From the NCBI GenBank assembly GCA_035544575.1, contig DATKEC010000044.1:2851-66850 (forward strand): a DNA stretch of 64,000 nt. Direction: 5' to 3'. This DNA comes from Acidimicrobiia bacterium (GTDB lineage Bacteria; Actinomycetota; Acidimicrobiia; Spongiisociales; ZC4RG35). The notes under the pieces are model-generated. The model worked only from the letters and a program-made list of their open reading frames with translations, ran no database searches and had not been told where the DNA came from. Both the position numbers and the translations under genes were made by a program. Positions 1 to 64,000 of this stretch are shown here, piece after piece. Numbering within the stretch: position 1 is the stretch's first letter; the number at the start of each line of letters is the position of its first letter.

Positions 1-2123
1 AGCTCTTCTCTCAAGGCGGGTTCGGACTCGAGCATCGGGTCGCCGGCCACGATGGCGAAGGCCTCCTGGCGTGCGTTCACGAGCAGGTCGAAGTCGCGGA
101 TGATGTTGGCGAGGCGCAGGTCGCCCAATCCCGATTGCCGCTCGCCGAAGACCGTCCCCTGTCCCCGGATGGCGAGGTCGATCTCGGCGAGGCGAAACCC
201 GTCATTGCTCTCGACCATCGCCGCGATGCGTTGTTCACCGTCATCGGTGGTCGGATCCGCCAGCAGCACACAGCGGCCCGGCTCGGATCCCCGCCCGACG
301 CGCCCGCGCAGCTGATGGAGTTGGGAGAGCCCGAAGCGGTCAGCGTCCTCGATGACCATCACCGTCGCATTCGGTACATCGATCCCGACCTCGATCACCG
401 TGGTCGCCACCAGCACGTCGATCGCGCCTGCCCGGAACGACGCCATCACCGCCTCCTTCTCCTTGGAGGGGAGCTGACCGTGGAGGAGTCCCACCGCCAG
501 CCCATCGAAGACGGCGCTGAGACGTTCGAACTCGCCGGTGGCGCTCGCCGCCTCGATCTTCTCCGAGTCCTCGACGAGCGGACACACCACGAAGGCCTGA
601 CGCCCCTTCCGCACCTCCGAGCGCACGACCTCCCACGCGCCGTTCTCACGCTCCCGCGCCAGGGCCACGGTTTGGATCGGACTGCGACCGGGAGGGAGCT
701 CCTCGATCGACGAGACCGCCAGATCGCCGTAGAGGGTCATCGACAGCGTCCTGGGAATCGGGGTGGCGGTCATGATCAGCAGATCAGGTTCGGGCCCGAT
801 GGCTTTGCCTTTCAGGTCCTGGCGTTGCATCGCCCCGAAACGATGCTGCTCGTCCACGACGGCGATCCCGAGACGTCGGAAGGCCACTCCCTCCTGGATC
901 AGCGCATGGGTCCCGACGACCACATCGACGTTGCCGGCCGCGATCTCGTCGAGCAGTTCGCGACGCTTGATGTCTGTTCGCCAATTGGCGAGCTGCTGAC
1001 TTCCCGTGAGCAGCGCCATCCGCACCGCCGGTCCCTCTGCGGTCTCGAACAGTGAGCCCATCCCCAAGTCCGCGCCCTCACCTTCGAGATTCGGCGCGAG
1101 ACCGGCCGCCGACACTAAGTCTCTGATCCCGAGGTAGTGCTGGGTGGCCAGCACCTCTGTGGGGGCCATGACCGCTCCCTGGAATCCCCCTTCGATCCCG
1201 GCCAACAACGTGATCACCGCCACCACGGTCTTTCCGGACCCGACCTCGCCCTGCAACAAGCGATTCATCGGGATCGGACCGGCCAGGTCACCGAAGATCT
1301 CGGCGATGGCCCGCTCCTGGTCCGCCGTGAGCGCGAACGGCAGCCCCTTGCGGAACGCGCCCGACAACTCGCCCGTGGGAGCGTGCGTGATCCCGTCTGC
1401 GTTTCGCTCTCGTTCCGCCTTGCGTGTCGCGAGCGCGAGCGACATCCGGAACAACTCGTCGAAGACCAGTCGCTGCCGCGCCGGCGCCGCTCGGTCGATC
1501 GACTCAGGAAAGTGAAGGTCTGCCAGCGCGGTGTCACGATCGACGAGTTCCAAACGTTTCAGCACCTCGGTGGGCACCGGATCCGGAATCGGTCGCGAGC
1601 GCGCGAGCGCACTGTGAATCGCGCGGCGGATCCAGCCGATCCCGACGTTCTTGACATTCGGATGAACGGGCACGACTCGGCCGGTCGTGAGGGATTCGGA
1701 TGCCCCTGAGAGAACATCGAGGTCGGGTGCCTTCATCTGTCGGCGACCCCGAAAGCTCTCAACCACGCCCGACAGCGCCACCTCCACGCCCTCGGACAAC
1801 TGCCGCGCCCGGAACGCCTGGTTGAACCAGACGACATCGAGAGTGTCGGTGCCGTCGGTGACCTTCGCCTCGACGATCACCATGTTCCGCCGAGGGCGGC
1901 GGGACGACACCGATCGGACAGTGCCGATCACGGTGATCTCTTCACCCAGGGATAGCGATGCGATGGGCTCCACTCGGCTTCTATCGATGTAGCGACGGGG
2001 TGCGTGCAGCAGCAGGTCGGCAACGGTGAGAAGCCCGGCTTCGGCCAGCTTCTTGGCCCGGGCTCCTTTCAGACCCTGGATCTCACCGATGTCGATGGCC
2101 GCCAGGCGGGCGAGTGTCGCCAT
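1..2123 (-). CDS. recG: ATP-dependent DNA helicase RecG (runs off left edge, 3' partial)
   Basis: Manual minus-strand translation from ATG 2123 (MATLARLAAID...). Motifs LQGEVGSGKT, VVDEQHRFG, MTATPIPR, ATTVIEVGIDVP, QLRGRVGRG. Not in the ORF track. Confidence 0.96.
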   Translation of the reverse strand, partial: MATLARLAAIDIGEIQGLKGARAKKLAEAGLLTVADLLLHAPRRYIDRSRVEPIASLSLGEEITVIGTVRSVSSRRPRRNMVIVEAKVTDGTDTLDVVWFNQAFRARQLSEGVEVALSGVVESFRGRRQMKAPDLDVLSGASESLTTGRVVPVHPNVKNVGIGWIRRAIHSALARSRPIPDPVPTEVLKRLELVDRDTALADLHFPESIDRAAPARQRLVFDELFRMSLALATRKAERERNADGITHAPTGELSGAFRKGLPFALTADQERAIAEIFGDLAGPIPMNRLLQGEVGSGKTVVAVITLLAGIEGGFQGAVMAPTEVLATQHYLGIRDLVSAAGLAPNLEGEGADLGMGSLFETAEGPAVRMALLTGSQQLANWRTDIKRRELLDEIAAGNVDVVVGTHALIQEGVAFRRLGIAVVDEQHRFGAMQRQDLKGKAIGPEPDLLIMTATPIPRTLSMTLYGDLAVSSIEELPPGRSPIQTVALARERENGAWEVVRSEVRKGRQAFVVCPLVEDSEKIEAASATGEFERLSAVFDGLAVGLLHGQLPSKEKEAVMASFRAGAIDVLVATTVIEVGIDVPNATVMVIEDADRFGLSQLHQLRGRVGRGSEPGRCVLLADPTTDDGEQRIAAMVESNDGFRLAEIDLAIRGQGTVFGERQSGLGDLRLANIIRDFDLLVNARQEAFAIVAGDPMLESEPALREE

Positions 2124-2132
2124 CTCAGCGGA

Positions 2133-3752
2133 TCACTCGAACGACATCAGATACGGATAGAGGGGTTGGCCGCCCTCGATCACGACGGTCTCTGCCTGGG
2201 GGTACTCGACATCGATCCAGGTCACCAGAGAGTCGGTCACACCGGGATCGGCTTCGGCGCCCGTGTAGATCGTGATCAACTCGATCGGGGCGGTCATGAT
2301 TCGCCGCACCAGCTTGGTGGTGGCGGACCACGCGTCTGGACCCGCCACGATCGGGGTCCCGTCGACGATCCCCATCCAGTCGCCGCGGGCGATCACTCCG
2401 AGACCGTCGACCTTGGCGTTACGAACCGCCCTGGTCACTTCGGCACTGATGATCGACGATGCGGCAGCCGACATGGTCTGGGCGGCGTCCTCCAGCGACT
2501 CCTCCCCGGTCGAGTACCCCATCATCGCCGCCACGCCTTGCGGAATCGAGCGGGTGGGGACGACCAACACATCCTTTGTCGTCAAAGCGTCGAGTTGTTC
2601 GGCCACGGGAACGATGTTCTTGTTGTTCGGGAGCACGATCACCTTGTCGGCGGGGACGGAATCGACGACGTCGAGGAGATCGTCGGCGCTCGGGTTCATG
2701 GATTGGCCGCCCTTCACGACGCCCTGCACCAGGAGACTGCCGAACAGGGCCGTGAGACCATCGCCGGCAGCCACCGTCACCACGCCAACCGGGGCGACCG
2801 ACGCCTCGAATCTCGCTTCGAACCCCAAGGCCAGCCCGAGCGCGTGACTGCTGGACTGGTCGAGGAGATCGGTCACCTTGATCCCTCGGGGTCGGCCCAC
2901 GGCGATCCCCGCCTCGATGACCGCCCCGATGTGGTCGGTGTGGATGTGACAGTTCCACTCTCCGGCACCTCCGACGACGACGATCGAGTCGCCCAGCTCC
3001 GCCCAGGCTGTCCGCAACCCCGGGATTCCGACGTCGTCTGCGTCGAGGAAGAACATGACCTCGTAGCGAAGATCTGCGACGGCCGGTGGGTCAGAGAGGG
3101 CCGCGAGATCCGCAGACATCGCGCGAACCCGGGGCGGAAGGGAGACGTCGGTGCCAGTTTGGTCCACTACGAAGGCAGCCAGCAGCAGAACCACACCCGC
3201 ACCTCCTGCGTCGACGACTCCCGCTTGGGCCAGCACGGGGAGCATCTCGGGTGTCCGCTCGAGAGCGGACACCGAGCGTCGATACACCGCGGTCAGGAAG
3301 TCCCCCCACGCCATGCCATTGCCGGCAGCCTCGGCGGCTTCCTCGGCGGCTTCCCGGGCGACAGTGAGAATCGTGCCTTCCATCGGCGAGCCCACCTGGG
3401 CATACGCCCGAGCGGCTCCCTCGGCGAGGCCTTCAGCCACCTCCCTCACACCGAGTGTCGTCGCCTGACTGAACGGCACCGTCAACCCCCGCAAGATGAG
3501 GCTCAGGATCAACCCGCTGTTGCCCGTGGCCCCCCGCAGCGAACCGTCCGAGATGGCCCGACAGACCTCCTCCATCGACGTGGCGCCCTCGAGCTGGGCG
3601 TTCACCAGGCGTACGGTTGCCAGCATGTTCGACCCGGTGTCGCCGTCAGGAACGGGATAGACGTTGAGGGCGTTGATCGTGTCCCGATGGACGGTCAACA
3701 GATCCTGGTACCGTGTGAACACCCGCTTGAGGTCGTCCGACGTCATCGTCAT
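2133..3752 (-). CDS. DAK2 domain fusion protein (YloV/FakA fatty-acid kinase family)
   Basis: INALNVYPVPDGDTGSNM, GNSGLILS, GTILTV, GGQSMNPS, GGQPLYPYLMSFE. Start moved to MTMTSDD. Classic rpmB-DAK2-recG context. Confidence 0.93.
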   Translation of the reverse strand: MTMTSDDLKRVFTRYQDLLTVHRDTINALNVYPVPDGDTGSNMLATVRLVNAQLEGATSMEEVCRAISDGSLRGATGNSGLILSLILRGLTVPFSQATTLGVREVAEGLAEGAARAYAQVGSPMEGTILTVAREAAEEAAEAAGNGMAWGDFLTAVYRRSVSALERTPEMLPVLAQAGVVDAGGAGVVLLLAAFVVDQTGTDVSLPPRVRAMSADLAALSDPPAVADLRYEVMFFLDADDVGIPGLRTAWAELGDSIVVVGGAGEWNCHIHTDHIGAVIEAGIAVGRPRGIKVTDLLDQSSSHALGLALGFEARFEASVAPVGVVTVAAGDGLTALFGSLLVQGVVKGGQSMNPSADDLLDVVDSVPADKVIVLPNNKNIVPVAEQLDALTTKDVLVVPTRSIPQGVAAMMGYSTGEESLEDAAQTMSAAASSIISAEVTRAVRNAKVDGLGVIARGDWMGIVDGTPIVAGPDAWSATTKLVRRIMTAPIELITIYTGAEADPGVTDSLVTWIDVEYPQAETVVIEGGQPLYPYLMSFE

Positions 3753-3986
3753 AGGACCGGCACCGACTCCGGCACCGCCAACGGCAACCCGGATTCTGCT
3801 GTGACCTCGTACGGCATGGGCGGCGAGTATACGAACGACCCCTCCGCTGGGGCCATGTGAGTCGCATGTGCCCCCGAGCCGCGACCATCCCGTCCGGGCT
3901 GGCTCCGACGGTGTCATGTCATCCCCCGGTTGGGAGGCTGGCTGGCCACGCTGGTAGCCTTCCCGGCCGTCCCAGGAGTTCCACAA

Positions 3987-4175
3987 ATGTCTTATCGCTG
4001 CGAAGTGTGCGGCAAGCAGCCGACGTTCGGAAAGAGCGTCAGCTTCTCGCACAAGCGCGCCAACCGCCGCTGGCTTCCGAACATCCAGAAAGTGCGCGTC
4101 AAGCACGGCAACAACACCAGACGCGCCCGCGTGTGCACATCCTGTATACGCGCCGGAAAGATCGAGAAGGCCTGA
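3987..4175 (+). CDS. rpmB: 50S ribosomal protein L28 (Cys-containing type)
   Basis: [34 protein letters not shown]...[17 protein letters not shown] at 3974-3978. Confidence 0.97.
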
Positions 4176-4177
4176 CG

Positions 4178-4393
4178 ATGCCCCAGGGCGTTGTCAAGAC
4201 CTACGACCCGATCACCGGTTACGGAGTGGTTGTACCCGACGAGGGCGGTGACGAGGTCTATCTGCGGCCCGGTTCCCTGACGGGTTCCATCTTCCGCTTC
4301 GTCCGCCAAGGCCAGCGGGTCATCTACGACATCACTGCCGACGGTGACCGCAGCTACGCCGGCAACATCAGGGTCGGCCAGGACGGGTACTGA
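4178..4393 (+). CDS. Divergent cold-shock (CSD/OB-fold) domain protein
   Basis: MPQGVVKTYDPITGYGVVVPDEGGDEVYL...GQRVIYDI. CSD-like pattern, starting 2 nt after the rpmB stop. Confidence 0.8.
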   Translation: MPQGVVKTYDPITGYGVVVPDEGGDEVYLRPGSLTGSIFRFVRQGQRVIYDITADGDRSYAGNIRVGQDGY

Positions 4394-4470
4394 CCCGGCT
4401 GCCGTCGCCCCGACACGAATAGTGCCCGCTCTGTAGAGTCGCCGCAACGTCCCCGAGAGGAGCACGCACA

Positions 4471-4707
4471 GTGGTTGTTCAGGCCTACGTCCTGATTCAG
4501 ACCGAGGTCGGCAAAGCCGCCCTGGTCGCAGAGGAAGTCCGCACCATCCCAGGAGTGCAAACCGCCGACGATGTCACCGGTCCGTACGACGTGATCGTCA
4601 GAGCCTCCGCCGAGGATGTCGATTCGCTCGGCAAGCTGGTGGTCGCGAAGGTCCAGGCGATCGAAGGCATCACACGCACACTGACCTGTCCGGTGGTCAA
4701 CCTCTGA
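4471..4707 (+). CDS. Lrp/AsnC ligand-binding domain protein (stand-alone)
   Basis: VQAYVLIQTEVGKA...DDVTGPYDVIV...GITRTLTCPVV, the typical actinobacterial small AsnC protein. GAGGAG RBS. Confidence 0.92.
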   Translation: MVVQAYVLIQTEVGKAALVAEEVRTIPGVQTADDVTGPYDVIVRASAEDVDSLGKLVVAKVQAIEGITRTLTCPVVNL

Positions 4708-4728
4708 CCTGAGCGTCGGAGCGCCCGG

Positions 4729-5787
4729 TCATCCGAGTTTGCTCGCGATCGACCGGGCGTTTCTCAATGCCGTCCCATCGGCGCCGTGAGTCGAGTACCG
4801 CCGCGGCGTCATCGCTTCCAACTCAGCCACGATGTCGGCGAGAAGTTCCTCGCGGGAAATCGGAGCCCACAGCGTCGCCGACAACGACCCTGGGATCGTG
4901 TTGACCTCATTGACATTGAGATCCGAGCCCGACAAGAGGAAGTCGACACGGGCGATTCCACGGATCCCGATCACGGCCGCCACGACGCGGGCCAGCCGGC
5001 GGATCTCCCCCTCCACCTCCATGTCGAGCTCTGCCGTCGGGTTGGAAACGCCGCTCGTCTCGTCCCACGCCAGATACTTCTGCTGATAGCTGTAGACGCC
5101 ACCGGCGGCCACGGCCGGTTCTTCGATCATCGAGGTCTGTTCAGCCGGGTGGAAACGAACCGCGACCTGGAGGTCGCGCACACCCGCCAGGAACGGTTCG
5201 ATCACCGTGCCGTCGGTGTGATGGGGCGACGAGGAGGCCAGCGCCAGCGCCGTGGCGTGGTCCTCGACGACCTCGATTCCGATCGAAGAGCCCCCAAAGC
5301 GCGGTTTGACGATGTATGGACCGCCGAACGGAGGCTGGTCGGCCGTCAGCAGAGTCCTCGGGACTGTCGGCAGCCCGAGACTGGACATCACCGCCCCGAA
5401 GGCGAGCTTGTCCATCCCCAACGCCGAGCCGTTCTGACCGGCACCCGAATATCGGTAGCCGGCGAGATCGAGCATCCCCTGCAACGTGCCGTCCTCGCCC
5501 GGGCCTCCGTGGGTCGCCAGCACGATCACCGAGATGTCGAGCGGCTTGCGTTTCAGCACGAACCCGGAACCGACCTCCGCGACGAATGCGAGCTCCCGCG
5601 CCTTGCGAGGTGTCCCGTCGGCGAAATCCGCCGGCTCCATGCCGGCATCGACGAGATGGAACCCGCCGGTCTTGTCCCAGTACACGCAGTGGCACACGCC
5701 GAGGGTGCGAGCGGCCATCAGCCCGGTGGTGATCGAGATGTCGTGTTCCGGCGACGGGCCACCGAAGAGCACAGCGGGAAGCGGCAT
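4729..5787 (-). CDS. ddl: D-alanine--D-alanine ligase
   Basis: FGGPSPEHDIS, HGGPGEDGTLQG, KPRFGGSSIG, YSYQQKY omega loop, RVDF, NEVNTIPGS. Start at MPLPAV. Confidence 0.9.
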   Translation of the reverse strand: MPLPAVLFGGPSPEHDISITTGLMAARTLGVCHCVYWDKTGGFHLVDAGMEPADFADGTPRKARELAFVAEVGSGFVLKRKPLDISVIVLATHGGPGEDGTLQGMLDLAGYRYSGAGQNGSALGMDKLAFGAVMSSLGLPTVPRTLLTADQPPFGGPYIVKPRFGGSSIGIEVVEDHATALALASSSPHHTDGTVIEPFLAGVRDLQVAVRFHPAEQTSMIEEPAVAAGGVYSYQQKYLAWDETSGVSNPTAELDMEVEGEIRRLARVVAAVIGIRGIARVDFLLSGSDLNVNEVNTIPGSLSATLWAPISREELLADIVAELEAMTPRRYSTHGADGTALRNARSIASKLG

Positions 5788-5791
5788 GAGA

Positions 5792-7300
5792 TCAGGGGTA
5801 GTGGTCGGGAAGGTCGTTCTCGTAGAGGACGGCGTCGCCTTCGATGAGCGTATCGCGCACCCAAACGACGGCGTCCTCACGCGTGTCGAAGACGATAACC
5901 GAGCCGACACCGCCTTCTTCGGCTCCCGCCGCCAGTGCCCGGCGGTTCGTCCGATTCACGATCACGAAATGGGTCACTCCGGCCGCACCGGCCTTCTGGC
6001 CGAACTCCCGGTTGGCGGCGTCCTGGCAATCCCCGAGTTCGACCATCCCCGGCGTCACGACCACCTTGCGGCCATCGACGGATCCCAGCCCGGCGAGCAT
6101 GCCGAGCGCGGCTTCGGCACCGGCGGGGTTGGAGTTGAACGTGTCATCGATGATGTCGACGCCGCGGCCCGACCGACCGACGGTCCGACGATGTGCAACC
6201 TCGGGCGCATCCGCCAGCCGGTCTGCGACGTGGCGGGGATCGATGCCCAGCGCGACGATCACGCCGATGGCACATGCCACGTTCACCGGGTGGGACCGGT
6301 CAGGCCGAAACGTACCGACGGCTTCGCTCCCGACGAGGACCACCCCGTCGGCCGTGGCAGTGATGTCGGCATCGCCTCGGTGGGCGGACACCGTCGTCAC
6401 CCGCCGACGGCCCGCTTCCGCTGTCGCCATCTCGGCCAGCAGAGGATGGTCGATCGAGATCACAGCCACCGGAGCGCGTTCGAGGATCTCGCGTTTGGCA
6501 GCGGCGATCACGGCGAGGGACCGCATGCGTTCGAGGTGAACCGGCCCCAGGGCCGTGATCACCGCCACGTCGGGAGGGATCCACTCGCACAGGTCCCGGA
6601 TCTCGCCGACGCCGTACGTCCCCATCTCTGCGATGAAAATGTCGATGCCAGGCGTCAGGTGCTCATTGATGGCCCGAGCCAGACCCATACGGTTGTTGAA
6701 GCTGGCGGGCGACGCCGACACTGCCCGCATCCCACCGACGAGGTGCGCCACCAGATTCTTGGTCGAGGTCTTGCCGTATGAACCGGTGATCGCCACGACT
6801 GTCGGATCGACCCTGGCGAGGGACGCGGCGGCCCGTTGTATCCATCGATCTCCCCGACGTCGCTCGAGCGGAGCGAGGAGCCACAGCGCCAGGTCGATCA
6901 CGACCGGAACGAGCAGCGGGACGATCACCACCAGTGCGGTCACACCGGTAACCGAGCCAACCGTCACAACAGCCGCAGCCAGGACCGCGGTAGCGAGCAC
7001 GAGGCGTGCCAGACGATCGGTCCACACCAGCTCCGAGGTCCGACCGCGCAGACCCAGACCGATTGGCGCGGCCACCGCAACAGCCCCCGTGACCAGTCCG
7101 ATCGGCGGGGACCACATCGAAGAAACCGCGGCAAGCACGCCTGCCGCCAACAGCAGGGCGTTGCGCAGGTCCAAACGCCACCACCTGACGGCGAACCGGG
7201 TCACACCCGGGAGGTAGTGCTCCCGCTGAGCGACTCGCAGCCAGCGCAGCGCAGCCACGGCTGTCGCAACCACCGAAGCGCCGACTGTTATCCAGATCAT
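5792..7300 (-). CDS. murF: MurF-type Mur ligase with N-terminal multi-TM region
   Basis: Hydrophobic N-terminal ~145 aa, then ITGSYGKTSTK, EMG, DDTFNSNP, PGMVELG and C-terminal LYENDLPDHYP. Confidence 0.85.
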   Translation of the reverse strand: MIWITVGASVVATAVAALRWLRVAQREHYLPGVTRFAVRWWRLDLRNALLLAAGVLAAVSSMWSPPIGLVTGAVAVAAPIGLGLRGRTSELVWTDRLARLVLATAVLAAAVVTVGSVTGVTALVVIVPLLVPVVIDLALWLLAPLERRRGDRWIQRAAASLARVDPTVVAITGSYGKTSTKNLVAHLVGGMRAVSASPASFNNRMGLARAINEHLTPGIDIFIAEMGTYGVGEIRDLCEWIPPDVAVITALGPVHLERMRSLAVIAAAKREILERAPVAVISIDHPLLAEMATAEAGRRRVTTVSAHRGDADITATADGVVLVGSEAVGTFRPDRSHPVNVACAIGVIVALGIDPRHVADRLADAPEVAHRRTVGRSGRGVDIIDDTFNSNPAGAEAALGMLAGLGSVDGRKVVVTPGMVELGDCQDAANREFGQKAGAAGVTHFVIVNRTNRRALAAGAEEGGVGSVIVFDTREDAVVWVRDTLIEGDAVLYENDLPDHYP

Positions 7301-8031
7301 CGCTCGAGCATCGCGTCGATCGCCCGCCGCAATCCGGCCGGGTCCTGTGTGGGCACGAAGTGGCCAACCGCGGGGAGCACGCTGAGTTCGACGGGGACGT
7401 GCCGGGATTCCAAGAGCGCCTTGGCGGTCTCGGCCACCGAGACGCGGACCTCGACATCCTCTGCCCCCCAGACCAAGGCGACCGGTGCGGTCACCGCTGA
7501 AAGCTCGGCCTCGTAGGACTCGTTGACCGCCATGACGAGGATCTCGCGCATCACGCCGCTCGTCGCCCGGTAGTCGGCCGAGCCTCGCCGGCGCCGTTCA
7601 CGCTCCATGCGGTCATCGGAGACGAGTCCAATTCGGTTCGCCAACCGCAACAGGCGGAAAATTGCGGCCGGTCGAGCAGGCGGGCGGCGCATCAGCGGAA
7701 CTCCGGTCAGCACCAATCCGCCGACGGGAGTCGTGGATGCCAGGCACACCGCCACCCTGCCTCCGAACGAATGGCCGACCAGAATTGGAGGCTCCTCGAG
7801 CGGTTCGATCACCGGTTCGAGCAGACGGGCGTAGCCGCAGGCGCCGATAGCCTCCTCGGGAACAGGCGACGCGCCAAACCCCGGAAGATCTACGGCGATG
7901 GCGTCCAGACCTGCCAGGACCGAGTCGAAATCCGCTCCGCGCCGACCCCATCCGTGCAGAGCGATCACTCGGGGAGGCCACGCGCCGTGTGTTTCGGCAA
8001 AGACTCCGTTCGCCACCGCCTTCAGCGCCAT
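7297..8031 (-). CDS. Alpha/beta hydrolase (esterase-like)
   Basis: LHGWG oxyanion motif, DLPGFG, GHSFGG nucleophile, WGAED, GHF. Stop overlaps the murF start. Confidence 0.9.
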   Translation of the reverse strand: MALKAVANGVFAETHGAWPPRVIALHGWGRRGADFDSVLAGLDAIAVDLPGFGASPVPEEAIGACGYARLLEPVIEPLEEPPILVGHSFGGRVAVCLASTTPVGGLVLTGVPLMRRPPARPAAIFRLLRLANRIGLVSDDRMERERRRRGSADYRATSGVMREILVMAVNESYEAELSAVTAPVALVWGAEDVEVRVSVAETAKALLESRHVPVELSVLPAVGHFVPTQDPAGLRRAIDAMLER

Positions 8032-8113
8032 ATCGAGTCTGCCACTCCGATCCTCAACCCCTTGCCGCCGGGAGCCGACAATACAGTGACCCGTACCGAG
8101 CCGAGCGACACCG

Positions 8114-9904
8114 ATGCCCTCAGGCCAACAGCCGACCATCAGCACTCTCGTCCGCTTCAGAGCGGCCGCTCTCCGCCGTAGCGTGATGCTCGGTTGGGTG
8201 CTCCTCGTCGTGCTGACGGCAGCCGCGGTACGTACCGACACCTTTCCGGACCGGCGATTCCTCGTCACCGTCGCGATCTTCTTGGTGATCCTGTCACTGG
8301 CGAGCGGCACGGACTGGTCGCGGGTCCTCCGGAAGCCGTACGGGCCGCTGCTGGCGTGGGCGTGGACCATTGCCTTGGTTCTCACTCTCACCGTGATCGC
8401 CACGGTCGAGGGCATGTTCCAGGCGACCCTCCCGATCTTCCCGGGCATCGTGGTGCTCACCGGTCTCATACTCGAACCCGTCCGCCACGTCTTCGTCTCG
8501 GTGCTCACCGCCTTCCTGGTGATCATCGCGGCCTTGGTGACAGCCGAAGCCGACACGTTCGCCGATCTCGTGATTCCCGTCCTGACGATCGGGGTGGTGG
8601 CCGCGGCAACCGCCCTCATCGGCACCGAGTTCGCTCGCGAGGCAAAGATGTCAGCGGCGCAACAAGAAGCCCTCTCCAGCCAGCGCGAGGACTTCCGGCG
8701 CCTGTACGCCGTCTCCACGACACTCGCCGGTGCGGAGTCTCTCGCCGAGGGTCTCCCCGAGATCGTCGGGCGAATCTGTCGCTATGTCGATGCCCAGGTC
8801 GGGGTGGTCTTCCTGTATCGGCCCGAAGACCACACCCTTCGTGTCGTGAGCCCGATGTGGGTGAACGGCCACACCCTCGAAGTCGATGAGATCACCGTGC
8901 GCGTCACGGACGGCAGCATCGTCACCAAGGTCTTCCGCAGCGGAAGGGCGATCCGTTTGGAGCGGATCTTGCAGCGACCCGATCAGTTCGGTGTGCTCGG
9001 AGAACTCGGCATCGACAATGCCATCGTCGCCCCACTCCGCGTCGAGGGCCACAACGTCGGTGTCCTCGCCATCGGCGACCCTGCTGGCGACCCGTTCACC
9101 GATGGCCAGGTGGAGGACGTCTCCTCTTTGGCCGCCCCGGCCGCTTTGGTGCTGTCTCAACTCGGCCGATACGAGGCAGCGGCCGAGATGACCCGGCGCA
9201 TGCGAGAAGTGGCGCAGATGAAGACGGACTTCGTGTCGGTCGTGAGCCACGAGCTGCGCACGCCGCTCACTTCCATCATCGGATCACTCGACACGATCAA
9301 GCGTCCGGGCATCGGCCCCGAAGCAACCGAGGACTTGCTGGAATCGGCTCGCCGTCAAGCCAACCGGTTGCAGAGGCTGATCGAGGATCTCCTGTTTGCG
9401 TCCCGCGTCGACCGTCAAACGATCCCGATCTCGATCCAGCCGGTGCTCGTGCGGGACATGCTCTCCGAGCTCGAGACCACCCATTCCACCAGCCCCCACC
9501 TGAGGATCTCCGTCGAGCCGGTGGACCTGATGGTGGCCGCGGATCCCGACCACCTCCGTCGAGTCTTCATCAATCTCGTGGACAACGCCTCCAAGTACGC
9601 GCCGGACAGCCCGGTCGAAGTCATCGCCCGTGCGGTTCGGTCTCGGATCGACATCGACGTGATCGATCACGGAGACGGGATACCGCCGGAGATGCGGGCG
9701 CGCATCTTCGACGCCTTCACACAACTCGAACGGTCTGAAACCCGCACCAAGGGCGGGACGGGCCTCGGTCTGTCGATCGTGCGCGGGCTGGTCGAGGCGA
9801 TGGGGGGCCAGGTGGTCGTGACTGAGACGCCCGGTGGAGGAGCGACATTCACCATCAGCCTCCCGATGGCTGCCGTCGCCCCCGACCTCATTCCGCTGGC
9901 GTGA
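8114..9904 (+). CDS. Membrane sensor histidine kinase with GAF domain
   Basis: ~5-6 TM segments, GAF-like middle region, SHELRTPL H-box, NLVDNASKY, DHGDGI, GTGLGL. Confidence 0.92.
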   Translation: MPSGQQPTISTLVRFRAAALRRSVMLGWVLLVVLTAAAVRTDTFPDRRFLVTVAIFLVILSLASGTDWSRVLRKPYGPLLAWAWTIALVLTLTVIATVEGMFQATLPIFPGIVVLTGLILEPVRHVFVSVLTAFLVIIAALVTAEADTFADLVIPVLTIGVVAAATALIGTEFAREAKMSAAQQEALSSQREDFRRLYAVSTTLAGAESLAEGLPEIVGRICRYVDAQVGVVFLYRPEDHTLRVVSPMWVNGHTLEVDEITVRVTDGSIVTKVFRSGRAIRLERILQRPDQFGVLGELGIDNAIVAPLRVEGHNVGVLAIGDPAGDPFTDGQVEDVSSLAAPAALVLSQLGRYEAAAEMTRRMREVAQMKTDFVSVVSHELRTPLTSIIGSLDTIKRPGIGPEATEDLLESARRQANRLQRLIEDLLFASRVDRQTIPISIQPVLVRDMLSELETTHSTSPHLRISVEPVDLMVAADPDHLRRVFINLVDNASKYAPDSPVEVIARAVRSRIDIDVIDHGDGIPPEMRARIFDAFTQLERSETRTKGGTGLGLSIVRGLVEAMGGQVVVTETPGGGATFTISLPMAAVAPDLIPLA

Positions 9905-10685
9905 CCTCGTCGCCACCGACTCCGGTGGCGACCGCATGGAACCCGCCATCGACATGGATGATCTCGCCCGTTGTCATGGGCATCCAATCGGACATGAGAA
10001 CGCACGCCATCCGGGCCACGGGCTCGGGGTTCGTCTCGTCCCATCGGAGCGGGGCCCGCTCGTTCCAGACCGCGCGGAATCGTTCGAACCCGGGAATCGA
10101 CTTCGCCGCCACCGTTCCCAGCGGCCCGGCAGACACGGCATTGACCCGTATTCGGTCATGACCGAGGTCCCGAGCGAGATAGCGAGTGACCGATTGCAGA
10201 GCGGACTTGGCCACGCCCATCCAGTCATAGGCCGGCCACGCCTGGCTGTTGTCGAAGTCGAGCGTGACGAGTGAACCGCCGTTTGTCATGAGCGGACGAA
10301 GGGCAACCGCCAGCGTCTTGTATGAGAACGCCGAGGTCATGAACGCGGTCGCGGCGCTCTCCGGGGGTGTGGCGAGGAAGTTGCCTCCCAGCGCATCGGC
10401 GGGCGCGAATGCGATCGCGTGGAGCGCACCGTCCACACGGTCCCACTTCGCCGAGACCGACTCGACGAACCGGGCGACATGATCAGCGTCGTTGATGTCG
10501 AGTTCGAAGACATCGGCCGGATGAGGCAGCCGTTGGACGGACCTCTCGGTGAGCCGAAGACCCCGGCCGAACCCGGTGCAGACCACTTCTGCGCCCTCCT
10601 CCTGGGCGATGCGAGCGGTGTGCCACGCGATCGAGTCGTCGGTCAGCACTCCAGTGACGACGAGACGCTTCCCTTGCAGCAGCAT
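9888..10685 (-). CDS. fabI: Enoyl-ACP reductase FabI (InhA-like)
   Basis: VTGVLTDDSIAW, HAIAFAP, YDWMGVAKSAL, VSAGP, IIHVDGG. GAGGAGG RBS. Confidence 0.95.
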   Translation of the reverse strand: MLLQGKRLVVTGVLTDDSIAWHTARIAQEEGAEVVCTGFGRGLRLTERSVQRLPHPADVFELDINDADHVARFVESVSAKWDRVDGALHAIAFAPADALGGNFLATPPESAATAFMTSAFSYKTLAVALRPLMTNGGSLVTLDFDNSQAWPAYDWMGVAKSALQSVTRYLARDLGHDRIRVNAVSAGPLGTVAAKSIPGFERFRAVWNERAPLRWDETNPEPVARMACVLMSDWMPMTTGEIIHVDGGFHAVATGVGGDEVTPAE

Positions 10686-10694
10686 GTGGCCTCC

Positions 10695-11132
10695 TCAGGC
10701 TCCGAAACTCTGGCCGAACGTCATGATCCCGCGGATCCCGAGCCCCATCGAGAAGAGGAACACGAGGCCGTATGACAACGCCGGGCGTTTGGCGAACTGG
10801 CTGCGATAGATGTACACGAAGGCGAAAGTGAACATCAGCACCACTCCGTAGAACAGGTGCTGATTGCCAGGGTCACGGTCCTCGGCGGCGAAGCCGACGA
10901 GCCCGAGACCGACTTGTGCCAAGGAGACCACGAAGCCGACGCCGGCGGCGAACCAGAACGCCCGGTTGGGCTCCCGTCGCAGAACCGCCATGGCGATTCC
11001 CCACAAACCGATCATGCCGAGGAGACCAACGACGTACCACCCGATGGTGCGGTGCAGTGAGACCAGCAACGGCAGGTCAGCCTGGGCGATGACGAGGGTT
11101 TGCATCCGATCGAGGATCGTAGACGCCGTCAA
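10695..11132 (-). CDS. Hypothetical 4-TM membrane protein (start TTG 11132 or ATG 11105)
   Basis: Alternating hydrophobic helices; fits between neighbouring genes on the same strand. Confidence 0.75.
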   Translation of the reverse strand: MTASTILDRMQTLVIAQADLPLLVSLHRTIGWYVVGLLGMIGLWGIAMAVLRREPNRAFWFAAGVGFVVSLAQVGLGLVGFAAEDRDPGNQHLFYGVVLMFTFAFVYIYRSQFAKRPALSYGLVFLFSMGLGIRGIMTFGQSFGA

Positions 11133-11139
11133 CGCGGAG

Positions 11140-11443
11140 CTAGTGACCGCCGATCACCCGCATCGATGCCACCGAATACTCGACGAGAACGCCGGAGGTG
11201 AGGTCGAGCGCAAACTCCTTCGACGACGTCGAGTCGGCGATCCACCGCGCCAGGGTGATACCCGGTTCGCGGACGATCCACCACGCGTAGTCGTGCCGCC
11301 CTGACTCGAGAAAAGCCTGTCGAGCGGCACGGCCCAACTCGATCGCCTCGGCTACGGTCTGCGGCGTGCCGAGGACCTCTCTCGTCCACCGGAGACCTCG
11401 GACGATCCCTGAGTTCGATGTCTTCGACGGTCTCGAAGGACAT
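11140..11443 (-). pseudogene. ~100-aa hypothetical protein interrupted by a +1 frameshift (or sequence error)
   Basis: MSFETVEDIELR continues as IVRGLRWTREVLGTPQTVAEAIELGRAARQAFLESGRHDYAWW... only if one G of GGG (11407-11409) is removed. The downstream frame has no ATG/GTG start of its own before TTG 11337. Confidence 0.55.
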
Positions 11444-11481
11444 GTTCGGATTCTACGTTTGGTGCGCTGGCACCCGTGACG

Positions 11482-12075
11482 TCATCCGTCGAGAAGTCTG
11501 CGCTTCTGGCTCTCGAACTCTTCCTGGCTGAGAATTCCCCGGTCACGGAGTTCGGCCAGTCCGGCGAGCTCGTCGGCAACCGACGATCCACCCCGGCGGA
11601 GTTCCACGGTGCGTTGCTCTCGTTGCTGGTAGATCAACGATTGGAGACCCTCAGGGTCGGGGATGTCCTGGTAGCGGCTCTGGCCCGTCTCACCGGCCGA
11701 CTCGATGACGAGATCGCCTGAGCGGATGAACCGTTCGAGCAGCGATTGACTGAACGCCACGTTCGTGATGCTCTCGAGCGGGATCTCGACACCCGAACGC
11801 GAGAACACACCCGCCCGATAGATCACTCGCTCGTCGGTGATCACGTATTGGGTGGTCGCCCAGTCGGCGACGCGTTTGACGCTGAGGATGATCCAGACGG
11901 CGACCCCGCCCAGAATCAGCAGCCACCGAGCGGCTCCATCGAGCTGGACGACCGCGGCGACGACCACCCCCAGGAGCACCAGGAACAACGCTCCGGGAAG
12001 AATGAGGAACTGCCAGTGGGGCCGAAACTCCTTGACGACCATCTCACCGGGACTCAACAACCGTTTCGGATACAT
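11482..12075 (-). CDS. PH-domain (bPH_2) membrane protein with C-terminal SHOCT
   Basis: MYPKRLLSPGE..RPHW, 2 TM, YVITDERVIYRAGVFSR, IPLESITNV, SHOCT-like DRGILSQEEFESQKRRLL. Leaderless TAGCGT-N7-ATG. Confidence 0.88.
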   Translation of the reverse strand: MYPKRLLSPGEMVVKEFRPHWQFLILPGALFLVLLGVVVAAVVQLDGAARWLLILGGVAVWIILSVKRVADWATTQYVITDERVIYRAGVFSRSGVEIPLESITNVAFSQSLLERFIRSGDLVIESAGETGQSRYQDIPDPEGLQSLIYQQREQRTVELRRGGSSVADELAGLAELRDRGILSQEEFESQKRRLLDG

Positions 12076-12151
12076 GCTCGGGACGCTAGCGGGAGGCACG
12101 TGTCCCGCGACGACGAAGCGCCATCCTCGTGCCGAACCGGCAGATCCAGAC

Positions 12152-12571
12152 GCGAAGAAGCCCCGAGGAAGCTTTGGCTTGCGCCGCCACCCTCTCGGGG
12201 CTCTCCGAGTCATCGGTGCCGCGACCCGTTTCCGGGCCGGCTGCAGCCGAGACAAGCGAGGAATCTTGCGACTCCCCACGTGACGGCCGGTTTCGTCGCC
12301 GAAGCGTCGACCCGTTCCGCCAGACCGCTGAACCGACAGCGAAGCTCGAAACCCGAAGATCCTCACTCACGCCCTCGGCTCAAAGGCCGTTGCGTCTCAA
12401 CCCCCGCCGAAGCGAAGGCCTCAGACGCCCCTCGTACGAGGATGGTGCATCGGTTCCCCGATCCACCCGGAAGCGTCGTTTCCGACCCATCCGTGGTGCG
12501 GACCGCCGACCACGTTCGTCGCCGTCCCGCTCGACCCCTTTCGAGGCCGTGCCACCGATCGCTCGGTGACA
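12152..12571 (-). ncRNA. Putative ~420-nt structured ncRNA (RNA-B), unassigned family
   Basis: About 11 hairpins capped by GNRA/UUCG loops, readable as such only on the minus strand; long-range closing helices; own promoter; 3' hairpin followed by CUUCUUC. Ends are estimates. Confidence 0.72.
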
Positions 12572-12577
12572 GGTGGA

Positions 12578-12654
12578 AAGCTAAACGGTGGGCCAACGAT
12601 CGGGAACCGAATCAGGTCGCCATTTTTTCGCGACGCTCGGTGAGTTTTCGCGAC
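12578..12654 (-). promoter_or_regulatory. Promoter P2 for RNA-B plus upstream direct repeats
   Basis: TTCCCG (12606-12601)-N17-TAGCTT (12583-12578). GTCGCGAAAA twice, at 12625-12634 and 12645-12654. Confidence 0.55.
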
Positions 12655-12711
12655 AAGTCGCTGGTGGCTGGGGAACGCGGCGAGACGCTCATGACCGGGA
12701 CCCCCGAACGC

Positions 12712-12860
12712 GGGAAACCCCGAGAAAGTATCGGCCGAAGCCTCAACCCTCTCGGGGTACCCTGCTGGTCGCACTCCGACCCGAAGGCCGGTCTACACCC
12801 AGCTTCCGAAGGACCCTCTCGGGTTCTTCATCCCTGCTGCGAGGTCGCCCTCGCTTCAGT
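12712..12860 (-). ncRNA. Putative ~150-nt structured ncRNA (RNA-A), short paralog of RNA-B
   Basis: Starts ~7 nt after a strong -10. Hairpins GCGAGG-GCGA-CCUCGC, CCC-GAGA-GGG, CCGGCC-UUCG-GGUCGG. 40-nt 3' domain is 30/40 identical to that of RNA-B. Confidence 0.7.
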
Positions 12861-12867
12861 GATCGGA

Positions 12868-12943
12868 AACCTACGGTCTGATCCGGGTGACGTCAAGGCG
12901 AACAGACGGTGTCTTTTCGCGGTCCGGAGGGAAGTTTCGCGAC
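12868..12943 (-). promoter_or_regulatory. Promoter P1 for RNA-A plus upstream direct repeats
   Basis: TTGACG (12896-12891)-N17-TAGGTT (12873-12868). Repeats ACCGCGAAAA and GTCGCGAAAC at 12914-12923 and 12934-12943. Confidence 0.72.
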
Positions 12944-12944
12944 T

Positions 12945-13784
12945 TCAGCTCGCCACGGCGATCCCCGCGTCTTCGAAGGCGGGACAGATCGCCTGAAACG
13001 AGCACCAATCGCACAGTCGGCCGGGACGCGGCGGAAACCGCTCCTCGCTCATCGCCCGCTCGATGGCGCTCCACAGAGCCCGCAGCTGGCGGTCCATGGC
13101 GTCGAGCTGCTGGTCATCGACCTCGAGGCGGTACATGGTGGGCCCGTTGAGGTACATGAGCCGTAGCTCCCGCGGCGTTTCGCCGGTGCGGCGCCGAACG
13201 AGCAACCCGTAGATCTTCAACGCAAAGAACGCCGGAACCGCGTAACGCTCGGGAGGCGCCTTGCCCGTCTTGTAGTCGGTGATCACCAGCCGACCGTCGG
13301 CACCTCGATCGATCCGATCCAGAATTCCCCGGATGACGATGCCGTCGAGATCCTCGGTCATGTCGAGTTCTCGATCCATCGGCTCGACCTCTGCGGGGTT
13401 CTCCACCGAGAAGTAATTGGCGAGCAGCGTCAGACTCTCCAGGCCCCACTCACGCTCATGGTCGACGGATGCGAACAAGCCGGAGTACTCCTCGTCGGCA
13501 CGCACTTCTGTCCACGCCTGCCGGAAGAGGTCATACAGCATCTCGGGCGTACGCTCGTTGGCATCGAGGTCGAAGAGCCGCTGCAGCGCCAGATGCGCCG
13601 TCGTCCCCCGGGCCTGATAGGCGGTCACCGGCTCTGGGAGCCGGTCGATGCTGCGGAACTTGAACAACTGCGGACAGATCTTGAAATCACTCGCCCGCGA
13701 CGGCGAAAGCCTCTCCAACGACAGGCCCTCCCCGGCCGGTGGCGCAGTCGCCCGGCTGGCGATCGACAGATTCCCAGACTCCAT
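12945..13784 (-). CDS. RecB-family PD-(D/E)XK exonuclease with 4-Cys Fe-S staple
   Basis: LSPSRASDFKICP, RGILDRID, ITDYKTGK, QL-like ALKIYG, LCDWCSFQAICP. Leaderless TAGGGT-N6-ATG. Confidence 0.92.
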   Translation of the reverse strand: MESGNLSIASRATAPPAGEGLSLERLSPSRASDFKICPQLFKFRSIDRLPEPVTAYQARGTTAHLALQRLFDLDANERTPEMLYDLFRQAWTEVRADEEYSGLFASVDHEREWGLESLTLLANYFSVENPAEVEPMDRELDMTEDLDGIVIRGILDRIDRGADGRLVITDYKTGKAPPERYAVPAFFALKIYGLLVRRRTGETPRELRLMYLNGPTMYRLEVDDQQLDAMDRQLRALWSAIERAMSEERFPPRPGRLCDWCSFQAICPAFEDAGIAVAS

Positions 13785-13919
13785 GCCCGCACCCTATCGA
13801 ACCCGAATGACAGAAGTGTGATTCCCCAGAGACCCCCTCCGTCCCCGCCGCTCCACATCGGGCCGCCTCCCCCACACCGCCGGACTCCGTCCGGATCGGG
13901 GAGGAGACCGGACGATCTC

Positions 13920-15194
13920 TCAGGGGAAGATGCCACGTACCAGCTTGGCGTCGGTGACGCGTTGGATGCCCTTGATGAGCGCGGCGGTGCGCATGTCCAC
14001 GTTCTCCTTGACAGAGATCTGAAGCACGTCGCTGAACGCCGTCGTCATGATCTCTCGGAGCCGCCCGACGATCTCGTTCTCGGACCAGAAGTACGCCTGC
14101 ACGTCCTGGACCCACTCGAAATATGAGACCGTCACACCTCCGGCATTGGCGAGGATGTCAGGAACGATGAACACACCGCGCGACCGCAGGATGTCGTCTG
14201 CGGCCAGCGTCATCGGGTTGTTCGCCCCCTCCACGACGAGACGGGCCTTGATGTCAGGTGCGTTGTCGGCGGTGACGACACCCTGGACTGCGGCGGGAAT
14301 CAGGATGTCGCAGTCGACGAGGACGACCTCCTCGTCGGCGATGTGATCAGCCTTCGGATATCCCTCCAGCGTCCCGTTCGAATCGACCCAGTGGGCGGCA
14401 TCGTTGACGTCGAGCCCGTTCTCGTCGTAGATCCCGCCGGTGATGTCCGAGACCGCCACCACCCTCAGGCCGAGTTCGTCGGCGGCGATCGCGGCGTAAC
14501 GGCCGACGTTTCCGAATCCGTGGATCGAGACCTTGGCGTCCTTGACCGGCATGTTGAGATGCGAACAGGCCGGCGTGATCAGCGACACCACGCCACGACC
14601 GGTCGCCTCTCGCCGGGCGACCGAGCCACCCAGCGATGGGGGCTTGCCGGTGACGACCGCTGGAACCGAGTGGCCCACATGCTGGGAATACGTGTCCATC
14701 AGCCACGCCATGACTTGTTCGTTCGTCCCGAGGTCCGGAGCGGGAATGTCGGACTGCGGGCCGATGACATTGATGATCTCCATCGTGAAGCGGCGGGTCA
14801 CCCGCTGGAGTTCGGAGCGGCTCAGTTCCCGGGGGTTCACCCGTACGCCACCTTTGGCGCCGCCGAACGGAACCCCGACGATCGAGCACTTCCAGGTCAT
14901 CCACATGGAGAGTGCCGCCACTTCACCCAGCGTCACGTCGTCGGCGTAACGGATACCGCCCTTCGTCGGCCCCATCGTCGTGAGGTGTTGGACTCGGTAG
15001 CCGAACAGCGTCTCGACGGTGCCGTAGTCGTCGTGACGGAATGGAAAGGTGACGATGGTGCAGCGCTGCGGAACCCGGAGCCGATCGGCCACGTTGTCGT
15101 CGAGGTTCATGAACTCGGCGACCCGATCGAACTGCGCCACTGCCTCGAGGTACATCGGACTGTCGAACTCGTGGGTCAACTCTTCCGAAGCCAT
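13920..15194 (-). CDS. gdhA: Glu/Leu/Phe/Val dehydrogenase (glutamate dehydrogenase)
   Basis: GPTKGGIRY, GGAKGGV, PAPDLGT, TGKP, GFGNVG, VEGANNP, ANAGGVTVSYFEW. Confidence 0.95.
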   Translation of the reverse strand: MASEELTHEFDSPMYLEAVAQFDRVAEFMNLDDNVADRLRVPQRCTIVTFPFRHDDYGTVETLFGYRVQHLTTMGPTKGGIRYADDVTLGEVAALSMWMTWKCSIVGVPFGGAKGGVRVNPRELSRSELQRVTRRFTMEIINVIGPQSDIPAPDLGTNEQVMAWLMDTYSQHVGHSVPAVVTGKPPSLGGSVARREATGRGVVSLITPACSHLNMPVKDAKVSIHGFGNVGRYAAIAADELGLRVVAVSDITGGIYDENGLDVNDAAHWVDSNGTLEGYPKADHIADEEVVLVDCDILIPAAVQGVVTADNAPDIKARLVVEGANNPMTLAADDILRSRGVFIVPDILANAGGVTVSYFEWVQDVQAYFWSENEIVGRLREIMTTAFSDVLQISVKENVDMRTAALIKGIQRVTDAKLVRGIFP

Positions 15195-15293
15195 GATCCT
15201 CCCGGTCGGCTTGGGTACGAATCTAGGGTCCTGGACGGCTCCGGCCGTGGCGCGTTCCGGTTTTCGTCATACCCGTCCCGTACGTTGTGCCGT

Positions 15294-15488
15294 ATGAAAA
15301 CCAACGCTTCGCACTCACCAGCCAATGCATCCTCGATCGCAGCCACGGCATCCTCGAACGCCATCGACCGAGCGAGCCGGCCCGTCGTGTCAACCGAAGC
15401 CACCTTCGAACGGGCGATGGCGGCATTGGTGGCGGCCGGGATCGGCTTCGAGGTCGTGGCCGAGGACGCCGTCGGGCGTGCAGCCTGA
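15294..15488 (+). CDS. Small hypothetical protein (64 aa)
   Basis: MKTNASHS...TFERAMAALVAAGIGFEVVAEDAVGRAA. Fills the gap before adnA; no other support. Confidence 0.35.
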   Translation: MKTNASHSPANASSIAATASSNAIDRASRPVVSTEATFERAMAALVAAGIGFEVVAEDAVGRAA

Positions 15489-15506
15489 GACGATCTCCAC
15501 ACGATA

Positions 15507-18497
15507 TTGTCGACCGTCGTGAGCACCGAGGTACGAATCGGCCCCGATGAGTGGCCGGCGGTGGTCGCCGACACCGACGGGCCTCAGTTGGTGGTGGCTG
15601 GGCCGGGGACGGGCAAAACCGAGTTCTTGGTCCGTCGCATCGTCCATCTGATCGAGTCCGGTGTCGAACCCAGGGCGATCCTCGTGCTCACGTTCTCTCG
15701 CCGGGGGGCGGCGGAGTTGCGAAGCCGGATCTCGAATCGGCTGGCGCGCTCGGCGGGACCCCTCTCGGTGTCGACTTTCCACTCCCTGGCCATCCGTCTG
15801 CTCGAGACCTACGAGGAGCGGCCGACGACGCGGCCTCCACCAACGTTGCTGACAGGACCAGAGCAGGTTTCGCTGGTCGCAGAGCTGCTGGCCGACACGG
15901 ATCCGGCACCGTGGCCCGTCTCGCACCGAGCGATGTTCCGAACGCGCACGTTCGCCGCCGATGTCGCCGACTTCCTCCTGCGCATGGCCGAGCGCAGGAT
16001 CGACTCGGACCGCCTCACAGAGATGGTCCACCGGCGCCCGGATTGGCGTGCCCTACCGGACTTCCGTGATCGCTATCTGCAGACGCTGTCGGAGCGAAAC
16101 CGCGTCGACTACGGAACACTGCTGTCGCGCGCCGTCGACCTGGCGGCGGACCCGGCGGTGTCAGGCCGGCTCCAGACCGACCACCGCTATGTCGTGGTGG
16201 ACGAGTATCAGGACACCTCCCCCGCCCAGGCCGAGCTGCTCGACGTTCTCACGCGAACCCATCGGAACCTGACCGTCGCCGGTGATCCACACCAGTCCAT
16301 CTACAGCTTCCGCGGCGCCGATGTCTCCAACATCGCCCGGTTCTCCGAACGCTTCGTCGGAGTCGACGGGAGTCCCGCCCGACGGATCGTCCTGGACGCC
16401 TCGTTCCGGGTGCCTGCCGCCATCCTCGCCGCGGCGACCCGCGTGACCGCGGGTGCGGGGCTCCCGGGTGAAGCCGGCCCGATCGCACCGGCGCCGCACT
16501 CGGGGTCCGTTCACGTGCATGTCTTCGACCAGGCCTCGGCGGAGGGCGAGTGGGTGGCAGCCGAAGTCGAGAGGCTTCACCTCGTCGAACAGATCCCCTA
16601 CCGGCGCATGGCGGTGCTCGTGCGGTCCACGCGCAACCTCCTCCCGGAGCTGTCAAGGGCCCTCGACCGTCGTCACATCCCCCACGACACACCCGACGTC
16701 CGTCTCGTGGACCATCCCGCCGTCCAACTGATCCTCGACCTGGCCCTCGCTGCCGCCACCGCCTCGTCGGAGGACCCGCTGACCCGCCAGGCCGCCGAGG
16801 CACCGATCCGGCGTGTCCTCCTCGGTCCTCTGTACGGTCTGGGTGTTGCGGCTGAACGAGCGCTGCAGCGGAACCGCTTGCGAACGGACGCGGGTTGGGT
16901 CGAGGCACTCTCGGGCGACCCCGCCACCGCCGACCTGGCCCGGTTGCTGACCGGCGGCGCCTGGGCCACCGAAGCCAGCGCCGTCGACGGGTTCTGGCGG
17001 GTCTGGAACGACCTCGATCGGTTGAGCGCGTTCGCCCTCGAACCGGGCCGGCACGGACATCGCGCGGCGTGGACGGCATTCGCGCAAGTCCTCGAACAGC
17101 AGCATGAGCGCAATCCGGAAGTGAGCCTTCTCCGCTACCGCCAGATGGCCGAGTCCGACGACTTCGAGGCGACTCCTCTGCTCTCGCATCGGACCACCAA
17201 CGACGAACGGATCACACTGACCACGCTGCACCAGGCCAAAGGCCTCGAATTCGACGTCGTGTTCATCGCCGACGCCACCGAAGACGTGTTTCCGGACCTC
17301 CGGCGCGGATTCAATCCGCTCGACCCTCAGGCGCTGGCCGGGCCGGCCGACCGCTCGTCGTGGCTCTTGGAACGCTTGCGCGAGGAGACACGTGTCGCGT
17401 ACACGGCGATGACCAGGGCACGGGCGCGACTTGTCATGACCGCCACCATCGCCGGGATCGACGAGAACGAGCGCCGGCCCAGTCGATTTCTCCTCGCGGC
17501 CGCCGGCGTGGATTCGGTCGACGAGCTCCCGCCCGCACCCTCCAACCGGGATGATCCGCTGACCACGCGGGGCCTCGAGACGGTGCTTCGGCGAGCCCTG
17601 CTCGACCCCCTCCGACCGATGGCGGAACGACTGGCGGCGGCCGCCACATTGGCCGAAGGGTCGCCCGCCTTGTGGGACGCCGAACGTTTCGCCGGCGTTC
17701 GCCAGCCCGGGCCGGATCGCGGCGTGTTCAGCCGACCTCCTCGTCTGTCGCCGAGCCAGGCAGAGTCGTATCAGGAGTGCCCCCGCCGATACGTGTTCGA
17801 GAGGCGCCTGGCGATGACGGACTCCTCGGGAGATCACGCCCGGTTTGGGACCCTGGTCCATGGCGTTCTCGAGCGCGCCGACAACGCGGCGAAGGCGGAG
17901 GCACGACCCCGGCCGACTCTCGGCGACGCCCACGCGGCTCTCGACGACGTGTGGCGAACGGAGGCCGATTTCGGCTCGCCGTGGCTCGACGCGCTCTGGC
18001 GTGGCAAAGCGATCGAACTCCTCGATCGGCTGTTCGCCCAATGGCCCGGAGACAGCCTCGAGACGATCGCCGCCGAACTGAACCTCCACTGGAACGGCGG
18101 TGGGGTCGAGTGGGTTGGCCGCGCCGACAGAATCGAGCGACTCACGGACGGATCGGTCCGAGTGGTCGATTACAAGACGTCGAAGACGATCATGCCCAAG
18201 CACAAGGCGGCGCGTTCGCTCCAACTCGCGTTCTACGCGCTGGCCGCCACCGCCGATCCGGCGATACCGGGACCCGTCGACAGCGCAGAGCTGTGGTATC
18301 CCGCCACCGGACAGGTCGGGTTCCGCCGCTCACTGGACATGTCTCTCCTCGATGAGCTCCGATCCGTTCTCGAGTCCATCGCCGGGTCGATCACGGACGA
18401 GCGGTGGGAGCCGACACCCGGGGAGGCGTGCGATCGATGCTCGGTGCGCATCGTGTGTCCCGAATGGCCCGAAGGCCGAGCCGGGTTCACGGGATGA
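15507..18497 (+). CDS. adnA: AdnA-like UvrD helicase-nuclease subunit (start may be GTG 15519)
   Basis: AGPGTGKT, VDEYQD, GDPHQSIYSFRGA, TLHQAKGLEF, YTAMTRAR. C-terminal GRADRIE..VVDYKT with CP...CDRC...CP. Confidence 0.88.
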   Translation: MSTVVSTEVRIGPDEWPAVVADTDGPQLVVAGPGTGKTEFLVRRIVHLIESGVEPRAILVLTFSRRGAAELRSRISNRLARSAGPLSVSTFHSLAIRLLETYEERPTTRPPPTLLTGPEQVSLVAELLADTDPAPWPVSHRAMFRTRTFAADVADFLLRMAERRIDSDRLTEMVHRRPDWRALPDFRDRYLQTLSERNRVDYGTLLSRAVDLAADPAVSGRLQTDHRYVVVDEYQDTSPAQAELLDVLTRTHRNLTVAGDPHQSIYSFRGADVSNIARFSERFVGVDGSPARRIVLDASFRVPAAILAAATRVTAGAGLPGEAGPIAPAPHSGSVHVHVFDQASAEGEWVAAEVERLHLVEQIPYRRMAVLVRSTRNLLPELSRALDRRHIPHDTPDVRLVDHPAVQLILDLALAAATASSEDPLTRQAAEAPIRRVLLGPLYGLGVAAERALQRNRLRTDAGWVEALSGDPATADLARLLTGGAWATEASAVDGFWRVWNDLDRLSAFALEPGRHGHRAAWTAFAQVLEQQHERNPEVSLLRYRQMAESDDFEATPLLSHRTTNDERITLTTLHQAKGLEFDVVFIADATEDVFPDLRRGFNPLDPQALAGPADRSSWLLERLREETRVAYTAMTRARARLVMTATIAGIDENERRPSRFLLAAAGVDSVDELPPAPSNRDDPLTTRGLETVLRRALLDPLRPMAERLAAAATLAEGSPALWDAERFAGVRQPGPDRGVFSRPPRLSPSQAESYQECPRRYVFERRLAMTDSSGDHARFGTLVHGVLERADNAAKAEARPRPTLGDAHAALDDVWRTEADFGSPWLDALWRGKAIELLDRLFAQWPGDSLETIAAELNLHWNGGGVEWVGRADRIERLTDGSVRVVDYKTSKTIMPKHKAARSLQLAFYALAATADPAIPGPVDSAELWYPATGQVGFRRSLDMSLLDELRSVLESIAGSITDERWEPTPGEACDRCSVRIVCPEWPEGRAGFTG

Positions 18498-21400
18498 CCA
18501 TCACACCCACACCACAACAGGCAGCGGTGGTGACAGCTCCGTTGCAGTCGTTTCGCGTCGCAGCCGGAGCGGGTACCGGCAAGACGACGACGATGGCGAT
18601 GCGCGTGATCGCACTCATCGAACGTCACGGAATCGAACCCGAACAGATCCTCGGCATCACGTTCACCAACAAGGCGGCGGGCGAACTGGCCGAACGTATC
18701 TCCACCTGGATGGGCGACCAGACCGAAGCCGGCCGGGAAGTCGAGGTCCACACGTACCACGGGTTCGCTTCCCAGATCTTGCGGGAGTTCGGCGCCCTGG
18801 TCGGCATCGAGCGTGACACCAAACTCGTCACGCCCACCTTCGCCCGCCAGATCCTCTTCGACGTGGTGCGGGCAGCCGAGATTCGCACCTGGGACCTCTC
18901 GAATCGGCACAACGTCGACAGGGCTGCCAGTTTCGCCGGCCAGTTGGGCGATCACCTCCTCGCACCCGCCGATGTCGTCGTCCCCGACATCGGAGCCGAC
19001 GACGTGTGGCTGAAGCGAGTCGACCTCCTGAACGTTCTTCGCCTCTATGAACGCGAGAAGCGCCGCATGGGGGTGGCCGACTACAGCGACCTCATCACGT
19101 CGGCGTGGCGGGTGGTCTCGGATCACCCCGAGGTGGCAGACGCGATCGTCGAGCGTTACCGGGCCGTCGTGCTGGACGAATACCAGGACACCAATCCCGC
19201 CCAGCGCGAACTGCTGCGCGCCATCTTTTCGAACCGGGTGCCCGTGACAGCCGTCGGCGACGCCGACCAGACGATCTACGAATGGCGAGGCGCGAGCCTG
19301 CAGAACTTCGCCGACTTCGGCCTCCACTTTCCCAACGCGGAAGGACCTGCCCCCTCCCTGCCACTGACGACCAACCGTCGGTCGGGCCAGGCCATCCTGG
19401 ATGTGGCCAACCAGATCAAGGCGAAACTGGCTCCCGACCCGGATCAACTCGAAGCCGTCGAGGGAGTGCCTCCCGGCCGGGTGGTGACGGCATGGTTCGG
19501 CACGGCCGCCGAGGAAGCGGCGTGGATCGCGAGCGAGATCGAACGGCTCGGCGAGGACGGTCTGGCTTGGAGTCAATGCGCGGTGCTGTTCCGCAAGAAC
19601 AAGGACATGGCGATGGTCCACGAAGCCCTCTCCCAACGAGACATCCCCTACGAGGTGGCGAACCTCGGGGGGCTGCTGTCGGTCCCGGAAGTCGCCGACG
19701 TCGTGGCGTGGCTGCGTCTCCTGGCGCGATCGGAGGACACCGTTGCCGTCGTTCGCGTCCTCCAGGGGAGTCGATTCCGTCTGGGTCTCGCCGATCTCGC
19801 CCGGCTGTCGGACTGGGTACGAGAACGCCGGGGCGACATCGCCGACGACATCGACGGGCTGCCCGACTTCACCCTCCTCGAAGCCATCGACCATCTCGAC
19901 CACGTCCAAGGCCTTCGAGCGGACGCCCGGCGGGCGCTGGTTCAGTTTCGCGGCGAGCACGCCGAGTTTCTCGGCATCAGCCAGGGATCCTCACTGGTGG
20001 AGATCTGTCGGAGCATCCTCGATCGAACCGGAGCATGGCAGGACATCGAGGCGATGCCGCGAGCGGCAGGGCTCTCCGCCCGTCTCAACCTCTTCCGCTT
20101 CCTCGATCTCGCCGAGAGTTGGAGCCCGCTCGAGGGGCGACCCTCGCTGGCCGCTTTCACGTCGTATCTCGACCTGATGCACGACAACCCGCGCGAAGAA
20201 CTCGACACCGCCCGCGTCTCCCAAGCCGATGCCGTCACGTTGATCACCGTCCACCGAGCGAAGGGCCTCGAGTGGGAGGCCGTGTTCCTCCCCGCCGCCT
20301 ATCGGACCAACTTCCCGGCGGGCTACCGCGGGGACGATCCGTACACCAGCCCGGACATCCTCCCGTTCGAGTTTCGGCTCGATCGCGATTCGCTGCCCGC
20401 CATCGACGCCACCACCGACAAGTCCGAGCGAAACGAAGCGCTGCGCCAGCGTCACGAGGACTCGGAGTGGCGGCTCGCCTACGTCGCCACGACTCGAGCC
20501 CGCCAACATCTCACGGTCACGGGAGCGTGGTGGTACGGCCATCCGATACCGCTCACGAAACCCACGCAACCCTCTGAGTTCTTCGACGTGTGCAGAACGC
20601 GCGGTGAACACGTACGGGACACACCCGAGCCGCCCGACCGACCAGTCCGAGCGTCGTATCGCAGTGAGTCCGCCGCGCCGGATCCCGGCTTCGAACACGG
20701 GTGGGCCGACGCCCTTCGGAACACGCTGTCCGATCCGGACTGGCCGCGCGTCGAGGCCGCGAGGCGCGGGTTGGCCGACTCCTACGATGCGGCGGTGGCA
20801 GGGTTCCAAGACCGCCTGTTCGCCCTCCCCGATCCGCCGGTGGACTCGACGCACACCGACGTCGTGACGTCGGCGACCGGATTGGTCACCTACGCAACCT
20901 GCCCCCAGCGCTACCACTGGACCTTCGTCGACACCCTCCCTCGCCGCTCGTCACAGGCGGCACGGCGCGGGACCGACGTCCATCGCCGCATCGAACTCCA
21001 CAACCTCGGCGTGATGCCGCTGGAGGAGCTCTCCGAAACCAGCTATGACCTGGTGGCAGACGGCGACGAGCCTGCCGGCACCAACCCCTTCGGCGTGTTC
21101 GAAGCCACCCGGTACGCGCACACTCCGCCCATACTCACCGAGGTCCCCTTCGAACTGGGTCGCGGCGCCGGACGAGTCAGGGGACGCATCGACGCCGTCT
21201 ACGCCGCACCCGACGACGGATGGGAGATCGTCGACTTCAAGTCCGGCAGGGAACGCCCCGACGGTGCCAACCTCGTCCAGCTCGAGGCATATGCCCTGGC
21301 TGCGGCAGACCGGAGCCTGGGCCGTGCTGCTCCGGCACACATCTCGGTGTCGTTCGTCTATCTCGGCGGCACCGAACCCGCGGTCCGGAACCACGTAGTC

Positions 21401-21556
21401 GACGAGCGATGGCTCGAGGACGCAGGGACACGGATCGACGGCATCCTCGAGGGAATCCGAGACGGGCGGTTTCAGACGACGCCGTCAGAGGCCTGCCGGC
21501 GGTGTGACTTTCTCCGCTTCTGTCGGGACGGCTCTGACTTCGTCCGCCGTCAATGA
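18494..21556 (+). CDS. adnB: AdnB-like UvrD helicase-nuclease subunit
   Basis: ATGA overlap with adnA. AGAGTGKT, TFTNKAA, LDEYQDT, GDADQTIYEWRGA, TVHRAKGLEW, YVATTRAR. GRIDAVY..IVDFKSG with CP...CRRC...C. Confidence 0.9.
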   Translation: MTITPTPQQAAVVTAPLQSFRVAAGAGTGKTTTMAMRVIALIERHGIEPEQILGITFTNKAAGELAERISTWMGDQTEAGREVEVHTYHGFASQILREFGALVGIERDTKLVTPTFARQILFDVVRAAEIRTWDLSNRHNVDRAASFAGQLGDHLLAPADVVVPDIGADDVWLKRVDLLNVLRLYEREKRRMGVADYSDLITSAWRVVSDHPEVADAIVERYRAVVLDEYQDTNPAQRELLRAIFSNRVPVTAVGDADQTIYEWRGASLQNFADFGLHFPNAEGPAPSLPLTTNRRSGQAILDVANQIKAKLAPDPDQLEAVEGVPPGRVVTAWFGTAAEEAAWIASEIERLGEDGLAWSQCAVLFRKNKDMAMVHEALSQRDIPYEVANLGGLLSVPEVADVVAWLRLLARSEDTVAVVRVLQGSRFRLGLADLARLSDWVRERRGDIADDIDGLPDFTLLEAIDHLDHVQGLRADARRALVQFRGEHAEFLGISQGSSLVEICRSILDRTGAWQDIEAMPRAAGLSARLNLFRFLDLAESWSPLEGRPSLAAFTSYLDLMHDNPREELDTARVSQADAVTLITVHRAKGLEWEAVFLPAAYRTNFPAGYRGDDPYTSPDILPFEFRLDRDSLPAIDATTDKSERNEALRQRHEDSEWRLAYVATTRARQHLTVTGAWWYGHPIPLTKPTQPSEFFDVCRTRGEHVRDTPEPPDRPVRASYRSESAAPDPGFEHGWADALRNTLSDPDWPRVEAARRGLADSYDAAVAGFQDRLFALPDPPVDSTHTDVVTSATGLVTYATCPQRYHWTFVDTLPRRSSQAARRGTDVHRRIELHNLGVMPLEELSETSYDLVADGDEPAGTNPFGVFEATRYAHTPPILTEVPFELGRGAGRVRGRIDAVYAAPDDGWEIVDFKSGRERPDGANLVQLEAYALAAADRSLGRAAPAHISVSFVYLGGTEPAVRNHVVDERWLEDAGTRIDGILEGIRDGRFQTTPSEACRRCDFLRFCRDGSDFVRRQ

Positions 21557-22149
21557 CGCGGGTCGCTTGTTTCGTCCTCGGTTACCTGATCGGCGGCATC
21601 CCCACCGCCGACACATGGGCTCGTCGATCCGGCATCGACTTGCGGGCGGCGGGATCTGCCAATCCGGGGGCGAACAACGCGCTCCGCCTCGGAGGTCGCC
21701 GACTGGCCGCTGCCGTTCTCGCCACCGAAGTCGCCAAAGGAGCCCTCTGCGTCCTGCTGGGTTCGGTTCTCGCGGGCGACATCGGCATGGTGCTGGCCGG
21801 AGCCGGAGCAACAGTCGGCAACGTCCTCAATCCATACAGGCGATTCCGGGGAGGCCAAGGTCTCGGGATCTCGGCGGGAGTTCTGTTGGCAGCTGTCCCG
21901 ATCGCGGGAGCGTTCGGCCTGGCCGTCATCGCCTTCGTGGTCAAGATCAGTCGTATGACAGCCCCGGCGGCGCTGGCGGCCCTGGTCGCCGTTCTTGGCT
22001 CATCGGTCTGGCTCCCGGTCACTCCGTGGGGAATCACCGACTCAGGTACTGCCAGCCTCCTGGCGGCTGCGATTGCGGTGGCGGTGACTCCCAAACAGGT
22101 GATCAAGCTCAGACGAGCCGACCGTCCTCGGCGGCGAGCACCAGCGTGA
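21553..22149 (+). CDS. plsY: PlsY-family glycerol-3-phosphate acyltransferase (divergent)
   Basis: GYLIGGIPT, IDLRAAGSANPGANNALRLGG, KG, P..RFRGGQG; multi-TM. Confidence 0.8.
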   Translation: MTRVACFVLGYLIGGIPTADTWARRSGIDLRAAGSANPGANNALRLGGRRLAAAVLATEVAKGALCVLLGSVLAGDIGMVLAGAGATVGNVLNPYRRFRGGQGLGISAGVLLAAVPIAGAFGLAVIAFVVKISRMTAPAALAALVAVLGSSVWLPVTPWGITDSGTASLLAAAIAVAVTPKQVIKLRRADRPRRRAPA

Positions 22150-22564
22150 CCGGCCCGTCGTTGACCAGTTCGACGTCCATGTGCGCCCCGAATCGCCCCG
22201 TCGAGACCTCGATGCCATGGGCGGCGATGTGCTCGGCGACGGCGGCGATCAACGGTTCGGCGACGCGAGGTTCGGCGGCATCCACAAAGGAGGGGCGACG
22301 CCCCTTGCGGACGTCGCCGTAGAGGGTGAACTGGGAAACGACGAGGACCGCACCTCCGACGTCGAGGACCGAGCGGTTCATGCGGCCGTCCGCATCGGCA
22401 AACACACGCAATCCGGCCAGCTTCTCGGCGAGGACCGCGGCGTCCGCAGGACCATCCGCCGGACCCACACCCACGAAAACGACCAGACCCGTCCCAATGC
22501 GACCGACCACGCCGGCGTCCACCGTCACTGTCGCCCGCGACACTCGCTGGATCACTGCGCGCAC
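22109..22564 (-). CDS. dtd: D-aminoacyl-tRNA deacylase
   Basis: MRAVIQRV, VSQFTLYGDVRKGRRPSF, FGAHMDVELVNDGPVT. Confidence 0.97.
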   Translation of the reverse strand: MRAVIQRVSRATVTVDAGVVGRIGTGLVVFVGVGPADGPADAAVLAEKLAGLRVFADADGRMNRSVLDVGGAVLVVSQFTLYGDVRKGRRPSFVDAAEPRVAEPLIAAVAEHIAAHGIEVSTGRFGAHMDVELVNDGPVTLVLAAEDGRLV

Positions 22565-22566
22565 CA

Positions 22567-24903
22567 GTGGAGTCTGCCACGCCTCCGGATCCTGGCCGCC
22601 GGTACGATCGAGTCGTGTTCCGCCCTCCCGATGTCACGCGGCCGGCGGCGTTCGAGCCGGACCTCGACGTCCCCGAGAATCGCCCGGTCGTGGTGCTCCT
22701 CGATGCATCCAGCACCCTCGAACGACGCATGCTGACGGCGTGGGCGGATCGAACATTCGGCGAGCGTGGCACCCAGATCAACATCACACCATCGCGTCGC
22801 CGACGTCGGCGGCGAACAGATCCCGCCCTGGCCGCCCGTCTCCAACGCGGCGACAACCCGCTCGTCGTCCCCGTCCGCGTCACGTGGCTCCCGGATCGCC
22901 GCAGCGGTCGGCGGTCGGCCAACTGGGTAGACGTGCTCAAACTCGGCGATCCGCGGGATCCGGATCCGGCCCGCCAGTGGGCGATCCTGGCGTTCTTCCC
23001 GCATCGGGTCGGAATCGTGGCGGGCATGCCCGCCTCCGCCGAAGATCTCCTGGCCTCCCACGCCGCGGACGTCGAGTACTCGACTCTCGTCGACCACGTG
23101 ACGCGCAAAGCGCACATCACACTCGAACGCGCAGAACGCCACATCCGTGGCAACCGCTACAAGGTGCCGCGATTTCTGAACGAGGAGATTCTCTCGCGCC
23201 CCGACTTCCGGGACACGGTCATGCGCCTCGGGTCCGAGCGGGGCCTACCCGCCGAGCTGGCCCTGGCCCGGGCCCGCTACTACCTGCGTGAGATCGCCGC
23301 TTCGCACAGCACGTTTCTGATCGACCTCATCGCCAATGCGATCCACTGGATCTACTCCCAGGGCTACGGCGCGATCATCTACGACCAGCACCGACTGGCC
23401 GTGATCGGGACTCTGGCCGAGGATCATCCGATCGCCTTCGTGCCGTCGCACCGCTCGAACCTCGACCGGCTGTCGCTGCAGTACCTGCTCTGGGAGAACG
23501 ACATGCCCCCCAACCACACTGCGGCGGGCATCAACATGAACTTCTTCCCGATTGGACCGCTCATCCGTCGCACCGGGGCGTTCTTCATCCGTCGGTCGTT
23601 CAAGGACAACGAGTTGTACAAGTTCGTCCTTCGCTCCTATCTCGGCTATCTCGTCGAGAAGCGCTTCCCGCTCGAGTGGTACATGGAAGGGGGACGCTCG
23701 CGCAGCGGCAAGCTGCTCCCTCCCCGCCTGGGCATGCTGGGTTGGGTCACCGACGCCGTGCGGCAAGGACGGGCCGACGACCTCTATCTCATCCCGACAT
23801 CCATCGCCTATGACCAGATCCAGGATGTGAAGGACTACGCCAACGAAGCCGCCGGTGGCGAGAAGCGCAAAGAGTCGTTCGGCTGGGCGTTGGACGCCAT
23901 CCGCTCACTGCGTCGCCGGTACGGCAACATCCATGTCCGTTTTGCCGATCCCATCTCGATCGCCAAGGAGGTGGACCTTTCGAAGGAAGCCGAGATGGAT
24001 CTGCAGAAGCTGGCATTCGAGGTGATGTACCGCATATCTCGTGTCACCCCGATCACACCGACCGCGGTGGCGTCGATCGCATTGCTGTCGGCGCGCGGCA
24101 AGGCGATGCGCGCCTCCGAGATCGCGGTACTCGGCGGGAAGTTGGCCGAAGTCATCGAAGAGGGGGGCTGGCCGACCACCGAACGCATCCGCCTTCACGA
24201 CATCGCCGCTGCCGAGGCTGTCCTCCACCAGCTCGTCGCCCACGGATCCCTGACCGTGGAAGCAGGCGTCTACGTCCTCACGCCGAACCAGGCGATCCAG
24301 GCCGCCTACTACCGCAACACCGTCGTGCACTACTTCGTGCCGGGTGCGATCGCCGAACTCGCACTGTCCGCCACCGACACCGCCGACCCTCTCGACGACT
24401 TCTGGCAAGAGGTGGCACGGCTACGGGATCTGCTGAAGTTCGAATTCTTCTTCGCCGAACGCGACGAGTTCCGTCGTGAGCTCGCCGCGGAACTCGATCG
24501 CGGCGTTCCGGGATGGCAGGACCACATCCGCCGGGGCGAACGGCACGACGTGCTGCGGATGATGGATCCGTTGCGGGCGCACTGGGCGGTCCTTCCCTTC
24601 CTCGAGGCGTATCGAGTCGTCGCCGAAGAACTGGTGGCAACCAATGGACCGGTGGAAAACGAGAAGGCTTTCCTGGAGGCTGCGCTGGAGCGGGGAGCAC
24701 GAGATCGCCTCACCGGACGCGTCGAGGCCGACGAGAGCGTCTCGAAGGCCCTCATGCAATCGGCCCTCGAACTCGCCCGGAACCGGGGACTGCTCGACGG
24801 TCCGCAGTCCCGCCGCCAGCTGTTCGCGGCGGAGGTGTCTGCGGTGTGTGAGCGGGCGGCCGAGATCGGACGACTCGCCGACACCCCCCGCCTGGCCACC
24901 TAG
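22567..24903 (+). CDS. plsB: Glycerol-3-phosphate 1-O-acyltransferase PlsB (mycobacterial PlsB2-like; start uncertain)
   Basis: PSHRSNLD (HX4D), GAFFIRR, YMEGGRSRSGK, IPTSIAYD. Confidence 0.9.
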   Translation: MESATPPDPGRRYDRVVFRPPDVTRPAAFEPDLDVPENRPVVVLLDASSTLERRMLTAWADRTFGERGTQINITPSRRRRRRRTDPALAARLQRGDNPLVVPVRVTWLPDRRSGRRSANWVDVLKLGDPRDPDPARQWAILAFFPHRVGIVAGMPASAEDLLASHAADVEYSTLVDHVTRKAHITLERAERHIRGNRYKVPRFLNEEILSRPDFRDTVMRLGSERGLPAELALARARYYLREIAASHSTFLIDLIANAIHWIYSQGYGAIIYDQHRLAVIGTLAEDHPIAFVPSHRSNLDRLSLQYLLWENDMPPNHTAAGINMNFFPIGPLIRRTGAFFIRRSFKDNELYKFVLRSYLGYLVEKRFPLEWYMEGGRSRSGKLLPPRLGMLGWVTDAVRQGRADDLYLIPTSIAYDQIQDVKDYANEAAGGEKRKESFGWALDAIRSLRRRYGNIHVRFADPISIAKEVDLSKEAEMDLQKLAFEVMYRISRVTPITPTAVASIALLSARGKAMRASEIAVLGGKLAEVIEEGGWPTTERIRLHDIAAAEAVLHQLVAHGSLTVEAGVYVLTPNQAIQAAYYRNTVVHYFVPGAIAELALSATDTADPLDDFWQEVARLRDLLKFEFFFAERDEFRRELAAELDRGVPGWQDHIRRGERHDVLRMMDPLRAHWAVLPFLEAYRVVAEELVATNGPVENEKAFLEAALERGARDRLTGRVEADESVSKALMQSALELARNRGLLDGPQSRRQLFAAEVSAVCERAAEIGRLADTPRLAT

Positions 24904-24940
24904 TGGCAGAGACACTGCCGCGTGGCGTCCTCGGCGGCCG

Positions 24941-25117
24941 TCACACCTCGGTGATGCCTGCCCTGACCTGGGCCACCACGGTGTCCGGGAGTGTCGTCAC
25001 TCCGTGTACCGACGCGGCATGGCCGGCGGCGGCGGCCAGCAACTCATCATCGGTGGCCGCCTCGACCACTCCTTCACACCCCGCAAAGACGTGGTTGCAT
25101 TCGAATCGTTTGGTCAC
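24941..25117 (-). CDS. DUF1059-family small protein (58 aa)
   Basis: MTKRFECNHVFAGCEGVVEAATDDELLAAAAGHAASVHG. GAGGAGG RBS before GTG. Confidence 0.85.
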   Translation of the reverse strand: MTKRFECNHVFAGCEGVVEAATDDELLAAAAGHAASVHGVTTLPDTVVAQVRAGITEV

Positions 25118-25159
25118 GTGTTCCTCCTCATCGTCGGCAAGGCGCCGCCCCACCGGCTG

Positions 25160-25318
25160 TCACGCCGGTCGGGCCATCGATCGGGCCTGCTCGTCGGTCA
25201 GCACCATGTCGTGGACGTCTCGAGCGTGCCGCTGGGCCACTGCCATCACGGCATCGGCAGACTCGTCTTCGAGCACTGCGCCACACGGGCACTCGATCAA
25301 CATGCGGCTTTCGGCCAT
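25160..25318 (-). CDS. Second DUF1059-like small protein (52 aa)
   Basis: Manual translation MAESRMLIECPCGAVLEDESADAVMAVAQRHARDVHDMVLTDEQARSMARPA. AGGAGG RBS. Below the ORF-track cutoff. Confidence 0.8.
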   Translation of the reverse strand: MAESRMLIECPCGAVLEDESADAVMAVAQRHARDVHDMVLTDEQARSMARPA

Positions 25319-25336
25319 CTGCGCCTCCTGGGGACG

Positions 25337-25379
25337 AAGCTACGGGACGATGCTTGCGGAATCCTTGGGAGATCCCTGG
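25337..25379 (-). promoter_or_regulatory. SARP-type operator/promoter for the DUF1059 pair
   Basis: Minus strand CCAGGGAT, CCAAGGAT, GCAAGCAT at an exact 11-bp period, then 7 nt, then -10 TAGCTT (25342-25337). Confidence 0.55.
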
Positions 25380-26137
25380 TGAAGTTCTACTTGACAGGAC
25401 GGGTCCAGATCGAAGGCCCCGCAGGTGTCGTGACAGAGCATGACATGCCAGGACGCCAGGGTCCCCTCATGTTGGTGCGTTTGGCGTTGGCCCGCGGTCC
25501 GGTCTCCCACGACCAACTGGCCGATCTGCTCTGGGAACGAGAGCGGCCCCCAGCCTGGCAGACCACCCTGAGCCCGCTGGCCAGCCGACTGCGGGGGTCC
25601 CTCGACGGCATCGGGCTCCCGGGCCGCTCGATGCTGCTGTCCCGTCAGGGCGCCTACGAGCTCGTGATCCCCGATCGATGGGTCGATGTCGAGGTGGCGA
25701 TTCGGTCACTCGACCGCGCCGAGGGTCAGCTGGCCCAGGGCGACGGCCGCCGGGCGTGGCCGGAAGCCGCGGTCGCTTCGGCGATTCTCCGGCGCCCATT
25801 CCTCGAAGGCGAGAACCACCGGTGGGTGTCGGATTGGAGGGCGACGCTGGGCGACGGAATGGTTCGGGCACTCGCCGTCCTGGCCGAGTCGTCGCTCCAA
25901 CTGGAACGCTGGCCGCTGGCGGAAGCGGCCGCAGACGAAGCGATTCGCCTCGACCCGTTGCGTGAAGTGGCTCATCGTCAACGGATTCGGGCCTTGTTGG
26001 GCGCGGGTAACGGTGCACGCGCTCTCCGCGCATATCACGAGCTGGAAGCACTCTTGACCGAAGAGCTGGGGACAGCTCCTTCGGCAGCCACCCAGGCCCT
26101 CTACGAAGGATTGTTGGGCATCACCCGCCCCGCGTGA
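25379..26137 (+). CDS. SARP-family regulator (wHTH + BTAD only)
   Basis: MKFYLTGRVQIEG, LADLLW..PP, SRLR, YEL, VDVE, RRPFLEG, DPLREVAHRQRIRAL, L..ELG..PS. Confidence 0.9.
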   Translation: MKFYLTGRVQIEGPAGVVTEHDMPGRQGPLMLVRLALARGPVSHDQLADLLWERERPPAWQTTLSPLASRLRGSLDGIGLPGRSMLLSRQGAYELVIPDRWVDVEVAIRSLDRAEGQLAQGDGRRAWPEAAVASAILRRPFLEGENHRWVSDWRATLGDGMVRALAVLAESSLQLERWPLAEAAADEAIRLDPLREVAHRQRIRALLGAGNGARALRAYHELEALLTEELGTAPSAATQALYEGLLGITRPA

Positions 26138-27272
26138 GCACCCTGCGAAACCGCCATGCCGCGAGCGCCAGCACGCCGAACGCGAACGCGGCCAAGACAC
26201 CGAGGTGGGACAGGATGTCGACGATCGTTCCGTCCTCTCTGACCAGCACCGCGAACGCGTCGATCGCCCAGGCGTGCGGCGTCATTCTGGCGACCTGTTG
26301 CATACCGGCCGGCATGACCTCGATTGGCACCATCGCCCCACCCAAAGCGGCCAATCCGAGGCCCGCCATGACCCCTATCCCTCCGGCTTGCTGGTCGTTC
26401 TGGAAGACGCTTCCCATGAGCATCGCCACCCCGGCGGCAACCAGCCCGAACAAGGTCATGATGGCAGCCGCTCCCAGTGGATCGCCCCAGTTCACGCCAA
26501 AGACGATCAGCGTCACGAACACGATGTAGAGACCCTGCACCGCCACGACGGCGAAGCGACCCAGCGTCTCGCCCATGATGATCGTGGTCGCCGACGTCGG
26601 TGTGCTGAGCATTCGTGTCGAGACGCCGAGTTGACGGCTCTGGATGAGCGCCGCCGAACCGGTGAGTCCGGTCAGGAACATGAACAGCACGAGCTGGGAC
26701 GAGGCGCCCAGGTCGAACTGACCGAGCGACGAGTCGAACATCGCCTCGCCGCTGGTTGTGAGACGCACGTCGATGGCTGCCAATTCGTCGGCCCGGGCGG
26801 CGGCAGCGCCCAGTCCGGTGACGAGATCGTCACCTTCGACCTTCGCGGCCAGCACCTGATAAGAGAACTCTGTGATCACCGCAGTGACGAGCGCCTGCAG
26901 CTGGGGCCCGGCGCTGTCCGGCCGGGAGACGTATCCAACTCCACCGGTCCGGTCGGCGGCGAGGTCGGCGGCGAAGTCGGGTCCGATCGAGACCCCGGCC
27001 TGCACCGTCGAGCGCTCCACCGCCAGCAAGAGGTCATCGGTGTCCTCGTACCGCACGACCGCAACGTCCTCCAGGTTTTCGAGCCGCTCGGCGAGTACCG
27101 CTCCAGTCCCGGAGTCAGGGGCGACGAGTCCGATGGTGGGCCGGAATCCCGAGCCGAACAGCGACCCGATGATCACGATGATGCCGAGGGGAAGGATGAA
27201 CACGAAGAAGTAGTTGCTCCGATCCCGGAACATCCGCCTCAGACCTGATGCAGCGATGGCGAGGACTTTCAC
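26121..27272 (-). CDS. ABC-2 exporter permease (LnrN-like)
   Basis: FFVFILPL TM, extracellular domain, LGGAMVPIEVMP, TPHAWAIDAF. Confidence 0.88.
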   Translation of the reverse strand: MKVLAIAASGLRRMFRDRSNYFFVFILPLGIIVIIGSLFGSGFRPTIGLVAPDSGTGAVLAERLENLEDVAVVRYEDTDDLLLAVERSTVQAGVSIGPDFAADLAADRTGGVGYVSRPDSAGPQLQALVTAVITEFSYQVLAAKVEGDDLVTGLGAAAARADELAAIDVRLTTSGEAMFDSSLGQFDLGASSQLVLFMFLTGLTGSAALIQSRQLGVSTRMLSTPTSATTIIMGETLGRFAVVAVQGLYIVFVTLIVFGVNWGDPLGAAAIMTLFGLVAAGVAMLMGSVFQNDQQAGGIGVMAGLGLAALGGAMVPIEVMPAGMQQVARMTPHAWAIDAFAVLVREDGTIVDILSHLGVLAAFAFGVLALAAWRFRRVLTRGG

Positions 27273-28432
27273 GTCAGCACTGCCTTCCGAAGCTTGAATC
27301 CGGCGATCACGCCCGTGACCACGCCGAAGGCCACGAGCGCGCCAACGGCTGGCAACACGACTCCGATGCCACCGCCGCCGGCGAGGTCGCCCAGTCCGGT
27401 CATGAACCACCGGTGGGGCGTCGCCAGCGCGAGGTTGCCGAGGATCCCACCTCCCAGCGGGGTCGGGAAGAACACACCGCCCAACATCCCGAGTCCGACG
27501 GCGATGACGGCTTGGAGGTTTCCGGCTCCCTCGGGCGTGCGAGCGAACGCAGCCACGACGGCCATGATGCCCACGGCCGAGACCACGCCCGCCACGACGA
27601 GAAGCGCAACACCGAGCGGGTCGCCCCAGTTGGCGTCGAGGAGCACGGTCGAGGCCACGATCAGAACCGTCGTGCTGACGATGCCGAGGATGAGGCTCAC
27701 GAGACCCTTGGCGGCAACGATCGAACCCCTCCCGATCGGGGCAGCCAGCAAGCGTGACATCGTCCCTTCCCGCTTCTCGTCCAGGAGCGACGTGACGCCG
27801 AACTGGACCGTGAAGAACAGGAAGAAGACCGCCATGCCGGCAACGAAGAACGTCGTCATATCGAGCTGACGGTCGGAGGCTTCGACCCCCTCCACCACGA
27901 CCGCGGGTGGGGCCGTCTGAACGGCTGTCACAGCCTCGGCCACATCGGCGCCGACAGCCGAGGCCGTGGCCGCGACCAGCCGAACACCCTCGATGCTCGC
28001 CGCAAAGCTGCGCGAGATCGAGTGGGCGATGGCAGACGACGTCGGCCGGTCCACATCGCCCAACACGTCGATCTGCGCCGATTGTCCCGACTCGACGGCC
28101 GCCTCGAAGCCTCGCGGAATGACGATCACTGCTCCGACGTCTCCCGCGTCGAGGCTGGCCTGAGACGCGGGAGCATCTGCCAACAGGACGAGTTCGAGCA
28201 AGCCTTCAGACTGGAGGCCGGCCAGAGCGTCGGAGAACCTGGTCGACAACGCGGATTGGTCCGAGTCGACGAAGCCAAGTCTCAGGTCGATCGGCCCGTC
28301 CTCGACGCTGCCCAGGATGAGACTGAAGATGGCCGCGAGGACGAACGGAACGACGACCCCCACGATGATCGCCGAACGATCCCGGAGGCGCAGCCGGAGG
28401 TCCTTGCCGGCGATGAGCAGCGTCGACCGCAC
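27269..28432 (-). CDS. ABC-2 exporter permease (LnrM-like)
   Basis: KDLRLRLRD, EKREGTMSRLLAAP, LGGVFFP, TPHRWF. Confidence 0.88.
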   Translation of the reverse strand: MRSTLLIAGKDLRLRLRDRSAIIVGVVVPFVLAAIFSLILGSVEDGPIDLRLGFVDSDQSALSTRFSDALAGLQSEGLLELVLLADAPASQASLDAGDVGAVIVIPRGFEAAVESGQSAQIDVLGDVDRPTSSAIAHSISRSFAASIEGVRLVAATASAVGADVAEAVTAVQTAPPAVVVEGVEASDRQLDMTTFFVAGMAVFFLFFTVQFGVTSLLDEKREGTMSRLLAAPIGRGSIVAAKGLVSLILGIVSTTVLIVASTVLLDANWGDPLGVALLVVAGVVSAVGIMAVVAAFARTPEGAGNLQAVIAVGLGMLGGVFFPTPLGGGILGNLALATPHRWFMTGLGDLAGGGGIGVVLPAVGALVAFGVVTGVIAGFKLRKAVLT

Positions 28433-28433
28433 G

Positions 28434-29375
28434 TCAGTCCCGCAGAGCTTTGCCGGTGAGATGCAAGAAGACAGCTTCGAGGTCGGGTTCGATGACCTGC
28501 AGCGACGTCACCGTCAAGTGATGGCTGGACATGGCGGCGAGCACTGCCGGGAGCACCGACGCCGCGTCGTCTGCCAGCAAGTCGTACCTGCCGTCGGCCG
28601 CCGTCGCTCCGCCGATGCCGGCGATGGACTCGATCGAGCTCAGCACACCATCCATCGGACCGCCCGCCTCGACCACGATCCGGTCCTTCTCGCCGATGAG
28701 TGCGACGAGTTCCCTCCGGTTTCCCTCCGCTTTGATCTCGCCGTCGTCGATGATGCCGACCCGATCGCACAACCTCTCGGCTTCCTCCATGTAGTGGGTG
28801 GTGTAGAGCACGGCCATTCCGACCGACGAGAGCTGTTCGACCGCCTCGAGGATGGCGTTGCGGGACTGCGGGTCCACGCCGACCGTGGGTTCGTCGAGGA
28901 TGAGGAGAGCCGGCTCGTGGAGCAGCCCGATCGCGATGTTCAGGCGGCGTTTCATCCCGCCGGAGTATTCCTTCGCCTGGTCGTCGGCTCGATCTGCGAG
29001 GCCGACCACTTCGAGTACATGATCGATGCGGCGGGTGAGCTGATCTCCCGCCAACTCGTAGAGGCGACCGAAGAATCCCAGATTCTCCCTCGCCGACAGA
29101 TCGGGATAGATCGCAAGTTCCTGGGGCACGAGACCCACGGCCTTCTTGGGGCGGGTGGTACGCGTCGTCAGCGGCTGGCCCAACACCATCACCGACCCGG
29201 CGTCGGGCTCGAGCAAGCCGGCGATGATGTTGATCGACGTGGTCTTGCCCGCTCCATTCGGCCCGAGCAATCCGTAGGTCTCACCGGGCTCGATGTGAAA
29301 CGCCACGCCTCGAACGGCGCGGATGTCCCCGAAGCTCTTGGTGATCCCGTCCACCGTCAGAACTGGTCCGGTCAT
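28434..29375 (-). CDS. ABC exporter ATP-binding protein
   Basis: GPNGAGKT, YSGGMKRR, ILDEPTVGVD, TTHYMEE, C-terminal DLEAVFLHLTG. Confidence 0.95.
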   Translation of the reverse strand: MTGPVLTVDGITKSFGDIRAVRGVAFHIEPGETYGLLGPNGAGKTTSINIIAGLLEPDAGSVMVLGQPLTTRTTRPKKAVGLVPQELAIYPDLSARENLGFFGRLYELAGDQLTRRIDHVLEVVGLADRADDQAKEYSGGMKRRLNIAIGLLHEPALLILDEPTVGVDPQSRNAILEAVEQLSSVGMAVLYTTHYMEEAERLCDRVGIIDDGEIKAEGNRRELVALIGEKDRIVVEAGGPMDGVLSSIESIAGIGGATAADGRYDLLADDAASVLPAVLAAMSSHHLTVTSLQVIEPDLEAVFLHLTGKALRD

Positions 29376-29677
29376 ATCGGCTCCCGCGTGGAATCGATGA
29401 TCGCCTGCAGCACTTCGAGATGCTCCGTGAGGGCCCGGCGCCCCGCTCTCGTGGCGAGGACCCATGTCCGGCTGCGGCCATGGGAGCGCTTCTCGATCTC
29501 GACGAAACCCGCTTCGGAGAGAACCTGGAGATGCCGGTTCAGGTTGCCGTCCGTGACGTCGAGCCTGTCCCGCAGGTAGGTGAATTCGACGAGATCGGCC
29601 TCCGAGAGGACGGCGAGAATCCCGAGCCGCACCCGCTGATGGACGACCTCGTCGAGATCAGAGGTGGGATGGCTCAC
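29372..29677 (-). CDS. Winged-helix transcriptional regulator (MarR-like HTH_34 type)
   Basis: LDEVVHQRVRLGILAVL..VEFTYLRDRLDVTDGNLNRHLQVLSEAGFV. Overlaps both neighbouring genes by 4 nt. Confidence 0.9.
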   Translation of the reverse strand: MSHPTSDLDEVVHQRVRLGILAVLSEADLVEFTYLRDRLDVTDGNLNRHLQVLSEAGFVEIEKRSHGRSRTWVLATRAGRRALTEHLEVLQAIIDSTREPI

Positions 29678-30228
29678 GTCAGCCACCGACTGTGGCTGGC
29701 CTTGGCGGCGAAGACCAGAGCCAGCGACAACAGGCCGCCAAAGGTCATCGAAGTCGACCACGGGTCCACCGCGATCGCCGCGAGGACCGCGAAGGTCGCG
29801 GTCAGGAGCCAGAGAGCCTGTGACAGCCGACGCTCGCCCTCCAGGCCGAGCAGGACCGCGAACCCGCCTGCGAACACGACCCACAGCCACACCAGCGGCC
29901 AGCGACCCGGAAGGATGAAGCCTCCTCCCGTGGTGAGCACGATCATGCCAGCCGTGGTCAGCCAGTACGGACGGTCGCGCCGTCGTACCCGAGAATCCGA
30001 ATCGGTGTTCCAGCGGTCGGCGACCATCGTCGCTCCGAGCCCGAGCGGCACTGCCAGTGTCCAATACCACCGGGCAGGCCCGTGGAATCCGGGTACCGCC
30101 AGCATGACGACGAACCCGAGAGAAATGACCGCCCACACCAGGAGCCACCGCCACGCTCCCGCAGAGAGATCGGCATGGGTCCGCCGCTTGATCGACACCA
30201 GTTCATCGAGGAGTTCCGAGTGGTTCAT
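29674..30228 (-). CDS. Multi-TM membrane protein (usual partner of HTH_34 regulators)
   Basis: ~6 hydrophobic helices; start MNHSELLDEL. Confidence 0.8.
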   Translation of the reverse strand: MNHSELLDELVSIKRRTHADLSAGAWRWLLVWAVISLGFVVMLAVPGFHGPARWYWTLAVPLGLGATMVADRWNTDSDSRVRRRDRPYWLTTAGMIVLTTGGGFILPGRWPLVWLWVVFAGGFAVLLGLEGERRLSQALWLLTATFAVLAAIAVDPWSTSMTFGGLLSLALVFAAKASHSRWLT

Positions 30229-30238
30229 GGCGCCGGGA

Positions 30239-30267
30239 ACTTTGCAGTACAAAGTCCGGTTTGTCAA
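30239..30267 (-). promoter_or_regulatory. Promoter and palindromic operator of the membrane-wHTH-ABC operon
   Basis: TTGACA (30267-30262)-N17-CAAAGT. Inverted repeat ACTTTG-N5-CAAAGT at 30239-30255 covers the -10. Confidence 0.65.
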
Positions 30268-30292
30268 GCCAACGCAGACCCGCCTGCGGTTA

Positions 30293-31681
30293 TCAGATGG
30301 TCGAGGCGCTGCCGAAGGACACGACGAATCCGCTTTGGGCTTTCGTCGGCTCGGCACAGCAGAACCACGATTCGGTGAGTCCGGGACGGCCGCGTGTCAC
30401 CGACGCCGGGCGCTCGACCTGACGCCGGTCGCCACCAGTCATCTCGACGGCGTCCGCCCACATCTCGACCAGCGTGTCCACCGGATCCTCACCCGCCTCG
30501 GCGGCGAATTCGGCACGCTCGGCCAGCCGGCGCTGAAGGACATCGGACTCCGGATGAAGCGACTTCCAGGGATACGAGAGAAGAATCTCGTCGTAGGGAC
30601 CCACCACACCGGACACCTCGTCGAGCGCGAGCATGAGCGAGTGGCGCGGGATCAGCAGGCGAATGGAGAGCTGGACAGGGTCAGTCGAACCGAGGAGGTC
30701 GTGGCCGGCCAGGAACTCGAAGATGCCAACCAGATCCGCGGGACGAGTCCAAGGCACGAAGGGCATCCAGGACGGGTGGACATCGATGCCGTGTTCCCGG
30801 GCTCGGCTTACGACGACCGCCATGTCCGCAGCAGTGTGGCCCTTGTCGAGCAACGCGAGAGTCCGATCGTCGGTCGTCTCGAACGCAGAGACCACGAAGA
30901 GCGTCCCGGCGGCAGCGAGGCGGCCCAGCAAGTCGTCATGGCCCCGCAGGTGCTCGACCTTGATCGTGAGGTCGTGGGTGAGTTCCGGATGGCGGCGGTG
31001 GACCTCTTCCAGCACGTCGAGTGCGTGGCGGGGTCCGTTGAGGAAGTCGGGGTCGCCCCAGGTGATGTGACGCGCCCCCATCTCCACCTGGGCATCGACG
31101 TCAGACACGACGACATCACGCGCGACCACCCGGTACCGGCCGTCGTAGACCGCCGGGATGGGACAGTGACGACAGCGATGCCGGCAGCCGTGTGACGCCT
31201 CGACATATCCGGCAAGACGCTCTTCCTCCCCGATCCGCAAACGTCCGTACCGCGCGAGTGCAGGGAGAGCCCGCCGGGCTGGAACATTGAACGAACCGTT
31301 GGCGAGCGATATCCGGGTCCCCACCGGGGGCATCCCGGCATCGACCCACGACACCAGATCAGGCTCGTACTCACCGACGAACCGAGCGGCGACTCCGTCC
31401 TGTGTTCCCTCGCCCGCATAGAGCCCGTAGAGGGCGACGGGAACGACGGGATCGACTTCGCGTACGGCTGTGACCACGTCCTGGGCGAGGCGGCTGGCGG
31501 TGTGCATCGGCACCGAGATCGCGATGGCGTCATGGCCGACGAGCGCGTCTTCGGGCATCGAGTCGACAGCAGTGTCGAGGACCGACACGTCGTGACCGCC
31601 GGCTTCGAGTGCGGCCGCCGGCGAGGCGACACCGATGGGTTGGTGCCCGAGTTCATAGGTTGAGATCAGCAGCACGCGCAC
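30293..31681 (-). CDS. CUAEP/CCAEP-tail radical SAM protein (Cys form)
   Basis: MRVLLISTYELGHQP, B12-binding-like N-terminus, GCRHRCRHCP (CX3CX2C), C-terminal SWFCCAEP. Leaderless TAGAGT-N6-GTG. Confidence 0.9.
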   Translation of the reverse strand: MRVLLISTYELGHQPIGVASPAAALEAGGHDVSVLDTAVDSMPEDALVGHDAIAISVPMHTASRLAQDVVTAVREVDPVVPVALYGLYAGEGTQDGVAARFVGEYEPDLVSWVDAGMPPVGTRISLANGSFNVPARRALPALARYGRLRIGEEERLAGYVEASHGCRHRCRHCPIPAVYDGRYRVVARDVVVSDVDAQVEMGARHITWGDPDFLNGPRHALDVLEEVHRRHPELTHDLTIKVEHLRGHDDLLGRLAAAGTLFVVSAFETTDDRTLALLDKGHTAADMAVVVSRAREHGIDVHPSWMPFVPWTRPADLVGIFEFLAGHDLLGSTDPVQLSIRLLIPRHSLMLALDEVSGVVGPYDEILLSYPWKSLHPESDVLQRRLAERAEFAAEAGEDPVDTLVEMWADAVEMTGGDRRQVERPASVTRGRPGLTESWFCCAEPTKAQSGFVVSFGSASTI

Positions 31682-31701
31682 CCGGTGACTCTACGGCTGC
31701 C

Positions 31702-32607
31702 ATGGCGTTTACCGTGCTGGCGATGCATCGGCGCTATGAGATTCTGCAGGGGACTCCGATCACGATCGAAGACCACGGCGGCGAGGGTCAGCCCATCGTG
31801 GCCATTCACGGGCTGGGCGGATCGGCAGGCAACTGGTCGCTCGTGGGTCCACGGCTGGCCGAGGTGGGCCGCATGCTGGCACTCGACCTTCCCGGTCACG
31901 GCCGGTCCGGTCCGGCGCCGAGCCACGACCTCGAGGCCCACACTCGTACGGTGGTCGACGCCATCGAACTCCACGGGTTCCGCCGGGTGATCCTCGTCGC
32001 CAACTCCATGGGCGGTCTCGTGGCGAAGTTGGTGGTGGCAACCCGGCCTGACCTGGTGGGCGCACTCGTGCTCCTCGCTCCAGCCACGCCACTTCCCACC
32101 ATCGTTGTCCCATCGAATCCCGCGGTCGCAGCCCGGCTCGCCGTTCAGTCGTTGCCCGGGATAGGGCCCCTCGCGACGGCCGCCATCAGGGCCCGTTTCA
32201 CGCCGCGGGGCCAGGTCGAAGAGACACTTCGAATTGTCATGCACGACCCGACGCGCTTGCCCGCAGATGCTTTCGAACGAGCGGTCGAACTGGTTCGGCT
32301 CCGACGGACGATGCCATGGGCGAGTCGCGCCTTCGCCGAATCGGTGGCATCCGTCAGGCGGACCCTCATCCGCCGCTCGACGTATTACGGCATCCTGGAC
32401 GCAGTCTCCGTACCCACGACGATGATTTTCGGCTCCGAGGACCAGGTGGTCTCGCCGGTGGCGCTGAGATGGCTCGCTGGCCGGCAGAAGACTTGGCGGT
32501 CGATCGAGCTGGCAGAGACAGGTCACACGCCGATGTACGAGCGCCCCGACATCGTCGTCCGCGAGGTGGCTCGGGCCGTGGAGGCATTCGCGGCGCGTCC
32601 CGGCTGA
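31702..32607 (+). CDS. Alpha/beta hydrolase (start 31702 or 31723)
   Basis: IHGLGG, DLPGHG, ANSMGG, FGSEDQVV, TGHTP. Confidence 0.9.
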   Translation: MAFTVLAMHRRYEILQGTPITIEDHGGEGQPIVAIHGLGGSAGNWSLVGPRLAEVGRMLALDLPGHGRSGPAPSHDLEAHTRTVVDAIELHGFRRVILVANSMGGLVAKLVVATRPDLVGALVLLAPATPLPTIVVPSNPAVAARLAVQSLPGIGPLATAAIRARFTPRGQVEETLRIVMHDPTRLPADAFERAVELVRLRRTMPWASRAFAESVASVRRTLIRRSTYYGILDAVSVPTTMIFGSEDQVVSPVALRWLAGRQKTWRSIELAETGHTPMYERPDIVVREVARAVEAFAARPG

Positions 32608-32732
32608 ACGTCCCGAACACCCCAGAGGAAGGGGGGACTCCGGGGTGCTCGGTCATGAGACCCGTCGGCGGCGCCACATCCGGCATAAGGGGCCCGGGCT
32701 CGGTATCTGCCAGCGTGGGTAGGCTCAATCCC

Positions 32733-35447
32733 ATGGACCGCCAGCCCAATCTCACCTACATCGACGGCTTCGTCCACCAACTCCACGACTCCGACCCGGC
32801 AGAGACCCAGGAGTGGATCGACTCCCTCGACGCCGTCGTCGCACACGAAGGGGACGTGCGCGGCCGCTTTCTGATGGCAAAACTGTTGGAACGCGCCCAT
32901 CAGCGCGCCCTCGGGGTTCCTGGCTCGATCTCGACGCCGTACATCAACACCATCCCCGTCGAGGAAGAACCCGAATACCCGGGCGACGAGTGGCTCGAGA
33001 AGCGGATCCGGCGGTTCATCCGATGGAACGCGGCCGTCATGGTGATCAAGGCCAACCACAAGGCCAAGGGCATCGGCGGCCATCTCTCGACGTTTGCCTC
33101 GTCGGCTCTGTTGTACGAGGTCGGCTTCAACCACTTCTTCCGGGGGAAGGCAGACGGAACTCCGGGCGACGCGGTCTACATCCAGGGCCATGCCGCACCT
33201 GGCATCTATGCCAGGGCGTTCCTCGAAGGCCGGCTGGACGAGAACCAGCTCGACAACTTCCGCACCGAGGTCGGAACCCCCGGGCTCTCTTCGTATCCAC
33301 ACCCCCGGCTGATGCCCGAGTTCTGGGAGTACCCCACCGTCTCGATGGGGCTCGGACCCATCAACTCGCTGTACCAGGCCCGGTTCAACAAGTACCTGCA
33401 CAACCGGGGCATCGACGACACATCGGACTCCCGGGTGTGGTGTTTCATCGGCGACGGCGAAGTCGACGAGCCCGAGAGCCTGGGCAGCATCTCGCTCGCT
33501 CCCCGCGAAGGTCTCGACAACCTGACCTGGGTGATCAACTGCAACCTGCAGCGTCTGGACGGCCCGGTGCGTGGAAACGGCAAGATCATCCAGGAGCTCG
33601 AGGCCATCTTCCGCGGCGCCGGATGGAACGTGATCAAGGTCATCTGGGGAGCCAACTGGGATCCGATCCTCGACGCCGACCACGACGGAGCGCTCATCGA
33701 AGTGATGAACAGCACCGTCGACGGTGAGTATCAGCGGTACAAGGCCGAGAACGGCGCCTATGTTCGCCAGCACTTCTTCGGCAAGGATCCCCGCGCTCTG
33801 GCCCTCGTCGAACATCTCACCGACGACGAGATCTGGGACCTGCGTCGCGGCGGCCACGACGCCGGCAAGGTGTTCGCGGCCTACCAGGCCGCCACCTCCC
33901 TCAGCGGCGCCCCCACCGTCATCCTGGCCAAGACCATCAAGGGCTGGACCCTGGGCCCGGACGTCGAGGGCCGCAACGCCACGCATCAGATCAAGGAACT
34001 GACGAACAAGCAGTTGATGGAGATGCGGGCCCGGCTCCATCTCGAGGACGAGATCCCCGAGGAATCACTCCAGGGAGACCACGACCCGCCCTACTTCCGA
34101 CCCGAGCCCGGCACCCCCGAACACGACTACCTCATGGAACGGCGTTCGGTCCTCAACGGCCCCCTCCCCTCGAGGACATTGCCGATTCGGGTGCCACTCG
34201 ACCTCCCCAAGCCGGAGGTCTTCACCGAGATCTATCAGGGATCAGGCAAGGCAGAGGCGTCCACCACCACGGCTTTCACGCGCCTTCTCCGCAACATGGC
34301 TCGTGCGGAGAACTTCGGACCGAAGGTGGTTCCGATCGTTCCCGACGAGGCGCGCACCTTCGGCATGGACTCCCTCTTTCGCGAGCTGAAGATCTATGCC
34401 TCCCAGGGGCAGCTGTACGAATCCGTCGACGCCGCGATGCTGCTCGCCTACGTGGAAGCCAAGGACGGCCAGATCCTCGAAGAAGGCATCACCGAAGCCG
34501 GTTCAACCGCCTCCTGGCTGGCGGCCGCCACGTCGTACGCGACGCGCGGAGTGCCCCTCGTGCCCTTCTACATCTACTACTCGATGTTCGGATGGCAGCG
34601 TGTCGGAGATCTGCTGTGGGCGGCTGCAGACGCCCGAGCCCGCGGCTTTCTCATCGGGGCCACCGCCGGACGCACGACCTTGCAGGGCGAGGGGCTCCAA
34701 CACCAGGACGGCCACTCGCTCATCTTGTCGTCGGTCGTCCCGGTCTGCCGAGCCTATGACCCGGCCTTCGCCTACGAGATGGGTGTCGTCATCGAAGACG
34801 GTATCCAGCGCATGTACGGGGACTCCGAGGACGTCTACTACTACATCACGGCGTACAACGAGAACTACGTGCAGCCGCCCAAACCGGTGGACGTCGACCA
34901 GGGAATCCTCGACGGCCTCTACCGGTTCGCACCGGCCCCGGAGTCTCGCACTTCGGATGCAGCCGTCCTGTTCTCAGGTACGGCCCATCTGGCCGCCCGC
35001 GAGGCCCAGGGGATCCTCTCGGACGACTACGGCATCGGTGTCGAACTCTGGTCGGCGACGTCGTACAAGGCACTCAGGGAGGAGGCGATGGCGACCGAGC
35101 GATGGAACCTTCTCAACCCCACCGAGGAGCCGCGAGTCCCGATGGTCACGTCGCTCTTGTCGAAGATCGAAGGTCCGAAGATCGCCGTGACCGACTTCAT
35201 GCGAATCGTTCCGGACCAGGTGGGTCGATGGGTGCCCGGGGACTATGTGATCCTCGGGACCGACGGATTTGGCCGGTCGGACACCCGGGTCGAGCTGCGC
35301 AGGTTCTTCGAGACCGACGCCGCCCACGTCACCTACGCCGTGCTGTCCGGGCTGGCGCGGAGCGGACGGGTCGATGCGGCCACGGTCACATCCGCTGCCG
35401 AACGCTTCGACATAGCCACGGACTCGTCGCCACCGTGGACCCGCTGA
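32733..35447 (+). CDS. aceE: Pyruvate dehydrogenase E1, homodimeric
   Basis: DSDPAETQEWIDSL, GGHLSTFASS, YIQGHAAPG, TVSMGLGP, GDGEVDEPES, EGLQHQDGHS. Leaderless TAGGCT-N7-ATG. Confidence 0.96.
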   Translation: MDRQPNLTYIDGFVHQLHDSDPAETQEWIDSLDAVVAHEGDVRGRFLMAKLLERAHQRALGVPGSISTPYINTIPVEEEPEYPGDEWLEKRIRRFIRWNAAVMVIKANHKAKGIGGHLSTFASSALLYEVGFNHFFRGKADGTPGDAVYIQGHAAPGIYARAFLEGRLDENQLDNFRTEVGTPGLSSYPHPRLMPEFWEYPTVSMGLGPINSLYQARFNKYLHNRGIDDTSDSRVWCFIGDGEVDEPESLGSISLAPREGLDNLTWVINCNLQRLDGPVRGNGKIIQELEAIFRGAGWNVIKVIWGANWDPILDADHDGALIEVMNSTVDGEYQRYKAENGAYVRQHFFGKDPRALALVEHLTDDEIWDLRRGGHDAGKVFAAYQAATSLSGAPTVILAKTIKGWTLGPDVEGRNATHQIKELTNKQLMEMRARLHLEDEIPEESLQGDHDPPYFRPEPGTPEHDYLMERRSVLNGPLPSRTLPIRVPLDLPKPEVFTEIYQGSGKAEASTTTAFTRLLRNMARAENFGPKVVPIVPDEARTFGMDSLFRELKIYASQGQLYESVDAAMLLAYVEAKDGQILEEGITEAGSTASWLAAATSYATRGVPLVPFYIYYSMFGWQRVGDLLWAAADARARGFLIGATAGRTTLQGEGLQHQDGHSLILSSVVPVCRAYDPAFAYEMGVVIEDGIQRMYGDSEDVYYYITAYNENYVQPPKPVDVDQGILDGLYRFAPAPESRTSDAAVLFSGTAHLAAREAQGILSDDYGIGVELWSATSYKALREEAMATERWNLLNPTEEPRVPMVTSLLSKIEGPKIAVTDFMRIVPDQVGRWVPGDYVILGTDGFGRSDTRVELRRFFETDAAHVTYAVLSGLARSGRVDAATVTSAAERFDIATDSSPPWTR

Positions 35448-35559
35448 TTCCGGGCAACTCGCTGAGGCTCGAGACCCAGTTGAGCGCCTGACCGTCGAAA
35501 TCCCTTGGTCGAACCCTTCGACGCGCCGATAGAGCGCTGTACACGAAGGAGCGACCTGG

Positions 35560-37683
35560 ATGGAGTCCCGCCCTCCACACAGCGAGGACCGGTGGCGATC
35601 GCGGCGGCTCGCGGCTGGGCTGCTGCGCGCGCTCATACTCCTCGTCCCGATCGGCGCCGGCTTCGGCGTGGGCTGGATGGTTGCCTCCGCGCTCCCCTCA
35701 CCGACGACTTCCACTGACGTCGCGTTCTGGTGGATTGCCATCGTCGCCGTCTCCACTGTCAGCGCGACGGCGGTCGACCGCCTGGCGCGACAACTCCTCC
35801 CCCTCGCTGCACTCCTCCAGATGACGATGCTCTTCCCCGACGCTGCCCCGTCCCGGCTGCGGACTGCCCGGAGGGCCGGCAACGTCTCGGAACTGCGCAA
35901 GCGAATCGTCGAGGCGGGCAGGGAGGGGGCGAACAGCGACATCGGGGAGATGGCCGAGATGGTGCTCTCGCTTTCGACTGCGCTCACGAACCACGATCGC
36001 AGGACACGGGGCCATTCGGAGCGGACCCGTGTCTATACCGACCTGATCGCCGAGGAGATGGGGCTCGCCGAACCCGACCGGGATCGTCTGCGCTGGGCCG
36101 CTCTCCTCCACGACGTCGGCAAGCTCGAGGTCCCGGCGGAGATCCTCAACAAGGACTCGGCGCTCGACGACGCCGAATGGGCAGTCGTCAAAGAGCACCC
36201 TGTGCACGGGATGAGACTCGTCGCCCCGCTGGTGCCGTGGCTCGGTGGGTGGGCCAGGACGATCGAACACCATCACGAGCGCTACGACGGCACCGGCTAT
36301 CCCCATGGCCTGGCGGGCGACGCGATCTGTCTCGGGGCGCGAATCGTGACCGTTGCCGACGCCTACGACGTCATGACGAGCGGACGGTCGTACAAGACGG
36401 CAATGACCCCGGCTGCGGCCAGGGCCGAGATCGCCAGCATGGCCGGAGTGCAATTCGATCCGGTCGTGGCTCGCGCTCTCATGAACGTCTCGCTGGGCAA
36501 GCTTCGGTGGTCGGCAGGACCTCTTGCCGCGATGGCCCAGATTCCCTTCATCCGGGGGCTCCCGCAGATCGGGCGCGATCTGGCGATGGTTCTCACCACG
36601 TCGGCGGTGCTGACGACCGGCTTCGTGTCAGGCGTGATCGCCACACCCGACGGGATGCGGACGACGCCCACCGAGCTCATCGAGGTGCTGGTGGCCGGCG
36701 ACGCAATCCAACAATCCGTCATCCCGGCGCCGCGCAACGACTCCTTCCCGGTGGCAGCCGAAGCTCCGTGGCCCGGTGACGCGCTGGCGCTGACCGACGA
36801 CGCAGGCATTCCGCCGGCCGACCCCGAGATGATCGAATCCACCACGGCATCGACCGCCCCCTCTCCACCCACCGCCCGCAACGACGTCGCAACAACCGAC
36901 GAGGACACCCCGGTGACGATTGCGGTCCTGGCCAACGACGACGACCCGGACGACGATCTGGATCCGACGAGCCTCGCCATCGTGACGGGCCCGGCCAACG
37001 GCAGCGCGGTGGTCTCGGGCTCGTCGATCCGATACACACCCGACCGCGACTTCAACGGCTCGGACTCGCTCAACTATCGAATCTGTGACACCGGCGGACG
37101 TTGTGCCAGCGCCACCGTCTCCATCACGGTCGTGGCCATCAACGACCCGCCCCTCGCCCCCGCCGGTTCCGCCGCCACCGATGCGGGAGTGGCGATCTCG
37201 GTACCTCTCGGGTACTCGGATCCCGACGGCGACACGCTCACTTGCACGTTGGCTGCCTCACCCAGTGTCGGCGCCGCCACCGTGCCGGCGAACTGCGACC
37301 CCCTGCTGTATTCACCGCCCACCACGTTCGGCGGCGGCGTCACCGTGACGATTCAGGTCTCGGACGGAACAGTCGCCGTCACCGGCACCGTCACCATCAC
37401 GGTGACCGCCGTAGCATCGGTGACGGCCACGGACGACAGCGCTTCGGTGCGACCCAATGACAGCGTCAACCTGTCGCTGACCGCCAACGACACCGGACCC
37501 ATCGATCCGACCACGCTGCAGGTCGGCGGTGCCTCGGGGGGCACCGTCACCGTTCTCGGCAGTTCGGGGCGTGTCCGCTTCGACGCCGCACCCGGGTTCA
37601 CCGGCACCGCCACCTTCTCCTACACGATCTGCGGCACAGACGGCACATGCGCCAACGCCCTCGTCACCATCGAAGTGGGCTGA
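35560..37683 (+). CDS. Membrane HD-GYP phosphodiesterase fused to C-terminal Ig-like (Big_9/cadherin-like) repeats
   Basis: 2 TM; GHSERT, LLHDVGK, EHP, HHERYDGTGYPHGL, VADAYD; then a TM and Pro/Thr linker; ARNDVATTDEDTPVTIAVLANDDDPD, YTPDRDFNGSDSLNY, INDPP, LTANDT repeats. Confidence 0.85.
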   Translation: MESRPPHSEDRWRSRRLAAGLLRALILLVPIGAGFGVGWMVASALPSPTTSTDVAFWWIAIVAVSTVSATAVDRLARQLLPLAALLQMTMLFPDAAPSRLRTARRAGNVSELRKRIVEAGREGANSDIGEMAEMVLSLSTALTNHDRRTRGHSERTRVYTDLIAEEMGLAEPDRDRLRWAALLHDVGKLEVPAEILNKDSALDDAEWAVVKEHPVHGMRLVAPLVPWLGGWARTIEHHHERYDGTGYPHGLAGDAICLGARIVTVADAYDVMTSGRSYKTAMTPAAARAEIASMAGVQFDPVVARALMNVSLGKLRWSAGPLAAMAQIPFIRGLPQIGRDLAMVLTTSAVLTTGFVSGVIATPDGMRTTPTELIEVLVAGDAIQQSVIPAPRNDSFPVAAEAPWPGDALALTDDAGIPPADPEMIESTTASTAPSPPTARNDVATTDEDTPVTIAVLANDDDPDDDLDPTSLAIVTGPANGSAVVSGSSIRYTPDRDFNGSDSLNYRICDTGGRCASATVSITVVAINDPPLAPAGSAATDAGVAISVPLGYSDPDGDTLTCTLAASPSVGAATVPANCDPLLYSPPTTFGGGVTVTIQVSDGTVAVTGTVTITVTAVASVTATDDSASVRPNDSVNLSLTANDTGPIDPTTLQVGGASGGTVTVLGSSGRVRFDAAPGFTGTATFSYTICGTDGTCANALVTIEVG

Positions 37684-37702
37684 CGCCCGGAGTACCGGCG
37701 TG

Positions 37703-37720
37703 CCGTCGTTCGAACGACGG
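37703..37720. terminator. Perfect palindrome between convergent genes (possible bidirectional terminator)
   Basis: CCGTCGTTCGAACGACGG; no U-tract. Confidence 0.35.
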
Positions 37721-37725
37721 ACCTC

Positions 37726-38277
37726 TCATGTACGCCGCAACAGCCTCTTCACCCAAGCGATCAGGGATTCCAGGAACAGTGTGAAGCCTTTGACGTCGGC
37801 CGCCCTGACCTCTGCCGCTTCCTCAGGGGTCGCGGCGGCCAACTTGGCCTCGACACAGCTGACGAAGTCGCCGATGAGCCGGTTGGACATCTCGCTGATG
37901 AGACCCGTGCGGCCAAACTGGGCCGCGGCGCCGGACAACGTGACATCGGCGTCGATCTGGACCTTGGTCCCTCCGTCCGCCTCCTCGAGTCGGTACTGAA
38001 CCTTCACCTGGCCCCGGCTCCCGCCTCGGCGGTCTGCACCCTTGCCGTCGATCGTGCCCGAACGGCTCGACTCGTCGGGACTCACCGTGGCGTCGCCTTC
38101 GAAGTTGGCGGCCATCGGGCCCAGCTTCACCGAAACCTTGCCTGCGTAGCTCCCGTCGCCTCGATCCTCGGTGAGCTCGGCACCGGGGAGGCACTCCGCC
38201 ACAGACGGAACATCCTGGAAGAACGCCCAGACGGTGCTCACGGGACTGGCGACGGTGAATTCGTTCTCTATCTTCAT
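37726..38277 (-). CDS. coxG: CoxG/SRPBCC family protein
   Basis: MKIENEFTV..VWAFFQDVPSVAECLPGA, YAGKVSVKLGPM, GAAAQFGRTGLI. Confidence 0.88.
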   Translation of the reverse strand: MKIENEFTVASPVSTVWAFFQDVPSVAECLPGAELTEDRGDGSYAGKVSVKLGPMAANFEGDATVSPDESSRSGTIDGKGADRRGGSRGQVKVQYRLEEADGGTKVQIDADVTLSGAAAQFGRTGLISEMSNRLIGDFVSCVEAKLAAATPEEAAEVRAADVKGFTLFLESLIAWVKRLLRRT

Positions 38278-38323
38278 GGATGATCCTTCGCTGGCCTTCG
38301 TGCGGCCGAGAGTAGACGCCCCC

Positions 38324-39376
38324 TCACGAGCGGCGCAGGGGCTCGGGCCCCTTCCGGGTTCGCAGCGAACCGCCTTCTCGGCCCCGGATCACGGCGAGAA
38401 TCTCGGCCATGACGGACCAGGCGATCTCGATCGGTCCCTCCGCCCCGATGTCGAGACCAGCCGGCCCGTGAATCTTCGCGAGATCGGCCTCGTGCACTGG
38501 GACTCCACGGCGATCGAGATCGGAGAACATCCGCTCCAGCCGCTCGCCAGGACCGAGCGCCCCGATGTAGGCGACATCGGTCTGCAGAAGAACGGCGAGC
38601 GCATCGAGATCCCGGAGATAGTTGTGCGACATGAGTACGACTGCGGTCTTGGAGTCCGGTCTGACCGCCCGTGCGAGATCGGCCGGCTCGGCGTGGATCA
38701 GGTCGTGGGCATCGGGAAAGCGCTCCGCCGTGAGAAACTGACGCCGGTCGTCGACCACCGCCGTGCGAAACCCCAGCATCGCTCCTTGTGCCACCACGGG
38801 AGCGGCGTCGTGGCCGGCTCCGAAGACCACGAGCCGGGGAGGAGCCCCGACGACCTCGAAGAGGTGACGAACGCCCTCGATCGTCTCGGCACGGTGCCGG
38901 CCCGTTTCGATCGCGGTCAGCGCGGCTGCCGTCACCGCAGACGAGTCGGAGTCGTTGGCGGTGACGATCCGCCGTCCGCCCGTGTCCGGAACGGGGTGCA
39001 CGACGCAGTAGGCCTCAGCCGAGGCATGCGCCATGGAATCGACCAGCCGCGCGGCGGAGCCGGCAGGCTCGACCAGAAGCTCGGTCGCTCCGTTGCACCC
39101 GACTCCCCAACCCCAAATCGCTTCGTCGTCGGCGGTCAGGTCGAACTCCACCTGCTCGGCCACCCCGGTGGCGATCACCCGCGCGGCAACGTCCCGAAGC
39201 TCGGTGTCGAGACAACCGCCTGACACGGTTCCGACAGACGTTCCGTCCACCCCCACCAGTTGACGCGCCGCCAGGCCCCGATAGGTCGAACCGCGTACGC
39301 CGACGACCGTGGCGAGAGCGAAGGGAGTCGCGGCCGTGGACCAGGCGCGAACAGCATCGAGAACCGGGTCGTTCAT
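38324..39376 (-). CDS. xdhC: XdhC/CoxI family molybdoenzyme maturation factor
   Basis: LATVVGVRGSTYR, GTVSGGCLD, LGCNG-like GVGCNG, FGAGHDA, YIGALG, GPAGLDIGAEGPIEIA. Confidence 0.92.
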   Translation of the reverse strand: MNDPVLDAVRAWSTAATPFALATVVGVRGSTYRGLAARQLVGVDGTSVGTVSGGCLDTELRDVAARVIATGVAEQVEFDLTADDEAIWGWGVGCNGATELLVEPAGSAARLVDSMAHASAEAYCVVHPVPDTGGRRIVTANDSDSSAVTAAALTAIETGRHRAETIEGVRHLFEVVGAPPRLVVFGAGHDAAPVVAQGAMLGFRTAVVDDRRQFLTAERFPDAHDLIHAEPADLARAVRPDSKTAVVLMSHNYLRDLDALAVLLQTDVAYIGALGPGERLERMFSDLDRRGVPVHEADLAKIHGPAGLDIGAEGPIEIAWSVMAEILAVIRGREGGSLRTRKGPEPLRRS

Positions 39377-39401
39377 CGCCCGCACCCTACCGGTGGGCGA
39401 G

Positions 39402-39875
39402 TCAATGCTCCGTGTGACCGGCGAGGAGGTCGAGGGCGTGCGGGATCACGTCCAGGATGGCGGCGAGGTTCTCGGTGGCGCCCTTCGGCGAACCCGGGAG
39501 GTTGACGAACAGTGTGCTGCCCGCCGATCCGACGACACCCCGGGACAGCGCCGCCATCGGCGTCTTGGCGAAGCCCTCGGTGAGCATCAACATCGCCAGC
39601 CCGGGCGCCTGCCGCTCGACCACCTGCATCGTCGCCTCGGGGGTGACATCACGGGGCCCGAAGCCGGTGCCCCCGGTTGTGAGAACGAGCCCCACCTCGT
39701 CGATGAGGCCGCGAAGTGTGAGGGCGATCACGCCAATCTCGTCTGGGACGGACCTGCGATGGCTGACCTCGAATCCTGCGCGCTCGAGGGCCTCGGCCAA
39801 CACCGCGCCCGAGGAGTCTTGCCTCGTCCCCGCATCGACACCGTCGCTGATCGTGACGACAGCCGCAGTCCGCAT
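39402..39875 (-). CDS. MogA/MoaB molybdopterin adenylyltransferase family
   Basis: VTISD, DSSG, TTGGTGFGPRDVTPEAT, LSRG, NLPGSPKG. Confidence 0.92.
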   Translation of the reverse strand: MRTAAVVTISDGVDAGTRQDSSGAVLAEALERAGFEVSHRRSVPDEIGVIALTLRGLIDEVGLVLTTGGTGFGPRDVTPEATMQVVERQAPGLAMLMLTEGFAKTPMAALSRGVVGSAGSTLFVNLPGSPKGATENLAAILDVIPHALDLLAGHTEH

Positions 39876-40741
39876 CAGGGCCGGAAGGACCACTGGAAGA
39901 GGTCGTCCCACGGAGGGATGGCGAGCCCAGGCTCCAAACCGAACCTGGCCACGAGAAAGACGATGAAGAACCCGACGACGAGGCCCCAGGACAGCGTTCG
40001 CTCTTCGGCGAGCTGAGGCGCGAGAAAGTGCTTCGTCTGTGGCGCAGCCAACAACGTGACGACGATGAACAGACCGAGGAACGGCAGGGAGGCGAGAAAT
40101 CCGGTTCCTTGATCGGGGACGAAGAACGGGACAGCGAGCAACGGTCCGACGATGGCCGGGATCATGGCGATCGAAGCGACATAGCGGAAGCGCTCCGCCG
40201 GGGTGTTCACTTCGCTCAGGTGCCGGCTGAACCCCAGGAACGCGGGAGCGGCGGCGAGGGCGATCAGCACCAGACCGAGGCCGCCGGCGGTGGCGATGAT
40301 CACGTCGAGGCCGTCGGGGAGGTCGATCGTCGACAGCGCGCGGGCCATGTTCGAGGTTTCCGAGAACGGGGCGGTGAGCACATCCATGAAACCGGCCCGG
40401 AAGCAGAACAGGATCGTCCACAGCACGGTCAGCTTGCCGACCGAGCGGTCCTTGGCGCCGGGGTAGATCAAGAGGAAGAACACTCCTGCGGCGATCGACG
40501 CGATCGGACCCCCCAGGTAGACGATGTCGCTCGTGCCAGGCCCGTCGGCTCGGAAGTAGGCGACCACATTCGTCAGCACGGGCTCGCGATCGGCAAAGGC
40601 CCCCCAGATGGCGATTCCGAACTGCTCGATGACCCTGGCGAACACGACGCCGAGGGCGGCGGCGATGATCGAGTTGGCGAAGAAGCCCCACGCCGTCCGG
40701 ATGACGGTGCTGCGACGGTCCTCGGTGATGTTCTCTGTCAC
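39875..40741 (-). CDS. Hypothetical multi-TM membrane protein
   Basis: ~7 TM; GTG start with AGGGGG RBS; stop overlaps the mogA-like start. Confidence 0.8.
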   Translation of the reverse strand: MTENITEDRRSTVIRTAWGFFANSIIAAALGVVFARVIEQFGIAIWGAFADREPVLTNVVAYFRADGPGTSDIVYLGGPIASIAAGVFFLLIYPGAKDRSVGKLTVLWTILFCFRAGFMDVLTAPFSETSNMARALSTIDLPDGLDVIIATAGGLGLVLIALAAAPAFLGFSRHLSEVNTPAERFRYVASIAMIPAIVGPLLAVPFFVPDQGTGFLASLPFLGLFIVVTLLAAPQTKHFLAPQLAEERTLSWGLVVGFFIVFLVARFGLEPGLAIPPWDDLFQWSFRP

Positions 40742-40813
40742 GAATCCCCCTTGCCGTGCGCCGGCGAGATCAGCATATCGGCCTGATGCCGTCCGTCTCG
40801 TACCATGTTGTTC

Positions 40814-41014
40814 ATGTCGGGACTCGACCGATTCGAGACGATCGTCGATCGCATCATCCGGGAAGCGACCGAACGCGGGGAGTTCGACGACCTCCCCGGA
40901 CGCGGGGAGCCGATACCCGGCGGCGGGACCGTCGACGGCGAGGGATGGTGGATCCGCCGCTGGCTCGAACGCAACCGGGCAAAGCCGGACCGAGGCGACG
41001 ATCCGGGGCGCTGA
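40814..41014 (+). CDS. DUF1992-family small protein
   Basis: DRIIREATERGEFDDLPGRGEP...WWIRRWLER. Leaderless TACCAT-N7-ATG. Confidence 0.82.
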   Translation: MSGLDRFETIVDRIIREATERGEFDDLPGRGEPIPGGGTVDGEGWWIRRWLERNRAKPDRGDDPGR

Positions 41015-41022
41015 CCGTCCCG

Positions 41023-42093
41023 TCACATGCCGGCGGGTACGTGGATCTTGGCGTGGTCCAAGCGTGGGAGCACCATCTCGGCGAAACGCTCGGCTTCCTC
41101 GATGTGGGTGTAACCACTGAGAATGAATGCCGTCACCCCGGCGGCGGTGTAGGCCTCGATCTTCTCGACGACCTGATCGGGATTTCCGACGATGGCTGCA
41201 CCCGCGCCGGAACGAGCCTTTCCGATACCCGTCCACAGATTCGGCTCGGCGTAGCCGGACTCATCGGCGCTCTCCCGCAAGGCAGCCTGACGCTGGACGC
41301 CGACGGAGGCGGCGTCGAGGCTCTTGCCGCGGATCGCCGCGCCCGTCTCGGCGTCGAGTCTCGAAATCAGTCGATCCGCGGCTGCCTTGGCCTCGGCCTC
41401 GGACTCGCGGACGATCACATGGCTGCGCAGACCGATCAGCAAGTCGCGCCCGTGTTCGGCCGCCCGATCCTGCATCTCCCGGACGGTTGCCCCGACCGCG
41501 GCGACCGTGTCCGGCCACGTGAGGAACACATCCGCCTCCCGAGCGGCCACGTCTTTGGCGTCCGGGCTGAACCCGCCGAAGTAGAACGGCGGGCACTTCC
41601 CCGAGACCGTGCCAATGCGGGCCGGAGCCAGGCTCAGATCGACGAACTCGCCGTGAAAGTCGACGGACTCACCGTCGAGCAATGCTCTCAACACCTGCAT
41701 CCATTCGATCGTCCGCTGGTAGCGCGGGGCGGACTCGAGCTGTTGGCCGGGAATGTCCGAAGAGATGATGTTGATGGTGAGCCGGCCGTCGGCCATCTGG
41801 TCGATCGAGGCCATCTGCTTGGCGAGCTGGGGCAGCCAGGTCTCGCCCATCCGAACCGCCACGAGAAGGTTGATCCGGTCGGTGTGTGTGGCGATGGCGG
41901 AGGCAAAGGTGGTGGTGTCGACTCCAAGCTCGTAACCACTCGGCAGCAAGACGTTGTCGAAGCCGAGGCGGTCTGCCGTCTGGACGATGTCGCGGCAATG
42001 GCTCCAGGAGCTGGCCAGCTCCGGATCGGGCACACCGAGGAACTCGTAGTCGTCGTCGCACAGCGCGCCGAACCAGGAGATCTCCATCGTCAT
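41023..42093 (-). CDS. smoC: LLM-class flavin monooxygenase, sulfoquinovose monooxygenase SmoC-like
   Basis: EISWFGALCDDDYEFLGVPD, SSWSHC, INIISSD, RYQR, YFGG, EPNLWTGIGKARSGAGAAIVG, FILSGY. Matches my recollection of Agrobacterium SmoC (Atu3279); not aligned computationally. Confidence 0.75.
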   Translation of the reverse strand: MTMEISWFGALCDDDYEFLGVPDPELASSWSHCRDIVQTADRLGFDNVLLPSGYELGVDTTTFASAIATHTDRINLLVAVRMGETWLPQLAKQMASIDQMADGRLTINIISSDIPGQQLESAPRYQRTIEWMQVLRALLDGESVDFHGEFVDLSLAPARIGTVSGKCPPFYFGGFSPDAKDVAAREADVFLTWPDTVAAVGATVREMQDRAAEHGRDLLIGLRSHVIVRESEAEAKAAADRLISRLDAETGAAIRGKSLDAASVGVQRQAALRESADESGYAEPNLWTGIGKARSGAGAAIVGNPDQVVEKIEAYTAAGVTAFILSGYTHIEEAERFAEMVLPRLDHAKIHVPAGM

Positions 42094-42158
42094 CTGCGCA
42101 TCCTTTCTCTCTGGTGTCGATCTTCGTGTGGGGCCGATTCTGGTGGCGGCGGTCGAGC

Positions 42159-43058
42159 CTACGGAAGCGCCTGGCCCTCGGAGGCCTGGATCAGGTCGTA
42201 GACATCTCCACGTTCGAGGCTCACTGCCAGAGCTTTCACCGAGGCCGCCAACCGTTCGGGGCTCTGCGTGCCGATGATCGCCACCGGCTTCGACGGATGC
42301 GAGAGCACGAAGGCCAGGGCGATCGAGGCTCGGTCCACGCCTTCGCGGCCGGCGAGTCGATCGAGGGCTATCGACAGCTCGGTGCGAATGCCCCCGCCGG
42401 TGACGATCCCGCCGCCGCCCAGCGGCGACCACGCCAGCGGGACCAGCCCGAGGCGCATCGCCTGATCGAGGGTCCCATCGCGTTGCGGTGCCAGGTGCGA
42501 GACCGAATACTCGGGCTGGATCGAGACGAGCCGGTGGCGGAGGTGGGCGGCCAGCGCCTCGACCTGGGCCGGCGTGTGATTCGAGACGCCGACGGCCCGC
42601 GCCTTCCCGGCATCGATGAACTCGTCAAGCGTCGCCGCCACATCGGCCGGGTGGCTGTACATGTCAGGTCGATGGATCTGATAGAGATCGATCCGATCCG
42701 TGCGGAGCCGCCGCAACGAGTCGTCCAGGGCCTTGCGCAGGTACGGCCCCGACGAGTCGTACGGGACGGGTGGAGCGATCCCGCCCTTGGTGGCCAAAAG
42801 CATCCGGTCCCGCAGATCGGGTCGGGACGCGATCACCTCGCCGAGCAGCTCTTCGGCCTGACCGAAGGCCGTCCCACCCCAGTCGAGCCCGTAGACGTCA
42901 GCGGTGTCGATGAGGTTCATCCCCAGATCGAGTGCGGTCTCCACCAGTTCGGTGGCGAAAGCCAGGTCGTGACCCACGAACCGCCATTGCCCGAAGCCGA
43001 GCGGTCCGACCTCTCCGAGGTCGCCGAGAACGCGCGGGGTGTCGATTTCGAGGGTCAC
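42159..43058 (-). CDS. smoB: Aldo/keto reductase, SmoB-like 6-oxo-glucose reductase
   Basis: DTADVYG, LATKGG, YQIHRPD, GVSN, WSPLGGG. AKR family is certain; the SmoB role is inferred from adjacency to smoC. Confidence 0.65.
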   Translation of the reverse strand: MTLEIDTPRVLGDLGEVGPLGFGQWRFVGHDLAFATELVETALDLGMNLIDTADVYGLDWGGTAFGQAEELLGEVIASRPDLRDRMLLATKGGIAPPVPYDSSGPYLRKALDDSLRRLRTDRIDLYQIHRPDMYSHPADVAATLDEFIDAGKARAVGVSNHTPAQVEALAAHLRHRLVSIQPEYSVSHLAPQRDGTLDQAMRLGLVPLAWSPLGGGGIVTGGGIRTELSIALDRLAGREGVDRASIALAFVLSHPSKPVAIIGTQSPERLAASVKALAVSLERGDVYDLIQASEGQALP

Positions 43059-43119
43059 GATGGCCTGCCGGCGGTCACCGGCGTGACCCTAGTGTGAGGG
43101 CCGAACGGAGGTCCCAGCC

Positions 43120-44205
43120 ATGGCCGAGCCTGCGACGGTGTTCCGGTACGGAGTGATTGGTACCGGGATGATGGGTGTCGAGCACATCGAGAACATCAAC
43201 CACATCGACGGCGCCGTCGTGACCGCGTACGCCGATCCGCACGAGCAGAGCCGGGCCGCGGCCCACACGCTCACCGACGGAGCTGTCGGGTTCGAGGACT
43301 ACCACGATCTTCTCGAGTCGGACCTCGTCGACGCCGTGGTGATCGCCACACCCAACTTCACCCATGCCGAAGTTCTCGAAGCCGCCCTGGCGACTCCACT
43401 CCACATCCTCGTCGAGAAGCCGCTGTGCACGACGGTGGCCGACTGCCGCCGCGTCATCGAACTGGCCCGCGATCGGCCGGCAGTGACCTGGGTGGGCCTC
43501 GAGTACCGGTACATGCCGCCGGTGAACCGCCTCATCGCCGAAGTCGAAGCCGGCACCGTCGGCGACCTGCGCATGGTGGCGATTCGCGAGCATCGATTCC
43601 CGTTCTTGCGCAAAGTGGGCGACTGGAACCGCTTCAACCAGAACACCGGTGGGACGATGGTCGAAAAGTGCTGTCACTTCTTCGACCTGATGAACGAGAT
43701 CATCGATGGGACCCCGACCCGGGTGGTGGCGTCCGGGGGCCAGGATGTCAATCATCTCGACGAGGTCTACGACGGTGCGGTTCCCGACATCCTCGACAAC
43801 GCCTATGTGATCGTCGAGTACGACACCGGCGTGCGGGCGATCCTCGATCTGTGCATGTTCGCCGAGGCGACCAAGAACCAGGAGGAGGTCGTCGCAGTCG
43901 GCACGCACGGCAAGGTCGAGGCATTCCTGCCGGAGAAGATCGTCCGCATCGGCCGCCGCGGCCGCCACTTCGTGGGCGAGGTGGAAGAACACTTCGTCGA
44001 CGACGACCGCATCACCTACGAAGGCCACCATCATGGTTCCAGCCAACTCGAACATCTCGACTTCATCCAGACGTGCCGGCGGGGCGGGACACCGGAGATC
44101 ACGCTCGCCGACGGGATGCTGGCCGTCGCCATGGGGATCGCCGCCCAAACCAGCATCGACCGCGGCACCTGGGTCGACGTCGCCGACCCCCTGCGCGTTT
44201 CTTAG
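43120..44205 (+). CDS. Gfo/Idh/MocA protein, candidate NAD+-dependent sulfoquinovosidase (SqgA/GH188-like)
   Basis: GVIGTGMMG, ATPNFTH, VEKP, GLEYRYMP, IREHRFPFLRKVGDWNRF, GGTMVEKCCHFFDL, HHGS. Divergent from smoB. The fold is certain; the SQase role is inference. Confidence 0.7.
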   Translation: MAEPATVFRYGVIGTGMMGVEHIENINHIDGAVVTAYADPHEQSRAAAHTLTDGAVGFEDYHDLLESDLVDAVVIATPNFTHAEVLEAALATPLHILVEKPLCTTVADCRRVIELARDRPAVTWVGLEYRYMPPVNRLIAEVEAGTVGDLRMVAIREHRFPFLRKVGDWNRFNQNTGGTMVEKCCHFFDLMNEIIDGTPTRVVASGGQDVNHLDEVYDGAVPDILDNAYVIVEYDTGVRAILDLCMFAEATKNQEEVVAVGTHGKVEAFLPEKIVRIGRRGRHFVGEVEEHFVDDDRITYEGHHHGSSQLEHLDFIQTCRRGGTPEITLADGMLAVAMGIAAQTSIDRGTWVDVADPLRVS

Positions 44206-44212
44206 CGAATCA

Positions 44213-44235
44213 GCGACACAAAATCGTGTCGTTTC
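44213..44235 (+). terminator. Possible intrinsic terminator after the Gfo/Idh/MocA gene
   Basis: GCGACAC-aaaatc-GTGTCGT followed by TTC. Confidence 0.35.
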
Positions 44236-44265
44236 GCGTGGCAAAACGGGTGGAGGCGAGCGGAG

Positions 44266-45243
44266 CTAACCCTTGACCGACCCGGCCAGGACCCCTCGCA
44301 CGAAGTAGCGCTGGAGGGCGAAGAAGACCACCAGCGGCAACGCGGTCGAGATGAATGCCGCCGCGCTGAGCAAGTGTTCTCGTTGCCCGAACTCCCCGGC
44401 GATCGACGCCAGGGCCACGGTGATCGGCAAGGCATCCGTGCCGGAACCGATCATCGTCAGGGCGATCAGGTAGTCATTCCACGTCCACAGGAACTGGAAG
44501 ATCGTGAACGCCGCCAGCACGGGCGTCGACAAGGGCAGGACCAGCTTGTAGAAGATCTTGAAGTGGTCCGCACCGTCGATGAACGCCGACTCGAACACGT
44601 CCTTGGGCAACCCGCTGATGTAGTTGTGGAGCAAGAAGATGGCGAACGGCAGCGCAAAACCGGTGTGGGTGAGCCACACCGCCGTCACCGTCCCCGCCAG
44701 ATCCATGTCGGGAAACAGCCGCATCGTCTTGTCGAAGAACGGCAGCGTCCACTGCCCGCCGGTTGCATACAGCCGCAGCAGCGGAATCAGTGACGTCTGC
44801 AGCGGAATCGCCAGCAACGACACGGTGATGATGAACAGCCACTCGCGTCCCCTGAACTCGATCCATGCGAATGCGTACGCGGCGAAGGCGGCGATGGCAA
44901 TCGGGATGATCGTGGCTGGGATCACGATGGCCAGGGAGTTCATCAAATTGTCGAACAGCGCGTTCCCGCCGAACAGCACTTCGTCGTAGTTGTCGAGCGA
45001 GGGTGCTCCCAGATCGTTGGCGGAGTCCCCGAAGATCGCCCAGAACGGCGTTGCCTGCTGGGCGTCGCGAGTCCGGAAGGAGTTCACGAACAGGCCGACG
45101 CTGGGAACCGACCAGATGATGACGAGCAGCCACAGGATCCAGGTCGGGGTGGCCGACAGCAGACGGTAGATGCCGCTGCCGAGCGCCCCGCCGGCTTTGG
45201 CCCGGACCGGCTGGCTCGTGGAGACCTCGGTGCGCGATGCCAT
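44266..45243 (-). CDS. Carbohydrate ABC permease (AglG/GgtD-like)
   Basis: AAYAFAW..F.GR, LPKDVFESAFIDGA (EAA loop), FQFLWTWNDYL, RYFVRGVLAGSVKG. Confidence 0.93.
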   Translation of the reverse strand: MASRTEVSTSQPVRAKAGGALGSGIYRLLSATPTWILWLLVIIWSVPSVGLFVNSFRTRDAQQATPFWAIFGDSANDLGAPSLDNYDEVLFGGNALFDNLMNSLAIVIPATIIPIAIAAFAAYAFAWIEFRGREWLFIITVSLLAIPLQTSLIPLLRLYATGGQWTLPFFDKTMRLFPDMDLAGTVTAVWLTHTGFALPFAIFLLHNYISGLPKDVFESAFIDGADHFKIFYKLVLPLSTPVLAAFTIFQFLWTWNDYLIALTMIGSGTDALPITVALASIAGEFGQREHLLSAAAFISTALPLVVFFALQRYFVRGVLAGSVKG

Positions 45244-47180
45244 CAGACCGCCTCCCTCTGACGTCGGATGTTGTAGTACATGACGGGAACCACCGAGAAG
45301 AAGAGGATCATGGCGAGGGCGGCTCCCATGCCGATGTTCAGCTCGGTGAACGCCTTCTGCCACATCTCATTGGCCAGCACGTTCGTTCCGAACTGACCGT
45401 TGGTCATGACCTTCGGGATGTCGAAGACCTTCATGACCAGGACGATCAGCGTCGTGGTCACGACCCCGATCGTCGGGGCGATCTGCGGGATCGTCACTCT
45501 CCAGAACGTCTCGCTCTCCGTGGCGCCGTCGACCTTCGATGCTTCGACGAGGTCAGTCGGCACGCCCTTGATGGCCGCAGAGAAGACGACCATGGCGAAT
45601 CCGGTCTGGATCCAGATCAGCACGATGATCAGCCAGAAGGTGTTCCACGGCTGCTCCTGGAGGAAGATCACGGGTTCACCCACGACGCCGCTGGCGAGCG
45701 GAGCGACCTCGCCGGTGACGGGGTCACGAAGCACCCCGCCGATCCCGGACCCGACGAACCGCCACATCAACCAGAGGAACGGCAGGGTCGTCACCAGCGA
45801 GCCGATGGCGACGGAGTTGGCCCCCGCCCGCCGCGCCCGGTACGCGAGAAATCCGAGGCCGACCACCACGAGCGCGAACACGACGATCAGGAACGTCCGC
45901 AGTGGGGAGCCCCCGGTCGAGATCTCCCCCAGACCGACCCAGAGATAGTTGAGAACACCCGTCTGGTCCCGGCCCACCGGCCGGGCCAGGTACATGAACC
46001 TCCAGATGATGCCGGCACCCACGAACGAGATGGCCATCGGCATGAAGATCAGCGACTTGGCGACGGACTCCCCACGCGCCCGGTCGGCCAGCACAGCGAT
46101 GGCCAGGCCCAGTCCGGCGGCGATGACGGTGACCGAGAACACCCACCAGAGGTTGTTCCAGATCACGCCGCGCAGGGTCGTGAACACCGCAAAGGCGATG
46201 AAGATGCTCCCCAGCGCCAGGGGACCCGCCGACAGGCCGGACCAGTCGGTCGGTGCCCCGATCGCCCTTCCTTTCTGGCGGGCGAAGAGGTAGCCGCCGA
46301 TCGCCAGTGCTGCGCCCCACACGAACAAGCCCGTCGTGAAGATGTTCGTCCAAGAGGAGACGTTGAAGATGTCGGGAGTGCCGAACACGGTCTGGTAGTT
46401 GTCGAGGCCCACGAAGTCCTGGCCCCGGGTGCCGTACACGCTGAGGATCAGCGTCTGGATGGTGGGGATGACGAGCGTCGCCCCGATGAAGAGAAGTGCA
46501 GGAGCCACGAAGATGACGGCGCGGGAACGGTGTTGGAGACGCTCGCGTCCTGCGAGGGTGCTCGGTTCGTTGAGTCCGAGCCGGACCCCGACTGCGACAC
46601 CGAGTATCGCCAGGCCCATGAGCACCTCGGCCTGGGTCCCGGTGCCGAGCGTCGGTGCGAGGAAGGCGCCGAAGAACCAGCCGATCGCTGCCCCGGTCAC
46701 CGCCCCTTTGACGAGATCCCGCCCCCGGAGCGCGGCAAGACCGGCACCCACCGCCGCCACTCCCACCGGCCATCCGATCAACGGAACGATGCGCATGGCC
46801 GGCCAGGCGAGCGGCCGGATGAATGCGGCGATCACGAGACCGATCACCAGCCCGCCGACGGCTCCGACGATCAGCCGACGGCGACGGCCCTCCGTGGTGG
46901 CCAACACCGAGCCCCACGCCCCGAAGAGGACGGCCAGGATGGCCACGAGGAGCAGCGAGAGATCGGTGGCGTCTTCGGCCGGGCTCATGCGCCACTGCAT
47001 GATCCGGTTGCCGATGAGGATCGCGCTGAGGACGACACCGATGACTGCACCGGTGATCGCCGCGAACCGCGACCACTTCACGCGAGCCTGATCGAACCAC
47101 TTGTTGGCGCCGATGAAGAGCGCGGCGCTCCCACCAATCGCGACCACCACGCCGACGAGCGTGCTGACGATCTTCTCCAT
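45243..47180 (-). CDS. Carbohydrate ABC permease (AglF/GgtC-like) with large extra membrane domains
   Basis: FVGLDNY, NNLWW, KSLIFMPMAISFVGAGIIW, IKGVPTDLVEASKVDGA, TNVLANEM. 645 aa. Confidence 0.9.
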   Translation of the reverse strand: MEKIVSTLVGVVVAIGGSAALFIGANKWFDQARVKWSRFAAITGAVIGVVLSAILIGNRIMQWRMSPAEDATDLSLLLVAILAVLFGAWGSVLATTEGRRRRLIVGAVGGLVIGLVIAAFIRPLAWPAMRIVPLIGWPVGVAAVGAGLAALRGRDLVKGAVTGAAIGWFFGAFLAPTLGTGTQAEVLMGLAILGVAVGVRLGLNEPSTLAGRERLQHRSRAVIFVAPALLFIGATLVIPTIQTLILSVYGTRGQDFVGLDNYQTVFGTPDIFNVSSWTNIFTTGLFVWGAALAIGGYLFARQKGRAIGAPTDWSGLSAGPLALGSIFIAFAVFTTLRGVIWNNLWWVFSVTVIAAGLGLAIAVLADRARGESVAKSLIFMPMAISFVGAGIIWRFMYLARPVGRDQTGVLNYLWVGLGEISTGGSPLRTFLIVVFALVVVGLGFLAYRARRAGANSVAIGSLVTTLPFLWLMWRFVGSGIGGVLRDPVTGEVAPLASGVVGEPVIFLQEQPWNTFWLIIVLIWIQTGFAMVVFSAAIKGVPTDLVEASKVDGATESETFWRVTIPQIAPTIGVVTTTLIVLVMKVFDIPKVMTNGQFGTNVLANEMWQKAFTELNIGMGAALAMILFFSVVPVMYYNIRRQREAV

Positions 47181-47222
47181 GAGCCGGAGCTCACCTCCTC
47201 TTCGAACTCGCCTGCGTACGAA

Positions 47223-47254
47223 AGTGGGGCACCGGGATGGCCCGGTGCCCCACT
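47223..47254 (-). terminator. Strong stem-loop between binding-protein gene and permease
   Basis: 14-bp perfect stem AGTGGGGCACCGGG/CCCGGTGCCCCACT, 4-nt loop, followed by TT on the minus strand. Confidence 0.7.
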
Positions 47255-47299
47255 GTATGCCTGGGGGTTTTCACCCCGTCGTCAGAATCGGGGTCCGGA

Positions 47300-48676
47300 T
47301 CAGCCTGCCGGCCACTCCGCTTCGACCTGGTCGAGGGCTTCCTGAACCGTCTTGGCGCCGGTCACCACGTCGGTTGCCGCCGTCCAGAACGTTCCCGAAC
47401 CGACCGCAGCCGGCATCAGGTCGGATGCATCGAAGCGTGCCGTCGTCGCACCCGACAGGATCTCGATCAGTCCCCGCTCGAACGGCGAGTACATGTCGAG
47501 GTTCTGTCCCTGGACACCGGAGAGGAAACCGCCACCCTGGGCGGGGACTCGGGCGTTCGGGTAGTCGGGCGAGCCGAGGAACTCCATCACTGCCCACACT
47601 TCCGGCGCGTCACGGAATGCGACGGCGTTGGTCCCGGCGAAGAGCACCGGGCGCTCGTCGGCGGACTGAGCCGGGAAGTAGAAGGCATTGATGTCGCCGT
47701 CGGGACCGACCTCGGTGCCTTCCGGCAGGAAGGCGGCGAAGAAGTTCGCCTGACGGTGCATCTCACAGTCGCCGTTGGCGAGGGGAGCGCCGTTGTCACC
47801 GAAGAACGTCGAGGCGATGGAGCCGCCGGAGGCATAGACCGCACCCGGCGTGTTCCAGAGGTCGAGGATCTGCTGCCAGATCCCGACGTGCGTCTCGTTG
47901 TTGAACGGGACCTCGTGGGCGACCCACTGGTCGTAGAAGTCGCCGTCCGCGAAGCGCAGCGTCATGTCCTCGACCCAGTCAGTGAACGGCCAGCCGGTCG
48001 CAGGACCGGACTCGATGCCCACGCACAGCGGCGTCAGCCCGTCGGCGATCATCGTGTCGACGAGAGCCAGGAACTCGTCGAAGGTCACCGGGATCTCGTA
48101 ACCGTTCTCGGCGAACCGCGACGGCGAGTACCAGATGAGCGACTTCAGGTCGTTCTTGGTCGGAACCGCGTACTGCACGCCATCGACGCTGCCGTACTGC
48201 AGGTAGCCGGCCTCCCAGACCGCTTCGACGGACGCCGTGACGTCATCGGGCAGCGGCAGGATGAAGCCGAGATCTGCGAAGTCGGCGATCTTGCCGGGCT
48301 GGGGGATGATCGCGATGTCCGGCGGATTGCCACCGGACGCCTGAGCGTTGATCTGGTCCGAGAAGTCGCGCGCACCGGTGTACACGATCTCGATACCGGT
48401 CTCGGCCGCAAACGAGTCGAGTGCGGTCTGGATGGCATCGCCCTCGGCGTCGGTCTCGGGGCCGAAGAGCGTCACCCTCGTACCGGAGAGATCAGCGTCG
48501 TCCATCGGTTCTTCGTCATCATCGGGGGCCGCGGTGGTGTCCGAACCAGCCGCAGTCGTGGTCGTTTCATCAGGGGCGCTGGTGGTATCGGTCGTCCCGG
48601 TGTCACCGGAGCAGGCCGCGAGCACCAGCATCAATGCCGTCAGCAGGGCCAACAGCCCTCGCTTCCGTTGCATCAT
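47300..48676 (-). CDS. ABC substrate-binding lipoprotein, AglE/GgtB alpha-glucoside family
   Basis: LAAC lipobox; GNPPDIAIIPQPG, KSLIWYSP, CVGIESGPATGWPFTDWVED, FDASDLMPAAVGSGTFW. GGGAGG RBS. Confidence 0.92.
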   Translation of the reverse strand: MMQRKRGLLALLTALMLVLAACSGDTGTTDTTSAPDETTTTAAGSDTTAAPDDDEEPMDDADLSGTRVTLFGPETDAEGDAIQTALDSFAAETGIEIVYTGARDFSDQINAQASGGNPPDIAIIPQPGKIADFADLGFILPLPDDVTASVEAVWEAGYLQYGSVDGVQYAVPTKNDLKSLIWYSPSRFAENGYEIPVTFDEFLALVDTMIADGLTPLCVGIESGPATGWPFTDWVEDMTLRFADGDFYDQWVAHEVPFNNETHVGIWQQILDLWNTPGAVYASGGSIASTFFGDNGAPLANGDCEMHRQANFFAAFLPEGTEVGPDGDINAFYFPAQSADERPVLFAGTNAVAFRDAPEVWAVMEFLGSPDYPNARVPAQGGGFLSGVQGQNLDMYSPFERGLIEILSGATTARFDASDLMPAAVGSGTFWTAATDVVTGAKTVQEALDQVEAEWPAG

Positions 48677-48754
48677 CTGTTTCCTCCCGTCATCGTTGTT
48701 CGCGTCGGAAACCGTTGCGGTTCCGACGGACGCCCACCGGGCCTCTCTCAACCC

Positions 48755-48768
48755 TGTAAGCGGTTTCA
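48755..48768. promoter_or_regulatory. LacI-family operator upstream of the ABC operon
   Basis: TGTAAGCGGTTTCA fits the LacI/cre-type TGWAANCGNTNWCA palindrome. Confidence 0.7.
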
Positions 48769-48807
48769 TCCTAGGAACGGGGGGAGTGTGACGGCAACTG
48801 ACTCTGG

Positions 48808-49821
48808 TCACTGCGACGGTGCGCTCGTCGAGGAGCGCTCGACGAGCTCCGTCGGCACCGAGACCAGCCGCCGGTCACACGCTTCACCCTCCAACCGTTC
48901 GATCATCAAACGTGCTGCGATCGCACCCAGTTCCGCCGCGTCCTGGCGGACCGTCGTCAGCCCCACCGTGAAGGCCCAGTCGACGTCGTCGAAACCGACC
49001 ACCGACATCTCTCCGGGAACCGTGAGGCCGGCCTCTTCGCAGGCGCGCATCGCACCCATCGCCATTTCGTCGGACATCGCAAACACCGCAGTGGGACGCT
49101 GGCGCAAGTCGAGCAGCGCCTGCATCGCCTCATAGCCGCCCAGCGCCGAGAAGTCACCGACCCGCTCGTGATTGGGATCGAAGCGCACTCCGGCCTCGTC
49201 GAGTGCCCGAAGAAAGCCCGTCCGGCGTTCCGGCGGACTCGAGGAGGGGAAAGCGGCGGGGCCCCCTGAGATGAGACCGAGCCTGGTGTGGCCCAACGAC
49301 AACAGATGCCGGGTGGCGGACATGGCTCCTGCAACGTTGTCGATGACGACGGAGTCGATGGTCGGACAGTCCGCCCCCACCATGACCCACGGCAGACGGT
49401 GCTCGGCCAGCAGTAGGCGCTCGGTGACGGTGGGGACCAGGTCGACGATGATCGCACCATCGGCTCTCTTCGAGACTCCGCCCCCGACGTCGCCGAGCGC
49501 ACGCGTGCGGACGAGTTCGTCGGCGATCAGCAGAAGCGTGAGGTCGTATCCGCGGTTCGTCAGCACCGCCTCGATGCCGGACACGACCTGGCCGGTGTAC
49601 CAGATCGGAATGGCGACGACGCCGACCGCCACCGTTCGTGTGCGCCCGGCTGCGAGCCGGGCGGCATTCGGGTCGGGTCGGTAATTCAGCATCGCCGCCA
49701 CCGACACCACCCGGTCCCGTGTCTTCGGCGAGACGTTGGGCAACCCCCGGAGCGCCCGGGAGACCGTGGCCACGGACACACCGGCGCGTTCGGCAACCTT
49801 TTCGATCGTCACCCGGGCCAT
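48808..49821 (-). CDS. LacI-family transcriptional regulator
   Basis: VTIEKVAERAGVSVATVSRAL, YRPDPNAARL, DNVAG, PTAVFAMSDEMAMG, SVVGFDD, LTTVRQ. Confidence 0.96.
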   Translation of the reverse strand: MARVTIEKVAERAGVSVATVSRALRGLPNVSPKTRDRVVSVAAMLNYRPDPNAARLAAGRTRTVAVGVVAIPIWYTGQVVSGIEAVLTNRGYDLTLLLIADELVRTRALGDVGGGVSKRADGAIIVDLVPTVTERLLLAEHRLPWVMVGADCPTIDSVVIDNVAGAMSATRHLLSLGHTRLGLISGGPAAFPSSSPPERRTGFLRALDEAGVRFDPNHERVGDFSALGGYEAMQALLDLRQRPTAVFAMSDEMAMGAMRACEEAGLTVPGEMSVVGFDDVDWAFTVGLTTVRQDAAELGAIAARLMIERLEGEACDRRLVSVPTELVERSSTSAPSQ

Positions 49822-49828
49822 CCGGCAA

Positions 49829-49844
49829 GTGAAAACGCTTTCAC
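49829..49844. promoter_or_regulatory. LacI autoregulatory operator overlapping its promoter
   Basis: GTGAAAACGCTTTCAC (14/16 palindromic), lying within TTGACG-N17-TTCACT-N6-ATG. Confidence 0.72.
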
Positions 49845-49882
49845 CGTCGCCGTCAAACACAGGCGGCCAGCGAACGTGGTTG

Positions 49883-50134
49883 TCAGCGCGTGAGCAGGGT
49901 TCCGACGGTCCACACGACGAACACCAGTAGCGAGAGGAACAGCAGGCGCCCGGTTCGCCGCCAGTGGCGGAAGCCCAGCACGGCCGACACGACCCATCCG
50001 ACCGCGAAGACCACAGACCAGGCGGGCGGCGACAATCCGACGACGGCAGCCACGACGGCGAGCGTCGCCACGACCACGAGCCAGGCAGCCGACACGAGCG
50101 CATAGAGCACTTGACGCTCGGTGGGCTCGGTCAC
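49883..50134 (-). CDS. Small hypothetical membrane protein (83 aa)
   Basis: 3 TM; GTGA overlap with the mug stop. Confidence 0.72.
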   Translation of the reverse strand: MTEPTERQVLYALVSAAWLVVVATLAVVAAVVGLSPPAWSVVFAVGWVVSAVLGFRHWRRTGRLLFLSLLVFVVWTVGTLLTR

Positions 50135-50703
50135 AGTGTCACCACGACGCCGGCGGCCACCGCGGCATCCCGATACGCTCCCGCGAGCGACTCGACGGTT
50201 TCGTGGGCGTTCAGACCGCTCGGATTCGGGACCACCCACACGTCGGTCTCGCCCCAACGCTCTGGTTGGCGACCCATTCCGGCCCGGGGCTGGCGGTACG
50301 CCTGCCGGAAGGCGGTGATACCGGCAAACGCCACGACTTGCGGGTTCCACCGTGCGATCTTGTCCCGCACCAGAGCACCTCCCATCCGCAGCTCATCCGG
50401 TGTCAGTTCGGATGCACGAACCGTCGCCCGCATCACGAGGTTCGTGATTGCGATCCCCCGGGCGAGGAGGTGGCGTCGGTCCTCGGCTGTGAAACCCGCA
50501 GATCGATCGACTTCGCGATCGATGATCCCCGCCTGCAGCAACGCGGGATAGAACCGATTCCCGGGGTGGGCGAAATGTGTCTGCGTCGCCGCGGTCCACA
50601 ACCCGGGATTGATGCCGACGAACACCAGCCGGGGATCGTCACCGATGAGATCCTCGACGGTGACGTCGCGGAAGGACTCGAGCTCGGCGCGGGTGAACCC
50701 CAC
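50131..50703 (-). CDS. mug: Mismatch-specific (G:T/U) DNA glycosylase
   Basis: VFVGINPG, HFAHPGNRFY, GIAITNLV, VVPNPSGLNAH. Confidence 0.93.
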   Translation of the reverse strand: MGFTRAELESFRDVTVEDLIGDDPRLVFVGINPGLWTAATQTHFAHPGNRFYPALLQAGIIDREVDRSAGFTAEDRRHLLARGIAITNLVMRATVRASELTPDELRMGGALVRDKIARWNPQVVAFAGITAFRQAYRQPRAGMGRQPERWGETDVWVVPNPSGLNAHETVESLAGAYRDAAVAAGVVVTL

Positions 50704-50708
50704 GCCGT

Positions 50709-51326
50709 CTACTTCTTGGCGGCCTGGTAGTACGGGTTGTCGCCGCTGGCGTGATCAGTGACGTCGACGACCTCGGTGATCTCCGGGATCGCCTCCATGA
50801 GAATCCGTTCGATGCCCTGCTTCAGGGTGACCGCCGCCATGCCACAGCCTTGACACCCACCGCCAAGACGCATGTAAGCCACCGTTCCATCCACCGAGAC
50901 GAGCTCTGCTTCACCGCCGTGTCCTGCGATGGCGGGGTTGACCTGCTCGGTGAGAACCTGCTGGATCTGGTCGGCGAGGGGACCGGACAGCTCGCCCGGC
51001 GGGGGCGCTCCCAACACCGGAGAGGCGGGGCTGTTCGGGTTGTTCATCGCCAGCCCCTCGTCGGTGATCGACAGCGACGCACCTTCGAGCTTGTCGACGT
51101 CTGCTTCTCGCACGATGATCGGAAGGTCCCCGTGCCGCTCCACTCTTCGCTCATCCCCAGCATCTGCGACAGGGCTGAAACTGAGTTCGTACTGGAACTG
51201 ACCGCCGCGGATCCCGGTCACCTCGATCAGCAGGCCGTACTCCTCGTCGCCTGGCTCCTGTTCGCGCAGCGAGAGGATCATCTCGAGTGCGTCGTCGGCG
51301 ACTCGGACGATGTTGGGCTCGGACAT
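50709..51326 (-). CDS. nfuA: NfuA-like Fe-S biogenesis protein
   Basis: A-type-like N-domain, VNPAIAGHGG, LGGGCQGCGM, VVDVTDHASGDNPYY. Leaderless TACCAT-N7-ATG. Confidence 0.92.
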   Translation of the reverse strand: MSEPNIVRVADDALEMILSLREQEPGDEEYGLLIEVTGIRGGQFQYELSFSPVADAGDERRVERHGDLPIIVREADVDKLEGASLSITDEGLAMNNPNSPASPVLGAPPPGELSGPLADQIQQVLTEQVNPAIAGHGGEAELVSVDGTVAYMRLGGGCQGCGMAAVTLKQGIERILMEAIPEITEVVDVTDHASGDNPYYQAAKK

Positions 51327-51401
51327 GACCCGAATGGTACTCATGTCATCCCGTATGGCACCGCGCGGCTTGGATGCCGCCCGATCTAGCGTCAAGGGCC
51401 C

Positions 51402-52616
51402 ATGCCGCGCGTTCTCGTCATCGTCCCCAACGACTCCTACCGAGCGGCCGACTTCGTGGCGGCCGCCGACGGTCTCGGCATCGATCTCGCGATCGCCTCC
51501 GAGGAGCGGCCGCCACTTCGACCCGACGATCGATTCGTCCAGATCGACTGCGCCCGCCCGCAGGACTCGGCCGACGCGGTGGTCGAGTTGGCGACGCGGA
51601 CCCCGGTCGACGCGATCATCGCCGCCGACGATTCCGGCGTTGAGATCGCCGCGCTGGCGTCGTCCGCACTGGGGCTCCCGTCGAGTCCTCCTCACGCCGT
51701 CGCCGCCACCGTCAACAAAGCCGAGACCCGCCTCCGTCTGGCCGCAGCAGAGATCCCTCAGCCCGGCTTCGCCGTGTTGGGAGCCGGCGAGGACGCCGTG
51801 CGGCTGACGGCCTCCTTCGGAGGACCGGTGGTCATGAAGCCGACGATGCTCAGTGCCAGCCGGGGAGTGATACGTGTGGATGACCCCGTCGATGCAGCGT
51901 CCGTGGCGGATCGGATACGTGCGATCGTGGCCGCCTCGGGCCGCGACGCCACCGCTCCCCTGCTGGTCGAACGCTACGTCGAGGGCCCCGAGATCTCCGT
52001 CGAAGCGATCCTGTGGGATGGCGTGGTGGAAGTCCTCGCGGTGTTCGACAAGCCCGTCCCGATGACCGGGCCATACTTCGAAGAAACGCTGTTCGTGACG
52101 CCCTCCCGTCACCCCCCGGAGGTCCTGGCCGACGTCGAACGGGTGACGACGAGGGCGGTTCATGCCCTGGGTTTGAGCGAGGGACCCATCCATGCCGAGA
52201 TCCGACTCGAGAAGGGAGTACCCACCGTCATCGAGATCGCGGGGCGCACCATCGGCGGACTCTGCGGGAGGGCACTGCGGTTCGGGCTCCTCGGCGCCCC
52301 GCTCGAGACTGTCGTGCTGCGGCATGCTCTCGGCATGCGCAAGGAATCCCTGCATCGGGAGCACCGCGCATCCGGCGTGCTGATGATTCCGATTCCGCGG
52401 TCAGGCACGCTTCGCGCCGTACACGGGTTTGCCGAGGTGCGCTCCATCCCGCAGGTGACCTCTGTCGAGCTCACGGCCCCGATCGGAACGCGCCTGGCTC
52501 CTCCCCCGGACGGGGATCGTTACCTCGGTTTCGTCTTCGCCCGCGCCGATGACCCGGCAACCGTCGAGGAGGCTCTTCGCGCCGCGATGGCGGCCATCGA
52601 GGCCGATGTGGACTGA
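51402..52616 (+). CDS. ATP-grasp domain protein (carboxylate-amine ligase-like)
   Basis: NKAETR, VVMKPTMLSASRGVIR, LVERYVEGPEISVE, PIHAEIR, IEIAGRTIGG, DRYLGFVFA. Confidence 0.88.
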   Translation: MPRVLVIVPNDSYRAADFVAAADGLGIDLAIASEERPPLRPDDRFVQIDCARPQDSADAVVELATRTPVDAIIAADDSGVEIAALASSALGLPSSPPHAVAATVNKAETRLRLAAAEIPQPGFAVLGAGEDAVRLTASFGGPVVMKPTMLSASRGVIRVDDPVDAASVADRIRAIVAASGRDATAPLLVERYVEGPEISVEAILWDGVVEVLAVFDKPVPMTGPYFEETLFVTPSRHPPEVLADVERVTTRAVHALGLSEGPIHAEIRLEKGVPTVIEIAGRTIGGLCGRALRFGLLGAPLETVVLRHALGMRKESLHREHRASGVLMIPIPRSGTLRAVHGFAEVRSIPQVTSVELTAPIGTRLAPPPDGDRYLGFVFARADDPATVEEALRAAMAAIEADVD

Positions 52617-52644
52617 CCAGGGTCGAGGGCCGGCGCAGATGCGC

Positions 52645-53724
52645 TCAGAGAGCGAGGACGCCCTGGATCTTCGCCATCCGCACGACACGGTCCTGTGAGA
52701 CGTTGCTCGACCCGTCGAGGAGAGCTTTCGTCTCGGCGAGAACCTCTTCGATCGGGAAGATCCGAACGAAACTGTCCGAGGTGGGCTCGCCCATGTCCGT
52801 GAGATTCCAGCCGACCATCACGTCGGTACGTCCAGTGAGCACCTGGTCGACCGCGATCAGACCGAACCGACCGGCGATCAACCGGTCCCGAAAGGAACTG
52901 TTTCCTCCACGCACGAGGTGACCGAGCACGGTTCCACGCACATCGACATCGATGTCCTCCACTTCAGCCGACACCGCATCGACCAGCAGGTGGGTGGGAA
53001 TGTCCACTCCCTCGGCCTTGATGATCAGCACCCGGTTCTTCCCGCGCACGGCCGAGAAGCTGTGGCGGATACACGTCACCACGCTGTCGACGATCTCGTC
53101 ATAGGACCGGGACTGCTCCGGCAGGAGCACCGCGTCCGCCGCGGTCGCCACCGCCGAGGCCATCGCCAGATATCCCGAGTCCCGACCCATCACTTCGACC
53201 ACGAAGGCGCGGTGGTGCGACCGGGCAGTGTCCGAGATCCGGTCACAGGCTTCCACGATGGTGTTGAGCGCGGTGTCGACACCGATCGACTCACGAGTCA
53301 ACCCGATGTCGTTGTCGATGGAAGCGGGGATCGCCACCACGGGGATCTCACATTCGGTGGCCAGGGCGTGGGCGCCGGCGATCGAACCGTTGCCACCGAT
53401 GACGATCAGTCCCGCGCACGCCCACGACCGCAGGTTGTCGGCGGCTGCGGCGCGATGCTCGGCGTGGAGAAAACGTGGCGACCGGCTCGAGCCAAGGACC
53501 GTTCCCCCGAGCCCGCCGATCCCATCGACCGCCGGTTCGGGTATCACCGACTCGCCGAGATGACGGGTGAGGAGACGCGTGTGTCCGTCGATCAGCCCGT
53601 CGTAGCCGCGCTCGACACCGAGGACGTCGAATCCCCGAGCCGCACCGATCTTGACCACCGCCTGGATGGCGGCGTTCATGCCGGGGGCATCGCCGCCGGA
53701 TGTCAGGACAACGAGGGACTGCAC
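52645..53724 (-). CDS. pfkA: 6-phosphofructokinase
   Basis: LTSGGDAPGMNAAI, GGTVLGSSR, IGGNGS, PASIDNDI, VEVMGRDSG, LGHLVRGG. Confidence 0.93.
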   Translation of the reverse strand: MQSLVVLTSGGDAPGMNAAIQAVVKIGAARGFDVLGVERGYDGLIDGHTRLLTRHLGESVIPEPAVDGIGGLGGTVLGSSRSPRFLHAEHRAAAADNLRSWACAGLIVIGGNGSIAGAHALATECEIPVVAIPASIDNDIGLTRESIGVDTALNTIVEACDRISDTARSHHRAFVVEVMGRDSGYLAMASAVATAADAVLLPEQSRSYDEIVDSVVTCIRHSFSAVRGKNRVLIIKAEGVDIPTHLLVDAVSAEVEDIDVDVRGTVLGHLVRGGNSSFRDRLIAGRFGLIAVDQVLTGRTDVMVGWNLTDMGEPTSDSFVRIFPIEEVLAETKALLDGSSNVSQDRVVRMAKIQGVLAL

Positions 53725-53776
53725 CGCGCGGAAGATAGCCGCGGGCGGTCACGGCCCATGCAAGTACATTCGCCCG

Positions 53777-55717
53777 ATGAGTTCTCACTTGACGGCGCGC
53801 GCACTCTGGGCGATCCCCCGGGTGGGCCCACCCGTGGCGACAGGCGACACCGTCGTCACCACCGTCACGACATACCCGTCCGAGCCCGGCTCGGGGATCA
53901 CGCGTATCTGGCGAATCCCGCTCGATGGAACCCCTCCCGTGCCGCTGACCGCGTCGGACCGTTCGGCCACCAAGCCGGCGCTGAGTCCCGACGGGCGGCG
54001 TGTGGCTTTCCTCCGATCCGTCGATGGCCTCAACCAGGTACATGTGATGCCGCTGGCGGGCGGGGAGGCCGAAGCAATCTCCGGGTTCGCATTCGGAGTC
54101 GTCGGCATGCGCTGGTTCCCTGATTCACGGCGGCTGGTCGCCATCGCCGACATCCTCGTCGACGCTCCGACGGTCGCGGGGACTGCCGCCCTGGCCGACG
54201 AGAGAGCCAAGGAGACCCACTCGGCACGAACCACCGATGTCGCGGTGTTCCGTTACTGGGATCGCTGGCTGACCGAAGGGCGGGTCCCTCACCTCTTCGT
54301 CATCGAGCCAGGCCACGATCCCCGCGACATCACGCCCGCATCGACCCGCTGGATGCGGTGGGACAACACCGACGACCCGACCGACGATATCGACATCTCA
54401 CCGGACGGGACGGAGGTGGCGGCGTGCTTCGACACCTCGACTGCCCCGCACCGGGACCTCCGCTGGTCGCTCTTCGAGATCGACGTCGCGGCAGGCGAGG
54501 ACCGAGACCTCACCCCGGACGCCACCGGCCACGCCTCGGCCCCTCGCTACACGCCGGACGGCGAATCGCTGATCTTCGGCCAGACCACGGATCCGCACTT
54601 CTACGCCGATCGCGTCAGGTTGGTCCGGCTCGACCGCGTGTCCGGCGCCGCCGTCGACCTCACACCCGATTGGGACCGAAGCCCATCTGCCTGGATGGTC
54701 GATGCAGAAGGCATCGTCCTGGTCGCCGAGGACGGCGCCAGCCAGCCGGTGTGGACGCTCCCGCTGGACGGCGGCGTACCGGAAAGACATGGCACGAGAG
54801 GAACCTTCTCGGGAGCGGTTCGAGTCGGAGGCGGCCGTATCGTCGCCAACCGAAACGCCCTCAGTGCTCCGCCGGAACTGGTCGTGATCGATGGCGAGCA
54901 CACAGGGCGCCTGACCGACTTCACCGAAGAGTCACTTTCCGGAATCACACTGCCCGTCGCCGAGGAGTTCTCCTTCGAGGGTGCCCGCGGCGACACGGTG
55001 CAGGGATGGCTCGTGCGTCCACCCGGTCTGGGTGCACCCGCCCCACTCGCGCACATGATCCACGGCGGACCCCACGGCACCTTCGGCGACACGTGGCACT
55101 GGCGTTGGAACGCGGCCGTCTTCTGCGGGCCCTCACGGGTGGCGGCGCTGGTCAACTTCCACGGATCCACCGGTTTCGGCCAGGAGTTCGCCGAATGCAT
55201 ACGCGGCGAATGGGGGGATCTGCCGACGACGGACATCGAGCGAGCCACCGATCACCTGGTAGCGGCCGGGATCGCCGACCCCGACAGGGTCGGGATAACC
55301 GGCGGGTCCTACGGTGGGTACATGGTGGCGTGGCTGGTGTCACAGACAGACCGTTACCGATGTGCCGTCGCCCACGCCGCGGTGACGGACCTGCCCGGGA
55401 TGTACGCCAGCGACATCACATCTGGCCGGAGGTACGCCTACGGCGCCGAAGTCTGGGAGGACCTGGGCCGCATCAACCAGTGGTCGCCCGCCGCACACGC
55501 CGCCGGTTACTCGACGCCCACCCTCGTGATCCATGGGGAGCGGGACTACCGCGTACCGGTCACCCAGGGTCTCGAGTTCTACGGCGTGCTCCAAGCCATG
55601 GACGTCGAGTCCAGGCTCGTGTACTACCCCGACGAGAACCACTGGATCCTCTCGCAGGCCAACTCGCTTCACTGGTACGGAGAGATCGTGGCGTGGCTCG
55701 AGAGCCACATCGGATGA
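53777..55717 (+). CDS. S9 family peptidase (prolyl oligopeptidase/acylaminoacyl peptidase)
   Basis: Beta-propeller repeats (SPDG), IHGGPH, NFHGSTGFG, GGSYGG, HGERDYRV, ENHW. Leaderless TACATT-N6-ATG. Confidence 0.94.
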   Translation: MSSHLTARALWAIPRVGPPVATGDTVVTTVTTYPSEPGSGITRIWRIPLDGTPPVPLTASDRSATKPALSPDGRRVAFLRSVDGLNQVHVMPLAGGEAEAISGFAFGVVGMRWFPDSRRLVAIADILVDAPTVAGTAALADERAKETHSARTTDVAVFRYWDRWLTEGRVPHLFVIEPGHDPRDITPASTRWMRWDNTDDPTDDIDISPDGTEVAACFDTSTAPHRDLRWSLFEIDVAAGEDRDLTPDATGHASAPRYTPDGESLIFGQTTDPHFYADRVRLVRLDRVSGAAVDLTPDWDRSPSAWMVDAEGIVLVAEDGASQPVWTLPLDGGVPERHGTRGTFSGAVRVGGGRIVANRNALSAPPELVVIDGEHTGRLTDFTEESLSGITLPVAEEFSFEGARGDTVQGWLVRPPGLGAPAPLAHMIHGGPHGTFGDTWHWRWNAAVFCGPSRVAALVNFHGSTGFGQEFAECIRGEWGDLPTTDIERATDHLVAAGIADPDRVGITGGSYGGYMVAWLVSQTDRYRCAVAHAAVTDLPGMYASDITSGRRYAYGAEVWEDLGRINQWSPAAHAAGYSTPTLVIHGERDYRVPVTQGLEFYGVLQAMDVESRLVYYPDENHWILSQANSLHWYGEIVAWLESHIG

Positions 55718-56340
55718 CCACTGTCCTGGTCGTGACCGGGGGCGACCGCGTGCCCGCCGAAGCGACGAGCGGGCTTCTCCCTGCGGACTTCGTCGTGGCG
55801 GCGGACTCCGGACTGGATCATGCCGAGTTGCTCGGCATCCGGCCCGACGTGGTCGTCGGCGATTTCGACAGTGTCAGCGTCGAAGCCCTCGAGCGCTTCG
55901 ACGGACCGGTGGAGCGCCACCCCGTCGCCAAGGATGCGACCGATCTCGAACTCGCCCTCCGACTCGCCATCGCCCGCCAACCCGACCGCATCGTCGTCAT
56001 CGGCGGGCATGGCGGACGGCTCGACCACTTCCTGGCGAACGCGCTCGTGCTCACCACGGTGCCCGCCGCGATCGACGTCGAGTGGCGGGCGGGAGGTGCC
56101 ACGATCCATGTGGTGCGCTCGAGAACGGAGGTCGAGGGTTCCGCCGGTGCGACGATCTCGTTGGTCCCGGTGGGGGGCGACGTCCACGGAGTGACCACTC
56201 GCGGCCTGCGCTGGCCACTGACCGATGCCACCCTGACGTCGGGGAGCACGTTGGGCGTGAGCAACGAATTCGCAGAGCGAACCGCTCAGATCGAGGTTGA
56301 CACCGGCACCCTTTTGGTGGTGGTGCCCGGTCAGTCGTAG
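55714..56340 (+). CDS. thiN: Thiamine pyrophosphokinase
   Basis: VAADSG, VGDFDS, KDATDLELAL, GGRLDHFLAN, GLRWPL, LGVSNE. ATGA overlap with the peptidase. Confidence 0.93.
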   Translation: MTTVLVVTGGDRVPAEATSGLLPADFVVAADSGLDHAELLGIRPDVVVGDFDSVSVEALERFDGPVERHPVAKDATDLELALRLAIARQPDRIVVIGGHGGRLDHFLANALVLTTVPAAIDVEWRAGGATIHVVRSRTEVEGSAGATISLVPVGGDVHGVTTRGLRWPLTDATLTSGSTLGVSNEFAERTAQIEVDTGTLLVVVPGQS

Positions 56341-57293
56341 ACGCTGGGGTTGGCGCAGTACGGGAGTCGCCGACCCTCGAGCCCGGCGACCAGGTTGGTG
56401 ACGGCGATCTCGGCCATGGCGCGGCGCGTCTTGTGGCTCGCCGAGCCGATGTGGGGGACGATCAGGCAGTTCGCCAGGCCGACCAGCGGATGGTCGGCGC
56501 CGATCGGCTCGGGGTCGACGACGTCGAGGCCGGCTGCGGCCAGCGGGCCGTGTTTCAGGGCGGCCACGAGGGCATCGGTGTCGATCAGCGAACCCCGCGA
56601 CACGTTCACCAGCACCGACCCCGGCTTCATGCGCCCCAGGGCGGCTGCGTCGAACAGATGCAGCGTGTCCTCGTTGAGCGGTGCGGTGATCACCACGTGG
56701 TCGGACTCCGTGAGCAACTCGTCGAAACTCCGATAGGCCACGCCCAGCCGGGACTCGAGCAGCGGCTTGCGTGACGGGCCCGTGTAGAGGAGGCGCATCC
56801 CGAAACCCGACGCCCGCCTCGCCACAGCAGCGCCGATGCGGCCCAGTCCCACCACGCCGAGCGTGGCGTCGTGGAGATCGCCGCCAATCAGAAGAGTGGG
56901 ATCCCACGGACCCCACAGACCCGCCCGCACGTGCGCTGCGCCCTCCGGCAAGCGCCGCACCGCAGCGGCGAGGAGCGCCCACGCCGTGTCGGCCGTCGTC
57001 TCGGTGAGGACGCCGGGTGTGTGCCCGACTGCGATCCCCCGGGCCGTCGCGGCCGCGAGGTCGATGTTGTCGGTCCCGACGGCCATCTGCGAGATGACTT
57101 TCAGACTCGCACCCATCACGTCGGAATCGATCTGGTCGGGGATCATCGTCAGGACGCCGTCAGCGTCCACCAGCCGATCCGTGAGTTCGTTGTGCGGCAT
57201 GGGCCCGTCGCCGTCCCAGACCCAGGGGGAGAGGCCGTCGAGCAAATCGGCGAAATCCTCAGGCAGGCGGCGGGTCACGACGATACGAGACAA
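56331..57293 (-). CDS. D-2-hydroxyacid dehydrogenase (glyoxylate reductase/D-glycerate dehydrogenase type)
   Basis: IVVTRRLP, MAVGTDNID, TPGVLTETTAD, GLGRIG, NVSRG, LDV.DPEP, PHIGSA. Confidence 0.92.
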   Translation of the reverse strand: MSRIVVTRRLPEDFADLLDGLSPWVWDGDGPMPHNELTDRLVDADGVLTMIPDQIDSDVMGASLKVISQMAVGTDNIDLAAATARGIAVGHTPGVLTETTADTAWALLAAAVRRLPEGAAHVRAGLWGPWDPTLLIGGDLHDATLGVVGLGRIGAAVARRASGFGMRLLYTGPSRKPLLESRLGVAYRSFDELLTESDHVVITAPLNEDTLHLFDAAALGRMKPGSVLVNVSRGSLIDTDALVAALKHGPLAAAGLDVVDPEPIGADHPLVGLANCLIVPHIGSASHKTRRAMAEIAVTNLVAGLEGRRLPYCANPSVYD

Positions 57294-57341
57294 GTGACCA
57301 GCGTATCCGACAACCCCGGAGCCACCAGTACTCTCAGGCCG

Positions 57342-58157
57342 GTGCACCTGCCCCGGCCTTTGTTGTTCCTGCTCTCGGCACTTCTCCTGCTCGGAGCTTG
57401 CGCTGGTCTCGACGACGCCGCAGCCGACACGTTCCCGCGGCAGGCCTCCCAGCCGGCGGTGGTGGGCGCGGCTCCCACGTCTCCGGTCACGACACTCGCC
57501 ATCGGTCCTTCCACGACGTCGACCACGACACAGCCAGTCGAGCCACGCGCCCCCGAGCCTCACACCTGGACGGCAGCCAAAGCGGATGATCGTTTGGATG
57601 TCTTCGAGGCCCCGGGGGACGCCGAGCCTTCCCGGGTCTTGCCCGCCCAGACGATCCTCGGCACACCGACGGTGGTGCTCGTCCTGGGGGGCAGCGACGC
57701 GTGGCTGGAGGTCCTCCTCCCGGGCCGTCCCAACGGTGACACGGGGTGGATCAGGGCGATCGACGTCGAGCGCTATGAACTGCGGCGTCAGGCAGTCATC
57801 GATCTGACGATGCGCACGCTGCAGGTGCTCGAAGGCGAGCGCGTGATCTTCGAGACGCAGGTGGGGATCGGCGGGCCTTCGTCACCGACGCCAACGGGAA
57901 ATTTCTTCATCACCGACGCGGTGCGTATCACCGTGCCCACCGGGCCTTGGGGGGCGTACGCATTCGGATTGTCGGCTCGGTCCGACACCGTGACCGAGTT
58001 CAACGGCGGTGACGGGATCATCGGTATCCACGGCACCAACCGTCCGACGTCGATCGGCGAGGCTCAGTCGCTGGGCTGCGTACGCCTGGACAACGAGGTG
58101 ATGCTCGAGCTCGCCGAACTGCTGTCTGTCGGCAGTCCCGTGACGATCAAGGCCTGA
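57342..58157 (+). CDS. L,D-transpeptidase (YkuD) lipoprotein
   Basis: LGAC lipobox, Thr-rich linker, TPTGNF, IGIHG, SLGCVR. Leaderless TACTCT-N7-GTG. Confidence 0.92.
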   Translation: MHLPRPLLFLLSALLLLGACAGLDDAAADTFPRQASQPAVVGAAPTSPVTTLAIGPSTTSTTTQPVEPRAPEPHTWTAAKADDRLDVFEAPGDAEPSRVLPAQTILGTPTVVLVLGGSDAWLEVLLPGRPNGDTGWIRAIDVERYELRRQAVIDLTMRTLQVLEGERVIFETQVGIGGPSSPTPTGNFFITDAVRITVPTGPWGAYAFGLSARSDTVTEFNGGDGIIGIHGTNRPTSIGEAQSLGCVRLDNEVMLELAELLSVGSPVTIKA

Positions 58158-58714
58158 GGGGTTCAGAAATCTCTCGTCGGACGGGTAGCAGGAATCGGCG
58201 CGGCGAGCCCGCGAGCGACACGAGCCGAGATCCGGTTCTCATCGGCAACGACATCATGCGGGGAGCGCCGACGGCGTAACCCTGAAAGAGATCGAAGCCG
58301 AGTTCGAGACACCGACGGAACTCGACGTCGGTTTCCACCTTTTCGGCCAAGCGGAGCACTCCGGCGGCGCGCAAGTCCCTGACGAGGTCCCCGACCACAT
58401 CGAGTCCCAGCGCCTGGATGTCGAGCTTGACGATGTCACAGGGTGTGACGAGCCCCCGACGGACCTTGGGTCGAGAGCCGCCAGGCTGCCATCGACGATC
58501 AACTCTCGGGGCAGATTGACGGAGGCAGGCACGCCTTCGCAAACGTCGGCACCATGGCGATCGAGTGTCCCAGGATCGTGCGGGTCGCCCGAACTGCATC
58601 GGAGAACACCGCCGATTGCGCCAAGCGGTCGGCACGAAACAGGACCTCGTACGCCAGCGTGACACCGGAACGGTCGACGATCGGTTGGCGCGCGAGGTGA
58701 TGGGTCGAGGTCAC
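58147..58714 (-). pseudogene. Degraded EAL-domain (YuxH-like) gene
   Basis: Three frames give HLARQPIVD..AYEVLFR / VNLPRELI / DIVKLDI..LAEKVETDVEF..LGFDLFQGY. Frameshift near 58570, internal deletion near 58450, no HDOD domain. Confidence 0.75.
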
Positions 58715-58755
58715 GATGTTGTCTCGGTGACCTTGTCGGCCGAAGCCGCCGTCGA

Positions 58756-59616
58756 TCAAGGAGCCGATTTGGCTCCGATCCAGGCATTGGAGATCACCGG
58801 TGAGTCGCGTTCGGCCGTCCGCGCGTCGATGACCCAGCCGCCGTCGCCCTTCCACATCCGTGTGACGACCGTCTCACCGGGGAACACCACACCGCTGAAT
58901 CTGGCCCGATAGTCGGCCACGCCGCCCGCGTCACCGCCGAGAACCGAGTCGACGACGGCCTTGCACACGATTCCGTACGAGCACAGCCCGTGGAGGATCG
59001 GACGATCGAACCCGCCGAACGCGGCAACGGCCGGATCGGCGTGAAGTGGATTCTTGTCCCCTGACAGGCGGTACAGCAGTGCCTGCTGGGGCAATGTCGC
59101 CGACTCCACCACGTGGTCAGGGTCACGATCGGGGGGAGTGCTCCGCGGCTCGGGACCGGACTCGCCACCGAAACCACCCTCGCCGCGGATGAAGATCGAC
59201 ACGGTGTTCGTGAACAGCGGCTTGTCGGCGACGTCGTGGGAGACGATTTCCATCACGACGAGGGCGCCCTTGCCCTTGTCGTAGACCTCGGCGACGCGCG
59301 CTCGGTTCGTCACCGAGGCCTCACTGGGAATGGGTCCGTTGAGTTCGATCGACTGTTCGCCGTGGAGGATCATCACCGGATTGATGTCGAGACCGTCGAT
59401 GTCGAGCACGTTCATCATCGTCGGGAACATCGGGATCGTGGCGAAACTCGGGAGAACTTCGAGGTTCGCCTCGTAGACGTAGGACAGCTCCCGCTGGTCG
59501 GTCGGCGGAACCCCCGCCCCGATTCCCAGGTGATAGAGGATGACGTCATCGGCATCCCAGGTGTGGGTGGTGTCCGGTATGGCGGCAGCCAGTACGCGTT
59601 CGGGGTCGATCGGCAT
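58756..59616 (-). CDS. MaoC-type (R)-enoyl-CoA hydratase (hydratase-2)
   Basis: DVILYHLGIGAG, ILHGEQ, YRLSGDKNPLHADP, ILHGLCSYG, VFPGET. Confidence 0.93.
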   Translation of the reverse strand: MPIDPERVLAAAIPDTTHTWDADDVILYHLGIGAGVPPTDQRELSYVYEANLEVLPSFATIPMFPTMMNVLDIDGLDINPVMILHGEQSIELNGPIPSEASVTNRARVAEVYDKGKGALVVMEIVSHDVADKPLFTNTVSIFIRGEGGFGGESGPEPRSTPPDRDPDHVVESATLPQQALLYRLSGDKNPLHADPAVAAFGGFDRPILHGLCSYGIVCKAVVDSVLGGDAGGVADYRARFSGVVFPGETVVTRMWKGDGGWVIDARTAERDSPVISNAWIGAKSAP

Positions 59617-60527
59617 CAGGTGGACGAGAGGATCTGGCCGAGCAGGCCGAGTTCGTCGGTGGCGGAGCCGAGAACCTGGTACTCGCTGATGTCGCGGATC
59701 GTGTCGATGTTCGCCGCAACCTCTTCCACGGATGGCACGGTGGCCTTTCCGGCAAACCATCCCTGGTTCACGCCGATGAAGAACCTGGAGTAGCGGCCTC
59801 CCCCGGCGGAGAAGATCTCGTGGGTGTACTCGTTGGCTTCGGAGCACAGGAAGACCACCATCGGCATCACCTGGCTCGGATCGAGGAGGTCGGCGAACGG
59901 TCCGAGCAGATCCTCGGTCATCCGAGTGCGCGCCACCGGTGCGATGACGTTCGACTTGATGCCGTACTTCATCCCTTCGATGGCCAGCACGTTCGACAGG
60001 CCGACGAGACCCATCTTCGCCGCCCCGTAGTTGGCCTGTCCGAAGTTCCCGAGGATTCCGGCGTTCGAGGCGGTGAACACGAACCGGCCGTATCCGGCAT
60101 CCTTCATGTGTCGAAAGGCGGGTTGGGAGACGAAGAAGGCGCCACGCAGGTGCACGTCCAAGACGGTCTGGATCTCGGAGAGCTCCATGTTCGCAAAGCT
60201 GCGGTCCCGCAGGATTCCGGCGTTGTTGACGACGATGTCCACCGAGCCGAATGCAGTCAACGCGGCATCCACGATGGCCCCACCCGATTCAGGGTCTGAC
60301 ACCGAGTCGTAGCTCGCCACTGCTTCGCCGCCCGCGGACACGATCTCTTCGACGACGACATCGGCCGCGCGGGTCCCGGCTCCCGTGCCGTCGACAGAGC
60401 CGCCGAGATCGTTGACGACGACCCGCGCACCGCGCCGCGCCAGCTCGACGGCGTAGGAACGTCCCAGCCCCCCGCCTGCCCCGGTCACGATCGCGGTCCT
60501 TCCGTCGAAACTGATGGGTTCTGTCAT
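59616..60527 (-). CDS. SDR, MFE-2-type 3-hydroxyacyl-CoA dehydrogenase
   Basis: VTGAGGGLGRSYA, VNDLGGS, NNAGILRD, GNFGQANYGAAK, APVARTRMT. Confidence 0.93.
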   Translation of the reverse strand: MTEPISFDGRTAIVTGAGGGLGRSYAVELARRGARVVVNDLGGSVDGTGAGTRAADVVVEEIVSAGGEAVASYDSVSDPESGGAIVDAALTAFGSVDIVVNNAGILRDRSFANMELSEIQTVLDVHLRGAFFVSQPAFRHMKDAGYGRFVFTASNAGILGNFGQANYGAAKMGLVGLSNVLAIEGMKYGIKSNVIAPVARTRMTEDLLGPFADLLDPSQVMPMVVFLCSEANEYTHEIFSAGGGRYSRFFIGVNQGWFAGKATVPSVEEVAANIDTIRDISEYQVLGSATDELGLLGQILSST

Positions 60528-60547
60528 CGTCTTCCTTCCTCGACTGG

Positions 60548-61696
60548 TCAGAGCCCGAGGCCCTTGCCGATGATTTCTTTCATGATCTCGGTTGTCCCCC
60601 CGTAGATCGTCTGCACCCTGGCGTCCCTGTACGCCCGGGCGATCGGATACTCCTCCATGTATCCCCAGCCACCGAAGAACTGGAGACACGAGTCGATCAC
60701 CCGCTTCTCGAGTTCCGTCGCCCACCATTTCGCCTTCGCGGCGTCTTCGGCGGAGAGGGCGCCTTCGTTGAGGAGGAGTACCTGACGATCGAGATACGTC
60801 TGGGTCACGTCCAACTCCGTGCGCATCTCTGCCATGCGGTGCTTCACCGCCTGGTTCGATCCGATCGTCGAGCCGAAGGCCTTCCTCTCGCCGATGTAGG
60901 CGAGCGTCCACTCGAATGCCTGTTGAGCGTGCGCGAGCGAGCCCACCGCCAGCGAAAGCCGCTCTTGCGGCAGGTTCGCCACGAGGTGGTAGAAGCCCCG
61001 GCCCTCGTCGCCGAGGCGGTTGGCGACGGGGACCGCCACGTCCTGGAAGAACAACTCGGCTGTGTCCTGGGCATGCAGGCCGATCTTGTCGAGATTGCGG
61101 CCGCGGGTGAAGCCCTCCATGCCTGCTTCGACGACAACCAGACTCATGCCCGCGTGCCGCTGCGTCGGGTCGGTCTTGACGGCGGTGACGACCACATCTG
61201 AGTTGATTCCGTTGGTGATGAACGTCTTGGAGCCGTTCACGATGTAGTGGTCGCCGTCACGGATCGCCGTCGTGGCGATGCCGGCGAGGTCCGATCCCGC
61301 TCCCGGCTCGGTCATGGCGATCGCAGACATCAGCTCCCCGGACGCCAGACCCGGCAGCCAGCGCTCCTTCTGCCCGTCATCGGCGAGGTGGAGGAAGTAG
61401 GGCAACGCCACGTCGTTGTGGAGGGTGATGCACATGCCGGCGCCCATCACATCCGCCCGCATCACCTCTTCGAGGATCACGGCGTTGAAACGGAAGTCGG
61501 GGATCCCCCCGCCTCCGTACCGTTCCGGGATCGCCATCCCGAGCAGTCCCAACTGACCGGCCTTGCGGAACATCGCCTTGTCCACCTTGCCTTCGTCTTC
61601 CCATCGGTCGCGATGGGGGACGACTTCGGTGTTCATGAATCCCGCGACGGTCTGGCGGAAGAGCTCGTGCTCGGGCTCGTACAGGTCGCGGCGCAT
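60548..61696 (-). CDS. Acyl-CoA dehydrogenase (long-chain-specific family)
   Basis: EHELFR, AIAMTEPGAGSDL, NGSKTFITNG, QDTAELFF, LPQERL, FFGGWGYMEEY, IYGGTTEIMK. Confidence 0.95.
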   Translation of the reverse strand: MRRDLYEPEHELFRQTVAGFMNTEVVPHRDRWEDEGKVDKAMFRKAGQLGLLGMAIPERYGGGGIPDFRFNAVILEEVMRADVMGAGMCITLHNDVALPYFLHLADDGQKERWLPGLASGELMSAIAMTEPGAGSDLAGIATTAIRDGDHYIVNGSKTFITNGINSDVVVTAVKTDPTQRHAGMSLVVVEAGMEGFTRGRNLDKIGLHAQDTAELFFQDVAVPVANRLGDEGRGFYHLVANLPQERLSLAVGSLAHAQQAFEWTLAYIGERKAFGSTIGSNQAVKHRMAEMRTELDVTQTYLDRQVLLLNEGALSAEDAAKAKWWATELEKRVIDSCLQFFGGWGYMEEYPIARAYRDARVQTIYGGTTEIMKEIIGKGLGL

Positions 61697-62307
61697 CAGG
61701 CTGCCTCCTCGATCAAGGTGGTGAACACGGACTTCCAGCGTTCGATGGTGGTCCGCTGTCGCCGGTGGTCGGTGCGCAGGATCGACGTCAGGGCCGCACC
61801 CCGCATGAACTGGAGGGTGAGTTCGATGGCCTCGGAGAACGCCGGACGGGCCGCCGCCACATCTCCGAACAGCAACTCCATCGCGGTGTCGAGCTGCCGG
61901 CGCAACGACCGCTCGAACTCGAGGACCGCCGAACGCAACTCGGCGTCGGTGCGCGACGCCGACCACAGCTCGAGTGTGGCGGTGAACAGCGGGCCGGTGA
62001 ACGTCTCCCACAGCAGGTCGATGGCCTGGGATGTCCGGTCGGGACTGTCGTCGAATGCGGCTGCCTGTGCCACGAGGTTGGCACCGCGTTGTTCGGCGAG
62101 ATGACGAACTGCGGCAACGAGAAGATCCGCCTTCGATCCGAAGTGATGCATGAGTGCGCCGCGGCTGACTCCGGCCCGCTTCTGGACGGCGGCGGTGGTC
62201 GTGCCCGAATAGCCCAACTCGACGAGACAGTCGACGGTGGCGTCGAGCACCCGGGTACGGGTCTCGGCAGAACGCTCCTCTTGCGTGCGTCGGAGTGGAA
62301 TCGACAC
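61696..62307 (-). CDS. TetR-family transcriptional regulator
   Basis: QEERSAETRTRVLDATVDCLVELGYSGTT..AGVSRGALMHHF. Leaderless TACGGT-N7-GTG. Confidence 0.95.
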   Translation of the reverse strand: MSIPLRRTQEERSAETRTRVLDATVDCLVELGYSGTTTAAVQKRAGVSRGALMHHFGSKADLLVAAVRHLAEQRGANLVAQAAAFDDSPDRTSQAIDLLWETFTGPLFTATLELWSASRTDAELRSAVLEFERSLRRQLDTAMELLFGDVAAARPAFSEAIELTLQFMRGAALTSILRTDHRRQRTTIERWKSVFTTLIEEAA

Positions 62308-62314
62308 TGCGCGA

Positions 62315-62361
62315 ACCGTACCGAGGCGTTCAGACGGTCACAAACCGAATGGTCGGTTTGT
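62315..62361 (-). promoter_or_regulatory. TetR operon promoter with palindromic operator
   Basis: TTGTGA-N17-TACGGT. Perfect 9-bp inverted repeat ACAAACCGA-N4-TCGGTTTGT (62340-62361) overlaps the -35. Confidence 0.7.
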
Positions 62362-62372
62362 AATTCCGGGCC

Positions 62373-64000
62373 TCACCCTGACAGTCCCAGCGACCGGGCG
62401 AGGAACGAGGCCATGGAATCGCGCGCCACCGCCGCATCCGGGCAATAGCTGAGCGGGGCCGTGGAGCAACCGGCGGTCACTCCGGCGGCCAGGATTCCCT
62501 CGGCCGCGCCGGCATACCAGGCATCGGAAGGAACGTCGGAGAACGCTCCGGTCGGCTGCACCGCGTCGAGCCAGTCGAATGCCCTCGTCAGGAACACCGC
62601 CATCTCGGCGCGGCTGACCAGCGCGTTCGGACGGAAGGTTCCGTCGCCATACCCCACGGAGATCCCCAACTCCGCCAGGCGGTTCACAGAAGGAGCGAAC
62701 CACTCGCCCGCGGGAACGTCACTGAATGTGCTGTTGGACGAAGCCACAGTGGTGTCGCTGATCGCCCGCAGCAGGAATGCCGCCATCTCGGCGCGGCTCA
62801 CGTTTCGACTGGGACAGTACCGGTCCGTCGTGGCATTGCAGCCAGTGCTCACGCCCACAGCCGCAATCGCCTCGATCGCATCTTCATGGATGTTCCCGTT
62901 GTCGTCGACGAACCGCTCGGAGACTGCAGCGCCGCTCACCGCGAGTGAAAAAGCCTGGCCGTCGTAGGCCACCACTTCGATCGTGACGCCACGCACCTGG
63001 AAGGACTCCCCCACGCCATAGACGTGTCCGTCCGTCCAAGGTTCGGCGGGAACCGGAACCTGGGAGGTGCGCCGCTCCACGCCCCAACACGTCCCGGAGG
63101 TGGGCTGGTGACAGTCCAGTTCGGTCTGATCGATCCGGTAGACCTCGATGCCTTCGAACGGCACACCGCCGTCGAAGGCGCTTCTCACGCGCGCACCGAG
63201 CACTTCATAGGACCCCACCGGTCCGTCCGCCGGCAAAACGAGCAACTCGCTGACACCCCCGGTGCCCTGGGGGGACAAGCGGTAGGTGAGAGAGCCGGCA
63301 CGATGGAAACGGACCTTCGACGAAGACAGCCATCCGGCCGCGTAGCGGTTCAACCCGATCGTGCCGATGTCGAGGGCGTTGTCGTCCCCGCCGCTCATGA
63401 CATCCATGGCGTTGTCGTACTCGTAGACCAAGCCGCCGAGGAACGTCACCTCGCCTCCATAAGAATGGGGCAGGGAGATGGCATGTCCGAGTTCGTGGGC
63501 GATCGTCCGCAGCGCGGGCGGCTCTCCCCCCACCGACATCACCGTCGCGCCACCGACGACGGCGAAACGCCCGTTTCCGGGATACGTCGTCGGACACGTC
63601 GAAACCACTTCGCACCAGACACCCGCCGTGGCAAAGCCACCGGCGTAGGGAGCATCGACCACGATGAGGGCCCCCCGGGTCGCGCCGCTCGCCCGCTCCG
63701 CCACGCGGGACCGGCACTCCGGCTGCATGTCGAACGGATCATCGGGCCAGGTCGTCGCTCCGGCGGTGACGGTCCCGCCGACCTGGAAGACCGGCCGGTA
63801 CATGGCGTCCGACAGCCAGATGAAGTACGGGTCCATCTGGGCATTCAGGAGGTTCGTGACCGTCTGGGGATTGATCGAGAGGCCGCCATTGGCCGTGTCG
63901 CACACCCACACCTCCCAACTGTCCACCCCCCGCGAATACGCCCGGACCTGGTCGGCGTACGCCACGAGATCGAGTTCGTCGGCTCCATACGGATCCACGG
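62373..64000 (-). CDS. Secreted metzincin-type metalloprotease (M6/M11-like) with C-terminal SLH domains; 5' end outside window
   Basis: AHELGHAISLPH zinc motif, YDNAMDVMS Met-turn; SLH-like FVDDNG, FSDVP repeats with SRAEMAAFL/SRAEMAVFL/ARDSMASFL. Confidence 0.85.
   Translation of the reverse strand, partial: VDPYGADELDLVAYADQVRAYSRGVDSWEVWVCDTANGGLSINPQTVTNLLNAQMDPYFIWLSDAMYRPVFQVGGTVTAGATTWPDDPFDMQPECRSRVAERASGATRGALIVVDAPYAGGFATAGVWCEVVSTCPTTYPGNGRFAVVGGATVMSVGGEPPALRTIAHELGHAISLPHSYGGEVTFLGGLVYEYDNAMDVMSGGDDNALDIGTIGLNRYAAGWLSSSKVRFHRAGSLTYRLSPQGTGGVSELLVLPADGPVGSYEVLGARVRSAFDGGVPFEGIEVYRIDQTELDCHQPTSGTCWGVERRTSQVPVPAEPWTDGHVYGVGESFQVRGVTIEVVAYDGQAFSLAVSGAAVSERFVDDNGNIHEDAIEAIAAVGVSTGCNATTDRYCPSRNVSRAEMAAFLLRAISDTTVASSNSTFSDVPAGEWFAPSVNRLAELGISVGYGDGTFRPNALVSRAEMAVFLTRAFDWLDAVQPTGAFSDVPSDAWYAGAAEGILAAGVTAGCSTAPLSYCPDAAVARDSMASFLARSLGLSG

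Follow-up and report, generated by a model that had tools for sequence, protein, structure and literature searches.

A predicted 420-nt RNA gene of Acidimicrobiia and its short sibling: an apparently undescribed, class-wide RNA family

Background

RNAIII of Staphylococcus is a 514-nt RNA with 14 hairpins, transcribed from a promoter that is preceded by two direct repeats with a periodicity of roughly 21 bp. 6S RNA is 150-210 nt long and has paired 5' and 3' ends; it binds the holoenzyme form of RNA polymerase, and Ms1 binds the core. [quoted passage not shown]

The locus compared here with these and other RNAs lies in a 64-kb stretch of Acidimicrobiia DNA, the whole of which is called the window below. 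An earlier note on this DNA had picked out a structured RNA of unknown family, RNA-B, and had proposed that it is a stand-alone non-coding RNA (ncRNA), possibly an Ms1/6S-type analogue or a 'large ornate RNA'. Acidimicrobiia abound in soil, freshwater, marine and wastewater communities; to our knowledge their RNA regulators are almost wholly uncharacterized. We are also aware of few bacterial ncRNAs longer than 400 nt whose function is unknown, and each of those solved has, as far as we know, given a new ribonucleoprotein or regulatory principle.

Results and discussion

The RNA-B locus

The earlier note had put RNA-B at 12152-12571 on the minus strand. This is essentially correct, and the sequence is as it was described; the refined predicted ends are ~12572-12566 (5', downstream of the -10 hexamer) and ~12151-12155 (3', past the terminal hairpin). 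The gene lies in an 870-bp minus-strand gap between a nuclease gene and a bPH_2+SHOCT gene (Table 1). It shares this gap with a sibling that the note had missed, RNA-A, which makes RNA-B one of two genes in a family that appears to be class-wide. RNA-A was located by nhmmer with an A-type profile (E = 8e-33). One A, one B and their two promoters are all that the profile searches matched in the 64 kb, and the motif CCCGAGAGGGT, which occurs three times in the intergenic region of RNA-A and RNA-B, is found nowhere else in the window. A scan of the window for tRNA and tmRNA found neither.

Table 1. Positions of the RNA genes, their promoters, the helices of RNA-B and the flanking genes in the window
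Feature	Position	Strand	Description
PD-(D/E)XK (RecB/Cas4-like) nuclease gene	12945-13784		Upstream flank of gap
RNA-A promoter	12866..12944	minus	Boxes in 12915-12941; -35 TTGACG; -10 TAGGTT at 12868-12873
RNA-A, short sibling	12708..12862	minus	~155 nt, four hairpins; 3' hairpin as in RNA-B
RNA-B promoter box 1	12645..12652	minus	CGCGAAAA, centred at ~-77
RNA-B promoter box 2	12625..12632	minus	CGCGAAAA, centred at ~-56; starts 49 nt upstream of -10
RNA-B -35	12601..12606	minus	TTCCCG; 17-bp spacer
RNA-B -10	12578..12583	minus	TAGCTT; family consensus TACnTT
RNA-B	12151..12572	minus	Predicted ~420-nt non-coding transcript, long sibling of the family
H1, 5' terminal hairpin	12550..12571	minus	UGUCACCGA-GCGA-UCGGUGGCA
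H3/H4	12498..12530	minus	GCGGG...CCGC around CGAC-GAACGUG-GUCG
H5 + H6	12445..12493	minus	Two GNRA-capped hairpins, tips GGAAAC and GGGGAAC
H7	12430..12441	minus	CCUC-GUAC-GAGG (CCUCGUACGAGG); perfect palindrome, self-complementary loop
H8/H9	12392..12428	minus	GCGUCUGA...UUCG...GAGACGC; hairpin with conserved internal loop
H11/H12	12282..12321	minus	GGCGG..ACGG..CG-ACGC-UUCG-GCG..CCG..CCGUC
H13	12257..12278	minus	UGGGGAGUC-GCAA-GAUUCCUCG
CGGCUGC linker	12243..12249 (derived by hand)	minus	Unpaired, between H13 and H14
H14	12222..12239	minus	CGGCCCG-GAAA-CGGGUCG
H15/H16, 3' hairpin	12153..12207	minus	GGAGAG-CCCCGAG-A-GGGU-(3x3 purine loop)-GGC-GCAA-GCC-...-CUCGGGG-CUUCUUCG
-10 hexamer of bPH_2+SHOCT gene	12083..12088	minus	TAGCGT, 7 nt before ATG
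bPH_2+SHOCT gene	ATG at 12075	minus	Downstream flank of gap

Does the RNA belong to a known family? The earlier note had held that it does not and had proposed an Rfam search. At the gathering score Rfam 15 gave no match in the 64-kb window and none in 10 related loci. With the threshold relaxed to E <= 10 over 11900-13100 and in one related locus (L022), only chance-level matches far below threshold appeared (F6, RsmW, sbcD, H19, Scr1601 and miRNAs); the RsmW model, for instance, scores 15.7 bits at RNA-B against a threshold of 52 (E = 6.3). The covariance models of OLE, GOLLD, ROOL, HEARO and raiA matched neither the locus nor the 10 related loci, and the family did not turn up in a full-text literature search on Acidimicrobiia ncRNAs and on the sequence strings CCCGAGAGGG and CGCGAAAA. 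The RNA-B feature is genuine and, it appears, has not been described before.

Fold and covariation

Folded as the minus-strand transcript, 12152-12571 has a minimum free energy of -239 kcal/mol, whereas dinucleotide shuffles average -195.5±5.7 (z = -7.7) and 0 of 100 match it; for the plus strand of the region z is only -2.6. The window copy and 12 relatives of its subtype (68-96% identity) were then aligned over 513 columns, and RNAalifold gave a consensus of 116 pairs, of which 36 have compensatory changes. Local helices alone were kept in a curated structure of 112 pairs in 16 helices (H1-H16). In this structure 96.2% of cells are paired; sliding the 3' partners by 1-3 columns lowers the share to 37-50%. 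Compensatory changes are seen in 34 pairs, a number that shuffles (15.7±2.4) reach in 0 of 500 cases; the slid controls give 4-11. G-U pairs make up 12.1% of paired cells, and 16 of the 112 pairs in the window copy. Because G-U pairs are A-C mismatches on the opposite strand, the structure is restricted to the minus-strand transcript. The fold and the compensatory changes in the homologues bear out the earlier note's claim of selection on RNA structure on this strand, and the eleven hairpins that it listed are all among H1-H16 and are kept in the 12 relatives.

The compensatory changes are concentrated in H5 (5 of 10 pairs), H11/H12 (six pairs), H13 (7 of 9 pairs, with 99% of cells paired) and H14 (4 of 7 pairs). 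Elsewhere H6 has them in 2 of 9 pairs and H9 in two, pair 115-141 of H3 is GC in five sequences, GU in four and AU in four, and pair 221-255 of H8 is CG in eight and UA in four. Two hairpins do not vary at all: GACGAACGUGGUCG (H4) is identical in 13/13 sequences, its 7-nt loop included, and so is H7, which is also present in the related locus L003. Few unpaired elements are invariant or nearly so, namely the GAACGUG loop, the GUAC loop, the GUCUGA/GAGAC internal loop and the CGGCUGC linker; the last is at least 90% conserved, is unpaired in the curated structure and is a candidate contact or seed site.

On this model RNA-B is best described as a row of ~14 consecutive, very stable local hairpins, mostly capped by GNRA or UUCG. 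The hairpin loops of the window copy are GCGA, GAAA, GAACGUG, GGAA, GUAC, UUCG and GCAA, and among the B units as a whole GNRA or UNCG caps are strongly over-represented, closing 568 of 1356 candidate tetraloop hairpins.

The earlier note had gone further and had closed a multibranch core with the long-range pairs GUCGAGCGGG/CUUGUCUCGGC and GACGGC/GCCGUC. The complementary segments do exist in the window copy. A multibranch closure by them is not supported: several of the long-range pairs form in only 6-8 of the 13 sequences and clash with the covarying H3 and H11, and H11/H12 competes with the GACGGC/GCCGUC pairing and beats it. A blind helix scan of the alignment found no credible long-range helix and no supported helix closing the 5' end on the 3' end. 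Those long-range candidates that scored high are wobble artefacts rich in G and C, in competition with local helices that covary. Two other pairings were set aside: that of the H2 GGGGU with the CGGCUGC region, proposed by RNAalifold, was replaced by a local H2 with compensatory changes of its own, and that of the GAACGUG loop with a downstream CACGUG is possible in the window copy and is not conserved. RNA-B lacks the 11-nt GNRA tetraloop receptor, and neither a tertiary motif nor a conserved multi-helix junction was found in it. With a body of 234-596 nt that varies between genera, 'large ornate RNA' is an overstatement.

The same results bear on the suggestion that RNA-B is a 6S/Ms1-type analogue, an RNA that would mimic open promoter DNA and sequester RNA polymerase. 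It is a large and stable RNA from an actinobacterial lineage with a strong-looking dedicated promoter, and the window has no 6S match, though 64 kb says little about a whole genome. The RNA may be abundant, as the note had proposed; the promoter suggests as much. In place of a rod with a central bubble (PMC4191392), there is a chain of local hairpins with no closing helix, and the length of the relatives spans 234-596 nt. The 6S model (RF00013) matches neither the window at the gathering score, nor 11900-13100 even at E <= 10, nor the 10 related loci. The neighbours also differ from those given for Ms1 (PMC9130861). Since RNA-B has neither the rod-and-bubble fold nor the synteny of Ms1, we do not file it with these RNAs and consider the analogy improbable.

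The family across Acidimicrobiia

To collect the family, loci were anchored on the neighbouring nuclease gene, which gave 80 Acidimicrobiia genome loci and 12 contigs with close nuclease homologues; one more contig, the sole match of a metagenome scan for the RNA-B core pattern, was added. The family hairpin is present in 88 of these 93 loci, and a ~55-nt hairpin with CCCGAGAGGG recurs in nearly all of them. The nuclease gene stays beside the RNA genes, in either orientation. Viral contigs were also scanned for the 3' hairpin; none of the 16 matches has the closing stem or the promoter boxes, and we take them as chance.

The whole gap with RNA-A and RNA-B can be aligned in the closest relatives only. 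The logic of a repeated unit was first read in locus L022 and then confirmed by systematic extraction: promoter boxes, -35 and -10 elements, a GNRA-capped 5' hairpin directly after the transcript start (found family-wide), a hairpin body that varies with lineage, a 3' hairpin and a U-rich tail. By length the units are of two kinds: A RNAs measure 148-177 nt and B RNAs 234-596 nt. Copy number ranges from 1 to 6 between genomes; A followed by B is the commonest arrangement (46 loci), and some genomes have arrays of 5-6 units.

Pairing in both classes is supported by covariation. RNA-A folds with z = -5.8, and among 67 distinct A-type homologues 19 of 32 pairs are compensatory, against 9-12 in slid controls. 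In the majority B subtype (32 sequences) the figures are 33 of 75 against 11-19. The B body differs strongly between genera in length and sequence, the number of hairpins varies, and some relatives repeat identical GAUCUUCGGAUC hairpins inside one RNA. In the majority B subtype a hairpin with an invariant C-rich loop, GGGUCCCCGGCC, precedes the terminator and its flanking stem covaries; the window subtype has a GAAA tetraloop in that place. A and B share only the shape of the 5' hairpin and the 3' hairpin, and comparison of the two classes found no common unpaired motif.

There are thus at least two paralogous RNA genes with common promoter and terminator modules across species, as in a sibling sRNA family. 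On this comparative evidence RNA-B is one gene of a putative sibling RNA family, so far undescribed, that is class-wide in Acidimicrobiia.

Promoters and 3' hairpin

Promoter and terminator of the family were defined by comparative conservation. Every unit has two CGCGAAAA boxes, 21 bp apart and centred near -77 and -56, followed by a sigma-A-type promoter for which 145 distinct sequences give the consensus TTGACG (-35), a 17-bp spacer and TACnTT (-10). In 141 of 142 units box 2 stands 48-49 nt from the -10 hexamer. In the 64 kb the box pair occurs twice, against an expectation of 0.01, and each occurrence precedes one of the RNA genes. The promoter profile matches at 12576-12655 for RNA-B (E = 2.5e-6) and also finds the RNA-A promoter (E = 1.4e-8). 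The -35 of RNA-B agrees with the consensus at four of six positions, and a simple promoter scan with a strict consensus misses this promoter.

All A and B units carry the strong 3' hairpin in nearly unchanged form (GAGAG-CCCCGAGAGGG...CUCCCUCGGGG-UUUCU). It has a 3x3 purine-rich internal loop and is conserved in sequence, beyond what pairing would ask for. The tail of RNA-B, CUUCUUCG (UUUCUCGC in relatives), has 4 U in 8, and a simple terminator scan with a threshold of 5 U in 8 does not call the hairpin. Terminators with poor U-tails are known in mycobacteria. The hairpin is likely an intrinsic terminator. Its sequence is too well conserved for a terminator role alone, and possibly it is a recognition element as well.

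A stand-alone, non-coding gene

Could the region be something other than an RNA gene, either palindromes or repeats that matter at the DNA level, or a protein-coding region missed in annotation? Long ORFs do cross it on both strands, a 416-aa ORF lies opposite the RNA in the window, and gene callers place ORFs on that strand in some relatives. These called ORFs have no Pfam family. In the RNA-B alignment, 89 of 97 indel runs (counted pairwise) are not multiples of three and so break the frame, and substitutions show no codon periodicity. A conserved protein ORF, which the earlier note had named as grounds for refuting an ncRNA, was not found among the relatives: the longest frames switch frame or strand, and their start and stop positions are unconserved. 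The G-U share, the strongly strand-asymmetric folding and the compensatory changes, which keep pairing, also speak against this reading, which we regard as hardly credible. A small dual-function ORF within RNA-B was likewise rejected, as no frame is conserved among relatives.

A second alternative is that RNA-B is a cis-acting leader or attenuator of the bPH_2/SHOCT operon, riboswitch-like, with the 3' hairpin as expression platform. In most loci the PH gene follows B on the same strand at a distance of 54-121 nt, and within the terminator stem CCC-GAGA-GGG could form a small alternative hairpin. The PH gene, for its part, has a -10 hexamer placed for a leaderless mRNA (Table 1), and a TAnnnT hexamer recurs 6-7 nt before the PH start codon in most loci where that gene follows RNA-B; it is predicted from this to have its own leaderless-type promoter, which would bound the RNA locus. 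In some loci B precedes a DUF222/HNH gene or an ABC transporter gene instead. A units, which have no coding gene after them, are bounded by the same promoter and terminator modules, and arrays of units exist. Nor is the body conserved across genera as an aptamer would be. The leader reading is therefore very unlikely. Because the PH gene has a leaderless-type promoter and B sometimes precedes other genes, we treat RNA-B as a transcription unit of its own, with its own conserved predicted promoter and terminal hairpin. This is how the earlier note had seen it.

Probable mode of action

The best explanation of the locus as a whole, to which we give a probability of roughly 0.55, is that RNA-B is an independent ~420-nt RNA gene of a sibling family and acts in trans, most likely by binding protein. 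Both siblings would be driven from the two boxes (~-56 and ~-77), by an activator or by phased bent DNA, and would be co-regulated through their common promoter architecture; their transcription would end at the 3' hairpin. RNA-B would then most likely bind, sequester or scaffold protein. Contact would be made through the internal loops in H8 and the 3' hairpin, through the GAACGUG loop and the GUAC loop at the tip of the H7 palindrome, and through the CGGCUGC linker, and the stable hairpins would add bulk and protect the RNA from nucleases. Three observations favour such a role: what is conserved lies in loops and internal loops, hairpin number drifts freely between genera, and some relatives repeat identical hairpins within one RNA.

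Several observations pull the other way. The gene context indicates no partner protein, the loops are mostly generic GNRA or UUCG, and the window copy has no repeated GGA motif of the CsrB type. The C-rich loop GGGUCCCCGGCC of the majority subtype fits a base-pairing seed better than a protein site. The -35 match of four positions in six and the weak U-tail count against the explanation as a whole.

The main rival is regulation by base-pairing, as by RNAIII or by sibling sRNAs, in which exposed seeds (CGGCUGC and GAACGUG, and UCCCCGG in the majority subtype) would pair with target mRNAs. Sibling genes with a common promoter and terminator are typical of such sRNAs (Qrr, LhrC, csRNA and OmrA/B), the C-rich hairpin of the majority subtype is invariant within a covarying stem, and the window subtype has two conserved unpaired runs of 7 nt. 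Against this, there is no family-wide seed, since the C-rich loop becomes a GAAA tetraloop in the window subtype; A and B have no obvious unpaired motif in common; and 420 nt of hairpins far exceeds what is needed to carry a seed. We consider base-pairing unlikely as the main mode, though it is the alternative to be taken most seriously.

The protein-binding reading can be extended, more speculatively. The A/B pair might be a global protein-sequestering system of the Acidimicrobiia's own, a counterpart of 6S/Ms1 or of CsrB with an unrelated fold and with a dedicated regulator at the CGCGAAAA boxes; or the 3' hairpin might be a ribonucleoprotein handle, conceivably one that works with the Cas4-like PD-(D/E)XK nuclease. 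We offer these ideas as doubtful.

The family is class-wide, is supported by covariation and is absent from Rfam 15, and the rigid geometry of its boxes (48-49 nt to the -10) could guide a search for the regulator and the genes under its control. What was observed suggests a regulator built as a string of hairpins and not an ornate, ribozyme-like fold.

Relation to known systems

Like OLE, GOLLD, ROOL, HEARO and raiA, RNA-B is longer than 400 nt and has many covarying helices. It differs from them in having no conserved multi-helix junctions or tertiary motifs and a body that is poorly conserved between genera.

RNA-B is like Ms1 and 6S in being highly structured, a few hundred nucleotides long and encoded by a single-gene unit, and it is predicted to be stable and stand-alone as they are; Ms1 is, moreover, actinobacterial too. 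It is set apart from both by its fold and its very variable length, from Ms1 also by its flanking genes and from 6S by the Rfam model. Its ~420 nt compare with the 150-210 nt of 6S and lack an end-to-end rod or central bubble, and in place of the Ms1 flanks it has PD-(D/E)XK nuclease and bPH_2/SHOCT genes.

The family resembles CsrB/RsmZ in that the number of hairpins varies between conserved ends, in that short and long paralogs coexist, and in that an identical hairpin (GAUCUUCGGAUC) is repeated several times in some RNA-B relatives. The loops are GNRA or UUCG, however, and not GGA.

Closer in organization are Qrr1-5, LhrC1-5, the csRNAs, RsmX/Y/Z and VR-RNA (with its VirR boxes). There, as here, paralogous RNA genes stand side by side with the same promoter architecture and terminator, and direct-repeat boxes lie upstream of the -35; the RNA-A/B family has 1-6 such copies. 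It has no sequence or structure match to any of these RNAs, comes in two size classes, the longer of which (234-596 nt) is far above typical siblings, and lacks a seed common to all members.

RNAIII is the best likeness for the long member alone. RNA-B too is a stand-alone RNA of several hundred nucleotides with ~14 hairpins in a row and two phased repeats at its promoter, and its relatives have a UCCC-type loop near the 3' end. Unlike RNAIII, it has no conserved small ORF and no supported long-range helices, and the window copy lacks the C-rich loop; the lineages are unrelated, and there is no homology. By analogy, then, and with no common descent implied, the family would come nearest to sibling sRNAs whose promoters depend on an activator, its long member being an RNAIII-like string of hairpins.

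Gene neighborhood and a sibling of RNA-B

Among the Acidimicrobiia loci fetched around homologues of the PD-(D/E)XK nuclease, the order GDH – nuclease – RNA-A – RNA-B – bPH_2/SHOCT gene is conserved (window 12945-15194 against L022 3001-5048); only the nuclease gene is flipped in the lineage of the window relative to the majority of other Acidimicrobiia. Under the majority arrangement, the double boxes fall within a divergent region common to the family unit (an RNA-A or RNA-B gene with its promoter) and the nuclease gene.

RNA-A, the short sibling just upstream of RNA-B, has a fold z of -5.8 and ends in the same 3' hairpin. Its promoter carries double CGCGAAAA boxes, as does that of RNA-B, with TTGACG at -35 and TAGGTT at -10. 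Sixty-seven distinct homologues were found, and compensatory changes are present. In most relatives the conserved tail that follows the 3' hairpin is UUUCUCGCG, a sequence similar to the CGCGAAAA box of the promoter in reverse complement; the likeness may be a coincidence, or the tail may be a third site for the factor of the boxes.

Features in the window and in related loci
Feature	Location	Strand	Remark
RNA-A with promoter	window 12708-12944	-	~155 nt, four hairpins
Palindrome CCUCGUACGAGG	window 12430-12441	-	perfect, 12 nt; invariant in 13/13 subtype members
Tails 3' of the hairpins	window 12151-12160 and 12708-12717	-
TAnnnT hexamer of bPH_2/SHOCT gene	window 12083-12088; ATG 12075	-	7 nt ahead of start codon
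ORFs from public gene calls	L083 1800-2405, L085 1106-1960, L086 1869-2588	-	strand opposite the RNAs
DUF222 (HNH-type) gene	L086/L087 2589-3986		foreign insertion
ORF dividing RNA-A from RNA-B	L022 1928-2680		methyltransferase-like, judged by reading the sequence alone

Arrays, insertions and neighboring ORFs

Four to six family units stand in tandem upstream of the nuclease gene in L047, L048, L051, L059 and L062. The L048 array reads A-B-A-A-A, with units spaced about 310 nt apart. Because the unit copies are near-identical, their sequences suggest recent duplication. Foreign genes have inserted between family units or directly after RNA-B in L086/L087 and L022. The ORFs called opposite the RNAs (200-284 aa) belong to no Pfam family; high G+C content most likely produced them as spurious calls. 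The hexamer-to-start geometry of the bPH_2/SHOCT gene recurs in most related loci, and its mRNA is probably leaderless.

Loops of the two RNA-B subtypes

The GUAC loop of CCUCGUACGAGG is self-complementary and the element could therefore mediate RNA dimerisation; alternatively, it could be a DNA operator within the RNA-B gene. The majority RNA-B subtype has an invariant GGGUCCCCGGCC about 60 nt ahead of the 3' hairpin (L009, L019, L020, L022, L077 and others), lodged in a hairpin that covaries in its outer stem; the element is absent from the subtype of the window. C-rich loops like GGGUCCCCGGCC serve sRNAs of Gram-positive bacteria as seeds.

Follow-up and report, generated by a model that had tools for sequence, protein, structure and literature searches.

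Genomic context of the RNA locus

In the window, the 64-kb stretch of DNA that was analysed, the gene for a RecB-like nuclease and the gene for a bPH_2/SHOCT membrane protein are separated by a gap of 870 nt, which is filled by two units designated RNA-A and RNA-B. Every RNA feature lies on the minus strand. The RNAs and the genes on either side of them are as follows.

12945..13784 (13784-12945), minus strand: RecB-like PD-(D/E)XK nuclease gene, upstream neighbour (Pfam PF12705, E = 2.9e-36)
12708..12860, minus strand: predicted RNA-A, ~153 nt, with four stems (P1 with a GCGA loop, P2 with a GAGA loop, P3 with a UUCG loop and P4, the 3' hairpin)
12151..12570, minus strand: predicted RNA-B, ~420 nt, with ~12 hairpins (from folding z-score, consensus structure and tetraloops)
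11482..12088 (ATG at 12075), minus strand: gene for a membrane protein with bPH_2 and SHOCT domains, downstream neighbour (Pfam PF03703 and PF09851)

The bPH_2/SHOCT gene has a -10 element of its own, TAGCGT (12088-12083), located 7 nt ahead of its ATG, and a TANNNT element is likewise present 6-8 nt 5' of the bPH_2 start codon in relatives. Because this conserved element lies so close to the start codon, the bPH_2/SHOCT mRNA is probably leaderless. Farther neighbours include genes for a FabI-type (enoyl-ACP) reductase and a glutamate dehydrogenase, as well as ORFs 15507-18497 and 18404-21556, two long frames that resemble the AdnA/AdnB helicase-nuclease pair in sequence. Judging by how its best protein matches are named and by the genomes that were fetched, the host is an Acidimicrobiia bacterium.

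Predicted structures of RNA-A and RNA-B

RNA-A folds more stably than its shuffles (z = -6.5). Covariation was counted over 16 window-type sequences using the four-stem structure of 51 pairs, across which 88.7% of the cells were paired. Sliding the pairing partner by 1-3 columns as a control left only 38-57% of cells able to pair. Compensatory changes, with both sides altered, were found in 29 of the 51 pairs, and the observed values were matched by none of 500 shuffles. All four hairpin loops of RNA-A are GNRA or UNCG tetraloops, as compared with 0.08 in mononucleotide shuffles and none on the opposite strand.

Comparable results were obtained for RNA-B, which also folds more stably than shuffles (z = -7.1). 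Its consensus with three close relatives (four sequences) contains 129 pairs, 22 of them with compensatory changes, and 10 of its 12 hairpin loops are GNRA or UNCG (0.29 in shuffles of the same kind; 0 on the opposite strand). An nhmmer search with RNA-B gave confident matches only in loci L001, L002 and L004. An alignment of 43 B-type sequences was reliable only at the 5' and 3' ends, and no family-wide RNA-B structure was derived from it. As the initial annotation had proposed, both RNAs open with a GCGA-capped hairpin, GCGAGG-GCGA-CCUCGC in RNA-A and CACCGA-GCGA-UCGGUG in RNA-B.

Taken together, the covariation in P1-P4 and in RNA-B, the enrichment of tetraloops on the minus strand only and the two folding z-scores indicate that the minus strand is under selection at the RNA level.

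Promoters and upstream boxes

Each RNA is preceded by a pair of CGCGAAA boxes and by predicted promoter elements.

12915..12941, minus strand: twin upstream boxes of RNA-A (CGCGAAA 12941-12935, 13 nt, CGCGAAA 12921-12915)
12868..12896, minus strand: predicted promoter of RNA-A (-35 TTGACG 12896-12891, 17-nt spacer, -10 TAGGTT 12873-12868)
12626..12652, minus strand: twin upstream boxes of RNA-B (CGCGAAA 12652-12646, 13 nt, CGCGAAA 12632-12626)
12578..12583, minus strand: predicted -10 of RNA-B, TAGCTT, which aligns with the -10 of RNA-A

The twin boxes and a TAG(G/C)TTTCC -10 element are equally spaced ahead of RNA-A and RNA-B. The -35 of RNA-B is weak (TTCCCG-like), and B-type units of relatives carry TTGCGG or TTGCAG together with TACNTT. 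In an alignment of 44 RNA-A relatives with upstream DNA, the elements were found in the order CGCGAAA, 13-14 nt, CGCGAAA, ~18 nt, CTTGACG, 17-18 nt, TACNTT, ~7 nt and RNA, with the proximal box invariant and the distal box nearly so. The boxes are 20-21 bp apart, equivalent to two helical turns, and are centred near -58 and -78, where both would face the same side of the DNA. Prediction with an E. coli-type promoter scan called no promoter at the locus, and the promoter is apparent only through its conservation in relatives. The positions of the conserved elements place the predicted start of RNA-A at ~12860, and RNA-B is predicted to start at ~12570. The RNA ends given by the initial annotation (12860, with lengths of ~150 and 420 nt) are consistent with the positions of the promoters and terminators.

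A total of 130 box pairs were found in the 771 kb of the window and its relatives, and all 130 lie within RNA units. We infer that a dedicated DNA-binding factor reads the twin boxes. No relevant operator made of CGCGAAA direct repeats emerged from a search of the literature.

The conserved 3' hairpin

Both RNAs end in a long hairpin of 40 nt, followed by a short, U-rich tail.

12718..12757, minus strand: 3' hairpin of RNA-A, UUCG loop (CCCCGAGAGGGTTGAGGCTTCGGCCGATACTTTCTCGGGG / CCCCGAGAGGGUUGAGGCUUCGGCCGAUACUUUCUCGGGG; then UUUCCCGCG)
12161..12200, minus strand: 3' hairpin of RNA-B, GCAA loop (CCCCGAGAGGGTGGCGGCGCAAGCCAAAGCTTCCTCGGGG / CCCCGAGAGGGUGGCGGCGCAAGCCAAAGCUUCCUCGGGG; then CUUCUUCGCG)

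The resemblance of these two 40-mers was the starting point of the initial annotation, and it was upheld both by a hand count (30 of 40 positions identical, with the outer stem retained and UUCG in place of GCAA in the loop) and by a pattern search, in which a degenerate hairpin pattern matched twice in 64 kb against 0.00 matches expected from 100 shuffles. The hairpin located 5' of the 40-mer, also described there as common to both RNAs, is indeed alike when the two sequences are read side by side (...CCGGCC-UUCG-GGUCGG... in RNA-A and ...CCGGCCCG-GAAA-CGGGUCG... in RNA-B).

Among 115 distinct copies of the 3' hairpin, the CCCGAGAGGG and CUCGGG arms are essentially invariant. Within the helix, 83 copies have an A.C mismatch at position 8 opposite 33 and 114 have G.U at position 10 opposite 31, while positions 14-15 opposite 26-27 form a tandem with G.A in 81 and A.G in 60. 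The three pairs below the loop covary freely (GGC/GCC, GAC/GUC, UGC/GCA and AAC/GUA). The tail is conserved as UUUCU(C)GCG, and a GAGAG stretch located 5' of the hairpin can pair with its UUUCU.

A hairpin followed by a short U-rich tail is predicted to end transcription, although the sole call of an E. coli-type terminator scan was the inner stem of the RNA-A copy. Since the U-tail is short (UUUCU), there may be read-through into the next unit. The conservation of the helix sequence and the fixed non-Watson-Crick pairs suggest that the 3' hairpin does not serve termination alone and could also be a site of protein recognition or tertiary contact.

The initial annotation had itself raised the possibility that the 40-mer is a terminator or REP-like repeat dispersed throughout the genome. 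Such a repeat, or else a protein-coding origin for the region, might be suspected from the near-palindromic hairpin, which matches both strands, and from the long ORFs that span the RNAs (for example 11746-12996 on the plus strand, 416 aa). The repeat is not dispersed, as the 64-kb window contains just two copies, every copy at the genome loci (~770 kb) lies within RNA units of one intergenic zone, and copies elsewhere in metagenomes, among the matches listed, sit in an RNA-A-type unit. The element is thus limited to RNA units. With regard to coding, the compensatory changes, the tetraloops and the strand asymmetry point to RNA, and a small ORF within RNA-A was not retained in L001 or L004 in the alignment of relatives. 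We therefore regard a dispersed repeat or a coding region as extremely unlikely. With its spurious long ORFs, the 870-nt gap could be mis-annotated as protein-coding.

Relationship of RNA-B to RNA-A

A covariance model, R1, was built from RNA-A relatives and scores RNA-A itself at 151 bits. It also recovered the end of RNA-B.

12151..12310, minus strand: candidate RNA-A-like module at the 3' end of RNA-B (47.7 bits and E = 2.8e-10 with model R1)

The match to the last 160 nt of RNA-B spans the model end to end, with P1, P2 and P4 aligned; in the printed output the middle 46 model positions, P3 included, were collapsed. A weak internal match was present in RNA-B at 12496-12342 (E = 0.03), and beyond the interval of the two RNAs R1 found nothing better than E = 0.1 in the window. 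The 3' 160 nt of RNA-B thus look like a complete RNA-A-like module. Given this match, the common promoter and the common 5' hairpin, RNA-B as a whole looks like an expansion or fusion of RNA-A-like modules.

RNA-A had been described beforehand as a compact paralog of RNA-B, with ~270 nt of additional core in the latter. The R1 match bears out the paralogy, and the predicted lengths of ~150 and ~420 nt agree with the additional core. The accompanying proposal of duplicated, discrete ncRNA genes that keep a common 3' domain is strengthened by the conserved promoter and boxes that each gene possesses. The paralogy also extends beyond the 3' domain, as the 5' GNRA hairpin and the entire promoter architecture are common to both.

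Distribution of the family in Acidimicrobiia

Genomes of 80 Acidimicrobiia species were fetched by means of the nuclease gene. The search with R1 detected the family in 77 of these 80 species-level genomes, with ~146 matches at E < 1e-8 in 77 loci. At the four loci that lacked a match, the upstream flank is small or missing. The hairpin pattern found 141 copies across the window and 71 of these loci, distributed as follows.

One copy: 16 loci
Two copies: 51 loci
Four copies: 2 loci
Five copies: 3 loci

Four to five nearly identical units are arrayed in L047, L048, L051, L059 and L062. The lengths of the unit RNAs cluster at ~150 nt and then at ~235, 270 and 330-440 nt, with a maximum of ~590-600 nt. 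Each unit is a cassette consisting of twin boxes, -35 and -10 elements, a GNRA-capped 5' hairpin, a variable core, a conserved 3' hairpin and a U-rich tail. Three kinds of repeated element were considered for such arrays and rejected on their anatomy: a CRISPR array, because units 300-1300 nt apart are spaced too widely; integron cassettes, as an integrase is absent and the units are non-coding; and type III toxin-antitoxin repeats, as the units are far too long.

The usual gene order is FabI, membrane protein, bPH_2/SHOCT, RNA-B, RNA-A, an outward nuclease gene, glutamate dehydrogenase and the AdnA/AdnB-like genes. The nuclease gene and the RNA array lie on opposite strands in most relatives and on the same strand in the window; the window, L001, L002 and L004 deviate from the usual order only by this inversion of the nuclease gene. 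Loci L054, L055 and L076 show an inversion limited to the RNA-A unit.

A scan of metagenomes with the hairpin pattern matched at least 120 contigs. Among the matches listed, most have the same neighbours and ~25 have others, including a luciferase-like oxidoreductase with a methyltransferase, and a tRNA with rpoD and dnaG. In some of these other contexts a single unit stands alone. All but four of the listed other-context copies keep a window-type RNA-A (P1, the CCGAGAGG loop, AGA-hairpin-GGAGU and the 3' hairpin), and the four, L090, L133, L184 and L196, have different upstream cores. Most of the other-context RNA-A copies with enough upstream sequence have the box pair, often in a slightly degenerate form. 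The one other-context contig checked for taxonomy, L142, belongs to the class, as its RpoD has the same sequence as the RpoD of an Acidimicrobiia genome at NCBI. As far as seen, the family is restricted to Acidimicrobiia.

No conserved partner gene accompanies the RNA among relatives. Since contigs with other neighbours still carry the RNA and its boxes, the comparison indicates that the RNA is autonomous and tied to neither neighbour. This bears on the possibility that the units form a cis-acting leader or attenuator of the bPH_2/SHOCT gene within a single long transcript, as might be supposed from the many loci in which bPH_2 starts, in the same orientation, 50-120 nt beyond the RNA-B hairpin. 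However, a conserved -10 element belonging to bPH_2 itself is situated 6-8 nt ahead of the ATG, and in many genomes (L008, L010, L040 and L048) other genes follow the array, or bPH_2 is 1-2 kb off or absent. With the RNA present in unrelated contexts as well, and with no Rfam riboswitch match, a cis-acting leader is very unlikely. The two RNAs had also been suggested to work as a pair, but a fixed pair is not supported by the family, in which there are one, two, four or five copies per locus, lone units elsewhere and independent inversion.

The promoter and boxes ahead of each unit, the occurrence of box pairs only in units and the independent inversion of units all argue for discrete genes. 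On this comparative evidence, RNA-A and RNA-B are two independent minus-strand genes for predicted structured ncRNAs, which belong to a family that is class-wide in the Acidimicrobiia.

Proposed function and significance

Our preferred reading, which taken as a whole we consider somewhat more probable than its denial, is that the units are autonomous ncRNA cassettes whose RNAs are co-regulated, trans-acting, protein-binding and dosage-dependent. A dedicated factor would bind the twin boxes and switch on all copies jointly. The 3' hairpin would halt transcription and would also serve as a protein recognition site. The resulting stable, tetraloop-locked RNAs would act in trans by binding or titrating a protein, and the copy number would set the RNA dose. 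The one argument for protein binding is the combination of hairpin irregularities with a near absence of free loops, while the dosage reading draws on the arrays of four to five near-identical units.

The main rival to the protein-binding reading is a base-pairing role, in which the units would be tandem paralogues under one regulator, encoding sRNAs comparable to LhrC, Qrr or 6C that pair with mRNAs via C/U-rich loops. A tandem multi-copy array with a common upstream site and a predicted terminator for each unit would suit such sRNAs, as would the invariant open loops of relatives (GGGCCCGCUUU in type II RNA-A and UCCCCGG in most B-type units). Against this, GNRA or UNCG tetraloops cap 14 of the 16 hairpins of the window RNAs, and little of their sequence is single-stranded. 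Type I RNA-A lacks the conserved open loops, which argues against a family-wide seed, and the larger forms, at 420-600 nt with ~12 hairpins, are atypical of seed-type sRNAs. We consider base pairing to be rather unlikely.

Returning to protein binding, it is conceivable, although doubtful, that the family represents a new, Acidimicrobiia-specific ribonucleoprotein or decoy RNA in which the 3' hairpin docks a protein, conceivably RNA polymerase, and in which the regulator and the amplification set the dose. If this were true and the partner were RNA polymerase or another core machine, the RNA would be a functional stand-in for Ms1 or 6S RNA, and interest to RNA biologists would rise sharply. 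An RNA that titrates a central protein would amount to a lineage-specific global regulator, and amplification to five near-identical copies suggests action by amount. Acidimicrobiia, most of them uncultured, are plentiful in soils and sediments as well as in marine and fresh waters, and their RNA biology has been little explored. With its class-wide conservation and unusually clean covariation, the family offers two linked handles: a structured RNA that could be added to Rfam, and a pair of sites by which a new regulator might be sought, the twin CGCGAAA signature having been found only before these RNAs in the ~770 kb examined.

Comparison with known RNA families

The RNA family is apparently uncatalogued. 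At the gathering score, Rfam 15 matched only tRNAs in the whole window and nothing at the RNA units. In the RNA region, searched at E up to 10, there were only four unrelated matches, and 13 syntenic relatives and 20 other-context contigs yielded only tRNAs and noise. Comparison with the RACE-verified Ms1 of S. coelicolor using blastn and nhmmer gave nothing meaningful.

The initial annotation had noted a loose resemblance to Ms1 (MTS2823 / scr3559), and the units might in principle be RNA polymerase-binding equivalents of Ms1 or 6S RNA in Acidimicrobiia. Several features invite this comparison. The host is actinobacterial, and the units, like Ms1, are highly structured intergenic RNAs with short additional hairpins at the 5' and 3' ends (PMC9130861). 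RNA-B lies directly upstream of a bPH_2 gene, and a PH-domain protein gene has been reported beside Ms1 intergenic regions, 'PH domain-containing protein' being among the Ms1 synteny phrases as used for Cellulomonas-type genomes (PMC9130861). One lineage carries the RNA ~1 kb from rpoD and dnaG. However, Ms1 candidates are held in Rfam (PMC9130861), and neither sequence nor covariance-model similarity to Ms1 was found. The folds backed by covariation consist of local hairpins in series, four stems in RNA-A and ~12 hairpins in RNA-B, with no bubble-bearing rod of 230-300 nt. Ms1 is flanked by a HAD-IB hydrolase, Ssd or CpaE gene on one side and by an oxidoreductase, PH-domain or other gene on the other. 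Here the bPH_2 gene is adjacent, and the HAD-IB hydrolase and Ssd are absent from the genes flanking the array, where a RecB-like nuclease is instead the second neighbour. The occurrence of one to five tandem copies of 150 to 600 nt is also unlike Ms1. The resemblance is thus not sustained, and an Ms1 or 6S counterpart is quite unlikely. The 6S RNA family itself, with its closing stem, central bubble and terminal stem at roughly 180 nt, was rejected because there was no Rfam match and long-range rod pairing is absent from the fold.

Other large orphan RNAs were compared as well. The raiA motif, ROOL, GOLLD and OLE resemble the present family in having many hairpins, an abundance of GNRA loops, strong covariation and an orphan function, and the raiA motif is also found in Acidimicrobiia (PMC10861870). 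No Rfam match to any of them was obtained here, and the raiA motif was rejected on this ground. The present RNAs differ further in being modular and variable in size, in forming tandem arrays and in having a distinctive promoter box pair.

The closest parallels in gene organization are with regulator-driven, multi-copy sRNAs. Well-known examples are RsmX/Y/Z under GacA, Qrr1-5 under LuxO, LhrC1-5 under LisR and the csRNAs under CiaR, families whose RNAs present a single-stranded motif (GGA, UCCC or a seed) several times over. In these systems, as would be the case here, the genes are paralogous and often tandem, with a promoter, a regulator site and a terminator for each, and the copy number differs among species, which points to dosage. 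The array in the window and its relatives has the same layout, namely a promoter for each unit, a common upstream site, a predicted terminator for each unit and a variable copy number. It differs in that nearly all of the loops are closed tetraloops, the element common to the units is a long, irregular hairpin, and members as large as 400-600 nt occur. In kind, then, the sequence comparisons place this real and well-supported family among regulator-driven, multi-copy bacterial ncRNA genes, with the binding of the regulator being predicted.

RNA genes: variants, arrays and genomic settings

A second form of RNA-A, designated type II, occurs in L020 (4737-4986), L022, L012, L043 and approximately 25 more loci of relatives, and differs from the window's form in that the stems P2 and P3 are replaced. 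In alignment A2, which comprises 44 RNA-A relatives with their upstream DNA, the type II P2 is capped by UUCG and P3 carries an invariant 11-nt loop, GGGCCCGCUUU, within which lies a self-complementary GGGCCC. This loop could be a kissing loop or a seed.

Five-unit RNA arrays were found in three relatives (L048, 3047-4874; L051, 3027-4668; L059, 3114-4952). Because several of their units are near-identical, promoters included, these arrays indicate recent tandem amplification. In one Acidimicrobiia lineage, a lone RNA-A-type gene adjoins a tRNA gene and rpoD-dnaG (metagenome contig L142, 5150-9308, with identical sequence in contigs L097 and L136), and the nuclease and bPH_2 genes are not its neighbors.

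Across 115 copies of the 3' hairpin (40-mer) that ends each RNA unit, conservation extends past the U tract:

12708-12717 and 12151-12160: post-hairpin sequence, UUUCUCGCG

On the opposite strand this sequence reads CGCGAGAAA, a near-match to the CGCGAAA box found upstream of each promoter.

Two long ORFs run through the RNA genes:

11746-12996, plus strand: 416-aa ORF
11482-12366, minus strand: 294-aa ORF

Both look like high-GC artefacts, and automatic annotation could list them as hypothetical proteins.

Neighboring genes and repeats

The RecB-like nuclease gene upstream of the RNA pair (12945-13784 in the window) lies on the same strand as the RNA array in the window, L001, L002 and L004, whereas in most relatives (L003-L080) it is on the opposite strand, divergent from the array. 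The same-strand arrangement is a local single-gene inversion.

The start of the downstream bPH_2/SHOCT gene was read as follows:

12073-12088, minus strand: -10-like TAGCGT and ATG, separated by 7 nt

Since no Shine-Dalgarno sequence precedes this ATG and the -10-like element is so close to it, the mRNA is probably leaderless. Many relatives likewise have TAGCCT, TACCCT or TACGCT 6-8 nt upstream of the ATG.

A further ORF, conserved in this neighborhood, adjoins FabI:

8114-9904, plus strand: 596-aa ORF

Hydrophobic stretches lie at the N-terminal side of its product. Going by the translation alone, the C-terminal half resembles a histidine kinase, with an H-box-like SHELRTPL motif. The product is a possible regulator of the CGCGAAA box pair. 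No response-regulator gene is found beside this ORF.

In some relatives, short palindromic G/C-run elements, such as GAGGGGGGACGACCCCCCTC, are repeated directly 3' of RNA-B:

L072, ~3150-3360; also L044, L055, L029 and L034: palindromic G/C-run elements downstream of the RNA array

They seem to be a genuine dispersed repeat of the REP type that has no relation to the 40-mer.

What the first reader, a model, noticed from the sequence alone, without database searches (positions are those of the whole stretch)
12578..12943. Both RNA promoters share an identical upstream architecture (unknown regulator site)
Seen: P1 is TTGACG-N17-TAGGTT and P2 is TTCCCG-N17-TAGCTT. At 18-19 nt upstream of each -35 sits a pair of (G/A)(T/C)CGCGAAA(A/C) direct repeats exactly 20 bp apart (12914/12934 and 12625/12645). 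Inference: co-regulation of the two RNAs by one activator, or phased UP-like elements. This supports them as independent, co-regulated genes.
Basis: partly seen in the sequence, partly recalled or inferred. Interest (0 to 1): 0.7.

Follow-up and report, generated by a model that had tools for sequence, protein, structure and literature searches.

The report
Twin upstream boxes of sRNA promoters
Two neighbouring small-RNA genes of an uncultured soil actinobacterium (class Acidimicrobiia) each carry the same pair of CGCGAAAA boxes at a fixed distance upstream of their promoters; the arrangement is kept at this locus in roughly two hundred related sequences, so it is very likely a real control element, but what binds it is unknown.

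Summary
On the minus strand, two CGCGAAA(A/C) boxes lie exactly 20 bp apart, 17-18 nt upstream of the -35 position of two promoter-like sites. The pairing is far beyond chance: 2 found, 0.00 expected.

It is also conserved. In Acidimicrobiia loci fetched only through the neighbouring nuclease gene, 47 promoter-oriented double boxes occur in 337 kb, all upstream of structured sRNA genes. There are none in 350 kb from other Actinomycetota. A metagenome scan that asked only for the proximal box plus -35/-10 returned mostly this same locus, and 61 of 97 non-redundant GC-rich hits carried the unrequested distal box exactly 20 bp upstream. The box-to--35 spacer is 17 nt in 195 of 197 promoters.

Promoters with a weak or absent -35 (the RNA2 type) almost always have both boxes. 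The window's "TTCCCG" -35 is not conserved; the boxes and the -10 are. Metatranscriptome contigs cover the RNA bodies at very high depth but not the promoter region.

Best reading: a position-locked, positive-acting upstream element, probably the site of a dedicated sequence-specific activator. Direct contact by the RNA polymerase alpha C-terminal domain (alpha-CTD), as at an UP element, is the main rival. The binding partner and the transcription start sites (TSSs) are untested.

The parts
12934..12943 (-). P1 distal box GTCGCGAAAC (core CGCGAAAC 12941->12934)
   Evidence: Invariant GTCGCGAAA in the 7-sequence orthologue alignment. Present in about 45-65% of RNA1-type promoters elsewhere.
12914..12923 (-). 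P1 proximal box ACCGCGAAAA (core CGCGAAAA 12921->12914), 17 nt upstream of the -35
   Evidence: Invariant. Present upstream of all 17 RNA1 homologues that were located by RNA homology alone.
12891..12896 (-). P1 -35 hexamer TTGACG
   Evidence: CTTGACG is invariant. TTGACG is the commonest -35 in the family.
12868..12873 (-). P1 -10 hexamer TAGGTT (TANNTT type), 17-nt spacer
12706..12861 (-). RNA1, short structured sRNA (about 155 nt; TSS inferred near 12860-12863), ending in the terminator hairpin 12765-12710
   Evidence: Fold z-score -5.65. Terminator-like site. Compensatory changes in the 5' hairpin and at the terminator base in 17 homologues. No Rfam family.
12644..12654 (-). P2 distal box GTCGCGAAAAC (core CGCGAAAA 12652->12645)
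   Evidence: CGCGAAA is invariant. A distal box is present in 31 of 32 weak-(-35) promoters of the unbiased loci.
12623..12634 (-). P2 proximal box GTCGCGAAAAAA (core CGCGAAAA 12632->12625)
   Evidence: Conserved. Consensus of the RNA2-type proximal unit is GgTCGCGAAAA.cAatca.
12601..12606 (-). P2 nominal -35 'TTCCCG': the position is right but the sequence is not conserved (weak or absent -35)
   Evidence: This stretch is variable in the alignment. Other lineages have TTGTCA, TTGCCT and similar at the same distance.
12578..12583 (-). P2 -10 hexamer TAGCTT
   Evidence: TA.CTT conserved. The family consensus is gTCTACTTT.
12150..12571 (-). RNA2, long structured sRNA (about 420 nt; TSS inferred near 12570-12574), ending in the terminator hairpin 12200-12157
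   Evidence: Fold z-score -7.05. Its terminator resembles that of RNA1 (family D1, z 6.9). Metatranscriptome contigs cover 12154-12551 and none covers 12556-12707. Word depth is up to about 10^4-10^5 in run X28.
12945..13784 (-). Flanking gene: PD-(D/E)XK nuclease (279 aa). Its stop codon abuts the P1 distal box.
   Evidence: Pfam PF12705, E 2.9e-36. Syntenic with the sRNA locus in Acidimicrobiia, in either orientation.
11482..12078 (-). Flanking gene: bPH_2 + SHOCT membrane protein (198 aa), downstream of RNA2 and co-oriented with it.
   Evidence: Pfam PF03703 and PF09851. Linked to the RNA cluster in 23 of the first 37 loci and about 40 metagenome loci.

Best explanation
The CGCGAAAA boxes are a conserved, position-locked upstream promoter element shared by two independent, tandem sRNA genes (RNA1, RNA2) at one locus of Acidimicrobiia.

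Anatomy. Each unit is asymmetric and bipartite: (T)CGCG, then AAAA, then nCAA. One or two units sit head-to-tail 20-21 bp apart, which is two helical turns and so the same DNA face. The proximal unit ends 17 nt upstream of the -35 position. The cores therefore lie at about -60 to -53 and -80 to -73.

Proposed mechanism (inferred). The units are bound by a dedicated sequence-specific DNA-binding protein, one protomer per unit. From that face it contacts RNA polymerase, probably through alpha-CTD in the class-I manner, and drives very strong transcription. Two units are needed where the -35 is weak or missing (RNA2). One unit can suffice with a consensus TTGACG (RNA1). Both RNAs would then be switched together.

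Shown here: the element's existence, its conservation, its fixed geometry, its restriction to this locus in the sample searched, and high abundance of the RNAs.

Inferred only: positive action, the protein partner and co-regulation.
For: 1. The pairing is not chance: 2 found, 0.00 expected.
2. Unbiased loci fetched through the nuclease gene hold 50 double-box matches in 337 kb. Forty-seven are promoter-oriented and 3 are reverse-strand readings of the palindromic TTCGCGAA. Other Actinomycetota give 0 in 350 kb.
3. All 17 RNA1 homologues located by RNA homology alone carry the proximal box at the same place.
4. Among close relatives, the boxes, the -10 and the RNA bodies are invariant islands. 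The spacers and the P2 -35 region are scrambled, and the stretch between the RNA1 terminator and P2 cannot be aligned. P1 and P2 are not otherwise similar (z 2.5). So this is selection, not a recent duplication.
5. Geometry: the box-to--35 spacer is 17 nt in 195 of 197 promoters, and box-to-box spacing is 20 (97 cases) or 21 (43 cases).
6. The metagenome scan asked only for the proximal box plus TTGACG plus TANNTT. Of 125 matches, 96 lie at this locus and 69 of those have the distal box. Of the 29 others, 3 have it.
7. A weak -35 goes with two boxes: 31 of 32, against 14 of 32 for TTGAC (Fisher p 3.5e-6).
8. CGCG is as invariant as the A-tract. Extra conserved positions (C+9, A+10, A+11) lie one helical turn from the CGCG core.
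9. RNA2-like contigs are very abundant in metatranscriptomes and stop before the promoter.
Against: - No binding protein was identified, and no DNA-binding regulator gene lies beside the locus.
- No TSS or expression data exist for this organism. The RNA evidence comes from contigs of relatives.
- In degenerate distal boxes the A-tract survives slightly better than CGCG. That fits a DNA-shape or alpha-CTD reading as well.
- The link between box number and -35 strength is confounded by RNA1 versus RNA2 ancestry.
Other regulon members, or rRNA promoters with different hexamers, cannot be excluded.
Confidence: 0.55

Rival explanations
1. UP-like element. The A-rich stretch that starts in each box (AAAAnCAAtca, about -56 to -46, and again about 20 bp upstream) is contacted directly by the alpha-CTDs of RNA polymerase, or it bends the upstream DNA around the enzyme. 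No extra protein is involved, and CGCG is only a favoured 5' flank of the A-tract.
For: The proximal A-rich patch falls where the distal UP subsite of E. coli lies (-57 to -47; own knowledge). In a genome of about 65-70% GC, 8 of 11 A/T is conspicuous. The distance to the core promoter is strictly fixed. The boxes compensate for a weak -35. The RNAs are extremely abundant, like products of UP-containing stable-RNA promoters. Degenerate distal boxes keep the A-tract.
Against: Eight consecutive base pairs including CGCG are nearly invariant across a class-level clade, whereas UP elements are degenerate and A/T-only. There is no A/T-rich proximal subsite at -46 to -38. The module was found only at this locus. 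The sole rRNA-linked hit has a 16S gene that looks deltaproteobacterial (my reading) and a single box. Alpha-CTD contacts at about -75 normally need help.
Confidence: 0.27
2. Operator for a repressor, or a nucleation site for a nucleoid-associated protein, that silences these very strong promoters under some conditions (for example growth phase) by oligomerising or looping from phased sites.
For: Phased direct repeats on one DNA face. The P1 core hexamers are near consensus and might need damping. Growth-phase control is known for 6S and Ms1-type abundant sRNAs (PMC4191392).
Against: The sites lie wholly upstream of -50 and do not overlap the core promoter. Promoters with the weakest or no -35 always keep both boxes, the opposite of what a pure repressor site predicts.
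Confidence: 0.1
3. Neutral relic. RNA1 and RNA2 arose by tandem duplication of one gene with its promoter, and the boxes are leftover similarity without function.
For: The two terminators are clearly homologous (family D1, z 6.9), so the genes are likely paralogues.
Against: Outside the boxes the two promoter regions have diverged to background (z 2.5). The boxes and their spacing persist in loci whose nuclease is only 62-76% identical.
Confidence: 0.03
4. The boxes serve the neighbouring protein gene, as a terminator or 3' signal of the nuclease gene or as a divergent nuclease promoter, not the RNAs.
For: In the window the P1 distal box begins one base after the nuclease stop codon. In most relatives the nuclease is transcribed divergently from the P1 region.
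Against: The P2 boxes lie about 290 bp away, behind RNA1, with no link to the nuclease. The boxes keep their distance to the RNA promoter whichever way the nuclease points.
Confidence: 0.02

Closest known systems
UP element of strong stable-RNA promoters (E. coli rrnB P1), bound by the alpha-CTD of RNA polymerase
   Same: An upstream, position-locked, A-tract-containing element that boosts promoters for very abundant non-coding RNAs. The proximal box's A-rich part overlaps the position of the distal UP subsite.
   Different: An invariant CGCG core. A second copy about 20 bp further upstream. No A/T-rich proximal subsite. Found only at one sRNA locus, with no rRNA promoter of this clade among the hits.
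Upstream activating sites dedicated to sRNA genes and shared by paralogous sRNAs: GacA/UvrY boxes of rsmY/rsmZ/csrB, LuxO sites of the qrr genes (own knowledge)
   Same: The logic: the same upstream site in front of each of several related sRNA genes, and a target set that may consist essentially of those sRNA genes.
   Different: The sequence is unrelated (the GacA box is a palindrome TGTAAG-N6-CTTACA, and LuxO works with sigma-54). Here the units are asymmetric direct repeats in front of a sigma-A-type -10. No regulator is known.
Asymmetric direct-repeat sites of AraC/XylS-MarA-type activators (half-sites about 21 bp apart; a monomer touches two successive major grooves across an A/T-rich minor groove)
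   Same: Asymmetric units of about 16-17 bp. A head-to-tail repeat every 20-21 bp. Two conserved blocks (CGCG and CAA) about one turn apart with an A-tract between them.
   Different: The proximal unit does not abut or overlap the -35 (17 nt from the core box, about 8-10 nt from the extended unit). No such protein was identified. This resemblance is a lead from memory, not a test.
Promoters of RNA-polymerase-binding sRNAs of Actinobacteria (Ms1/MTS2823, scr3559) and 6S RNA
   Same: Very abundant structured sRNAs of Actinomycetota driven by sigma-A-like promoters. A PH-domain gene is among the flanking-gene annotations listed for Ms1 intergenic regions after the Cellulomonas search step (PMC9130861, Table 3 and supplement), as it flanks RNA2 here.
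   Different: Only -35/-10 conservation is reported for Ms1 (PMC4191392). Ms1 is not reported in Acidimicrobiia (PMC9130861, Table 4). RNA1 and RNA2 show no similarity to S. coelicolor Ms1 and no Rfam 6S hit. The predicted fold of RNA2 is a string of hairpins, not a rod with a bubble.

Membership tests
UP element (alpha-CTD site) | A/T-rich sequence between about -40 and -60 with proximal (-46 to -38) and/or distal (-57 to -47) subsites | tested here: inconclusive
   An A-rich patch AAAAnCAAtca lies at about -56 to -46, the distal-subsite position. There is no A/T enrichment at the proximal-subsite position apart from one conserved T.
UP element (alpha-CTD site) | Degenerate A/T-only consensus without G/C-specific positions | tested here: not met
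   CGCG is invariant in the orthologue alignment. It is 69-80% conserved even in the unselected distal box.
UP element (alpha-CTD site) | Acts through direct alpha-CTD contact with no other protein | not testable with these tools
   Needs in vitro transcription with wild-type and alpha-CTD-deleted RNA polymerase.
UP element (alpha-CTD site) | Typical of rRNA, tRNA and other strong promoters of the same organism | tested here: inconclusive
   Of 125 metagenome matches, 96 are at the sRNA locus. The one rRNA-linked match looks deltaproteobacterial and has a single box. The scan was truncated and tied to TTGACG/TANNTT, and no whole genome was scanned.
Class I activator site (CRP-type) | Site centred upstream of -50 on the polymerase-facing side, at a helically phased position | tested here: met
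   Cores are centred near -56.5 and -76.5/-77.5. The spacer is fixed at 17 nt in 195 of 197 promoters and box spacing is 20-21 bp. TSS positions are inferred.
Class I activator site (CRP-type) | Inverted-repeat site for a symmetric dimer | tested here: not met
   The units are asymmetric direct repeats. The T that would complete the TCGCGA palindrome is not conserved in RNA1-type proximal boxes.
AraC/XylS-MarA-type direct-repeat sites | Asymmetric 17-20-bp units repeated head-to-tail about 21 bp apart | tested here: met
   Unit consensus gGTCGCGAAAAnCAAtca. Spacing is 20 in 97 promoters and 21 in 43.
AraC/XylS-MarA-type direct-repeat sites | Promoter-proximal unit adjoins or overlaps the -35 | tested here: not met
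   17 nt separate the core box from the -35.
AraC/XylS-MarA-type direct-repeat sites | A cognate regulator of that family is present | not tested
   No regulator gene was found next to the locus. No genome-wide search was possible.
sRNA-dedicated upstream activating site (GacA-rsmY/Z, LuxO-qrr logic) | The same site upstream of each paralogous sRNA gene | tested here: met
   Both promoters here and in nearly all orthologous loci carry it.
sRNA-dedicated upstream activating site (GacA-rsmY/Z, LuxO-qrr logic) | Targets restricted to the sRNA genes | tested here: inconclusive
   No double box occurs outside the cluster in 337 kb. In the metagenome sample all but 3 double boxes fall in loci assigned to the sRNA locus, and those 3 sit on short contigs of 1.2-3.5 kb. 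No complete genome was scanned.
sRNA-dedicated upstream activating site (GacA-rsmY/Z, LuxO-qrr logic) | Sequence of the known boxes (GacA palindrome; LuxO site with a sigma-54 promoter) | tested here: not met
   The motif is CGCGAAAA in direct repeat with a TANNTT -10.
Ms1 / 6S RNA genes | Sequence or structure match of the downstream RNA to Ms1 or 6S | tested here: not met
   No Rfam hit, 6S included, even at E<=10. No similarity to the S. coelicolor Ms1 sequence from the PMC9130861 supplement (z about -1).

The most novel reading that the evidence does not exclude
The boxes are the operator of a still unknown master regulator whose direct targets are essentially only RNA1 and RNA2. This would be an actinobacterial counterpart of GacA-RsmY/Z or LuxO-Qrr. 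The RNAs, among the most abundant transcripts of Acidimicrobiia in soil and ice, would act as global regulators (protein sponges, or polymerase-binding RNAs filling the 6S/Ms1 niche).
Probability: 0.25. Interest if true: 0.8.

Novelty: new member of a known kind. Interest (0 to 1): 0.6.

Why it matters
Acidimicrobiia are abundant in soils, sediments, freshwater and ice, and little is known about how they regulate their genes. I found no paper describing this motif or these RNAs.

This work gives a sharply defined, experimentally tractable cis-element: an 8-bp invariant core at fixed geometry. It sits in front of two unannotated sRNAs that reach very high levels in metatranscriptomes.

- It is a ready bait for DNA pull-down to find the regulator.
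- It is a specific signature for locating these sRNA genes in MAGs (metagenome-assembled genomes). The promoter pattern alone recovered the locus in about 96 of 125 metagenome hits.
- It offers a test case for whether high-GC actinobacteria use UP-like elements or dedicated activators for their strongest promoters.

Tried and rejected
- **Rfam.** At gathering score on the whole window, at E<=10 on 11800-13200, and on 37 related loci, no family matched the RNAs.
- **Generic promoter scan.** It flags neither promoter, because it uses E. coli hexamer rules. This is not evidence against them.
- **Ms1 or 6S identity.** No sequence similarity to S. coelicolor Ms1. The only link is the PH-domain flank (PMC9130861).
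- **Reaching Ms1 loci of other orders.** I searched homologues of the PH protein for this purpose. The 120 proteins listed are 56-97% identical to the query, and the few that carry a source name are all labelled Acidimicrobiia. The search did yield close relatives for footprinting.
- **Literature search for the octamer.** It returned primers and an E. coli NagC site only. A search on Acidimicrobiia non-coding RNAs gave nothing relevant.
- **rRNA link.** The one box-plus-16S hit (L181/L084) has a 16S gene that looks deltaproteobacterial and a single A-rich box. I treat it as chance or analogy.
- **Other runs.** X3 and X10 behave like DNA (even depth across genes and spacer). X35 and X36 gave only one or two contigs. 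None helps with TSSs.
- **Known actinobacterial motifs.** The RecA-NDp/PafBC motif and the LexA box were compared by eye with the box and P2 sequences. Neither spacing nor sequence fits (own knowledge).
- **Viral-contig control.** The double box plus TTG gave 9 hits, none at the sRNA locus: no nuclease or PH-gene neighbour and no RNA1/RNA2 homology.

Full report
**What is in the window**

The finding lies on the minus strand of an 866-nt non-coding stretch (12079-12944). Upstream is a PD-(D/E)XK nuclease gene (12945-13784). Downstream is a gene for a bPH_2 + SHOCT membrane protein (11482-12078).

Reading 5'->3' on the minus strand, the layout is:
- P1: GTCGCGAAAC (12943-12934), 10 nt, ACCGCGAAAA (12923-12914), 17 nt, TTGACG, 17 nt, TAGGTT.
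- A structured RNA of about 155 nt ending in a terminator hairpin (12765-12710).
- A spacer.
- P2: GTCGCGAAAAC (12654-12644), GTCGCGAAAAAA (12634-12623), 18 nt after the CGCGAAAA core, TTCCCG, 17 nt, TAGCTT.
- A structured RNA of about 420 nt ending in a similar hairpin (12200-12157).

The box-to--35 gap is 17-18 nt rather than 18-19.

**Is it chance?**

The octamer alone is not enriched in the 64-kb window: 6 found, 5.5 expected. But four of the six are here.
- The paired form CGCGAAA-N13-CGCGAAA occurs twice against 0.00 expected.
- The box followed by TTS... and TANNNT at promoter spacing occurs twice against 0.01 expected.
- A control scan of the viral-contig collection for the double box plus TTG gave nine hits. 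None had a nuclease or PH-gene neighbour or any RNA1/RNA2 homology.

**Whose DNA is it, and is the element conserved?**

The nuclease protein retrieved 80 loci from species-representative genomes. L001-L037 have nucleases 65-86% identical to the query, and most are labelled Acidimicrobiia MAGs. L038-L080 have nucleases 37-45% identical and come mostly from other Actinomycetota.
- L001-L037 were chosen without reference to the boxes. In them plus the window there are 50 double-box matches in 337 kb. Forty-seven are in promoter orientation and 3 are the palindromic TTCGCGAA read from the other strand.
- Every one of the 47 is followed at fixed distance by -35/-10-like hexamers and a GC-rich, hairpin-rich non-coding sequence.
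- The 350 kb of L038-L080 contain no double box.
- All 17 RNA1 homologues that nhmmer aligned from their 5' end carry CGCGAAA(A) at the same upstream position.

Seven sequences share the window's gene order: window, L201, L205, L207, L208, L001 and L002. Their alignment gives a clean footprint.
- Invariant: GTCGCGAAA, CGCGAAAAGA.A.CGTC, CTTGACG, TA..TT and the RNA1 body.
- Then comes an unalignable stretch after the RNA1 terminator.
- Invariant again: CGCGAAA, (T/C)CGCG-AAA, the -10 (TA.CTT) and much of the RNA2 body.
- The P2 '-35' region differs in every lineage (TTCCCG, GTGCCC, ATCCCC and others).

Outside the boxes the P1 and P2 regions of the window are no more alike than shuffled sequence (z 2.5), whereas the two terminators are clearly homologous (z 6.9). 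So the shared architecture is maintained by selection. It is not a trace of a recent duplication.

**How wide, and how specific?**

The one metagenome scan asked only for CGCGAAAA-N17-TTGACG-N17/18-TANNTT.
- Among 97 non-redundant GC-rich matches, 61 carry an unrequested CGCGAA exactly 20 bp upstream and 4 more at 21 bp.
- Of all 125 matches, 96 are at the same locus, judged by a nuclease or PH-gene orthologue on the contig or by RNA homology. Sixty-nine of those have the distal box.
- Only 3 of the 29 unassigned matches have the distal box, and these are on short contigs of 1.2-3.5 kb.
- The downstream sequences fall into several sequence clusters. The members that share a contig with the nuclease gene sit next to it, so they appear to be divergent versions of RNA1.
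- None matches an Rfam family.
- The one match upstream of a 16S rRNA gene (L181/L084) has a single box, and its 16S 5' region looks deltaproteobacterial to me. I count it as chance or analogy.

**Geometry and grammar**

These figures come from 197 non-redundant promoters.
- The spacer from CGCGAAAA to the -35 position is 17 nt in 195 and 18 nt in 2.
- Box-to-box spacing is 20 bp in 97, 21 bp in 43, and there is no second box in 57.
- The -35 to -10 spacer is 17 or 18 nt. The -10 is always TANNTT-like.
- In the unbiased loci, promoters with a TTGAC -35 (mostly RNA1) have one box 18 times and two boxes 14 times.
- Promoters with a non-consensus or absent -35 (RNA2 type, plus the window's P2) have two boxes in 31 of 32 (Fisher p 3.5e-6). 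These cases are not phylogenetically independent.
- The unit extends beyond the octamer. The RNA2-type proximal unit reads G-g-T-CGCGAAAA-n-C-A-A-t-c-a, with A at +10 in 52 of 56 and C at +9 in 41 of 56.
- RNA1-type promoters add T-A-R just upstream of the proximal box and a T six bases before the -35.
- The CGCG centre and the CAA centre are about 9 bp apart, one helical turn, with the A-tract between them.

**Are these RNA genes, and are they expressed?**

- Both RNAs fold far better than shuffles: z -5.65 and -7.05.
- Seventeen RNA1 homologues show compensatory changes in the 5' hairpin and at the terminator base.
- Metatranscriptome contigs from soil, sediment and ice cover RNA2 (12154-12551) and the RNA1 3' hairpin. 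None covers 12556-12707 or the P1 region.
- On the relative L001 the RNA2 core reaches word depths of about 6,000-90,000 in the ice run X28. One X28 contig there runs 35 nt beyond its aligned part; compared by eye with the closest relative (L205), it begins about 17-18 nt downstream of the predicted start.
- These contigs come from relatives, and contig ends are not TSS maps. They fit the predicted starts without proving them.

**Mechanism**

Shown:
- A cis-element under strong purifying selection.
- It is locked in distance and helical face to the core promoter.
- It is present at both of two independent sRNA genes and, as far as sampled, nowhere else.
- It is doubled where the -35 is weak.

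Inferred: it acts positively by recruiting RNA polymerase.

I favour a dedicated sequence-specific protein bound to each asymmetric unit (confidence about 0.55) for three reasons:
- Eight consecutive base pairs including CGCG are nearly invariant across a class.
- The unit has a second conserved block one helical turn away.
- The module is locus-specific.

The main rival (about 0.27) is direct alpha-CTD contact or intrinsic bending, as at an UP element. The A-rich part sits where the distal UP subsite lies in E. coli, and degenerate distal boxes keep the A-tract. A repressor or nucleoid-protein site (about 0.1) fits poorly with the weakest promoters always keeping both boxes. A neutral relic, or a signal serving the nuclease gene, is contradicted by the data.

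**Comparison with known systems**

- The element works like an upstream activating sequence. The closest logic is the shared upstream site of paralogous sRNA genes (GacA-rsmY/Z, LuxO-qrr).
- The closest anatomy is the roughly 21-bp head-to-tail repeat of AraC/XylS-MarA-type sites.
- The closest position is the distal UP subsite.
- It fails at least one defining feature of each, so I file it under none of them.
- The Ms1 literature reports only conserved -35/-10 hexamers and lists no Acidimicrobiia (PMC4191392, PMC9130861).
- I found no description of this motif.

**Verdict**

The shared functional element and the independence of the two genes hold. The activator, co-expression and TSSs remain untested. 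The P2 '-35' is not a real conserved hexamer. This is a new cis-regulatory motif of a familiar kind, attached to two unannotated and very abundant sRNAs.

Noticed in passing
window 12706-12861 (-) and 12150-12571 (-): RNA1 and RNA2 are structured sRNAs with no Rfam 15 family and no similarity to S. coelicolor Ms1. RNA2-like contigs reach word depths of about 10^4-10^5 in an ice metatranscriptome, so this looks like an undescribed, very abundant sRNA pair of Acidimicrobiia.
   Followed up: partly
window 11482-13784; loci L002-L037, L081-L200: Conserved synteny: PD-(D/E)XK nuclease | RNA1 | RNA2 | bPH_2+SHOCT membrane protein. The RNAs are co-oriented with the PH gene wherever I inspected them, while the nuclease gene occurs in either orientation. 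A PH-domain gene is also among the flanking-gene annotations listed for Ms1 intergenic regions (PMC9130861).
   Followed up: partly
L024 (box promoters at 1376, 1064, 444 on -), L017, L034, L028: Some relatives carry three or more box-type promoters, or two nearly identical RNA1 copies in tandem (L028). The sRNA array expands and contracts between lineages.
   Followed up: no
L001 about 810-1100; L207/L208 between the RNA2 terminator and the PH gene: Repeated G/C-rich elements of similar motif (…GTGCAGGGGGCGCGAGCCCCCCGGCACCCCCC… in L001; a related …GGGGGGTCGCCCCCCTGCAC… in L207/L208) are inserted downstream of RNA2. They look like a small REP/MITE-like repeat.
   Followed up: no
window 15507-18497 (+) and 8114-9904 (+): A UvrD-helicase + PD-(D/E)XK fusion (AdnA/B-like) and an orphan GAF-HisKA-HATPase histidine kinase lie near the locus. 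The kinase sits in the same place in L207/L208. No response regulator or other DNA-binding gene was seen beside the sRNA genes.
   Followed up: no
L181 2894-3116 (same promoter in L084): A single CGCGAAAAAAAG box with TTGACG-N17-TAACTT lies about 160 nt upstream of a 16S rRNA gene whose 5' region looks deltaproteobacterial. This is probably an ordinary A-tract UP-like element or chance, not the Acidimicrobiia module.
   Followed up: partly
window 11746-12996 (+) and 11482-12366 (-): Long ORFs (416 aa; a GTG-extended 294 aa) run straight across the RNA genes. They are high-GC artefacts that could be mis-annotated as proteins.
   Followed up: no
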